A program made the position numbers and the translations under genes. Positions 1 to 32,000 of a stretch of DNA of 32,000 bases are shown here, piece after piece. Every line of letters starts with the position of its first letter. The stretch's first letter is position 1. The notes beneath the pieces were generated by a model. It worked only from the letters and a program-made list of their open reading frames with translations, was not told the origin of the DNA and ran no database searches. Source of the stretch: Nitrosomonas europaea (GTDB lineage Bacteria; Pseudomonadota; Gammaproteobacteria; Burkholderiales; Nitrosomonadaceae); assembly GCF_900167395.1 (NCBI RefSeq), contig NZ_FUWK01000013.1, forward strand, positions 20,798-52,797, given 5' to 3'.

Positions 1-48
1 CTGCTTTGAGCAGGTGTTGCAAAGCACAAGAGTGTGTGCATTTCAGTT

Positions 49-67
49 GTTAATGATAATTATTATT
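49..67 (+). promoter_or_regulatory. Fur-box-like operator upstream of a TonB-dependent receptor gene
   Basis: gttaatgataattattatt matches 16 of 19 positions of the classical Fur consensus GATAATGATAATCATTATC (hand alignment). It lies about 60 nt upstream of the ATG at 126. Confidence 0.6.
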
Positions 68-125
68 GTTATCTTGTATGATATTGGCACGTAAATGACA
101 ACTGTTAAATTGTACGAGTGGCATC

Positions 126-2393
126 ATGAAACAATATTCAGGGACACAACCGGGATCGAGGTTATTTTTCATACCGTGGCGCACAGCCTGCTCAGGCTCA
201 ATGTTTATGCTGGTTTTTTTCATGGCCAGTCAAATTTGTTACGCACAATCCGCCACACCGGGGGCAACATTACTGAAGCCGATCGTCATTACTGCCCCAC
301 GTGAGGAAGATTCATTTTCTTCTCGTACCAAACTTGAATCACTGCCGGGCGGGACTTCATACATCGCTGCGGAAGAGATGCCGGGTGCGGCAAATCTGAC
401 GGCATCGAAGGCATTTTTTGGAACGCCTGGCCTGATCGTGCAGGATTTTTTCGGAGGGAATGATCAGCCCCGTATCCAGATTCGCGGTTCGGGCCTGCAG
501 CAGAATCCGGTAGAGCGGGGGATTCTGGTACTGCAAAACGGTCTTCCTATCAACCGTGCTGATGGATCCTATATCGTTGGTTTCATCAATCCCCGCCAGG
601 CAGAAGCGATCGAAGTCTATCGGGGCTATATGGCAAACCGGCTGAGTGCAAATGTACTGGGCGGAGCATTGAATTTCATTTCCCCGTCAGGTATTACTTC
701 ACCGAATACCCGGATGATGATCAGTGGAGGCAGTTTCGGACAATTGAATCTTTCCGGTCAGGCAGGCGCTACCTCGGGCGATTTCGATGGTCTGATCCAG
801 GCCGATTTCAACCGGCGGGACGGCTATCGCGACTACAATGATTCCAGACGTTTCAGTGTCAGCGGGAATGCTGGCTGGCATCTTTCCGAGGATGTTACGA
901 CTCGGCTGTTCGCGAGTTATACCGACCTCGGTTTCGATGTGGCCGGACCACTTTCGAAGGATCAATTGAAAAGCAGCCCCAGAAGTGTTTCTGCCGGTCC
1001 CGTCGTCATACCTGCCGGTGCAATCTACCCCGGGCCAAACGTCATTCGCGACCAGCCTGAGCGAACAGCCAGTCAGTTCCTGGTCGGATCGAGGACCACA
1101 CTTCAGTTCGATAGACATATTCTGGATCTTGCCCTGGGATTTACCCATACGGATGATACATTCCGCTTTCCGGTTTCATCCGGGATACGTGAAACCCGCG
1201 GCAGTGATCTGACGGGTGTCATCCGGTATACCATCGAATCGACAGATAAAAATGCACTGCCGATATTTGAATCGGCGGCGTACTACACGGCAGGATGGGC
1301 CGATCGGAAAAATTATCTGAACCGATCCGGTACGAAAGGGGAACATTTCGGTTCAAACAAGCTCGATGCAACAACATTGTCGCTGCATGCCAACCTCAAT
1401 ATTCCGATTCATCGGAATCTGACGCTGACTCCTGCCATTTCGTATTCTCGTGCAACCCGCGATAACAAAGATACCTATGATTCGCCTACCCGGCCAACAT
1501 TGGCTTACCGGCCCAATGATCCGACTCAGCTGCTTCCGGGTGGTGCAGTTCCCTACGATAGTACGCGCTACAAACGATCGTTCGACAGTTGGAACCCGAG
1601 CCTGGCGATGACTTTCCGTCCGGCTGCCGGCCAGACCCTGTTCACCGCGATCAGCCAAAGCTTCGAACCCCCCACCCATGATGATCTGCTGGCAACCGTG
1701 AACGGCACACCCAACAGCAGTGCGGGACGTCCCAATCCGGCCAATTCCGCATTACCGGCCGCTGTATTCGTAACGCCCGATCTGAAAGCCCAGACAGCAA
1801 TGACGCTTGAAGGAGGATGGCGCGGAAGCCACGGTATTTTCACCTGGGATGCGGTGGCCTATTACGCGTGGATCGATAATGAGCTTCTGAGTTTGCGGGA
1901 TGAGTCCGGTGTATCACTCGGTTCTGTCAATGCCGATAAAACCACGCACCTTGGAATTGAACTCGGCCTGAAAGCACAATTGACCGAGCACCTGCTTGCC
2001 CGGATAGCCTATACCTATCAGGATTTCCGCTTCGATAACGATCCGGTGAGAAACAACAATCAGCTGGCGGGTGCGCCTCCTCATTTCATTCAGACACAGC
2101 TGCAGGCACGGATCATCGGGAATCTGGTGATGCAGGCTGCCGTAAAATGGGTGCCTGCCAGAATCCCGGTCGATAATATGAATACTCTGTACGTCGATCC
2201 CTATGCCATCCTTGATCTTCGCGCCGAATACAGATTCAATCGCAACTTCACCGTTTTCGGTGAAACGACCAATCTGTTCAACAAGACCTACGCTTCATCG
2301 TCACTGGTCGTCGATCAGGCAAGAAGTGACCAGGCCGTATTTCTTCCCGGAGATGGACGGGCCTTTTTTGCCGGAATCAAAGCGACATTCTGA
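126..2393 (+). CDS. TonB-dependent outer-membrane receptor (no N-terminal signalling extension)
   Basis: 755-aa ORF with a hydrophobic signal-like segment ending in AQS. Plug-domain-type motifs are present (PRIQIRGSG, ILVLQNGLPINRADG, IEVYRG). A long Gly/Tyr/Asp-rich barrel region ends in the typical C-terminal aromatic residue (AGIKATF). A Fur-like box lies upstream. Confidence 0.9.
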   Translation: MKQYSGTQPGSRLFFIPWRTACSGSMFMLVFFMASQICYAQSATPGATLLKPIVITAPREEDSFSSRTKLESLPGGTSYIAAEEMPGAANLTASKAFFGTPGLIVQDFFGGNDQPRIQIRGSGLQQNPVERGILVLQNGLPINRADGSYIVGFINPRQAEAIEVYRGYMANRLSANVLGGALNFISPSGITSPNTRMMISGGSFGQLNLSGQAGATSGDFDGLIQADFNRRDGYRDYNDSRRFSVSGNAGWHLSEDVTTRLFASYTDLGFDVAGPLSKDQLKSSPRSVSAGPVVIPAGAIYPGPNVIRDQPERTASQFLVGSRTTLQFDRHILDLALGFTHTDDTFRFPVSSGIRETRGSDLTGVIRYTIESTDKNALPIFESAAYYTAGWADRKNYLNRSGTKGEHFGSNKLDATTLSLHANLNIPIHRNLTLTPAISYSRATRDNKDTYDSPTRPTLAYRPNDPTQLLPGGAVPYDSTRYKRSFDSWNPSLAMTFRPAAGQTLFTAISQSFEPPTHDDLLATVNGTPNSSAGRPNPANSALPAAVFVTPDLKAQTAMTLEGGWRGSHGIFTWDAVAYYAWIDNELLSLRDESGVSLGSVNADKTTHLGIELGLKAQLTEHLLARIAYTYQDFRFDNDPVRNNNQLAGAPPHFIQTQLQARIIGNLVMQAAVKWVPARIPVDNMNTLYVDPYAILDLRAEYRFNRNFTVFGETTNLFNKTYASSSLVVDQARSDQAVFLPGDGRAFFAGIKATF

Positions 2394-2526
2394 AAAATTA
2401 GATGGCGCCTGTTCCGGTTGTATTGAGGATCGGCAAATTGATGAGAAGCTGGCAGAGAAAAACCGCATTCCCAAGCGCACTCTCAAAAATGACAATCAAC
2501 AACGGGTGTTTTTCAGGGGTGACTAT

Positions 2527-4140
2527 TTACATTCCAAGCATACTTTTTGCCTCGGCTATCTCAGGGCGCGGGCTGTCAGCATGTTCAGCCAACTTAAGCA
2601 GTAACTCCGCGTAGTGATCAGCTTTCTGTTCATTGCCAGCTTGCTTTGCATTTTGAGCTGCTCCTGCAATCGTACGATAGCGATTGGGGTGCTGTTCAAG
2701 AACTTTCTCGAACTCGGCAAGTGCATCAGCCGGTTTACGGTCACGTTCAAGTATCGTTGCCAGCATCTCTCGCGCCGGGACGACTGGCCCGGGGGTGACG
2801 ACGTTCTTTGCGCTTGCATCTTCACGCTCTGCCGCCCGGTGCAGTATTGCGATTCCCTCATCACGTTTGCCTTCTGCAAAATCTGCCAGTCCGCGCACTA
2901 CTTCAGCCTGGATATCGATCTGGTCGGCCCAATAGTTCAATTTCATAGCTGTTGCCGCATCGCGAAGTTTAATCAACCGCTTCGCCTCAAAGTTCGCCTT
3001 GGCCGGCTCTCCACTCATCGCTGAACCGACACCGCGGGCAAACGCGTTGACTGCTTCAGCCTGCGGATATTTCTTCCATGGGTAGGTATCCCGCGCATAC
3101 AGCGGCAAATCTGCTGCTTCCCGCCAGGCCCTGCGTTCCAGAGCAATCCTTGCAGGGATAGCAGCGTACGGATAGGCGACCCCAATCATGTCGATCCCGT
3201 GTCTAACTTGTTCCTGCTCCATGATTTTTCGTGCCGCGAGATCCTGGCCTAACTGTAGATGGGCATATACCATGTAGTCGGATGCGTGATGTCCATCGTG
3301 GGTGATCGAGTCATCAGCCATCTCGGCCGCGCGGCGGTTTGTATCGATCGATTCTTGCCAGAAGCCTGTGAGAGTAAAGATGTGCGATGGCATATGCAGA
3401 GAGTGAGGCGTGTCCGGAGCGATTTTCGCGTACTTCCTCGCAGCATCGATTCCACGCTTGGCCAACGGTGGATAGTCATAACTGTGAATCAGATAGTGTG
3501 CTACTCCAGGATGGTTAGGCTCCCGGGCGAAGATCGGCTCAAGTAGCTCGGCGGCGTGTAATTGGTTGCGATAGGTCTTGTCAGTGGGATCGAAGTTTCT
3601 TGAGAGAATGAGCGCATACAATACAGTTGCCTCACTGTCGTCGGCATTTTGTTGCGCCAGCTGTGCCATCGCTTTTTCGAAGGACTCAGCTCTTTCCCGA
3701 TAGTTCGTGGTGTTCAGATCTTTGAAGAATATTGCGAGTGCATCGACATAGTCTCGTTCTCTCTGAGTCTTGAGCCCGGCCTTGCGCGCGGCATCAAGTA
3801 ATACCGGCCCCTCAGCTATTGCTTTTTCTGACAAAGTGACTGGCCAGGCAAATGGGTTATCGAGCATCGCCAGAGCCTTTACCCAATGAGCCATACCGCA
3901 AGTGGGATCGACCTTGAGTACGTCATCAGCCGTTGCAATCACACGTTGCCACTGAAAAGAGTGATAGTATGCCACCGCTACATTAAACTTGGCTTGTGCC
4001 GTAGCGTTGCACTCTACTTTAAAGTGAACATCGCCAATCACGGCTGGATGTGAGCCTTTATCATCTGCTCTTGCAACTTGAGTCAGTACCAGTGCCAGAA
4101 GTGTCGATACTAATACTGTACGTTTCCTTACGGATCTCAT
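2527..4140 (-). CDS. Exported TPR-like / helical-repeat protein of unknown function
   Basis: 537-aa ORF. An SD (aaggaga) precedes the ATG. Signal peptide is MRSVRKRTVLVSTLLALVLTQVARA. The body is helical-repeat-like with a conserved-looking His-rich core (HPGVAHYLIHSYDYP, HSLHMPSHIF). It is the last gene of a same-strand cluster. Confidence 0.75.
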   Translation of the reverse strand: MRSVRKRTVLVSTLLALVLTQVARADDKGSHPAVIGDVHFKVECNATAQAKFNVAVAYYHSFQWQRVIATADDVLKVDPTCGMAHWVKALAMLDNPFAWPVTLSEKAIAEGPVLLDAARKAGLKTQRERDYVDALAIFFKDLNTTNYRERAESFEKAMAQLAQQNADDSEATVLYALILSRNFDPTDKTYRNQLHAAELLEPIFAREPNHPGVAHYLIHSYDYPPLAKRGIDAARKYAKIAPDTPHSLHMPSHIFTLTGFWQESIDTNRRAAEMADDSITHDGHHASDYMVYAHLQLGQDLAARKIMEQEQVRHGIDMIGVAYPYAAIPARIALERRAWREAADLPLYARDTYPWKKYPQAEAVNAFARGVGSAMSGEPAKANFEAKRLIKLRDAATAMKLNYWADQIDIQAEVVRGLADFAEGKRDEGIAILHRAAEREDASAKNVVTPGPVVPAREMLATILERDRKPADALAEFEKVLEQHPNRYRTIAGAAQNAKQAGNEQKADHYAELLLKLAEHADSPRPEIAEAKSMLGM

Positions 4141-4183
4141 TCCAGTCTCCTTGGTGTTGTTTTAGGATTCGAGGTAAGCAGAC

Positions 4184-4220
4184 GTAAAACACTGAAGCAG
4201 TCAGTGCTTTAGTGTTTTAC
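4184..4220 (-). promoter_or_regulatory. Strong intercistronic stem-loop between the PD40 and TPR genes
   Basis: gtaaaacactgaagca / tgctttagtgttttac forms a 16-bp stem with one mismatch and a 5-nt loop. There is no clear U-tail, so it may be a processing, attenuation or stability element rather than a classical terminator. Confidence 0.4.
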
Positions 4221-4236
4221 TCCAGTAAATTTCGAC

Positions 4237-5286
4237 TCAGCCTTTGTTGCTGTTGACAAGCAGGTTGGGTGGAGGGCCGATCGGATCGAATGTTTTCAAC
4301 AAGGGAATATCCTCTTTGCTTATCCAGCGGATATCCGTATCAAACGTGTTTTGTGGTCCCCAGCTGCCGGTAAATTTCTTACCATCAGGCGTGAACGTCC
4401 AGCACATTTCCTCACCCGGAGTATTGATGACATCACCGAGATTGATCGGTTTTTGCCATTCTCCCCTGGCATCCTGATGTGAGATCCACATATCGTGCCC
4501 ACCCCGGGAATCAGGATCGATCCGTGTGCTGGTGATGACCATACTTTTGCCATCTTTCGATACCCCGGTCCAGTGCATGTGGTCACGCTGCGGAGAATTG
4601 ATTTTCGCCCCCAGGCTCACCGGCTTCTGCCATACACCATCCTTTTTCTCGACTTTCCAGATATCACTCTCTTGTGTAACCCCAGGCTGGCTGTAATTGA
4701 AATAAATCAGGCTGTCAGAAACGATGATCGGACAATGCTCTTCGCCGGTCAGCGTATTGATACTGGGTAGTTCCGGCACATCGTTCCAGTTTTTAGCTGA
4801 TTGCCATACACCATTCACTTTCTGGACGACGTATAAGTCACCTGACAATAAATCACCAGGCTCATATCTCGTGAAATAAATGACATTGCCATCATCTGAA
4901 AAACTGGGCTCGAGCTCCCAGGCCGACGTATTGATATTCGGCCCTACAGTGGGATCGATGTCAGCACCGAGATGAACAGGTTCCTGCCACACACCATCCA
5001 CATTTCGCGCCATCCATATATCGAAATTGTAAGGAGTGCCAGATGATTCGACACTGCCCTCGCGGGTCGAAACGAAAATAGCTGTTTTACCATCGGCACT
5101 GTAAGTGATCTCTATTTCCGAACCCGGCGAGTTGATGGGTGCGCCCATATCTTTCGATACAGCTGGTGGCTCAGTCACTCCACTACTTTCGGCTCCATGC
5201 ATGCCCGGCATGGCATACGACAGATTACTCGCCAGTACTAAAACCGGTAACGCAGAACAATATTTCATAACAGTGCTGTCTTTCAT
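4237..5286 (-). CDS. Exported PD40/TolB-like beta-propeller repeat protein
   Basis: 349-aa ORF. An SD (aagaggag) precedes the ATG and the N-terminus looks like a signal peptide. Repeats of the type SPG/E..ITYSADGKTAIFVSTR, PSFSDDGNVIYFT, VSKDGKSMVITSTR and FTPDGKKF are typical of WD40-like PD40 propeller blades. Confidence 0.8.
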   Translation of the reverse strand: MKDSTVMKYCSALPVLVLASNLSYAMPGMHGAESSGVTEPPAVSKDMGAPINSPGSEIEITYSADGKTAIFVSTREGSVESSGTPYNFDIWMARNVDGVWQEPVHLGADIDPTVGPNINTSAWELEPSFSDDGNVIYFTRYEPGDLLSGDLYVVQKVNGVWQSAKNWNDVPELPSINTLTGEEHCPIIVSDSLIYFNYSQPGVTQESDIWKVEKKDGVWQKPVSLGAKINSPQRDHMHWTGVSKDGKSMVITSTRIDPDSRGGHDMWISHQDARGEWQKPINLGDVINTPGEEMCWTFTPDGKKFTGSWGPQNTFDTDIRWISKEDIPLLKTFDPIGPPPNLLVNSNKG

Positions 5287-5519
5287 TCTGTTTCTCCTCT
5301 TTAGGTTAAATGCAATCTACTTACCATTAGCTTGGCAAGATAAATGGTTTGCATCGAAAAACGTATGGGATTCAAACCATATTTCCTGGTAAATATCTTT
5401 GCCAGGAATTCGACAATGTCACCAGAACCGACTTCATCATGCTCTCTGATTTCATTGATAATCGAACTGAATATCAGCCCGCGCGCAAAAGCTCTGACAT
5501 CCGGTATATCGGTAGAAAA

Positions 5520-6155
5520 TTAATTCACTATTCGTCTGAGGTTATAAAAGAAAGCCGCAACTACGCCCAGTACCAGCATCGGCCAGTATGGGACAAAAGG
5601 CTCATACCATTTCGTACCGATGGTGACGGGTATATCCAGATGGAACTCAGACTGGTATTCATCCGTGCCGGAGAGCTGAAGCACGTATTCCCCTGATTCA
5701 TCGATACGAACTTCCTGCGAAATAATGCCTGACTGATAATTTCTGGCGGGAATCGACAAGAGCGGTTCCATTATTCTTTCGCCATTCTTTCTGGCCAGAC
5801 TGACTGCTACCGGCTGTTCCCGTATGGAGGCCGGATACAGCAGATCGACAGTGATACTGAGCAGGCCGGGGCCCGGTACTTTGTCACACAAAACAGGGAC
5901 GACAGATAGGGCGCTCATTGAATCATCCGGTATTTCATAATCGACAGGGATGAAATAAGCGGAGTACCCGACCAGCAGCGTGTCGGATTCGATCGTGCAG
6001 GTACCACCGCGAAAACCCTTGGGATAAGTGTCCGACATACTCCCTTGTGAATTAACATGGAACTGCATCCCGATCAGCACGATACCGGTCAGTATGCAAA
6101 GGGCAATAAAAAGGCGCTGAATATTGATCGATAAGTTTTGCCAGATTGTGATCAT
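5520..6155 (-). CDS. Hypothetical bitopic membrane protein (TM at both N- and C-terminus)
   Basis: The ORF track gives 5520..6188. The internal ATG at 6155 (MITIWQNL...) is preferred because a GGAGG lies 5 nt upstream. Hydrophobic helices are LFIALCILTGIVLIGM and WPMLVLGVVAAFFY. I recognise no family. Confidence 0.6.
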   Translation of the reverse strand: MITIWQNLSINIQRLFIALCILTGIVLIGMQFHVNSQGSMSDTYPKGFRGGTCTIESDTLLVGYSAYFIPVDYEIPDDSMSALSVVPVLCDKVPGPGLLSITVDLLYPASIREQPVAVSLARKNGERIMEPLLSIPARNYQSGIISQEVRIDESGEYVLQLSGTDEYQSEFHLDIPVTIGTKWYEPFVPYWPMLVLGVVAAFFYNLRRIVN

Positions 6156-6378
6156 GTTGCCTCCTCGGAACTGTTTCAGATGATTCACACGAAAGTAAGC
6201 CGGATTGGCCTACTTAGCTTTTGATACTTAGTGATACTTGGCCAGGAAGTACAGATTGACTGAGCGTTACATAGAAAATCTGGTGCAGTCGTCATCAGAT
6301 CTCCGTAATAAATAAGTTACAGGAAGGAATTTCATATATTCGTACCTGATATTCAGGATTATTCGGCATTTTTTCTAT

Positions 6379-6400
6379 AAGTAGACTGATCAGTCTACTT
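6379..6400. promoter_or_regulatory. Perfect 22-bp palindrome in a divergent intergenic region (candidate operator)
   Basis: aagtagactgatcagtctactt is a perfect inverted repeat. It lies in the 460-bp AT-rich spacer between the minus-strand cluster and the USP gene. Confidence 0.4.
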
Positions 6401-6665
6401 GTGGAAAAGAATATACCTGAAATAGTGGGATGACAAGATTAGATAAATGAATGTCTGATCCTGGGTTGTTTGAATATTTTCTTATTTTTCTTATTCATAA
6501 GATTGAGGACTGAATCCTGATATCCAGCATTTTTGAGATATTCCCGGGATGGGAAGGTTATAAATACGATACAGGTGTTTCTCTGCAGCACCCGCCTCAT
6601 AGATCTGGCAAAAGGGGATGAGTGAATCTATACTTATCCGATGACCTGTGAACAGGGGTATCCAT

Positions 6666-7628
6666 ATGATCAGACGGACACTTATCCCGTTGGATGGCTC
6701 TGAACTGGCGGAGCGAGCCATTCCTCATCTGCTGCGTTTCGTCGAACCGGATCAGACTGAACTGCTGCTGATGGCGGCATTGTCATCCACTTCTTCTTCC
6801 TTGTTTGAGGATACCGCCAGATTGCTCATGTCAGGGCAAACGGCTCTGTCGAAGGGACATGAAGCAGGTAAGCGAGTGGATATCGTGGCGCAGCAACTTC
6901 GTCAGACCGGTTTCAATGTGGCGAACCGGCTCCTGTCGGGAGCGCCGGCTGCAAGCATTCTGCATCTGGCAGAAGAGGCATATGTTGATCTGATTGCCAT
7001 GTCAACACATGGCAGAACCGGTCTGGGGCAGGTGCTGCTCGGCAGCGTGGCAGACGAAGTAGTACGTAATGCCCGTCCACCGGTATTTTTAGTGCCTGCC
7101 GCAGTGGTGGTGAAACCTGATTCTTTACCTCGTACCATTCTTCTGCCACTCGACGGTACTCCTCTGGCAGAGACGGCCATTCCCGTTGCCAGCCAGTTTG
7201 CGCAGAATACGGGAGCAACTATCTATCTGATCCGTGTCGTTGAACCGGGTGATTCCGGGGATGAACTGCAGGATGCGCAAATACTTGCCGGTTCGGATTA
7301 TGCCGGCGAACAACCCATCATCCGGCAGGCGATCAGCTATCTGGAACGGATACGGTTGCGGTTGCAACTGGCGGGTGTTTCGTCCTGCAGCCGGATTGCA
7401 GCCGGCGATCCGGCTGATGTCATTGCTCGCATCGTGCATGCAGAAGATGCCGATCTGATCGTGATGAGTACGCATGGCCGGTCAGGTATGGAGCGTATGG
7501 TTCATGGCAGTGTCGTCAGCCGGATCATTGGTAATACGATCTGTCCACTGTTGCTGATGCGTGGAAGGGTACCTGTCGAGGCTTATGAACGTACTGGTAA
7601 CGAAGTATCGGCGGTTTCTTTCTGCTGA
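6666..7628 (+). CDS. Tandem-domain universal stress protein (UspA family)
   Basis: There are two USP-like halves. Each starts with ...LPLDGS/T..AE.AIP and ends with DLI.MSTHGR(T/S)G......GSV...V. The ORF track starts at GTG 6648. ATG 6666 is preferred because a GGGG SD-like run lies 7 nt upstream. Confidence 0.85.
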   Translation: MIRRTLIPLDGSELAERAIPHLLRFVEPDQTELLLMAALSSTSSSLFEDTARLLMSGQTALSKGHEAGKRVDIVAQQLRQTGFNVANRLLSGAPAASILHLAEEAYVDLIAMSTHGRTGLGQVLLGSVADEVVRNARPPVFLVPAAVVVKPDSLPRTILLPLDGTPLAETAIPVASQFAQNTGATIYLIRVVEPGDSGDELQDAQILAGSDYAGEQPIIRQAISYLERIRLRLQLAGVSSCSRIAAGDPADVIARIVHAEDADLIVMSTHGRSGMERMVHGSVVSRIIGNTICPLLLMRGRVPVEAYERTGNEVSAVSFC

Positions 7629-7664
7629 CTGTCAGGGTTGAGCAAGTTCTGAATCACCAGGTAG

Positions 7665-7689
7665 TTGTAACAACCTGTATTTCAAACTG
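7665..7689 (+). repeat. Direct repeat copy A (ttgtaacaacctg core) flanking the DUF3147 gene
   Basis: ttgtaacaacctgtatttcaaactg matches 8328-8352 at 21 of 25 positions (hand alignment). caacctg pairs with caggttg at 7700-7706. Confidence 0.5.
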
Positions 7690-7690
7690 T

Positions 7691-7812
7691 ATTGACCAGC
7701 AGGTTGCGGAATTAAAGCAAAGAGTCATGGCAGGGGAACAAAAAGCATTGCTCGTCCGCAACTTTGTTATCAGCCGTGAGACGTTATACTAGTATCTGAA
7801 AACGGTAGACTG
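7691..7812 (+). pseudogene. Remnant of a resolvase/invertase-type HTH (C-terminal fragment with an in-frame TAG)
   Basis: The frame translates to IDQQVAELKQRVMAGEQKALLVRNFVISRETLY*YLKTVD*. The pattern ..AGE....L...F.ISR.TLY(R/Q)YLK resembles the C-terminal HTH of serine recombinases. There is no start codon, no catalytic domain, and an internal stop where R/Q is expected. Confidence 0.35.
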
Positions 7813-7949
7813 AATATGGTCGTTGCAACGACCGTCGCCTGAACTACCATGACGTTCTTAATGGATTCCTTTTGAGAACGATATCTATGTCATTTTTACA
7901 GTATTAAGTTTGCATGACTGAAGAAATACCTTTTTGAATTTCACCTCAC

Positions 7950-8300
7950 ATGACCTGGATCCTTACCAAATACTTTATAACTGCAGCAGTTGTTGTGATC
8001 GTCTCAGAATTTGCAAAACGCAGTGACAAGCTCGGAGCCTTGGTCGCTGCACTGCCAATGGTAACGATCCTCACGTTGATCTGGCTTCATGTAGAAAATC
8101 AGCCGGAAACCAAAATTGCCAATCATGCGTGGTATACATTCTGGTATGTCGTGCCAACGCTCCCGATGTTCCTGATTTTCCCATTCTTGCTGCAACACTT
8201 CGGATTTTGGCTTGCTCTGACACTCAGTGCTTTCATTACGATCGCCTGTTTCGGAGTTTTTGCCCTCCTGGTCCGCAGGTATGGGATTAATCTCATGTAA
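7950..8300 (+). CDS. DUF3147-family small membrane protein
   Basis: 116 aa with four hydrophobic helices. The N-terminal pattern KYFITAAVVVIVSEFAKRS..LGALVAALPMVTILTLIWL matches my recollection of DUF3147 proteins. Confidence 0.75.
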   Translation: MTWILTKYFITAAVVVIVSEFAKRSDKLGALVAALPMVTILTLIWLHVENQPETKIANHAWYTFWYVVPTLPMFLIFPFLLQHFGFWLALTLSAFITIACFGVFALLVRRYGINLM

Positions 8301-8327
8301 TACAGATACTTTAGAAAAGCTTCATGC

Positions 8328-8400
8328 TTGTAACAACCTGCAATTCAAGCTAGCCGATCTATAATGAATGCTATCCAGGTTGAAGTTCAGGTTGTTACAG
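8328..8400 (+). repeat. Direct repeat copy B plus its inverted partner (hairpin-forming element)
   Basis: ttgtaacaacctgcaattcaagcta (8328-8352) repeats 7665-7689. tgtaacaacctg (8329-8340) has a perfect 12-bp inverted partner caggttgttaca (8388-8399), 47 nt away. Confidence 0.5.
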
Positions 8401-8556
8401 GTAGTGTTTCAGAGATGTTGGAGCGTACATCGTAAGGTGTATGAAACAGTAGTGGAATATCCGGAATGGCAGAAGAGTTACCGCAATTTATCGTAGTATC
8501 CCAATAGCCCGATATAATCGGGCTATTGAATAATATGGCTTGAAACTGGAAAAATC

Positions 8557-9033
8557 ATGGTTTGGGTAATTGGATTGATCGTGCTGATACTGCTGATCGT
8601 ATCAGCATGGTTCCGTAAGGTGGCAGTGAGCGTGATCATTGTTACCGGGGTGGTCGGCAGTCTCATTTATGTTCTGAATGAACGTGAGGAAGAGCGCGCT
8701 CTTTCCCGTATCTCGCTGGCGGAACTGGATTTTGAAAATGTGGCACTCAAGCCCAGTTACAGTGGATACAAGCTGTCTGGTCGTATCAAAAACAATTCAC
8801 AGGAATTTACACTCAAGCAGGTCAATCTGCTGATCATCATGCAGGATTGCACCGGTACACCGGATTCTCAGGACTGTGTGACTATCGGGGAAAGTCACGA
8901 GAATATGGATCTCAACATTCCACCCGGTCAGGCCCGTGACTTTGAAAAATCCCTGTATTTTCCCGGGGGCAACCTCAAACTCCTGGGTAAACTGGAGTGG
9001 AATTACTCTGTTTCCGGGATAAAGGGTGAATAA
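8557..9033 (+). CDS. Hypothetical membrane-anchored protein
   Basis: 158-aa ORF with two N-terminal hydrophobic helices followed by a soluble domain. I recognise no family. Confidence 0.55.
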   Translation: MVWVIGLIVLILLIVSAWFRKVAVSVIIVTGVVGSLIYVLNEREEERALSRISLAELDFENVALKPSYSGYKLSGRIKNNSQEFTLKQVNLLIIMQDCTGTPDSQDCVTIGESHENMDLNIPPGQARDFEKSLYFPGGNLKLLGKLEWNYSVSGIKGE

Positions 9034-9069
9034 TCGTTACTGAGCTGAGAACAATGTGTAAGTTTTTCC

Positions 9070-9630
9070 TTAAAACCACCTGCTTGCTGCAATGATCAGC
9101 CAGTAATAAAGGAAAAAGCGGGGAATCCGGAATACCAGTACAGCGGCCAGAACGGTCGTTCCGCGCAGTGCCATCATGCCCGCTGCCCAGCAGGTCACTG
9201 AAAATGGGAACGGTGTGATCGACCCGATCGCGATCGCCCAGAATCCGTAACGGTGAATGAATTCCCGCTGATTCTCCTCAAGCTCCCCGAGTATGCGTTT
9301 TATGAACCCGAAATGCCCCAGCCAGCGGCCGATTCCCCAGCCGAGCATACCTGCTACACAGGAAACCACCCCGAGTATCGATACATACATGAACCAGTGT
9401 TCAGACAGTGAACTTTTGGCAATGACCAGTAGCAGAACATCCGGCGGAAAGGGTGTGATCAACGTATCCGTTACCAGCAGAATCAGGCAAAGGCCAAGAA
9501 AACCGATTTGATCGACGATCCAGTTCGTTCCTGCTTCCAGCTCCTCTTCGAACAGATAGCCTATTGCAGCCATGGTGAGAACAAATATTGCCAATGCTAT
9601 GAGGGTTTTAATCAGGTTTTCACTGATCAT
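9070..9630 (-). CDS. YqaA/DedA-like (VTT-domain) inner-membrane protein
   Basis: Multi-pass membrane protein with a ...TDTLITPFPPDVLLLV... motif typical of the YqaA/DedA (SNARE-associated/VTT) family. The ORF track starts at 9669. ATG 9630 (MISENL) is preferred because AGGAGA lies 9 nt upstream. Confidence 0.65.
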   Translation of the reverse strand: MISENLIKTLIALAIFVLTMAAIGYLFEEELEAGTNWIVDQIGFLGLCLILLVTDTLITPFPPDVLLLVIAKSSLSEHWFMYVSILGVVSCVAGMLGWGIGRWLGHFGFIKRILGELEENQREFIHRYGFWAIAIGSITPFPFSVTCWAAGMMALRGTTVLAAVLVFRIPRFFLYYWLIIAASRWF

Positions 9631-9857
9631 CGATTCATGTCTCCTGTGCCGGAAATAATATTGACGCAATATACAAAAATGCAGGCAGCTCTGGTGTTCT
9701 GATTTTTCCCATAATCGGCATGGATCAATGGGTGGAGCTGTTCATGATACGGCCATGATCGTTGCGTCAGTACCTGATTTTTGGATTACCTGGCCGGACC
9801 AGCGGCAGGTTTGACTAACCTCCCGGCTTTACGTATATTTTTTCGAGTAATGAAGAT

Positions 9858-9983
9858 TCACCCACCGAGCAAGTTAGCAATGCGCCAGCCGGCGACCAGC
9901 AAGCCAGCTCTCTTTTTCAGGAGAAAAACAGCATGGCGAGTTTGCCCTCGTTCTTTGTATTCCTTTATGTTTACTTTTGTCAT
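9858..9983 (-). CDS. Candidate 41-aa small ORF
   Basis: GGAGG sits 4 nt upstream of the ATG. The product is MTKVNIKEYKERGQTRHAVFLLKKRAGLLVAGWRIANLLGG. I recognise no homology. It lies upstream of the YqaA-like gene on the same strand. Confidence 0.2.
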   Translation of the reverse strand: MTKVNIKEYKERGQTRHAVFLLKKRAGLLVAGWRIANLLGG

Positions 9984-10090
9984 ATCGCCTCCAATCGCTG
10001 CTGTTACAGTCTGGTTGCAGGAAAGGGCTGCGTATCGTTTCCCGGCATCGCGCCATTCGGGTGTGCTGATGCTTCCAGGAGATTGCTGAC

Positions 10091-11086
10091 ATGAGAACAA
10101 TGATACAAATACTCGTCGCTGTGCTCATGGCTCTTACAGTCCTGTCAGTGCATGCCGAACGAAGACCCCATCTCGTGCTGGCCGGACCATTGGCGGCCGT
10201 ATCATTTCCACTGATCCACATGGTCGAGTCAGGCACCCTGGCTGATCTGGCCGAGACAGTCGAATTCGTCTCCTGGCGGGATCCCGATCAACTGCGTGTA
10301 CTTGCACTCAAGAACAAGGCTGATGTACTTGCCATGCCGACCAACGTCGCGGCAAACCTGTACAACCGCGGTACTGACCTTGAGCTGATCAACGTATCGA
10401 CCTGGGGAATTCTGTGGCTGGTCTCGCGCCGTGACAAACTGGAAACACTGGCTGATCTGAAGGGTGAGGAAATTGCAATTCCGTTTCGCGCCGACATGCC
10501 TGATCTGCTGTTCGGACTGATCAGCGAAGCTCAGGGGCTGGATCCGCGCCACGACTTCAAACTGCGCTATGTAGCAACACCGATGGATGCGATGCAGTTA
10601 CTGATTGCGCGCCGCATCGATCACGCTCTGCTTGCCGAACCAGCTGTATCGATGGCGCTGCGCCGCACACAATCATTTCCGATCAGTGTCATTGCACCTG
10701 AACTGCATCGTTCGATCGATCTGCAGGCTGAATGGGGACGTGTACTGGAACGTGCACCGCGTATCCCGCAGGCCGGTATCGTCGCCATGGGCACGATACG
10801 TCATGATCCAGACCTGATCGCACGTATCCACGATGCCTACCGCAACTCACTCGCATGGTGTCAGGCAAATGCCCTCGAATGCGGACGGCTCGTCGCTACC
10901 TATACCGATATGCTCAGCGCTGAAGCAGTCAGTGATGCAATCGCTGTCAGTCCGCTGGAAGCCGTACCCGCTGCAGCCGCACGTAACGAACTGGAATTTC
11001 TTTTCACAACATTGATGCACCGTAATCCCGCCGTAATCGGGGGACGCATGCCCGATGATGATTTTTACGGGCACGGTTCGCCGTGA
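10091..11086 (+). CDS. ABC transporter periplasmic substrate-binding protein (NitT/TauT, NMT1-like family)
   Basis: 331 aa with signal peptide MRTMIQILVAVLMALTVLSVHA. It resembles sulfonate/nitrate/taurine-type binding proteins. Its stop overlaps the permease start (GTGA). Confidence 0.8.
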   Translation: MRTMIQILVAVLMALTVLSVHAERRPHLVLAGPLAAVSFPLIHMVESGTLADLAETVEFVSWRDPDQLRVLALKNKADVLAMPTNVAANLYNRGTDLELINVSTWGILWLVSRRDKLETLADLKGEEIAIPFRADMPDLLFGLISEAQGLDPRHDFKLRYVATPMDAMQLLIARRIDHALLAEPAVSMALRRTQSFPISVIAPELHRSIDLQAEWGRVLERAPRIPQAGIVAMGTIRHDPDLIARIHDAYRNSLAWCQANALECGRLVATYTDMLSAEAVSDAIAVSPLEAVPAAAARNELEFLFTTLMHRNPAVIGGRMPDDDFYGHGSP

Positions 11087-11871
11087 TTCTGCTGCGCAGC
11101 GGGTTGAAATCGTTCCTGATCTATTTGTGGAGCGGCTGGGGGGCAATCGCGAGCCTGATGCTGTTTCTCGCCGTCTGGGAATGGGCCGGTCTGTATTACG
11201 GTGAACTGATCCTGCCCAATCCCCGGATCACCTTCCAGACACTGGCCGGATTGATCGCTGAGGGTAGCGCATGGCAGGAGCTCACGATTACTGCGCGTCG
11301 TGCACTGATCGGATTCGGCGCGGCACTGGCGGTGGGCAGTACACTCGGGCTTGTGGCCGGACTATCGATGACTGCTTTGATGATGTCGCGGCCGATCGTC
11401 ACCGTATTGATCGGCACGCCACCGATTGCGTGGCTGGTACTTGCGCTGCTGTGGTTTGGCAACGGCGATGGTACTCCGATATTTACCGTATTCGTCGCAT
11501 GTATGCCGATTGTATTCGTCGGTGCAATGCTGGGGGCACGCACACTCGACGGACAACTCGGGGATGTCGCTACAGCTTACCGTCTGCCGCCATTGATGCG
11601 CTTCACCGATATCGTGCTGCCGCATGTCGTATCCTATCTGTTTCCCGCCTGGATCACAGCATTGGGCATCTCGTGGAAAGTGGTCGTGATGGCTGAGTTG
11701 CTTGCATCCAGCGACGGTGTCGGCGCCGCCCTTGCTGTCAGCCGCTCACACCTCGATACTGCTGCGACGCTGGCATGGATCACTGCCGTAGTAGGGCTGC
11801 TGCTTGCTGTCGAATATCTTCTGCTTGAACCGATCAAACGGGAAATCGAACGCTGGAGGGTAGCTGTGTGA
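11083..11871 (+). CDS. ABC transporter permease (NitT/TauT family)
   Basis: 262-aa multi-pass membrane protein with a BPD-type permease layout. GTGA overlaps occur at both ends. Confidence 0.85.
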   Translation: MILLRSGLKSFLIYLWSGWGAIASLMLFLAVWEWAGLYYGELILPNPRITFQTLAGLIAEGSAWQELTITARRALIGFGAALAVGSTLGLVAGLSMTALMMSRPIVTVLIGTPPIAWLVLALLWFGNGDGTPIFTVFVACMPIVFVGAMLGARTLDGQLGDVATAYRLPPLMRFTDIVLPHVVSYLFPAWITALGISWKVVVMAELLASSDGVGAALAVSRSHLDTAATLAWITAVVGLLLAVEYLLLEPIKREIERWRVAV

Positions 11872-12662
11872 CGACTGCAGTACACGCGCCGGCACACCTG
11901 GAAGTACGCGGGCTTGGACATAAGTTCGCACTCCAGACCATCCTCGAAGCTATCGATCTCGATGTCACCAGTGGCGAAGTAGTGGCACTGGTCGGTCCAT
12001 CAGGTTGCGGCAAAACCACGCTGCTGCATCTTTGTGCCGGCCTCATGCCGGTACGTACCGGCCAGATTATCAGCAGTTTTAACAATCCGGCATGCATGTT
12101 TCAGCAACCGCGCCTGCTGCCATGGAAAAGCACGCTCGATAACATTGCGCTGGGTCTCAAGGCAGCTGGTACTGGGCGTGACGAGCGCACCCGTCGTGCA
12201 CGAATGCTCGGTTTGCAGACTGGTCTCGCCCACGAGGATCTTGGCAAGTTTCCCCATCAGTTGTCCGGCGGCATGCAAAGCCGCGTCGCACTCGCACGGG
12301 CGCTGGCAATCATGCCCGATTTGCTGTTGCTCGATGAACCGTTCTCCGCGCTTGATATCGGCCTCAAGGCCGAGTTGTATGCACTGTTGCTGCATCACTT
12401 GAATACTTGCAGCCTGGGCGTACTGATGATTACGCATGACCTCATGGAAGCCATCCGCCTGTCTGACACGATTCTGGTCATGGCGCCGTCTCCAGGTCGT
12501 ATCGTTCACCGCTTCAGAATCGATCTTCCGGCCATGCAACGGGATGATGCCTTCGTCTACAAAATGACAGCTGAACTGCTGCAGGATAGCGCGGTACGGA
12601 CGAGCTTCAGACTGGCTCCGATAAAATCCGAGTTGCTGACCAGGCAGGAGCTGCCATGCTGA
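11868..12662 (+). CDS. ABC transporter ATP-binding protein
   Basis: Walker A is GPSGCGKTT, the ABC signature is LSGGMQSRVALARAL and Walker B is LLLLDEPFSALD. Confidence 0.92.
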   Translation: MTTAVHAPAHLEVRGLGHKFALQTILEAIDLDVTSGEVVALVGPSGCGKTTLLHLCAGLMPVRTGQIISSFNNPACMFQQPRLLPWKSTLDNIALGLKAAGTGRDERTRRARMLGLQTGLAHEDLGKFPHQLSGGMQSRVALARALAIMPDLLLLDEPFSALDIGLKAELYALLLHHLNTCSLGVLMITHDLMEAIRLSDTILVMAPSPGRIVHRFRIDLPAMQRDDAFVYKMTAELLQDSAVRTSFRLAPIKSELLTRQELPC

Positions 12663-13876
12663 AATTCATCCATTCGGGTCCGTTTGCCGCACTGTTCGAA
12701 TGCGGCTTCCGGCCGTTCTTCCTGCTGACTGCAGCTACCGCTGTGATCGCTGTCGCGGCATGGGTCGGGTTTCTCACTCTCGGCATGCCGCTGCCTTTGA
12801 CACCGAATGGCCCTGTCGTCTGGCATGCCCATGAAATGCTGACCGGCTTTGCAATGGCATCGGTCGCTGGCTTTGTACTTACAGCGATTCCTGAATTCAC
12901 TTCGACCCGCATGATCGAGCGCCATCATGTATTCATACTGCTCATTTTATGGATCACGGGACGTGTCGCGTTCGCCATTCCGATCGTCCCGGCCGGGACG
13001 ATTGTCGCAATGATCGCCGACCTCGGGCTGCTGGGAATGCTGGCTGCCATCATCGCACCACGCCTGTGGCGTGACGCGAATCGCCGCCATCTATCCTTTT
13101 TATGGATACTGCTTGCGGTGATCGTGGCAACAGGCGGATTCTATTTCGATACGCTGACCGGTACTTACCCGATGCGCTGGCTGCTCGTGATAACAGGGCT
13201 GATGATGGCGCTCATCGTCATTGCAATGAGCCGTATCTCGATGCGTATCGTCAACACTGCACTGAGCCAGGTCGGCGAAACTGGTACTGCTTATCTTGCC
13301 CGGCCGCCACGGCGCAACCTGGCGATCTTCTGTATTTTGCTCTATACACTGGCCGAATTTGTCGCACTGCAGCACCCGGTATCGGGCTGGATTGCACTGG
13401 CAGCGGCGGCGGCCCTGTTCAACCTGACCAATGACTGGCACATCGGCCGCGCCTTGCTGCAGCGCTGGGCCTTCATGCTCTACCTGGTCTACTGGTTCAT
13501 GGCGCTGGGGTATGCGGTGATCGGTGCGGCGATTCTCATGGAGACTGCCTGGGTCAGTGCCGGTCGTCACCTGCTGCTGGTCGGTGCGCTGGGACTGGCC
13601 GTGTTTGCCGTGATGAACATTGCCGGACGTATTCATGCTGGCATCGAGCCCGACAAACGGCTATGGGTTCCCATCGCTGCTACGCTGATTGCCGGCGCAG
13701 CTGTACTGCGTGCAATGATGAATTTCGACCAGATCGAAGCCAGTCTCGCAATCGTGGCTGCAAGCGCATGCTGGATCACAGCCTTCAGCCTGCACCTCAT
13801 CTTCCATTGGAGAATACTGATCCGCCCGCGTACCGATGGCCAGCCCGGCTGTGAGGGGATCGCAAGTGATGCCTGA
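12656..13876 (+). CDS. nnrS: NnrS-family membrane protein (haem/copper protein linked to NO stress)
   Basis: 406 aa with about 12 TM helices. The N-terminal FRPFFLL motif and conserved His positions (WHAHEML) are typical of NnrS. Its ATG overlaps the ATPase stop (ATGCTGA). Confidence 0.8.
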   Translation: MLKFIHSGPFAALFECGFRPFFLLTAATAVIAVAAWVGFLTLGMPLPLTPNGPVVWHAHEMLTGFAMASVAGFVLTAIPEFTSTRMIERHHVFILLILWITGRVAFAIPIVPAGTIVAMIADLGLLGMLAAIIAPRLWRDANRRHLSFLWILLAVIVATGGFYFDTLTGTYPMRWLLVITGLMMALIVIAMSRISMRIVNTALSQVGETGTAYLARPPRRNLAIFCILLYTLAEFVALQHPVSGWIALAAAAALFNLTNDWHIGRALLQRWAFMLYLVYWFMALGYAVIGAAILMETAWVSAGRHLLLVGALGLAVFAVMNIAGRIHAGIEPDKRLWVPIAATLIAGAAVLRAMMNFDQIEASLAIVAASACWITAFSLHLIFHWRILIRPRTDGQPGCEGIASDA

Positions 13877-13934
13877 CTTGCGTCAGTCATCACAGATGAT
13901 TCACCTCGTTGTATCTCTTGAGTCAATCAAAATA

Positions 13935-14007
13935 ATGCTGATCAGCATCAGAAAGAGTAATCTGGGAAACCCAGATGGAATATTTTGCGAAATCAGTTGC
14001 AACTGAT
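13935..14007. promoter_or_regulatory. Cluster of three palindromes upstream of the patatin-like gene
   Basis: atgctgatcagcat (13935-13948) is a perfect 14-bp palindrome. tctgggaaacccaga (13961-13975) has a 6-bp stem. atcagttgcaactgat (13992-14007) is a perfect 16-bp palindrome. Confidence 0.35.
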
Positions 14008-14076
14008 GGGCAAGAACCGGGTAGAGAGTACTACTTCTCCATGTTCTGATCTGTAAATGAAAATAATTGGAGGTGC

Positions 14077-15970
14077 ATGATGAATCCAAATGATACCAGT
14101 GACACCGAAACCCACGAACCGCCAGCAGATCGTTTTTGTGATCTGGTCATGAAGGGAGGGATCACGAGCGGGGTGGTCTATCCACGCGCGATCAGGCGGC
14201 TATCGGAGCATTATCGATTCAGAGGGATTGGAGGCACTTCGGCCGGTGCAATCGCAGCGGCAATTACTGCGGCGGCCGAATATCAACGCCGTGAAAACAA
14301 TGGTTCTCGCGAAGGTTTCAATCTGCTTGGCAGTCTTCCCGAGGAATTGGGAAGTGAGATAAAAAAGGGTAAATACAAGCTTCTCAGTCTGTTTCAACCG
14401 CAGCCAGCGACACGCCGGTTATTTGCGGTATTGGTCAGAACACTGAACAAAAGCAGCACAAAAAACCGGTGGTTCAGTCTATTCCAGGGGTTACTGATAG
14501 CGTATTGGCCTGCGACTGTACTTTCGATGATAGTCGGCTTTGGCAGTTGCTCAAAGCGGGGCATGGCTGGCTGCATTCTTGCTGCTGGTTATAGCACTGC
14601 TACTCAGCATAGGTTATTGGGTTTACTCGGACATTACCGGGAAAGTGGTCGCCAATGGATTCGGATTATGCAACGGGATGTCCGAGGAGAAAAATATCGA
14701 GGCCCTGACACCCTGGCTGCACAGCAAGATTCAAAAGGCAGCCGGGCGAGATGCCAAGGATAAACCGTTGACATTTGGTGACCTGTGGGATGCAAAAGGA
14801 TTTCCCCCGACGTGGCGATCGATACCGGAAGGAGTAAGAAAACGTTCTATCGATCTTCAGGTATTTTCAACCAATCTTGCTCATGGACGACCTTACGTCT
14901 TCCCTTTGGCCGAGCCGGAAACTGGAGAAAGTCGATTCAGAAGTCACGAACCCCTGTATTTTACTGAAGCAGAAATGGAGAAATACTTTCCTCCGGAAGT
15001 GGTGCAGTGGATGGTGGAGAAATCTCCTGCAAAGTCGAAAGAAGATGGAAAGGATATGCTTGAGTTGCCAGAACCAGAGCATTTTCCCGTGGTGCTGGCT
15101 ACCCGGATGAGTCTTGCTTTTCCATTCCTGATCTCAGCCATTCCCTTATATGCTGTAGATCGTGATCTCACGGATGAGCGGAAGTTTCGCCGGTGCTGGT
15201 TTTCAGATGGAGGAATCAGTTCAAATTTTCCTATCCACCTTTTTGATGGTCTGGTTCCAGTTTGGCCTACATTCGGGATTCATTTAGAACCCGCAATAAT
15301 GAGAAATCGGAAAAAGTTTTATTTACCGTCCAGGTACGATGAAGGCTATGAGGAATCCTGGAGCCTGTTTGCGGAAAAACCCGAACCTGCTGGCATATTA
15401 GGGGGATTTATCAGTGCCATTATCAATACGATGCAGAACTGGAACGACAATACCGTCAGGCTTATGCCCGGTTTCAGAGATCGTGTCGCTCGCGTCAGGC
15501 TCGAGGATGGAGAAGGCGGTATGAACCTGAATATGGAGCCCCACATCATCGAGGATCTTGCTGAGCGAGGGGAGGAGGCTGCCAATGAGCTGATCCAGCG
15601 TTTTGCATCTTCCAATGGAAATGTAGCGGTTGGCTGGGATGAGCACCGTTTTGTTCGATTCAATAATCTCCTCAAGATGATGAAAGCGCGAGTGCCAAAT
15701 CTGGTGGAAGCACTCGGTGATGACTGTAAGTATGCAACCAGAATGGAGGATTTACTGGAGAAATTGAGCTGCGCAACGGATGATAACGGCAAGCTGATTC
15801 CTCCACCTGGCTATGAAGAGCCAATGACTCAGCAGGAAAGGGAGGCATACAAAATTATAGTAGCCGCATTAAATGCATTGGCAACAGTGATGAATAATCA
15901 GAAATACAATATCCCATTCAAACCGATTCCAAAACCGGAACCGGAGCTCAGGGTCAGACCACCCCTCTAA
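14077..15970 (+). pseudogene. Patatin-like phospholipase, interrupted by a +1 frameshift near 14534-14545
   Basis: ORF 14077-14763 carries the oxyanion motif MKGGITSG and the nucleophile GGTSAG (Ser55). ORF 14540-15970 is in frame +1 relative to the first and carries the catalytic Asp motif FSDGGISSNFP. After about 14545 the first frame becomes Arg-rich nonsense, while the second frame continues with plausible TM helices. The second frame has a TAG at 14531-14533, so the shift lies within 14534-14545. A GGAGG SD precedes ATG 14077. Confidence 0.75.
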
Positions 15971-15988
15971 TACCCAATTGCATTCACT

Positions 15989-16020
15989 AAACAACCACCG
16001 ACTAAAGCCGGTGGTTGTTT
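15989..16020 (+). terminator. Stem-loop terminator after the patatin-like gene
   Basis: aaacaaccaccg / cggtggttgttt forms a perfect 12-bp stem with an 8-nt loop 19 nt after the stop. The U-rich stretch is partly inside the 3-prime arm. Confidence 0.55.
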
Positions 16021-16294
16021 CCTTCATCACGAACCAACACTGCAGTCCGTCTGCAAAATCAGAGGCTCATTCGCTCCCGACCATATTCGTCCTATATCAA
16101 AACCACGGGTAGATTCGTTTTTATCAGCCCGATAGAATAATAAGCATTCTCATTCTTGTTGATTGTCATGTTGGATAACAGCATTCATACCGATTTATGT
16201 CTGGTGTCTGACGCCACCGTGTCCACCAATATTCAAGCCCTGTTACCTCAACTCTGAGAAAACATCTCCAACTCTCGCAACTTCAGAATTAATA

Positions 16295-16320
16295 CTCAGG
16301 CGGACGGCCTGAGATTTTTA
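16295..16320 (+). terminator. Terminator-like hairpin with a T-run immediately upstream of the ECF sigma gene
   Basis: ctcaggc ggacg gcctgag is followed by attttta. It ends 6 nt before GTG 16327. Confidence 0.45.
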
Positions 16321-16326
16321 AAATCA

Positions 16327-16863
16327 GTGACAGCTATGTTGACAGTTACCGACTACTATAAGGAATTGCTGAATTTCTGCGCCCGCACCCTGAAAGATCG
16401 CGATGCTGCGGCTGATCTGGTGCAGGAGGCTTACACGCGCTTCCTGGTGGCCCAGCGTTCCGGCGCCGCCATCGCGGACCCGCGTGCGCTGCTGTTCCGT
16501 ACCACGCGCAATCTGCTGATTGACCAGCACCGCCGCGCCGAAGTCCGCATGCATCTGAGCCTGGACACACTGCTGGAAGAAGAGCAACCCCTGGCTCCCA
16601 GGCACCTGCAGCCCGAGGAGGTACTGGCATTCAGCCGGTATGCGCAGGCCCTCTACGCGGCTATTGAAAGCTTACCCCGGCGCTGCCGCGAGGCCTTCAT
16701 CCTCAATCGTTTCGATGGCCTGTCCCACCAGGAAGTAGCCGAAAAAATGGGCATCTCCCGCAACATGGTGGCTCAGCATATCATCCGTGGCGTGCTGGTC
16801 TGCAAGGCCTGCGACGACCGTTTTCACGGCCGCGTCGTACTCGCCAGCAAGCCAGCGGAGTAA
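16327..16863 (+). CDS. ECF sigma-70 factor, FecI-type
   Basis: 178 aa. Region 2 is DAAADLVQEAYTRFL and the region 4 HTH is LSHQEVAEKMGISRNMVAQHI. A FecR-like gene and an STN-domain receptor follow. The start could be GTG 16327 or ATG 16336. Confidence 0.9.
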   Translation: MTAMLTVTDYYKELLNFCARTLKDRDAAADLVQEAYTRFLVAQRSGAAIADPRALLFRTTRNLLIDQHRRAEVRMHLSLDTLLEEEQPLAPRHLQPEEVLAFSRYAQALYAAIESLPRRCREAFILNRFDGLSHQEVAEKMGISRNMVAQHIIRGVLVCKACDDRFHGRVVLASKPAE

Positions 16864-16984
16864 AGGAACCTCTGATCAAGCCCCCCATGAGCCGCATTGC
16901 AGGCAAAATCCGGATCACCGCCTTCAGATCTCAACTGATCAAACTCTCGTTCGTCTACACTAATAAGGAGCTCAAACTTTCCAC

Positions 16985-18211
16985 ATGAACCAGCCCGTTC
17001 CCAACCGCCCTGCTGCCAGGCCCGACACACCACCAGCATCTTATCCGCAAGAGGAGGCAGATGCGCGCGACTTTGCCGAGTTCATCGCGGGGCAAGACCC
17101 ACTCGACGCGGCTGCTGCCGGCTGGGTGGTACGCCGCCAGGACGGGCTCACACCCGAGGAAGAAGCCGAGCTTCAGGAATGGCTGGCCGCCGATCCGGCA
17201 CACGCCAGAGCATTGGCGCAAGTGGAAGACGTCTGGAGTCGCATGGATGAATTGCCCGACGAAGGCGTCGTGGCGCTCAAGGCCGGGCTACCGTCACATA
17301 AAGCCGGTACCGCGTTGCCGCCTTCGGTCGCGATACCTACTCCGGTGCCAGTGGCACCCGAGCCTCAGCATCATCCTCGGCCCTCATCGTCTATTCAGCC
17401 GGCCTCCCCCGGCCGTCGTTCCTGGCTGATCGGCCTGGGCCGCTTCGTGCCCCAGATCACGGCGGCAGCCGTGGCTTTCAGCGTGGTGAGCGTCGGCTGG
17501 TATGGCTGGAGCACCTGGCAGCACCAGCCCACCTTCCAGCAGTCGTTTGCCACGGCACGTGGTGAGCAGAAAAAAGTGAATCTGCCCGATGGCAGTACCC
17601 TGTGGCTGGATACCGCCACTCGGGCCGAAGTTGCCCTGTACCGCCAGCGGCGCGAGGTGCGTCTGACTGACGGACAAGCGCTCTTCGCCGTACAGTCCAA
17701 TCCCGACCAGCCCTTCGATGTGCTCACGGGTGGTACCCGTATCACCGTGGTCGGCACCCGTTTCTCGGTGCGGCGCACGCGCAGCGGGCTCGGTGCCGAG
17801 GGCAGCGTCAGCGTGGTGGTGGAAGAAGGGCGTGTGCGCGTCGCCAGCCGCTCGGCGGCGCACAAAATGGATAGCAGCTCATCTGTCGAACTCAGCGCGG
17901 GCCAGTCCATCATTGCTGATGCGGCGGGTGCGCTCGGGCCGGTGAATCGCGATGATGCCCCGGCCGCCACCTGGCGCGAAGGGCGCGTCAGTTTCAGCGG
18001 TACTCCGCTGATGCAGGCGCTGGCTGAATTCGAACGCTATGGCGACACTGGCCTCGTCATCCGTGATCCAGCGGTCGCCGCGCTAAAGGTCAATGGCAGC
18101 TTTGATCTGCGGCAGATCGGCGCCTTTGCCCGGGCTTTGCCTCGGGTCCTGCCGGTGCAGTTGAGCACGAGAGACGGACAAACGGAAATCATTGCTGCTC
18201 CCGGCGGCTGA
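16985..18211 (+). CDS. FecR-type transmembrane anti-sigma factor / signal transducer
   Basis: 408 aa. It has an N-terminal anti-sigma region, a Pro-rich linker, a single TM (WLIGLGRFVPQITAAAVAFSVVSVGWYGW) and a periplasmic FecR domain (LPDGSTLWLDTATR...LTDGQALF.V). Its genomic context is a FecI/FecR/receptor trio. Confidence 0.88.
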   Translation: MNQPVPNRPAARPDTPPASYPQEEADARDFAEFIAGQDPLDAAAAGWVVRRQDGLTPEEEAELQEWLAADPAHARALAQVEDVWSRMDELPDEGVVALKAGLPSHKAGTALPPSVAIPTPVPVAPEPQHHPRPSSSIQPASPGRRSWLIGLGRFVPQITAAAVAFSVVSVGWYGWSTWQHQPTFQQSFATARGEQKKVNLPDGSTLWLDTATRAEVALYRQRREVRLTDGQALFAVQSNPDQPFDVLTGGTRITVVGTRFSVRRTRSGLGAEGSVSVVVEEGRVRVASRSAAHKMDSSSSVELSAGQSIIADAAGALGPVNRDDAPAATWREGRVSFSGTPLMQALAEFERYGDTGLVIRDPAVAALKVNGSFDLRQIGAFARALPRVLPVQLSTRDGQTEIIAAPGG

Positions 18212-18372
18212 GGCCAGCCGCTCATCGCACCGCAACTGAGGGTTTGAGCAGCCCTGGGCGGATCTGATCACAAAAAAATTGAAGGAAGTTCAGGCGGCGA
18301 CCTCAACACATTGGCGGCTCGTGCGTCAGCACACGTAGAAACCTCATTTTTTCTACTGTGGAGATCTCATTC

Positions 18373-20778
18373 ATGCCGCGACTCACCCCGCTCGCCCTGG
18401 CCGCTGCACTGGCCTTGCCGTCATTGGTATTCATCGTTTCGCCAGCTCATGCCCAGACGTCTACCGCTATGCCTATCTCTCTGCCCGCGCAGTCACTGGG
18501 CGCCGCGCTGAATGAGCTGGCCTGGCAGGCAGGCTTGCAGTTGATGGTGCATCCCGATCTGGTGGAAGATAAGCAGGCGCCAGCCGTATCGGGCAGCCTG
18601 ACGCCACGGCAGGCGCTGGACAGGGTGCTGGCCGGCAGCGGACTGAAGGCGGATATCCAGGGGACGGAAGTCATCATCCGACGGATGCCTGCAGCGGAGT
18701 CCGGCGTGACTACGCTGGTCGAGATGAAGGTGACGGCGCAGGGCATGGATGATGGTACCACCGAAGGCACGGGCAGCTACACCACGCGCAGCATGGGCAC
18801 GGTCACCGGGCTGGTGCTGTCGCCGCGTGAAACACCGCAATCGGTCAGCGTCATCACGCATCAGCGTATCGAGGATCAAAGGCTGGTGTCAGTGGCCGAG
18901 GCGTTGCGCAACGCACCCGGTGTTTCATACAAGGCGATTGATCGTGGTCGTGGCGGCACTACCGTGCGCGGCTTCAGCCTTACCAATTTCCAGATCGACG
19001 GCGTACCGACGATCCTCGATGCCAATATGGACATCGACAACGCCAGCATCGCGATCTACGACCGTATCGAGGTGGTACGCGGCGCCACCGGCTTGCGCTC
19101 CGGCGCGGGCGATCCGGGGGCGACTATCAACCTCGTGCGCAAGCATGCAAACAACAAGGTGTTCACCGGCAATCTCATGTTGGAGGCAGGTTCCTGGAAC
19201 CGCTACGGCGCCACGGCCGACCTCACCGCACCGTTGAATACCGACGGTTCGGTGCGTGCCCGCGTGGTGGCCAATTACCGCGATCAGGGCGGCTTTATCG
19301 ATTTCGAGCAGACTCGAACTACGGTGTTCTACGGCATTGTCGATGCTGACCTCGGCAACCGCACGCGTCTGAGCCTGGGCTTCAGCGATCAGCGCAACGA
19401 GCGCAAGGGAACCTATTGGGGTGGCCTGCCGGTCTGGTATGCTGACGGCACACGTACTGAGTGGGACCGTTCCAAGACTACGGCGGCCAAATGGCATCGG
19501 TGGGATGATCACTTGCAGAGCGTGTTCGCGTCGCTCGATCATTACTTCGATGGCGGCTGGTCGATTCAGGTCAACGCCCAGTACCTGCGCGCCAAGGAAG
19601 TCACCAATCTGCTTTGGTTCGGAGGACTGCCAGATCGCACTACCGGCCTGGGCATGAGTGCGTGGCCATACTACTACCGGGGTAAGCCGCGACAATACCA
19701 GATCAATATCCAGGCTGGCGGTCCCTTCGAGCTGTTCGGTCGCACGCATGAACTGATGGTTGGCGCGGTGCACATGCACGGCAAGAGCGGCTGGGATTCG
19801 GCGGATCAGATCGGCGACCCCGCGCCGGTCGGCGATTTTAATCACTGGGACGGCTCCTATCCCGAGCCGGTTTATGGCCCGACGTATGTCGGTCGTGGAC
19901 AGACCGAAACCCAGTCAGCCGCCTACGCTGCCGCGCGCTTGAACTTGAGCGACCCGCTCAAGCTGATCGTCGGCACACGCGTCACCCGCTTCGACCGCGA
20001 CATCACCGCCATGTGGGGGGCACCCCCCTACGAAATGCGTGAATCTGCCGTCTTCACGCCGTATCTTGGCGTGTTGTACGACCTGAGCACCCATCTGACC
20101 GCCTATGCCGGCTACACCAGCATCTTCTCGCCACAGAACTTGCGCGACCGCAACGGCGGCTATCTCGATCCGCTCGAAGGCCAGAGCTATGAAGCAGGCC
20201 TCAAATCCGAGTTCTTTGATGGCAATCTCTACGCCTCGGCATCCGTGTTTCGCATTCAGCAGGAGAACTTCGGCGTGCTTGATGGCGGCACGCTGGTGCC
20301 CGGCACCACCGAGTGGGCATACCGTGCCGAAAAAGGGGTGAAGAGCGAAGGCTACGAACTGGAAATCACGGGCAGGATTCTCCCGCGCTGGGATGTCAGC
20401 CTGAGCTGGACACAGTTCTCGGCCAAGAACCGTGAAGGTGAGCGCGTTGCATTCCGGTATCCGTCACGTATGCTCAAGCTGTTCACCAAGTATGATCTGT
20501 CTGGTGCCTTAAACGGCCTCAGCATCGGTGGCAATGTTGAATGGCAGAACGACATGCCTGACTGGCGTGCGAACCCTGCCACCGGCCTGCAAGAGAACGT
20601 CGGCCAGTCGGCTTTCGCCACCGTGGGGCTGATGGCGCGCTACCAGCTCAACAAATCACTGTCAGTGCAGGCCAACATCTATAACCTGTTCGACAAGCAA
20701 TACTACGAGGGTTCGTGGGGAACCTTCACCTATGGCGAGCCGCGCCGGATTTTGGCCAACCTGACGTACCGGTTCTGA
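18373..20778 (+). CDS. TonB-dependent siderophore receptor with an N-terminal STN signalling domain (FecA/FpvA-like)
   Basis: The signal peptide ends in AHA. The STN-like segment is ISLPAQSLGAALNELAWQAGLQLMV...ALDRVLAGSGL. A plug and barrel follow, with C-terminal LTYRF. The ORF track starts at GTG 18358. ATG 18373 is preferred because GGAG lies upstream. Confidence 0.9.
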   Translation: MPRLTPLALAAALALPSLVFIVSPAHAQTSTAMPISLPAQSLGAALNELAWQAGLQLMVHPDLVEDKQAPAVSGSLTPRQALDRVLAGSGLKADIQGTEVIIRRMPAAESGVTTLVEMKVTAQGMDDGTTEGTGSYTTRSMGTVTGLVLSPRETPQSVSVITHQRIEDQRLVSVAEALRNAPGVSYKAIDRGRGGTTVRGFSLTNFQIDGVPTILDANMDIDNASIAIYDRIEVVRGATGLRSGAGDPGATINLVRKHANNKVFTGNLMLEAGSWNRYGATADLTAPLNTDGSVRARVVANYRDQGGFIDFEQTRTTVFYGIVDADLGNRTRLSLGFSDQRNERKGTYWGGLPVWYADGTRTEWDRSKTTAAKWHRWDDHLQSVFASLDHYFDGGWSIQVNAQYLRAKEVTNLLWFGGLPDRTTGLGMSAWPYYYRGKPRQYQINIQAGGPFELFGRTHELMVGAVHMHGKSGWDSADQIGDPAPVGDFNHWDGSYPEPVYGPTYVGRGQTETQSAAYAAARLNLSDPLKLIVGTRVTRFDRDITAMWGAPPYEMRESAVFTPYLGVLYDLSTHLTAYAGYTSIFSPQNLRDRNGGYLDPLEGQSYEAGLKSEFFDGNLYASASVFRIQQENFGVLDGGTLVPGTTEWAYRAEKGVKSEGYELEITGRILPRWDVSLSWTQFSAKNREGERVAFRYPSRMLKLFTKYDLSGALNGLSIGGNVEWQNDMPDWRANPATGLQENVGQSAFATVGLMARYQLNKSLSVQANIYNLFDKQYYEGSWGTFTYGEPRRILANLTYRF

Positions 20779-21021
20779 TCCGATTGCGTTTGTCGGCACC
20801 TCCGTATCCGGCAACCGTGCGTGCCTCTGTCGATCCAATAGTCGCTTCTCGCATCGCCACCAGCCTTGCTGGGCGGCTACGCCTTCTGCCGTGCTTTGCT
20901 GCCACGTGCGCCGGATCAGCGAGGGATTTCAGATAATTTATCAGCCTTTTGCAACGCGGATTTTACTGCGCTCCGATTTTGCTGGAGAATTTGGGTTTTA
21001 TCCACGAAATTCCGTTACCCG

Positions 21022-21390
21022 ATGTCGAAACTGTTATTCAAGCTGAGAAACGTACCGGATGATGAAGCAGAAGAAGTACGGGCGCTGCTGAGCGCGCACC
21101 AGATCGATTTTTATGAGACTTCTGCCGGTAACTGGGGGATTTCTCTGCCGGCACTGTGGGTACGCGATGAGACGCAGTATTCACAAGCGAGGGAATTGCT
21201 GGATGTCTACCAGGCGGAGCGCAGTGCACATGTTCGTGAGGAATATGCCCGACTCAAACAGGAGGGGAAACACAAAACGGTGCTCGACAGTTTTCGTGAA
21301 AATCCCTTCGCTTTCATTGCTTACCTGTTTATCGTGTACGCCTTGCTGTATCTTCCTTATAAGATCATTACCGGGCTGAGCAGTCAATAA
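21022..21390 (+). CDS. DUF6164-family protein
   Basis: MSKLLFKLRNVPDDEAEEVRALLSAHQIDFYETSAGNWGIS... matches my recollection of DUF6164 proteins. The longer track ORF (from 20866) adds an implausible Cys/Arg-rich extension. Confidence 0.7.
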   Translation: MSKLLFKLRNVPDDEAEEVRALLSAHQIDFYETSAGNWGISLPALWVRDETQYSQARELLDVYQAERSAHVREEYARLKQEGKHKTVLDSFRENPFAFIAYLFIVYALLYLPYKIITGLSSQ

Positions 21391-21535
21391 AAGAACCTGT
21401 TTAATATCTCACTGAAGGACGCATTGCGGCGTTGAAATTGAACTCAACATACTCACATACTTCGAGTATGCTCCGCTTTTGCGTCCAATTTTGCCTTGCA
21501 CTGCATTCCTTGATCGAGATCCTGAACAGGTTCTT
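21391..21535. repeat. 145-nt imperfect palindrome (long hairpin element) between the DUF6164 gene and lnt
   Basis: The outer arms aagaacctgtt (21391-21401) and aacaggttctt (21525-21535) are perfect. Inner matching blocks are aaattg/caattt (21435-40 / 21486-91) and catactc/gagtatg (21448-54 / 21464-70). Confidence 0.55.
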
Positions 21536-21600
21536 AAGCTCATTTTCCTGGCTGCGGTAGATTACTTTTCTGCTCCGATTTTTCTTGATCCGATAGAAGT

Positions 21601-23103
21601 GTGAATATATTGAACGGTTATTTCAGACTGATTGCTGCATTTGCGTTGGGTGTGGCAACGGTTTCCGGTTTTGCGCCTTTTTATCTTTATCCGATTCCGG
21701 TGGTCACGCTGGCGTTGCTTGCTCTGCTCTGGCGCAGGAGCAGGACACCTGGCCAGGCTGCGCTGACTGGATTTACCTTTGGCATGGGCCTGTTTGGTGC
21801 GGGTGTAACCTGGCTTTACGTCAGTTTGCATGATTTTGGCCATATGGAGCCCGCGCTGGCGGTACTGGCGCTGATAATCCTGTGCGCTTATCTTGCATTA
21901 TTTCCTGCGTTGACCGGATGGATCACCGCTTTCCGGCATTTTCGTGCATCCTGGGCATGGCCGGGGATGGTAGCGGCACTCTGGGCGCTGGCGGAATGGT
22001 TGCGCGGTACTCTGTTTACCGGTTTTCCGTGGCTGACAGTCGGTTATTCGCAGGCACCGGCCAGTCCTTTGGCGGGGTTTGCTCCGGTGATCGGGGTGTA
22101 TGGCTTGTCGTTGCTGCTGATGTTGAGTGCAGCCTGGCTTGCCTGTTGGCTGGAGAACAGACAGAGCCACCGTTTCTGGCTGGGGCTGGGAAGTGTCTGG
22201 CTCATTGGTTTTGGTTTGCAGCAGATTCACTGGACGCAGCCGGAAGGAGAGCCGGTGACGGTCAGTTTGCTGCAAGGTAATATTCCACAGAATATGAAAT
22301 GGCAACCGGAACATCTTGCAGCTACCATGCAGATTTATGCTGAACTGGTGCAGGAAAGCCCGAGCAGGTTGATCGTTACTCCGGAAATTTCGTTTCCCCT
22401 GTTTTACGAACAGGCGCCACAGGACTATCTGGCGTTATTGGCTGAACATGCCCGCTCCCGCCAGGGTGATTTGCTGATCGGCATGGCGGAACGTTCTTCA
22501 TCCGACAATGGCTATTACAACACCATGTTCAGTTTCGGTACTTCGCCGGAGCAAAGTTATCGCAAATACCATCTGGTTCCGTTCGGGGAATATATTCCGC
22601 TGAAGCCGGTATTTGGCTGGATCATCGACGTGCTGCACATTCCGCTGTCTGATTTTTCGCGTGGAGGACTGGATCAGCAGCCGTTGGATCTGGCCGGGCA
22701 GCAGGTGGCCGTCAATATCTGCTATGAAGATGTGTTTGGTGAGGAAATCATCATGCAGCTGCCGCAGGCCAGCCTGCTGGTCAATGTCAGTAATGATGCC
22801 TGGTTTGGCCGCTCGATCGGTCCGCGGCAGCATCTGCAGATTTCGCAGATGCGCGCGCTGGAAACAGGTCGTTACATGTTGCGGGCGACCAATACTGGCG
22901 TGACCGCTATCATCGATGAGCGAGGCAGAGTGCTGGAGCAGCTGGATATGTTTACCACTGCCGGTTTGCACAGCACTGCACAGGGTTTTGGCGGTGCTAC
23001 TCCCTATGTTCGATTCGGAAACAGTCTCGTATTTGCGTTGATTGGCCTGCTGTTGCTGGCCGGCAGCCTGGCGGCATTTTCCGGGAGACGCAAAACTCTG
23101 TAG
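21601..23103 (+). CDS. lnt: Apolipoprotein N-acyltransferase
   Basis: 500 aa. It has N-terminal multi-TM helices and a C-terminal CN-hydrolase domain ([24 protein letters not shown]). It starts at GTG. Confidence 0.9.
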
Positions 23104-23158
23104 AATGGGCCCGGTTCATCATCAGGCCGCTATCAACCCATCGCTAAACCGTCGTAAC

Positions 23159-24082
23159 ATGTCTATTCCCACTTTTCAGGAAATCATTCTTACCCTTCAG
23201 CAATACTGGGGGCAGCAGGGTTGTGCATTGCTGCAGCCTTACGATATGGAGGTCGGTGCCGGTACCAGCCATACCGCAACCTTTCTGCGGGCACTCGGGC
23301 CGGAACCCTGGCGTGCTGCCTACGTGCAGCCTTCCCGCCGTCCCAAGGATGGCCGCTATGGCGATAATCCCAACCGCCTGCAGCATTACTACCAGTTTCA
23401 GGTTGTACTGAAACCCGCACCACACGATATTCTGGATCTGTATTTCCGTTCGTTGCAGATACTGGGGCTGGATTTGCAGCAGAACGATGTGCGCCTGGTT
23501 GAGGATGACTGGGAGAATCCCACACTCGGTGCCTGGGGGCTGGGCTGGGAAGTCTGGCTGAATGGTATGGAAGTGACCCAGTTCACTTATTTTCAGCAGG
23601 TGGGCGGGATCAACTGCCGGCCGATCACGGGGGAAATCACCTACGGGCTGGAACGTCTTGCCATGTATCTGCAGGGAGTGGAAAACGTGTTCGATCTGAC
23701 CTGGACGGATGGGCTGACCTATGGCGATGTCTATCACCAGAATGAAGTGGAACAGTCCACCTACAATTTCGAATACAGCGATACCGGATTTCTGCTGCTT
23801 TCTTTCGATAAACTGGAAGCACAAGCCAATCAGCTGATCGATGCACAACTGGCATTACCCGCCTATGAGCAGGTACTGAAGGCTGCGCATACCTTCAATC
23901 TGCTGGATGCGCGCGGTGCGATTTCAGTAACCGAACGTGCAGCCTACATTGGCCGTATCCGCAATCTGTCGCGCCGCGTGGCACAAGCCTATTACGATAG
24001 CCGCTTGCGTCTGCAGCCACCGTTTCCGCTGGCACCACGTGAGTGGGTCGCTCAGATTCTGAATCAGGCGGAGTCGGCATGA
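23159..24082 (+). CDS. glyQ: Glycine--tRNA ligase alpha subunit
   Basis: [36 protein letters not shown]... is a highly conserved GlyQ sequence. The stop overlaps the glyS start. Confidence 0.95.
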
Positions 24083-26226
24083 TGATCGAAAATTTACTGA
24101 TCGAACTCCTGACCGAAGAACTCCCACCCAAATCACTCGACAAACTGGGCAATGCTTTTGCCGCCGTCATTGCCGACAGCCTGAAAAGCCAGAATCTGAC
24201 TACACCGGATACTATCCTGACTGCCTTTGCTTCCCCCCGCCGGCTGGCGGTGCATCTGACCGCCATTCCTGCTCAGGCACCGGATCAGGTCGTAGCGCTC
24301 AAACTGATGCCGATTACCGTCGGGCTGGATGCACAAGGGCAGCCAACGCCGGCATTACATAAAAAACTGGCTGCGCTGGGTATGGAAAATGTCGATGCCT
24401 CTGCGCTCAAACGGGTGCAGGAGAGTAAGGCGGAAATGCTGTTCCTGGAACAGAACGTTACTGGAATTCTGCTGGCAGCGGGTTTGCAGAAGGCGATGGA
24501 GGATGCCATTCGGCAACTGCCCGTTTCCAAAGTCATGACCTATCAGCTCGATGACGGCTGGGAGAATGTGCATTTCGTGCGGCCGGTACACGGACTGATT
24601 GCATTGCACGGGCAGAAAATCATACCGGTCAGCGCGTTTGGATTGACTGCCGGGAATACTACGCGCGGACATCGTTTTGAAGTAAAACAGACCGAGCTGA
24701 TCATCGATCATGCAGATCGCTATGCTTCCCTACTGGAAACGGAAGGGGCTGTGATTCCGGGGTTTGACAGGCGCCGCAGCTGGATCCGGGAAGGGCTGGA
24801 GGCTGCCGCGAGTGCAGTGCAATTGCGTTGTATCAGCGATGAGGTATTGCTCGATGAGGTCACTGCACTGGTGGAGTATCCCAATATCCTGATGGGAGCA
24901 TTCCCGACAGATTTTCTGGAAGTGCCGCAGGAATGCCTGATCTCGACCATGAAAATCAACCAGAAATATTTTCCTCTGCTGGATACCGATGGAAAACTGA
25001 CCAACCAGTTTCTGATCGTTGCCAATATCACGCCGGCTGATCCGGGGCAGATCATCTCGGGTAACGAGCGGGTGATCCGCTCGCGGCTGGCGGATGCAAA
25101 ATTCTTCTTCGATCACGATCGCAAGCGTACGCTGGCTTCACGCCTGCCCGATCTGGACAAGGTGATCTACCATCACCAGTTGGGTTCACAAGGGGAGCGA
25201 ACCCGCTATGTGCAGACACTGGCACGAATCATCGGACGGCTGCTGGGTGACGATAACCTGGCCGGTCAGGCGGATCAGGCCGCGATGCTGGCCAAGGCCG
25301 ATCTGCTGACCGATATGGTCGGAGAATTTCCCGAGCTGCAGGGCATCATGGGACGTTATTACGCCCGATTCGAGGGAATGGATGAAACGATTGCATTTGC
25401 CATCGAGGATCACTACAAACCCCGCTTTGCCGGAGATGTGTTACCGCGCAGTATGGCGGGAATTTGCGTGGCACTGGCCGATAAACTGGAAACCTTGATC
25501 AGTCTGTTCAGTATTGGCCAGCTTCCGACCGGTGACAAAGATCCTTACGCACTGCGGCGGCATGCACTGGGCGTCATCCGTATCCTCATCGAAAAAAATC
25601 TGCCGATCGGGCTGGATGTGCTGATTTCACGCGCGGCTGATGTATTGCAGGATGAAATGATTGGAAAACAGGATTCGGGGCCGGGTCATGCGCGTCCGGT
25701 AACGCCGCAACTGGTGGGACAGTTGCAGGATTTCTTTTACGATCGTCTTGCCGCCAGCCTGCGTGATCAGGGTTACACGGCTCAGGAAGTGGAAGCTGTT
25801 CTGAATCTGCGGCCTTCACTGCTGTGTGAAATCCCCCGGCGGCTGGCGGCGGTGCGTGCATTTGCCGCCTTGCCCGAGGCAGCCAGTCTGGCGGCGGCCA
25901 ATAAACGGGTCGGCAATATCCTCAAAAAATCGGAATGTGATGCAACTGTCGCTATCGATGAAGCCTGTTTGCAGGCGTCAGCTGAAATCACTCTGTATCG
26001 CGCCTTGTCCGAAATTGAATCCGATGCCAGGCAAGCTTTTCAAAACGGTGATTATGTGACTGCCCTGCAAATTCTGGCGGCCTTGAAAGCACCGGTCGAT
26101 GCCTTTTTCGATCAGGTAATGGTGAATGATGAGAATGAGGCATTGCGACGCAATCGCCTGGCCCTGCTGATGGCATTGCAGGCGACGATGAACCGCGTCG
26201 CGGATATTTCCCGGTTAGCTGCCTGA
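24079..26226 (+). CDS. glyS: Glycine--tRNA ligase beta subunit
   Basis: [18 protein letters not shown] is a typical GlyS N-terminus. The protein is about 715 aa. ATGATGA overlaps the glyQ stop. Confidence 0.95.
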
Positions 26227-26237
26227 GTATCCCGGAA

Positions 26238-26780
26238 ATGAAACTGATCATTCTCGACCAGAACGGCGTCATCAATTATGGCAGTGAAACCTATATCAGA
26301 GCACCCGGTGAGTGGAAATCCATTCCTGGCAGCCTGCAGGCGATTGCACGGCTGACTCATGCCGGTTATCGGGTGGTGACTGCCACCAATCAATCCGGCA
26401 TCGGGCGCGGTTTGCTCGACATGACGACCTTCAATTCGATCAACGACAGGATGCTGCGCGCCGTGCAGCAGGAAGGCGGGCGGATCGATTCCCTGTTTTT
26501 CTGCCCGCACACTCAGCATGACAAATGTAGCTGTCGCAAGCCGGGTATCGGCATGTTCAAGGAGATCCGGCAACGCTACGGCATTGAACTCAGCCATGTA
26601 CTTGCGGTGGGTGATTCTTTGCGCGATCTGCAGGCGGCTGCCAAAGTGGGCGCCATTCCCGTGCTGGTGTTGACCGGCAAGGGCCAGGTCACCCTGGCGG
26701 AGGGTAATCTGCCAGCAGGTACGCAAATCTATCCGGATTTGTCAGCAGTGGCAGACAGCCTCGAAGTAGAGGCAGTGTAA
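26238..26780 (+). CDS. gmhB: D-glycero-beta-D-manno-heptose-1,7-bisphosphate 7-phosphatase-like HAD protein
   Basis: 180 aa. It has TNQSGIGRG, the Zn-loop CPH...C.CRKP, and GDSLRDLQAA. HAD motif I reads LDQNG instead of the canonical DRDG. Confidence 0.8.
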   Translation: MKLIILDQNGVINYGSETYIRAPGEWKSIPGSLQAIARLTHAGYRVVTATNQSGIGRGLLDMTTFNSINDRMLRAVQQEGGRIDSLFFCPHTQHDKCSCRKPGIGMFKEIRQRYGIELSHVLAVGDSLRDLQAAAKVGAIPVLVLTGKGQVTLAEGNLPAGTQIYPDLSAVADSLEVEAV

Positions 26781-27508
26781 TGGCCGGTTTGCGTTCTCTG
26801 ATCTACATGCTGCTGCAGGCAATTATTACACCGCCGTATGCGCTGTTTACGCTGATGTGTTTCGCGTTGCCTCCTCATTCCCGCTATCAAGTCACTTATG
26901 GCTGGACCCGGCTGATGCTGTTCATGCTGCGTACCATCTGCGGCCTGCGTTATGAAGTGCTGGGACGGGAAAATATCCCGGATCAGCCATCGATCATCCT
27001 TTCCAAGCACCAGTCCGCCTGGGAAACACTGGCCTTGCAGCAGATTTTTCCACCGCAGGTATGGGTGCTGAAAAAAGAACTGCTGCGCATTCCATTCTTC
27101 GGCTGGGGGCTTGCCATGACCAGCCCGATCGCGATCGACCGCAGTGCCGGCAAAGCAGCGCTGGAGCAGATCGTAGAGCAGGGAAGGGAACGGTTGCAGC
27201 AGAATTTCTGGATCGTCGTTTTCCCCGAAGGTACGCGCATTCCCCCTGGCAAAAAAGGCAAATACCGCATTGGTGGCGCCTGGCTGGCTGTGCATACCGG
27301 TGCGCTGGTCGTACCGGTGGCGCACAATGCCGGGGAATTCTGGGGCAGAAATTCCTTCATCAAATATCCCGGCACCATCACGTTGAGTATCGGCCATCCG
27401 ATTCATCCGGATGGCATCGAAGCAGGCGAGCTGATGGCACAGGCGGAAGCATGGATAGAAGCTGAAACTGCACGCATCAGTCGCCCGTCACACCGGCCGA
27501 TCGAATGA
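26780..27508 (+). CDS. plsC: 1-acyl-sn-glycerol-3-phosphate (lysophospholipid) acyltransferase
   Basis: 242 aa. It has an N-terminal TM, the acyltransferase block KHQSAWETL and the FPEGTR motif. Its start overlaps the gmhB stop. Confidence 0.8.
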   Translation: MAGLRSLIYMLLQAIITPPYALFTLMCFALPPHSRYQVTYGWTRLMLFMLRTICGLRYEVLGRENIPDQPSIILSKHQSAWETLALQQIFPPQVWVLKKELLRIPFFGWGLAMTSPIAIDRSAGKAALEQIVEQGRERLQQNFWIVVFPEGTRIPPGKKGKYRIGGAWLAVHTGALVVPVAHNAGEFWGRNSFIKYPGTITLSIGHPIHPDGIEAGELMAQAEAWIEAETARISRPSHRPIE

Positions 27509-27701
27509 TCGTGATATTGACAATCATCACCTGAGCTGTTTTGGCCATTATCCGAGCCATCGTTTTCTTCTCCCGCACGAATTGAAATAATCTGTTTTCT
27601 GCAACAGGCAGAGAGTATTATTTGATTGACATAGTCGGATCAGATACACGATCAGAATCGATCTGACAGAAAGCGGGACTATTCAGTCAAGGAGAAAAAA
27701 C

Positions 27702-30146
27702 ATGGCCACAGAAAAACGGAGTTCCCGTTCCACCAGCAGCAAATCATCCGGCAGCAAATCAGCTGGTACTGGAAAGACCAGACAACCCGGCGTCGAACAC
27801 ATCAGTCCTTTTGCTCAATTTTCCCGTTCTGCAGCCAGCACTAAATCTGCCGAATTTCCATCGATCTTGAACAAGGAAGGCAGTTCACCGGAAGTCGGTA
27901 CGATCGTGTATATCCATGGCATAGGAAACAAACCCGTGGCATCGATCCTGAAATGCCAATGGGATACGGCACTGTTTGGTGCACCCATGGGAGATCGCAC
28001 CCGCATGGCGTACTGGGTGGATCGTAATCGTTACCCCAAACCCAAGGACGCCAGTTGTGCCGACAAGGATACGCTGCCGGAGGATGCAGGTGGAATGGGG
28101 GTACAGGCGCTGCAGGAAAACGAGCTGGAGCCGGAAATCAAACTGAGTGCGGCCGAGCGCAAAATCATGGCCGCACTGGAAGAACGTCTGCGCGCAGGAG
28201 AAAAGCAGCCCGGCGGTGTCAATGTCAAGGTACTGCCTCTGCCAGAGAGTGTGCGATTGTGGATTACCCGCCGTATTACCAAACTGTTCCTCAAGGATGT
28301 GCAGGATTTCTTTTTCGATGAGCACAAGCGCAACGTGATGGAACAGTCGCTGCGTGATCGTCTGGATGTCGGCGGTGGCCCGTTCATCGTGGTTGCTCAC
28401 AGCCAGGGCTCGATGATCGCCTATCATGTACTGCGCCAGTTGAAAAAAGCTGACTGTGACGTACGCCTGTTCATCACTATCGGTTCACCCCTCGGTATTC
28501 AGGAAGCGCAGGATGTGCTTGGCAAGATCGGTTCCGGCAAACCGCTTGCCGTGCCGGAATGTGTCGATCGCTGGCTGAATGTGGCTGAACGCCTCGATCC
28601 CGTCGCACTTGATTCAGATCTTGGTAACGATTATCAGCCTAACAGTCACGGTGTGAAGATCGAGAATCACGCCGGTTTGATGATAAATCCTGAGTGGGCA
28701 TCCAATCCCCATTCGGGTACGGGTTATCTTTCACTCGATATCGTGCGTCAGGCTGTGCGTGAGACAGCAGGTCCTACCTTCAGCAATCCGGTGGGTCGCA
28801 ATATCCTGATGAAAGATCTGGTCGACAATATCGAGGATGGCCACCGTGAGCAGAGACACCCGACACTGATTCAACTGGTTTCAGATGACGATGATGCCAC
28901 CTCGCTGGATGAGGTGCGTGATCGCCTCAGTAACCTGATAAAGAATGTCCTGATTTTCAACAACGCTGAACCCGAAGAAGGGCGCATCCAGCTTATGCGC
29001 CGTTTCATCTCGGCGGATCTGACCCGGAGTGAAATCGAGGAATTACGTTCGCACTGCAGTACATTGAAAATCGATCGCGTGTGGCGTAATGCGCTCAAGC
29101 GTACGCTGCTGCACCAATCGGCACACACGATCCAGGTGCGCCCGGCCAATCTGGGTTATGGTGCCTGTGGCCAGAATATCGCCTGGGCCGTGCTCGATAC
29201 CGGAATCGCTGCTGATCACCCGCATTTCAAAAAACACAACAATGTGGTCGCACAGTGGGATTGCACCGGCAGTGGCAGCCCCAGGGAACTGAGACTCGGC
29301 GACAGCGGGTTTGGCACACTGGATGGTCATGGCCACGGTACCCACGTTGCCGCCATCATTGCAGGCACGCTGACCTTACCGCACGATGAAAAGGATAAAT
29401 CTGAAATCCTGCTGCAGGGAATGGCACCCGAGGCCAGGCTTTACGGTTTCAAGGTGCTCAAGGACAACGGTAATGGAGAAGATGCTTTCATCATCAAGGC
29501 GCTCGATACCATTGCAGAACTGAATGAACGTGCCGGTAAACTGGTCATCCATGGTGTGAATCTCAGCCTGGGCGGCAATTTCGATCCCAGTGTTTTCGGT
29601 TGCGGTCATACGCCACTGTGTCAGGAACTGCGACGCCTGTGGCGTCAGGGAGTACTGGTATGTCTCGCGGCTGGCAATGAGGGTTACGCGCTGCTCGATT
29701 CCGCCAGTGGTGTGATACCAGCCAACATGGATCTTTCCATCGGTGATCCGGCCAATCTGGAGGAAGCCATTTCTGTTGGCTCGGTGCACAAAACCAATCC
29801 GCATACCTATGGCATTTCCTATTTCTCCTCACGCGGCCCGACTGCCGATGGACGCATGAAACCGGATCTGGTTGCCCCGGGTGAGAATATTCTCTCGGCA
29901 CGCCATCAGTGGCCGAAAAGCAAGCTCACCATGCGTAATGCGTATGTCGAGATGAGTGGTACCAGTATGGCTACCCCGCATGTTTCGGGATTGTTTGCAG
30001 CTTTTCTTTCCGCCAGACGGGAGTTCATCGGCTATCCGGATCGCGTCAAAACACTGTTGCTGCAGCATTGTACCGACCTGGCTCGTGATCCTTACATTCA
30101 GGGTAAAGGGATGCCCAATCTGGTAAGAATGATCATGAATACCTGA
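27702..30146 (+). CDS. Cytoplasmic fusion protein: lipase-like alpha/beta-hydrolase domain plus S8 subtilisin-family peptidase domain
   Basis: 814 aa, with SD aaggag upstream. The N-terminus is polar and S/K-rich with no signal peptide. Hydrolase motifs are YIHGIG, VVAHSQGS (Ser234) and ITIGSPLG. S8 motifs are AVLDTGI (Asp499), HGHGTHVAA (His545), NLSLGG and SGTSMATPHVSG (Ser755). Confidence 0.85.
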   Translation: MATEKRSSRSTSSKSSGSKSAGTGKTRQPGVEHISPFAQFSRSAASTKSAEFPSILNKEGSSPEVGTIVYIHGIGNKPVASILKCQWDTALFGAPMGDRTRMAYWVDRNRYPKPKDASCADKDTLPEDAGGMGVQALQENELEPEIKLSAAERKIMAALEERLRAGEKQPGGVNVKVLPLPESVRLWITRRITKLFLKDVQDFFFDEHKRNVMEQSLRDRLDVGGGPFIVVAHSQGSMIAYHVLRQLKKADCDVRLFITIGSPLGIQEAQDVLGKIGSGKPLAVPECVDRWLNVAERLDPVALDSDLGNDYQPNSHGVKIENHAGLMINPEWASNPHSGTGYLSLDIVRQAVRETAGPTFSNPVGRNILMKDLVDNIEDGHREQRHPTLIQLVSDDDDATSLDEVRDRLSNLIKNVLIFNNAEPEEGRIQLMRRFISADLTRSEIEELRSHCSTLKIDRVWRNALKRTLLHQSAHTIQVRPANLGYGACGQNIAWAVLDTGIAADHPHFKKHNNVVAQWDCTGSGSPRELRLGDSGFGTLDGHGHGTHVAAIIAGTLTLPHDEKDKSEILLQGMAPEARLYGFKVLKDNGNGEDAFIIKALDTIAELNERAGKLVIHGVNLSLGGNFDPSVFGCGHTPLCQELRRLWRQGVLVCLAAGNEGYALLDSASGVIPANMDLSIGDPANLEEAISVGSVHKTNPHTYGISYFSSRGPTADGRMKPDLVAPGENILSARHQWPKSKLTMRNAYVEMSGTSMATPHVSGLFAAFLSARREFIGYPDRVKTLLLQHCTDLARDPYIQGKGMPNLVRMIMNT

Positions 30147-30190
30147 GCAAGAGCCGGCCAGGTCGCTCTTGGGTTGTCTGATTATTAAGA
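30030..30190 (+). repeat. Direct repeat copy 1: 3-prime end of the S8 gene plus its downstream tail
   Basis: The coding part 30030-30146 aligns without gaps to 31044-31160, with 106 of 117 nt identical (hand alignment). The similarity resumes at gggttg.c.gattattaa after the stop. Confidence 0.85.
30148..30171 (+). terminator. Possible terminator hairpin after the S8 fusion gene
   Basis: caagagc cggccaggtc gctcttg has a 7-bp stem and a weak T-tail. Confidence 0.3.
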
Positions 30191-30218
30191 TAACCCGTGT
30201 GTTGCCGCTCCGGCGGCC

Positions 30219-30241
30219 AATATGCCCCGCTGGAGCGAGGC
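30219..30241. repeat. 23-nt hairpin repeat, copy a
   Basis: aatatgccccgctggagcgaggc is embedded in a longer imperfect palindrome, ggccaatatgccccgc tgga gcgaggccatattttggcc. It matches 30985-31007 at 22 of 23 positions. Confidence 0.6.
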
Positions 30242-30412
30242 CATATTTTGGCCACTCAATAACATAATAAATGGGCATTTTAAGCTGCGTTTTTAACGCA
30301 GAAATGGCAACGCAGGTAGTTTTTCAGAGGTTTTTTAAGCGTCTAATCACATACCTATGAGTATTACTATAAAATATGACTATGTAGATTAATAAATAGT
30401 ATGAGGAATACC

Positions 30413-30643
30413 ATGACTCATAGAGTGACTATTACGCTCGACGCAGAAACATTTGCTTTTCTGAACGATGTTGCAAGTAGTAATCGTAGCGCCTATGTTA
30501 ATCAGCTCTTAAAACAGGATCGCAAAAATTTCCTGCAGGCAGCGCTACGCAAAGCGAATCAGGAAGAGGCAGAAGATACAAACTACCAGGAAAAATTACA
30601 GGCATGGGAAAGTACGCTGTCAGATGGATTAGCCAATGACTGA
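30413..30643 (+). CDS. Ribbon-helix-helix (CopG-like) antitoxin
   Basis: MTHRVTITLDAETFAFLNDVASSNRSAYVNQLLKQ is a typical RHH beta-strand plus helices. The stop overlaps the toxin ATG (ATGACTGA). The ORF track starts at 30401, but AGGA there serves as an SD for ATG 30413. Confidence 0.8.
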   Translation: MTHRVTITLDAETFAFLNDVASSNRSAYVNQLLKQDRKNFLQAALRKANQEEAEDTNYQEKLQAWESTLSDGLAND

Positions 30644-30977
30644 TTTCAAGCAGCGGGATATTTACTGGATCGATCTTGAACCGACAAAGGGTGCGGAAAC
30701 AAGAAAATTAAGGCCATGTGTAATTATTCAAAGTGACCTGGTTAACGTTCAATCCAGAACAGTGATAGTTGCCCCTTTGCTCCTTCAGCATAAACCCTGG
30801 CCATTTGCAGTGAATCTGGAGCCCACAGAAAAAAATGGTCTGGATAAGGATCGTCATATCAACCTCAAGCAATTACGCGCGGTTGATATTTCACGCATTG
30901 GAAAAAAACAAGGCAGGCTTGAAAATAGATACAAGGATCCTATCAAAGCAGCTTTAATGATCATCTTTGATTTGTAA
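30636..30977 (+). CDS. MazF/PemK-family type II toxin (mRNA interferase)
   Basis: 113 aa. RDIYWIDLEPTKGAETRKLRPCVIIQSD...IVAPL is the hallmark PemK/MazF N-terminal pattern. It is translationally coupled to the upstream RHH gene. Confidence 0.88.
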   Translation: MTDFKQRDIYWIDLEPTKGAETRKLRPCVIIQSDLVNVQSRTVIVAPLLLQHKPWPFAVNLEPTEKNGLDKDRHINLKQLRAVDISRIGKKQGRLENRYKDPIKAALMIIFDL

Positions 30978-30984
30978 GCTGGTA

Positions 30985-31007
30985 AATATGCCTCGCTGGA
31001 GCGAGGC
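30985..31007. repeat. 23-nt hairpin repeat, copy b
   Basis: aatatgcctcgctggagcgaggc contains a perfect 7-bp stem (gcctcgc tgga gcgaggc). It starts 8 nt after the toxin stop. Confidence 0.6.
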
Positions 31008-31043
31008 GGGCTGCATTCTCACACGGAGCGTGGGAACTCAATT

Positions 31044-31160
31044 GGCTATCCGGATCGCGTCAAGGCACTGCTGCTGCAGTATTGCACCGACCTGGCCCGT
31101 GATCCCTATATTCAGGGTAAAGGAATGCTTAATCTGGTAAGAATGATCATGAATACCTGA
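31044..31160 (+). pseudogene. Orphan 3-prime fragment (last 38 codons plus stop) of a second S8-peptidase allele
   Basis: It translates to GYPDRVKALLLQYCTDLARDPYIQGKGMLNLVRMIMNT*, versus GYPDRVKTLLLQHCTDLARDPYIQGKGMPNLVRMIMNT* at the end of the intact gene. There is no upstream homology or start codon. Confidence 0.8.
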
Positions 31161-31354
31161 AAGAAAGTCAGCCGGGACACATCGCCGGGTTGCCAGATTA
31201 TTAAAAAATAAAATCATGACAAAATTTTTGGGCTGATTATGACTCAAACATAAAATAGTCAAAATAGTAATCGTATTGATCAAAAGTGCTTCCACCAGAA
31301 GAGTAGGTCACTACTCTTTCGTTCTTGACTGAGCAGTTCTAAATGGAGGGCATC

Positions 31355-31864
31355 ATGAGACGCATATACTTTTTGGTTCCAGAGATCGTTACTACCCGAA
31401 AAATTGTTGATGATTTGCTTCTGGCAAAGATTGAAGAGAGGCATATTCATGTGATCGCAAAACGTGGTACGCCGCTGGAAGATTTGCCGGAAGCCAACCT
31501 GCTGCAGAAAACTGATTTTGTTCCTGCTGTTCAGCAGGGAATTGCACTGGGTGGCGCCACAGGGCTGCTTGCCGGGCTGGTAGCCGTTGCGCTGCCACCT
31601 GCATCAGCAGTCATTGCCGGCGGCATTCTGCTGGCAACCACACTGGCGGGAGCCGGTGTCGGGTCGTGGGTAAGTGGCATGATCGGTATGACCATCGGCA
31701 ATCGGCGCATTAAAGAATTTGAGGAGGAAATCGAAGCAGGAAAACTGCTGGTACTGGCGGATGTGCCAGTCAATCGAGTCGATGAAATTGAAGATCGGGT
31801 GAAACAGCATTTACCGCAAATCGAGGTGATGCGAACAGAACCCAAGGTTCCGGCATTTCCTTAA
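31355..31864 (+). CDS. Hypothetical membrane protein with a glycine-rich TM hairpin
   Basis: 169 aa from ATG 31355, with GGAGGG 4 nt upstream. The track ORF starts at 31343. The central Gly/Ala-rich hydrophobic segments are GIALGGATGLLAGLVAVAL and GGILLATTLAGAGVGSWVSGMIGM. Confidence 0.65.
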   Translation: MRRIYFLVPEIVTTRKIVDDLLLAKIEERHIHVIAKRGTPLEDLPEANLLQKTDFVPAVQQGIALGGATGLLAGLVAVALPPASAVIAGGILLATTLAGAGVGSWVSGMIGMTIGNRRIKEFEEEIEAGKLLVLADVPVNRVDEIEDRVKQHLPQIEVMRTEPKVPAFP

Positions 31865-31871
31865 AACGAAT

Positions 31872-31901
31872 ATCCGGGCTCAGAACAGAGCCCGGATGTT
31901 T
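31872..31901 (+). terminator. Rho-independent terminator
   Basis: atccgggctc agaaca gagcccggat forms a perfect 10-bp stem, followed by gttt, 8 nt after the stop codon. Confidence 0.6.
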
Positions 31902-32000
31902 ATCATAGAAAAATGGATGACTTCACTACATTTGCAATGATGAGGTGTAGTAGTTCAGATTTGATCTGACAGCAGGTCTTGCCAAGAGGTGGGATTACCC

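Follow-up and report, generated by a model that had tools for sequence, protein, structure and literature searches.

Death effectors that are licensed by proteases have recently come to be seen as a dominant principle of bacterial immunity, and in every protease-effector case known to us the effector and the protease that acts on it are distinct proteins, the protease carrying the sensor. In the LcHydrolase/LcCaspase system of Lysobacter capsici the hydrolase is an inactive zymogen that is cut twice by its partner protease, with excision of a middle fragment of ~44 residues (4.7 kDa), and the N- and C-fragments left after double cleavage kill the cell (Evans et al., bioRxiv 2025; PMC12642450). 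The pairing of alpha/beta-hydrolases with caspases was predicted by Kaur et al. (eLife 2020; PMC7159879), and multi-peptidase systems with trypsin, S8 and NucA-endonuclease components are the 'System 3' of the same study. The window analysed here is a stretch of 32,000 nucleotides of Nitrosomonas europaea DNA (contig NZ_FUWK01000013.1, positions 20,798 to 52,797), and it contains a gene that is a fusion of a hydrolase and its own subtilisin-type protease in one protein lacking a signal peptide. The domains of this protein are ordered as a basic disordered tail, an alpha/beta-hydrolase, a beta-alpha-beta-beta-alpha-beta module and an S8 protease.

The gene and its surroundings in the window

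The gene was taken from the list of open reading frames (27702-30146, + strand), starts with ATG and encodes 814 aa, comprising the alpha/beta-hydrolase, the propeptide-like module and the S8 protease. A Shine-Dalgarno sequence, AAGGAG, was read at 27689-27694 (+), 7 nt 5' of the ATG. The upstream gene encodes a PlsC-type acyltransferase and stops at 27508, leaving a spacer of 193 nt, in agreement with the separate Shine-Dalgarno sequence and the spacer of about 190 nt given in an earlier, sequence-only reading of this DNA. A terminator-like hairpin within the spacer, 3' of the acyltransferase gene (27593-27617, +), weakly suggests that the 814-aa gene forms its own transcription unit, the number of terminator-like sites in the consensus scan that found it being no greater than chance expectation. 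No promoter was found 5' of the gene by a simple sigma-70 scan. The toxin-antitoxin module and recombination scar that the sequence-only reading had placed downstream are both genuine, the former matching PemK/MazF (E 4.8e-28), and the module is a lineage-specific insertion that is missing in the closest relative. No partner gene was found, the gene in the window being without nuclease, trypsin or operon partners, and it is flanked by no ATPase or gasdermin-like gene, either here or in the further lineages that were looked at.

Domains of the predicted protein

The N-terminal tail, residues 1-59 (27702-27878, +), is basic, rich in K, R, S, T and A, and disordered (pLDDT <50 in the model). Among 118 homologues it varies from 43 to 63 aa in length, with a mean pairwise identity of 19 % and a median charge of +7; over the first 55 aa the highest 12-residue Kyte-Doolittle mean was 1.92, with a median of 0.91, and the median net charge was +5. 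These tails contain no hydrophobic stretch, and because no signal peptide (Sec, Tat or lipoprotein) was found in any of the 118 homologues, as had been noted earlier for the single protein, we infer that the 814-aa protein is cytoplasmic. The tail is missing from stand-alone relatives of the hydrolase.

The hydrolase, residues 60-360, comprises an N-fragment, residues 60-123 (27879-28070, +; 73 % mean pairwise identity), with the oxyanion motif H72-G73 at 27915-27920, and a C-fragment, residues 176-360 (28227-28781, +; 66 % identity), with S234 at 28401-28403, D299 at 28596-28598 and H337 at 28710-28712. In an alignment of 28 sequences H72-G73 (YIHGIG), H233-S234-Q235-G236 (AHSQG), G261-S262-P263-L264-G265, D299 and H337 are all invariant, and across 159 fused homologues retention was 152 for S234, 157 for D299 and 156 for H337, while H72 did not vary. 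Matches to curated Pfam alpha/beta-hydrolase families (PGAP1, LCAT, Thioesterase, Abhydrolase_6) all fell below the gathering threshold, the best score of the N-terminal half being 17.3 bits against a cutoff of 26.3 for Abhydrolase_6. Despite these sub-threshold matches, the confident predicted structure of the N-terminal half (pLDDT 81.6, pTM 0.83) and its Foldseek matches, which were all alpha/beta-hydrolases (lipases and esterases; 2zyr, E 1.7e-4; a phage alpha/beta-hydrolase, E 1.9e-7), confirmed an alpha/beta-hydrolase fold of the lipase/esterase type with an intact Ser-Asp-His triad. An AlphaFold2 model of the full-length protein, built with 28 close homologues, had a pLDDT of 57, which is too poor for domain docking.

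Between the two hydrolase fragments lies a hypervariable acidic segment, residues 124-175 (28071-28226, +), with 24 % identity versus 66-76 % in the flanks, a length of 51-83 aa and a charge of -3. Loops of low pLDDT lie within or at this segment in the model, at residues 129-133 and 173-176. Position 135 is R in 93 of 159 sequences and Q in the window protein, and position 176 is K or R in 147 of 159, K176 in the window protein, and is followed by [VIL]-L-P-[LF]-P. Depending on the boundary chosen, the fragments here would be about 64-75, 41-52 and 185 aa, and those of LcHydrolase are 73, 44 and about 180 aa. Such hypervariability fits a removable inhibitory piece and, by analogy with LcHydrolase, the segment is a candidate for one.

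The segment of about 90 aa before the S8 domain, described in the sequence-only reading as simply helical, instead contains a beta-alpha-beta-beta-alpha-beta module in the model (residues 385-465; 28854-29096, +), at the position of the subtilisin I9 propeptide. Its strands span residues 386-392, 435-440 and 457-462, its helices 402-419 and 442-449, and a two-residue strand lies at 429-430; the block-mean pLDDT is 88-97 across 381-460. The module has the topology of I9, lies directly N-terminal to S8 and is present together with S8 in 55 of 56 fused representatives. It is I9-like, as modelled, by topology and position only, and three sequence tests were negative: a Pfam scan of 24 family members gave no match to PF05922 (I9), no pro-subtilisin was among the PDB matches of a profile search, and hhalign against the BPN' propeptide gave a probability of 0.08 %. 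The junction that follows, residues 466-489 (29097-29168, +; 71 % identity), is collinear with the pro/mature boundary of BPN' and is the expected autoprocessing region, HQSAHTIQVRPANLGYG being aligned with a 20-residue BPN' stretch when residues 378-814 were compared with pro-subtilisin BPN' by hhalign. An autoprocessing cut would be predicted within it.

The C-terminal domain, residues 490-814 (29169-30143, +), carries D499 (29196-29198), H545 (29334-29336), N620 (29559-29561) and S755 (29964-29966), all invariant in the 28-sequence alignment. It matched Pfam Peptidase_S8 PF00082 over residues 491-800 (E 4e-44; 151 bits versus a cutoff of 21.8), its catalytic domain is 33 % identical to subtilisin BPN' (hhalign 99.7 %), and its closest solved structure is PDB 3afg, labelled subtilisin-like serine protease (E 1e-34). 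By these matches it is an S8 protease of the subtilase family with the Asp-His-Ser triad and the oxyanion Asn intact. The PADLOC 'subtilase' model PDLC03014 also matched (E 8e-75; 242 bits with the S8 region alone), and this was taken as a domain-level match only. The catalytic motifs named in the sequence-only reading were all found, and its fusion of an intact hydrolase with an intact S8 protease was borne out. Of the profile searches that it had proposed for the two halves, the one for the protease succeeded and those for the hydrolase stayed below threshold, the hydrolase fold being found by the structure prediction and Foldseek search proposed alongside them.

Spread of the fused family and its stand-alone relatives

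Full-length homologues of the 814-aa protein share 56-96 % identity. A genome scan run with an alignment of close homologues found the fused family at 363 loci among 185,579 species-representative genomes, in at least 8 phyla and with full-length identity of at least 49 %, and this sporadic occurrence, scattered across many phyla and yet of high identity, points to horizontal transfer and not to an ancient housekeeping role. In Nitrosomonas the gene follows lnt-glyQ-glyS-gmhB-plsC, and in 14 species of Xanthomonadaceae it lies stably between ssrA and smpB. In the neighbourhoods of 26 lineages, 135 neighbouring proteins were assigned to 166 Pfam families; no partner recurred, and roughly one of the 135 is a genuine defence gene. 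A search for conserved partner genes of at least 70 aa, and also of 25-90 aa, found none, the only clusters being the Xanthomonadaceae synteny and an artefact of antisense ORFs overlying the conserved 3' end of the gene. No copies were found on plasmids or phages, and searches of phage sequences and IMG/VR were empty. A sensor domain (STAND, WD40, VMAP and others) was found neither in the protein, where all 814 residues are otherwise accounted for, nor in a conserved neighbour. The accessory, defence-type locus proposed from the window alone does not survive these neighbourhood checks, in which recurrent partners were lacking, defence genes were nearly so, the position was syntenic and the toxin-antitoxin module was specific to one lineage. 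Given its stable synteny in Nitrosomonas and Xanthomonadaceae and its very high conservation, the gene looks core-like and less like a typical defence gene.

The hydrolase was shown, by profile and pairwise comparison, to be homologous to stand-alone hydrolases encoded beside caspase, trypsin, CHAT or S8 protease genes. Comparison with the caspase-paired stand-alone clade gave an hhalign probability of 99.6 % (E 2e-24), and phmmer matches to the stand-alone proteins P0240 and P0213 had E values of 1e-36 to 5e-41; their genes are followed on the 3' side by EAD1-Trypsin_2 and a STAND NTPase, and by Trypsin_2, respectively. Twelve stand-alone contexts were inspected: 8 had a gene for a caspase, trypsin, CHAT or S8 protease next to the hydrolase gene or within its operon, and 3 others had a neighbouring uncharacterised protein of 580-700 aa, which in 2 of these 3 is followed by an AAA ATPase and a WD40 or TIR-like protein. 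P0198, a close stand-alone relative, had no protease neighbour. Among the best 150 representatives, 56 carry this hydrolase domain joined to S8, and other fusions join it to C11 and S8, to S41, or to trypsin and a non-specific endonuclease. The R-G / R-G motifs of LcHydrolase (about positions 73 and 117) were absent from all collected proteins of 250-340 aa, and a search by way of the caspase-paired clade did not recover LcHydrolase either.

Proposed function and comparison with known systems

The reading preferred here, held with about even confidence, is that the product is a protease-effector module in a single cytoplasmic chain, a self-contained form of the recently described immune module that does without a sensor. 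The propeptide-like module would assist the folding of S8 and then inhibit it, and would be removed by the cut near residues 466-489. The freed S8 would cleave the hydrolase, within its own molecule or in a neighbouring one, at either side of residues ~124-175 (near 135 and K176), and this double cleavage would unmask the hydrolase for attack on an ester or peptide substrate, with growth arrest or cell death in an abortive-infection or stress response as the likely outcome. As there is no sensor domain, the trigger would have to work through the propeptide-like module, the basic tail, or a change in expression or stability. Of the protease-gated lipase suggested in the sequence-only reading, the gating draws support from the relatives encoded beside proteases and from the double-cleavage zymogen LcHydrolase (PMC12642450), while the lipid substrate was not supported. 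Several observations run against the single-chain effector: residue 135 of the window protein is Q instead of R or K; there is no sensor domain, partner gene or defence-island context; the I9 sequence tests failed; and P0198 has no protease neighbour. It is improbable, in our estimate, that this single gene acts autonomously as a suicide or stress switch, stably maintained in the chromosome, with the propeptide-like module and basic tail taking the place of separate sensor proteins; the switch might, for example, be triggered by degradation of the inhibitory propeptide or by binding of the tail to foreign nucleic acid or a damaged membrane. On that reading, the position exactly between the smpB and tmRNA genes in Xanthomonadaceae could tie the gene to translation or proteotoxic stress, and not to phage sensing alone.

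A domesticated, non-lethal cytoplasmic bifunctional enzyme, whose hydrolase and protease act jointly or independently in ordinary physiology, for example by turning over proteins, lipoproteins or storage material under stress, with processing as maturation only, is conceivable and rather unlikely. The housekeeping neighbours without a recurrent partner, the near absence of defence genes among them, the fixed gene positions in Nitrosomonas and the 14 Xanthomonadaceae species, the identity kept across phyla, the lack of plasmid or phage copies and the lack of a sensor domain would all suit such an enzyme, whereas the sporadic spread of the 363 loci at high identity, the hypervariable middle segment, the role of the characterised example, LcHydrolase, as a death effector, and the presence of homologous stand-alone hydrolases in conflict systems, alongside genes for proteases, STAND NTPases, TIR proteins and nucleases, speak against it. 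Classical propeptide-bearing subtilases are found outside the cell, 3afg, the closest solved relative, is the secreted Tk-SP of Thermococcus kodakarensis, and several cysteines are invariant among close homologues, all of which would fit a protease/esterase exported by a non-classical route and acting outside the cell as secreted subtilases do. We consider this very unlikely, as the cysteines are not kept in distant family members, the C-terminus is strictly conserved and not signal-like, no conserved secretion genes lie nearby, and all 118 homologues lack Sec, Tat and lipoprotein signals. It is scarcely credible that the gene belongs to a known subtilase defence system, as an IetS-like protease of IetAS or a gasdermin-activating subtilase: the PDLC03014 match and the weaker PADLOC matches to IetS (E 1e-15) are confined to the S8 domain, and the NCBIfam IteS equivalog NF042956 scored 41 bits versus a cutoff of 900. 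Both the IetAS and the gasdermin-protease readings were rejected because their partner genes are absent, and the analogy with IetA/IetS drawn in the sequence-only reading was abandoned on the same score and the missing ATPase.

The widespread fused family combines effector, putative inhibitor and protease within a single sensor-less chain outside defence islands, and prompts the questions of how such a switch is kept off and turned on, and of whether its modules have been co-opted for stress physiology. It is moreover a compact tool in the search for the substrate of the hydrolase family, with one protein allowing processing, inhibition and activity all to be monitored.

The likeness to LcHydrolase (PMC12642450), which is drawn from the published description and not from direct sequence comparison, lies in an alpha/beta-hydrolase of ~300 aa with its triad intact, physically linked to a protease in the window protein, in closest fold matches to lipases and esterases (by HHpred for LcHydrolase), and in a variable middle segment that resembles the 4.7-kDa fragment in size and position, its border residues being mostly basic across the family and position 135 being Q in the window protein. 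Unlike LcHydrolase/LcCaspase, the window system is one polypeptide and not two genes, its protease is an S8 enzyme with a propeptide-like module and not a caspase or trypsin, a sensor domain (WD40, STAND, VMAP) is lacking and a basic disordered tail is added, and the neighbourhood is housekeeping and not a defence island. With pro-subtilisins (S8A + I9; BPN', 3afg) the protein shares a propeptide-collinear module of ~80 aa directly before the catalytic domain, but it differs from the classical ones in having no signal peptide, no significant I9 sequence similarity, and 360 aa of tail and hydrolase ahead of that module. The signal-less S8 protease and weak IetS matches recall IetAS, whereas no IetA ATPase is present in the window and IetS itself has no hydrolase domain. 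Distant hydrolase relatives (P0242, S. meliloti plasmid pCpl) occur in operons or fusions of the System 3 kind, unlike the window gene with its lack of such partners. Protease-activated hydrolase zymogens and hydrolase-protease pairing are thus known already, and what is new here is probably the S8-fused, sensor-less, one-chain form.

Gene structure and domain organization

The 814-aa open reading frame at 27702-30146 (+) is preceded by AAGGAG 7 nt 5' of its ATG and is separated from the upstream PlsC-type acyltransferase gene (end at 27508) by a 193-nt spacer containing a terminator-like hairpin. The sequence-only reading had described this frame as a signal-less fusion of a lipase-like hydrolase and a subtilase; that observation was confirmed, and all of the motifs listed were found in the protein. 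The catalytic residues are intact, and H72-G73, H233-S234-Q235-G236, D299, H337, D499, H545, N620 and S755 were invariant in an alignment of 28 sequences (homologues at 56-92% identity). Pfam placed Peptidase_S8 at residues 491-800 (E 4e-44); in the N-terminal half its alpha/beta-hydrolase matches, centred on the nucleophile elbow, all stayed below threshold. In the S234 column of an alignment of 159 fused homologues, seven of 41 distant sequences carry G or E; these retain H72 and G236, mostly retain D299 and H337, and may be inactive hydrolase variants.

Residues 1-490 were modelled with confidence from 75 diverse sequences (pLDDT 81.6, pTM 0.83), giving a disordered region (residues 1-59), an alpha/beta-hydrolase (60-360) and a beta-alpha-beta-beta-alpha-beta module (385-465), the last in place of the plain helical segment earlier proposed before the S8 domain. 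Foldseek searches of the PDB and viral models with the predicted structure returned alpha/beta-hydrolases only, including A. fulgidus lipase, rumen lipase, PGAP1, LPLA2, APT1 and a phage alpha/beta-hydrolase, and because the scores were weak to moderate, the modelled hydrolase fold is confirmed without a close solved relative. The S8 domain, which follows the 385-465 module, is 33% identical to subtilisin BPN', and its closest solved relative is the subtilisin-like serine protease of PDB entry 3afg. The module lies in the exact position of the I9 propeptide in subtilisins and has the same topology; since three sequence-based tests of I9 similarity were all negative, it is termed propeptide-like and not I9. 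An export signal is absent, with no signal-peptide-like hydrophobic stretch in any of 118 homologues, whose basic N-termini (median charge +5) show little conservation. This basic tail does not occur in stand-alone relatives of the hydrolase and, alone among the elements of the protein, has no assigned role.

Distribution and genomic context

Among 185,579 species genomes, 363 loci carry the full-length fusion, with identity of at least 49%. They belong to Beta-, Gamma- and Alphaproteobacteria, Acidobacteriota, Gemmatimonadota, Ignavibacteria, Planctomycetota, Chloroflexota, Methylomirabilota and Myxococcota, a sporadic yet broad pattern that implies spread by horizontal transfer. Inside a lineage the gene holds its place: that of Nitrosomonas eutropha comes after the lnt-glyQ-glyS-gmhB-plsC block, as in the window, and 14 Xanthomonadaceae species (loci L070-L090, such as L075, 9327-12956, and L088, 9317-13213) share downstream neighbours. 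The tmRNA gene ssrA lies ~300 nt upstream of the homologue in all four Xanthomonadaceae loci scanned for tRNA genes, and smpB lies ~150 nt downstream in the locus read in detail (L075). Beyond ssrA, L075 also carries phage integrase and tail genes. In Malikia (L004, L005, L024, L025) an Amidase_3-like gene and a GerMN-domain gene come after the fusion gene at spacings of 10-16 nt, an arrangement seen in that genus alone.

The last ~120 nt of the window gene and 16 nt past its stop are duplicated at 86% identity (30027-30162 and 31041-31176), the copies flanking an insert at ~30189-31031 that holds a small antitoxin-like ORF (30401-30643) and the gene of a PemK/MazF toxin (30636-30977). In L064, the closest Nitrosomonas relative, the 3' end of the gene directly adjoins the downstream region and the cassette is missing, so the sequences mark the toxin-antitoxin module as a lineage-specific insertion. 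A 173-aa ORF at 31343-31864 (+), with a Gly/Ala-rich hydrophobic centre and no Pfam match, is kept downstream of the gene in L064, and an Rfam match to the proteobacterial sRNA psRNA2 (31864-32000, -; 106 bits, gathering score 65) is clipped by the window end. Elsewhere in the window, overlapping ORFs at 14077-14763 and 14540-15970 (+) match the N-terminal (E 1e-8) and C-terminal (E 1e-4) parts of a patatin-like phospholipase domain and look like a single gene broken by a frameshift. At 16985-20778 a FecR-like gene lies with a TonB-dependent receptor that has an STN domain; this block has 61-66% G+C against ~45-57% elsewhere and was probably acquired as an iron-uptake unit.

When the neighbouring ORFs of 80 loci, large and small, were all clustered, no partner conserved across lineages emerged. 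The 135 neighbours from 26 lineages fell into 166 Pfam families, mostly housekeeping and each with at most three occurrences, and PADLOC assigned them about one real defence gene (PD-Lambda-1) besides generic helicase and cyclase matches. As no plasmid or phage copy of the fused gene was found either, the family fails the defence-island test, which the sequence-only reading had named as grounds for refutation, and the earlier suggestion of a defence-type locus is not supported. The housekeeping context and stable synteny favour a domesticated, non-lethal enzyme, a reading that is nevertheless rather unlikely. Export of the enzyme is improbable, with neither a signal nor secretion genes to support it. 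Membership of the IetAS (ATPase-subtilase) or gasdermin-type systems, the former having been offered as an analogy, is the least credible alternative and very improbable, given that their partner genes are missing here and that the match to IetS scores well short of the curated cutoff.

Protease-paired relatives of the hydrolase

Residues 1-480, searched against 1.84 billion representatives, gave 1,630 relatives; the best 150 included 56 hydrolase-module-S8 fusions and many stand-alone proteins of ~300 aa. In others of these 150 the hydrolase domain is fused to C11 and S8 (P0125, C11-hydrolase-S8, 1203 aa), to trypsin and a non-specific endonuclease (P0242, hydrolase-trypsin-endonuclease, 896 aa) or to S41 (P0251, S41...hydrolase, 975 aa). 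A protease gene was adjacent or in the same operon in eight of 12 inspected contexts of stand-alone relatives: a caspase on pTiCG920; trypsin-like proteases in Agrobacterium, Rhizobium, Sinorhizobium and two metagenomic contigs, one of which also has an EAD1 adaptor and a STAND NTPase; and, in a Sinorhizobium meliloti operon, trypsin-endonuclease, CHAT and S8 genes. An uncharacterised protein of 580-700 aa adjoins the hydrolase in three further contexts; in the two from Streptomyces the next genes encode an AAA ATPase and, after it, a WD40 or TIR-like protein, and in the third it lies beside other conflict-system genes; one context has no protease. Loci L094 and L106 hold hydrolase operons with EAD1-trypsin and STAND NTPase, and with trypsin-endonuclease, PAS-GAF, CHAT and S8. 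Profile comparison related the window hydrolase to the caspase-paired clade with 99.6% probability, and the domain is homologous to protease-paired hydrolases.

Proposed activation and comparison with known systems

An alpha/beta-hydrolase is always in the neighbourhood of caspase domains in VMAP/MoxR conflict systems, and trypsin/S8/NucA operons have been described too (Kaur et al. 2020, PMC7159879). One protease-paired hydrolase, from Lysobacter capsici (LcHydrolase), is a zymogen that its caspase partner cleaves after R73 and R117; killing of E. coli takes the N- and C-fragments in combination but not the 4.7-kDa middle piece, which is dispensable, and the nearest HHpred relatives are lipases and oligopeptidases (Evans et al., 2025 preprint, PMC12642450). 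The window hydrolase has the same layout, with an N-fragment (residues 60-123, 73% mean pairwise identity), a middle segment (124-175, 24%; 51-83 aa long, acidic, with low-confidence loops at its borders) and a C-fragment (176-360, 66%). Basic residues are conserved at both borders: of 159 sequences, 93 have R at position 135 (Q in the window protein) and 147 have K or R at position 176, followed by [VIL]-L-P-[LF]-P. The R-G motifs of LcHydrolase occur in none of the collected proteins, and we therefore infer the equivalence of the two middle pieces from size, position and family context.

The reading of the protein as a protease-gated hydrolase is supported by homology and by these recent experiments on a hydrolase of the same kind, in which proteolytic licensing was reported (PMC12642450). 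The propeptide-like module would fold and then inhibit the S8 domain until removed by a cut near residues 466-489; once free, the S8 domain would cut out the middle segment of the hydrolase, and the activated hydrolase would harm the cell. Systems described so far rely on a sensor joined to their protease, whereas the window protein has none. The architecture is accordingly new within a known kind of system, being single-chain, S8-based and sensor-less.

What the first reader, a model, noticed from the sequence alone, without database searches (positions are those of the whole stretch)
30030..31208. MazF-type TA cassette sandwiched between two diverged copies of the subtilase gene 3-prime end
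Seen in sequence:
- The last 117 nt of the S8 gene (30030-30146) recur at 31044-31160 with 11 mismatches and no gaps.
- Ten codons differ. Seven of those differences are synonymous and three change the amino acid (T/A, H/Y, P/L).
- Similarity resumes after the stop codon (gggttg.c.gattattaa).
- Only the RHH-MazF pair lies between the copies, about 0.9 kb.

Inference:
- The mostly synonymous divergence suggests the second copy is not a recent in-situ duplication that has since decayed.
- It looks like the tail of a different, once-functional allele or paralogue.
- One explanation is an integrative element that targeted the gene's 3-prime end and carried a surrogate end, later reduced to its addictive TA module.
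- The other is replacement of a resident S8 gene by an incoming S8+TA segment through homologous recombination, which left the old 3-prime end behind.
- Either way this is a hot spot of exchange centred on the subtilase fusion gene.
Basis: partly seen in the sequence, partly recalled or inferred. Interest (0 to 1): 0.66.

Follow-up and report, generated by a model that had tools for sequence, protein, structure and literature searches.

The report
Recombination scar around a MazEF cassette
A toxin-antitoxin gene pair in Nitrosomonas europaea sits between the true end of a protease gene and a leftover end from a different version of that gene, which is a scar of past DNA exchange between related strains and not a new kind of mobile element.

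Summary
Window 30027-30188 recurs at 31041-31204: 106/117 identical in the coding part, 10 codons differ, 7 of them synonymous, and similarity resumes after the stop. Only mazE/mazF lie between the copies.

- **Copy B is a foreign allele.** It is a 5'-truncated remnant of a different, once-selected S8 allele (pN/pS 0.11). Ten of its 11 variant states occur in intact S8 genes elsewhere. Its post-stop tail is 96% identical to that of a TA-less relative (L051) but about 61% to copy A's tail.
- **Empty sites exist.** They are L047, L051, L006 and L048. L047 is the closest relative and carries a single A-type end.
- **The TA unit is separable.** The portable unit (about 30336-30986) occurs without S8 flanks in at least four other contexts.
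- **Crossovers fall in or beside copy B** among TA-bearing strains that differ by about 1%.
- **A parallel architecture** (full S8, an unrelated 182-aa ORF, then a 1.5-kb truncated S8) exists in other Nitrosomonas.

Best reading: 3'-end displacement by one homologous crossover plus one illegitimate join (HFIR-like), later reshuffled by homologous recombination. I found no support for a decayed integrase-driven element. This is a good example of a known kind of scar, of moderate to low interest.

The parts
27702..30146 (+). Intact S8 (subtilase) fusion gene, 814 aa. The N-terminal region is weakly alpha/beta-hydrolase-like and the C-terminal part is a Peptidase_S8 domain.
   Evidence: Pfam Peptidase_S8 4e-44. 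More than 100 orthologues in Nitrosomonas and other Betaproteobacteria. PADLOC 'subtilase' PDLC03014 7.7e-75.
30027..30188 (+). Repeat copy A. It comprises the last 39 codons plus stop of the live S8 gene (30030-30146 is the 117-nt core) and 42 nt of post-stop tail.
   Evidence: Three differences from the single S8 end of L047, the closest TA-less relative. Homology to the tails of empty-site genomes stops at 30188|30189.
30189..30218 (+). Spacer whose GCCGCTCCGGCGG segment is complementary to the first D4 copy. Together they form an 11-bp stem followed by CATATTTT, which looks like a terminator for S8.
   Evidence: RNA fold of 30189-30262: -31 kcal/mol, z = -3.2. The terminator function is inferred.
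30219..30241 (+). Inner direct repeat D4, copy 1 (AATATGCCCCGCTGGAGCGAGGC). It is 31 nt long in sister strains. The window carries an 18-nt deletion immediately after it.
30262..30332 (+). 71-nt module (E71) with an 86%-identical copy elsewhere in another Nitrosomonas contig (L048 12216-12285, minus strand, upstream of an ECF sigma/FecR pair).
30336..30986 (+). Portable TA unit. It holds a promoter/operator region (promoter-like site 30346-30375), mazE (30413-30643, 76 aa; the ORF opens at 30401) and mazF (30636-30977, 113 aa, overlapping mazE by 8 nt).
   Evidence: At 80-88% nucleotide identity the same unit, with these same limits, lies in at least four unrelated contexts. Pfam PemK_toxin 98 bits. 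NCBIfam MazE antitoxin 96 bits. Promoter scan. Probably NE1182/NE1181, the AAU-cutting MazF of PMC4926141; this is inferred from length, gene order and map position.
30985..31007 (+). Inner direct repeat D4, copy 2 (AATATGCCTCGCTGGAGCGAGGC; the similarity runs to 31015 against the sister-strain copy 1). It begins exactly where TA-unit homology to other contexts ends.
31032..31204 (+). Repeat copy B, a 5'-truncated S8 remnant. The 117-nt coding-derived core is 31044-31160 and the 44-nt post-stop tail is 31161-31204. Similarity is weak at 31032-31043. The illegitimate junction lies at about 31031-31044.
   Evidence: Identical in all TA-bearing strains examined, apart from a 1-nt deletion in L022, a single-site difference in L052, and an A-type 3' part in L027.
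31161..31342 (+). B-type intergenic tail leading to the downstream gene. It is 96% identical to the tail of TA-less L051. It contains a promoter-like site at 31190-31217.
   Evidence: From about 31241 onward the sequence becomes 96-100% identical to L047.
31343..31864 (+). Downstream gene, a 173-aa glycine-zipper-like membrane protein with no family hit. In empty-site genomes it directly follows S8.

Best explanation
**What it is.** The sandwich is a recombination scar of the '3'-end displacement' type.

**How it formed.**
- A segment from another Nitrosomonas lineage was joined into the S8 locus. It carried the 3' part of an S8 gene (A type), that gene's own downstream DNA and a mazEF unit.
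- On the left, the join was a homologous crossover within or upstream of S8.
- On the right, it was an illegitimate (non-homologous or microhomology) join inside the 3' end of a second S8 allele (B type).
- This is the pattern of homology-facilitated illegitimate recombination (HFIR).
- It left a live S8 gene ending in copy A, then the TA pair, then a dead 173-nt B-type remnant followed by the normal downstream gene.

**What happened afterwards.**
- Both flanks of the cassette are homologous to the S8 locus, so ordinary homologous recombination has moved and reshuffled it among N. europaea-like strains.
- Crossovers fall inside or just after copy B.
- The same repeats could also delete the cassette.
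- The TA pair is a self-stabilising passenger and not the agent of insertion.

**Shown.**
- The repeat itself.
- The allelic, formerly selected nature of B.
- Empty sites in relatives.
- Breakpoints at the repeat.
- The separate portability of the TA unit.
- A parallel architecture with another cargo.

**Inferred.**
- The HFIR mechanism.
- Which allele was resident.
- The role of TA addiction.
For: 1. **A and B are as different as alleles of separate lineages.**
   - They differ at 9.4% of coding sites, with pS 0.30 and pN 0.034, and at about 39% in the tail.
   - TA-bearing strains differ from each other by only about 0.7-1% in this region.

2. **B's states come from elsewhere.**
   - Ten of 11 B states occur in intact S8 genes of other lineages.
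   - The only private B state is a C->T that makes Pro->Leu in the conserved GMPNLV motif.
   - A shares its derived states with L047. B does not.

3. **Empty sites.**
   - L047 (S8 about 95% overall and about 96% in its 3' half; downstream flank 96-100%), L051, L006 and L048 have a single S8 end directly followed by the 173-aa gene.

4. **B's tail is an L051-type patch.**
   - It is 96% identical to L051's tail.
   - The adjacent ORF173 is L047-like at 97-100% and only 84-90% identical to L051.

5. **Crossovers at the repeat within the roughly 1% clade**.
   - B coding followed by a B tail: window, L019.
   - B coding followed by an L047-type tail: L028, L052.
   - B 5' part, then an A-type 3' part, then an L047-type tail: L027.

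6. **The TA unit travels alone.**
   - The unit (30336-30986) occurs without any S8 sequence or D4 repeat in an ICE-like context, in TA islands and in N. stercoris.

7. **A parallel case with a different cargo.**
   - L043 (Nitrosomonas sp. GH22), L044 and L050 have a full S8, an unrelated 182-aa ORF, and then an S8 copy truncated at about window 28650.
   - The L043 truncated copy is 97-100% identical to the window's S8, while the flanking gmhB/plsC are about 82% identical.
   - Its last roughly 150 nt and its downstream DNA are N. eutropha-like.
   - The whole module is 93% identical between L043 and L044, whose flanks are 81% identical.

8. **Precedent.** The same model has been proposed for orphan 3' fragments in T6SS effector-immunity and Rhs arrays (PMC5361080). 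HFIR is defined in PMC3240628.
Against: - No donor lineage was found that has S8(A), the tail and the TA unit but lacks copy B, so the first event is reconstructed and not observed.
- No intact S8 gene with a B-type coding end was found. The closest ones are 10-11 differences away.
- The direction is uncertain. The nearest TA-less relative (L047) has an A-type end and its own tail, so B is not simply 'the old resident end' of the immediate ancestor.
- The same structure would arise from Campbell-type single-crossover integration of a circle carrying a 173-nt S8 fragment.
- The inner D4 repeat is not explained by a single HFIR event.
- Nitrosomonas is not known to me to be naturally transformable (own knowledge, not checked here).
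Confidence: 0.6

Rival explanations
1. Campbell-type integration. A small circular DNA carrying the TA region plus a 173-nt S8 3'-end fragment from another lineage integrated by a single homologous crossover within the S8 3' end. This duplicated the homologous segment on both sides.
For: - Both copies cover the same S8 interval, about 30016/30027-30188 and 31032/31041-31204. A single crossover predicts this.
- Both copies are mosaics of states seen in other alleles.
- Sequence alone cannot separate this model from HFIR.
Against: - There is no known source of such a circle, and no replication or recombinase gene on it.
- The parallel GH22-type case would need a quite different circle (a 1.6-kb S8 fragment plus another cargo).
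- The model predicts chimeric copies with one switch point each. Copy A matches L047 along its whole length (3 scattered differences), so no switch point is visible.
Confidence: 0.15
2. In-situ origin followed by allelic replacement. The TA insertion was accompanied by a local duplication of the S8 3' end that produced identical copies. Later one copy, most likely the live gene end, was overwritten by homologous recombination with a foreign S8 allele. That would create the mostly synonymous divergence.
For: - The S8 gene is demonstrably mosaic and exchanged between lineages.
- Gene-conversion-like patches occur in the copies (L027_B, L052_B, and the polymorphic TAT in copy A of L019/L028).
Against: - It needs two events where one suffices.
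- B's tail is an L051-type patch embedded in L047-like flank, so B itself, and not only A, looks imported.
- No strain was found with near-identical copies. The minimum is 8 differences, in L027, and that strain has a clear crossover pattern.
- No mechanism is known that would produce a 173-nt target duplication around a TA pair.
Confidence: 0.15
3. Decayed integrative element. A site-specific integrase-bearing element targeted the S8 3' end, supplied a surrogate end (copy A), displaced the original end (copy B), and later lost everything except its addictive TA module.
For: - The geometry fits integration into gene 3' ends: a live gene with a new end, then cargo, then the displaced old end.
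- The repeat starts with a 20-nt identical block (GGCTATCCGGATCGCGTCAA).
- A 90%-identical MazF lies next to a tyrosine integrase on a TraN-bearing element (L031).
Against: - There is no integrase, excisionase or remnant of either in the 897 nt between the copies or in the flanks of the loci listed.
- The L031 element and the other TA contexts (L037, L054, L055) contain no S8-like sequence.
- The second cargo architecture at this locus uses another boundary (about 28650) with a 1.5-kb repeat, which is incompatible with a fixed att site.
- S8-linked TA is confined to one narrow clade with MazF at least 97% identical.
- The insert is a patchwork of separately distributed modules (E71, the TA unit, D4).
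Confidence: 0.06

Closest known systems
Orphan 3' fragments and displaced modules in T6SS effector-immunity arrays, Rhs and CDI loci ('C-terminal displacement'), proposed to arise by homology-facilitated illegitimate recombination (PMC5361080 and the references in it)
   Same: - A live gene with a new 3' end, followed by incoming small genes, followed by a 5'-truncated older 3' end that keeps homology.
- A conserved upstream part that acts as the recombination anchor.
- Related strains with and without the insert.
- Later reshuffling by homologous recombination.
   Different: - The S8 ends are nearly identical in protein sequence (3 of 38 residues differ), so no polymorphic toxin tip is being swapped.
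- The cargo is a type II TA pair, not an immunity gene matched to the displaced end.
- There is only one remnant, not an array.
Homology-facilitated illegitimate recombination in transformable bacteria (Acinetobacter, S. pneumoniae, P. stutzeri) and in E. coli conjugation (PMC3240628)
   Same: One end is anchored by homology and the other is joined without homology. Foreign DNA is trapped next to the anchor, and a partial duplicate of recipient sequence can remain.
   Different: Here the process is inferred from natural genomes and not demonstrated. The route of DNA uptake in Nitrosomonas is unknown.
Integrative elements that insert in the 3' end of tRNA, tmRNA or protein genes and carry a surrogate end (own knowledge)
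   Same: The geometry: direct repeats made from the target gene's 3' end flank the cargo, and the gene stays intact.
   Different: - No integrase is present.
- The repeats are 173 nt long and 86% identical, not a short exact core.
- The boundary is not reused by the other cargo at this locus.
- The TA unit elsewhere lacks the surrogate end.
Chromosomal MazEF of N. europaea (NE1181/NE1182, an AAU-specific endoribonuclease; PMC4926141, PMC6186784)
   Same: - MazF is 113 aa, and mazE lies upstream and overlaps it.
- The MazF is 100% identical to one encoded on N. europaea-sized chromosomes (2.81 Mb).
- The gene order and map position fit NE1182/NE1181.
   Different: Identity with the published protein could not be checked residue by residue, because accessions are masked for window proteins. 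In the passages of those papers that I searched for locus names, I saw no mention of the flanking repeats.

Membership tests
Type II toxin-antitoxin system, MazEF/PemIK | Toxin with a PemK/MazF fold domain | tested here: met
   Pfam PF02452, 98 bits against a cut-off of 23.1, covering residues 5-111.
Type II toxin-antitoxin system, MazEF/PemIK | Small antitoxin gene immediately upstream, co-oriented and overlapping | tested here: met
   mazE 30413-30643 overlaps mazF 30636-30977 by 8 nt. NCBIfam NF050104 (MazE antitoxin) scores 96.2 bits against a cut-off of 65.
Type II toxin-antitoxin system, MazEF/PemIK | Sequence-specific endoribonuclease activity that the antitoxin neutralises | not testable with these tools
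   Reported for NE1181/NE1182 (PMC4926141). That this is the same locus is inferred from length, order and position.
3'-end displacement / HFIR scar | An intact gene, then cargo, then a 5'-truncated second copy of the same gene end | tested here: met
   The remnant starts at about 31032-31044 and runs through the stop codon into the tail.
3'-end displacement / HFIR scar | The remnant derives from a different allele that evolved under purifying selection | tested here: met
   pN/pS 0.11. Ten of 11 B states are present in intact genes elsewhere. A groups with L047 and B does not. B's tail is 96% identical to L051's.
3'-end displacement / HFIR scar | Unoccupied sites in close relatives | tested here: met
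   L047, L051, L006 and L048.
3'-end displacement / HFIR scar | One junction without homology (an illegitimate join) | tested here: inconclusive
   Sequence left of about 31032 (D4-2 plus spacer) has no counterpart in S8. The donor sequence is unknown, so microhomology at the join cannot be assessed. A possible extension of the similarity is marginal (p about 0.04).
Site-specific integrative element with a surrogate gene end | An integrase (tyrosine or serine recombinase) within or beside the element | tested here: not met
   The 897 nt between the copies hold only mazE and mazF. No recombinase is adjacent in any TA-bearing locus. An IS and a Tn3 found downstream are strain-specific.
Site-specific integrative element with a surrogate gene end | The same att boundary reused by independent insertions, and the element carries the target-like sequence elsewhere | tested here: not met
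   The other cargo at this locus has its boundary at about 28650. TA units in the other contexts examined carry no S8-like DNA.
Integron gene cassette | An attC site with R''/L''-L'/R' cores at the cassette end, and intI/attI nearby | tested here: not met
   D4 is a simple 7-8-bp hairpin without GTTRRRY/RYYYAAC cores (read directly). No integrase is seen in the window's ORF list (those ORFs were not scanned against family libraries).
Transposon or IS insertion with a target-site duplication | A transposase, terminal inverted repeats and a short exact duplication | tested here: not met
   No transposase lies between the repeats. The repeats are 173 nt long and 86% identical. No terminal inverted repeats were found.

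The most novel reading that the evidence does not exclude
The S8 locus of Nitrosomonas may be a dedicated cassette-exchange site.
- Cargo captured between an intact S8 gene and a truncated S8 copy carries both of its own homology arms.
- It can therefore hop between species by plain homologous recombination into any genome that has the S8 gene.
- The S8 fusion protein, which has a strong PADLOC 'subtilase' hit, might be a defence gene whose variable downstream partners (the TA pair, ORF173, ORF182) are functionally linked to it.
Probability: 0.15. Interest if true: 0.55.

Novelty: new member of a known kind. Interest (0 to 1): 0.33.

Why it matters
- It shows concretely how a chromosomal TA pair reached its present site and persists there without any dedicated mobility gene. 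N. europaea is known for its many TA loci, and this one is probably the experimentally characterised NE1181/NE1182.
- The TA unit is a roughly 650-bp passenger. It was trapped by a homologous-plus-illegitimate recombination event and is now flanked by repeats that allow transfer, conversion or loss.
- It marks the S8 gene region as an inter-species recombination hot spot in ammonia oxidisers. That matters for strain typing and for interpreting accessory-gene content in wastewater Nitrosomonas.
- It does not reveal a new mechanism.

Tried and rejected
- **Chance or assembly artefact.** Rejected: E about 1e-42, and the arrangement is present in complete chromosomes and many independent contigs.
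- **Recent in-situ duplication with neutral decay.** Rejected because of the synonymous bias, the state sharing with intact alleles, and the tenfold excess over within-clade divergence.
- **D4 hairpins or S8 repeats as ends of the mobile TA unit.** Rejected: the TA unit in the other contexts examined ends at 30336/30986 and has neither feature.
- **Integron attC, IS or transposon.** No matching features.
- **Plasmid or phage origin.** Only about 70% matches to cyanobacterial plasmid mazF genes, and no phage match.
- **Known RNA family in the region.** Only a sub-threshold Pseudomon-1/ErsA match (24 bits against a gathering score of 50).
- **Copy B unusually conserved, hence functional.** Rejected: zero differences in 117 nt is expected at roughly 1% clade divergence.
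- **An 18-nt motif shared by the S8 upstream region (27652-27669) and the IS end (31955-31972), as evidence for a composite transposon.** Rejected: the upstream motif is native and is conserved in IS-free relatives.
- **Extension of the D4 repeat into the start of copy B.** Marginal (p about 0.04).
- **Search for a donor lineage** (S8 plus TA without copy B) among MazF relatives at 83-98% identity. None found.

Full report
**1. Observation**

The window is from a Nitrosomonas europaea-type chromosome. The MazF encoded at 30636-30977 is 100% identical to one found on contigs of 2,812,094 and 2,810,989 bp. The neighbours are glyS, gmhB, plsC, S8, mazEF and a 173-aa ORF.

- The repeat is real. 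30027-30162 matches 31041-31176 at 86% without gaps, and 30171-30188 matches 31187-31204 (16/18) after a 2-nt indel.
- In the 117-nt coding core there are 11 differences in 10 codons. Seven codons differ synonymously and three change the amino acid (T/A, H/Y, P/L).
- Between the copies lie only mazE and mazF. The mazE ORF opens at 30401, with the likely start at 30413 behind a GAGGAA Shine-Dalgarno sequence. It passes NCBIfam NF050104. mazF passes Pfam PemK_toxin.

**2. Anatomy of the insert**

The DNA between the copies is modular.

- *Portable TA unit.* Homology of the TA region to its relatives in other genomic contexts covers only about 30336-30986. This span holds the promoter/operator, mazE and mazF, and ends a few bases after the stop codon. 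The other contexts are:
  - an element with a tyrosine integrase, RelE/HTH and TraN (L031-36);
  - a locus with RelE/HTH, HATPase and Mrr genes (L054);
  - a DUF1902/HicA locus (L055-58);
  - a TA island upstream of tmk in N. stercoris (L037-42).

  These copies carry neither S8-like sequence nor D4.
- *E71.* Window 30262-30332 has an 86% copy elsewhere in another Nitrosomonas contig.
- *D4.*
  - D4-2 begins exactly where the TA-unit homology ends.
  - D4-1 lies about 95 nt upstream of the unit.
  - In sister strains D4 is 31 nt long. The window has an 18-nt deletion just after D4-1.
  - D4-1 together with the upstream GCCGCTCCGGCGG forms a strong hairpin followed by a T-run. This looks like a terminator for S8.

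**3. Comparative evidence**

*Empty sites.* Four independent TA-less relatives have a single S8 end directly followed by the 173-aa gene.

| Locus | S8 identity to window | Downstream flank identity |
|---|---|---|
| L047 | about 95% overall, about 96% in the 3' half | 96-100% from 31241 onward |
| L051 | 91% | 89% |
| L006 | 89% | 86% |
| L048 | 90% | 86% |

*Same arrangement in the clade.* All genomes whose MazF is at least 97% identical carry S8, the TA pair, copy B and ORF173. Within this clade substitutions are only about 0.7-1%. Copies A and B still differ at 11 of 117 sites in nearly all members.

*Ancestry of the copies.*
- A is 3 differences from L047's single end. B is 12 differences from it.
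- At the 11 variable sites, 10 B states occur in intact S8 genes of other Nitrosomonas.
- The only private B state is the C->T that turns the conserved GMPNLV into GMLNLV.
- pS is 0.30 and pN is 0.034. The probability of at least 8 synonymous changes out of 11 under neutrality is 7e-4.
- The non-coding tail differs far more between A and B (about 39%) than the coding part does (9.4%). That is the pattern of two genes that diverged under selection, not of one live copy and one decaying copy.
- B's tail is 96% identical to the tail of TA-less L051. The adjacent ORF173 is L047-like (97-100%) and only 84-90% identical to L051. B plus about 80-170 nt of tail is thus a patch of a third haplotype.

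*Breakpoints at the repeat.* Among strains that differ by about 1%, three forms of the remnant occur:
- B coding with a B tail (window, L019);
- B coding with an L047-type tail (L028, L052);
- a B 5' part, an A-type 3' part and an L047-type tail (L027).

L022 has a 1-nt deletion in B, as expected for a non-functional fragment.

*Parallel architecture.*
- L043 (Nitrosomonas sp. GH22), L044 and L050 have a full-length S8, an unrelated 182-aa secreted ORF, and an S8 copy truncated at about window position 28650.
- In GH22 the truncated copy is 97-100% identical to the window's S8 over about 1.1 kb, although gmhB/plsC are only about 82% identical.
- Its last roughly 150 nt and its downstream DNA are N. 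eutropha-like.
- The whole module is 93% identical, without gaps, between L043 and L044, whose flanks are 81% identical.
- S8 segments with sandwiched cargo therefore move between species.

**4. Mechanism**

The simplest account is 3'-end displacement. Incoming DNA carrying an S8 3' part, its downstream DNA and mazEF recombined homologously on the left. On the right it joined illegitimately inside another S8 allele's 3' end, at about 31031-31044. The truncated remnant stayed behind.

This is the HFIR-type model already proposed for orphan fragments in T6SS and Rhs arrays (PMC5361080; HFIR is defined in PMC3240628). Once formed, the cassette is flanked on both sides by S8-locus homology. Double crossovers can then place it into TA-less relatives. 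The L027 and L028 variants are what crossovers inside or just after copy B would produce. A x B recombination could also delete the cassette while leaving S8 intact.

The TA pair probably stabilises itself by post-segregational killing. That is an inference from general TA biology.

Not shown: the original event, the donor, the direction (which allele was resident), and the route of DNA entry. A Campbell-type single crossover of a circle carrying a 173-nt S8 fragment gives the same product and cannot be excluded.

The inner D4 repeat is unexplained. It may be the scar of an earlier insertion round or a duplicated terminator (one search gives only marginal evidence that it extends further).

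**5. Rivals**

- *Decayed integrative element with a surrogate end.* The geometry and a 20-nt identical block at the start of the repeat fit. Against it:
  - there is no recombinase;
  - TA units elsewhere lack S8-like DNA;
  - the other cargo uses a different boundary;
  - the insert is a patchwork.
- *In-situ duplication followed by allelic replacement of one copy.* This stays possible because S8 is highly mosaic. It needs more events and does not explain why B itself sits in a foreign-looking patch.

**6. Comparison with known systems and novelty**

The TA pair is an ordinary MazEF. It is probably the characterised AAU-cutter NE1181/NE1182 (PMC4926141; 113 aa, and the order and position fit). 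This identification is an inference.

The sandwich belongs to the known class of displacement scars. What is slightly unusual is that the displaced gene is not a polymorphic toxin and that the cargo is a TA pair.

I rate it a new member of a known kind, with interest about 0.33. The most novel reading still open (probability about 0.15) is that the S8 locus is a dedicated cassette-exchange site, possibly defence-related. The S8 fusion protein hits PADLOC 'subtilase' at 7.7e-75.

Noticed in passing
window 27702-30146: The S8 fusion protein gives a strong hit to the PADLOC model PDLC03014 'subtilase' (7.7e-75) and weak hits to IetS/IteS anti-phage peptidase models. It may therefore be a defence-associated gene, which would fit the variability of its surroundings.
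   Followed up: no
L043 4001-8517 (Nitrosomonas sp. GH22); also L044 and L050: A second sandwich architecture: a full S8, a 182-aa secreted ORF with no family hit, and then an S8 copy truncated at about window 28650. The GH22 truncated copy is 97-100% identical to the window's S8, although the flanking housekeeping genes are about 82% identical. This indicates recent inter-species transfer.
   Followed up: partly
window 30262-30332; L048 12216-12285 (minus strand): A 71-nt segment just upstream of the TA unit has an 86% copy upstream of an ECF sigma/FecR gene pair in another Nitrosomonas contig. It may be a small dispersed intergenic element.
   Followed up: no
window 30219-30241 and 30985-31007: The inner 23-nt hairpin direct repeat (D4; 31 nt in sister strains) brackets the TA pair. 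It is absent from all non-S8 contexts of the TA unit. Its origin is unexplained.
   Followed up: partly
window 30141-30278 (minus strand): A sub-threshold Rfam match to the Pseudomon-1/ErsA sRNA (24 bits against a gathering score of 50, E = 0.046). It overlaps the S8 tail and D4-1 and is probably spurious.
   Followed up: no
window about 31946-32000; L009 5425-6468; L027 4764-8296: More plasticity just downstream. The window's strain type has an IS (rve-family transposase) that begins about 80 nt after ORF173 and is absent from L019-type strains. In strain CP157069 (L027), a Tn3 transposase and resolvase replace ORF173.
   Followed up: partly
window 27555-27755 and 28455-28755: Inside S8, two short segments drop to 82-90% identity between strains that are otherwise about 99% identical. 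These are the N-terminal low-complexity region and the linker before the S8 domain. The second coincides with the truncation point of the GH22-type remnant.
   Followed up: no
L022 3421-3536: Copy B carries a 1-nt deletion (GGATCGCG to GGACGCG) in this strain. This is consistent with B being a non-functional remnant.
   Followed up: yes
L031 2617-4834; L054; L055-L058; L037-L042: MazEF units 80-88% identical in nucleotide sequence to the window's sit in TA-rich islands. One is next to a tyrosine integrase, RelE/HTH and TraN. Others are next to HicA/DUF1902, or to Phd and Gp49/HTH pairs upstream of tmk in N. stercoris.
   Followed up: partly
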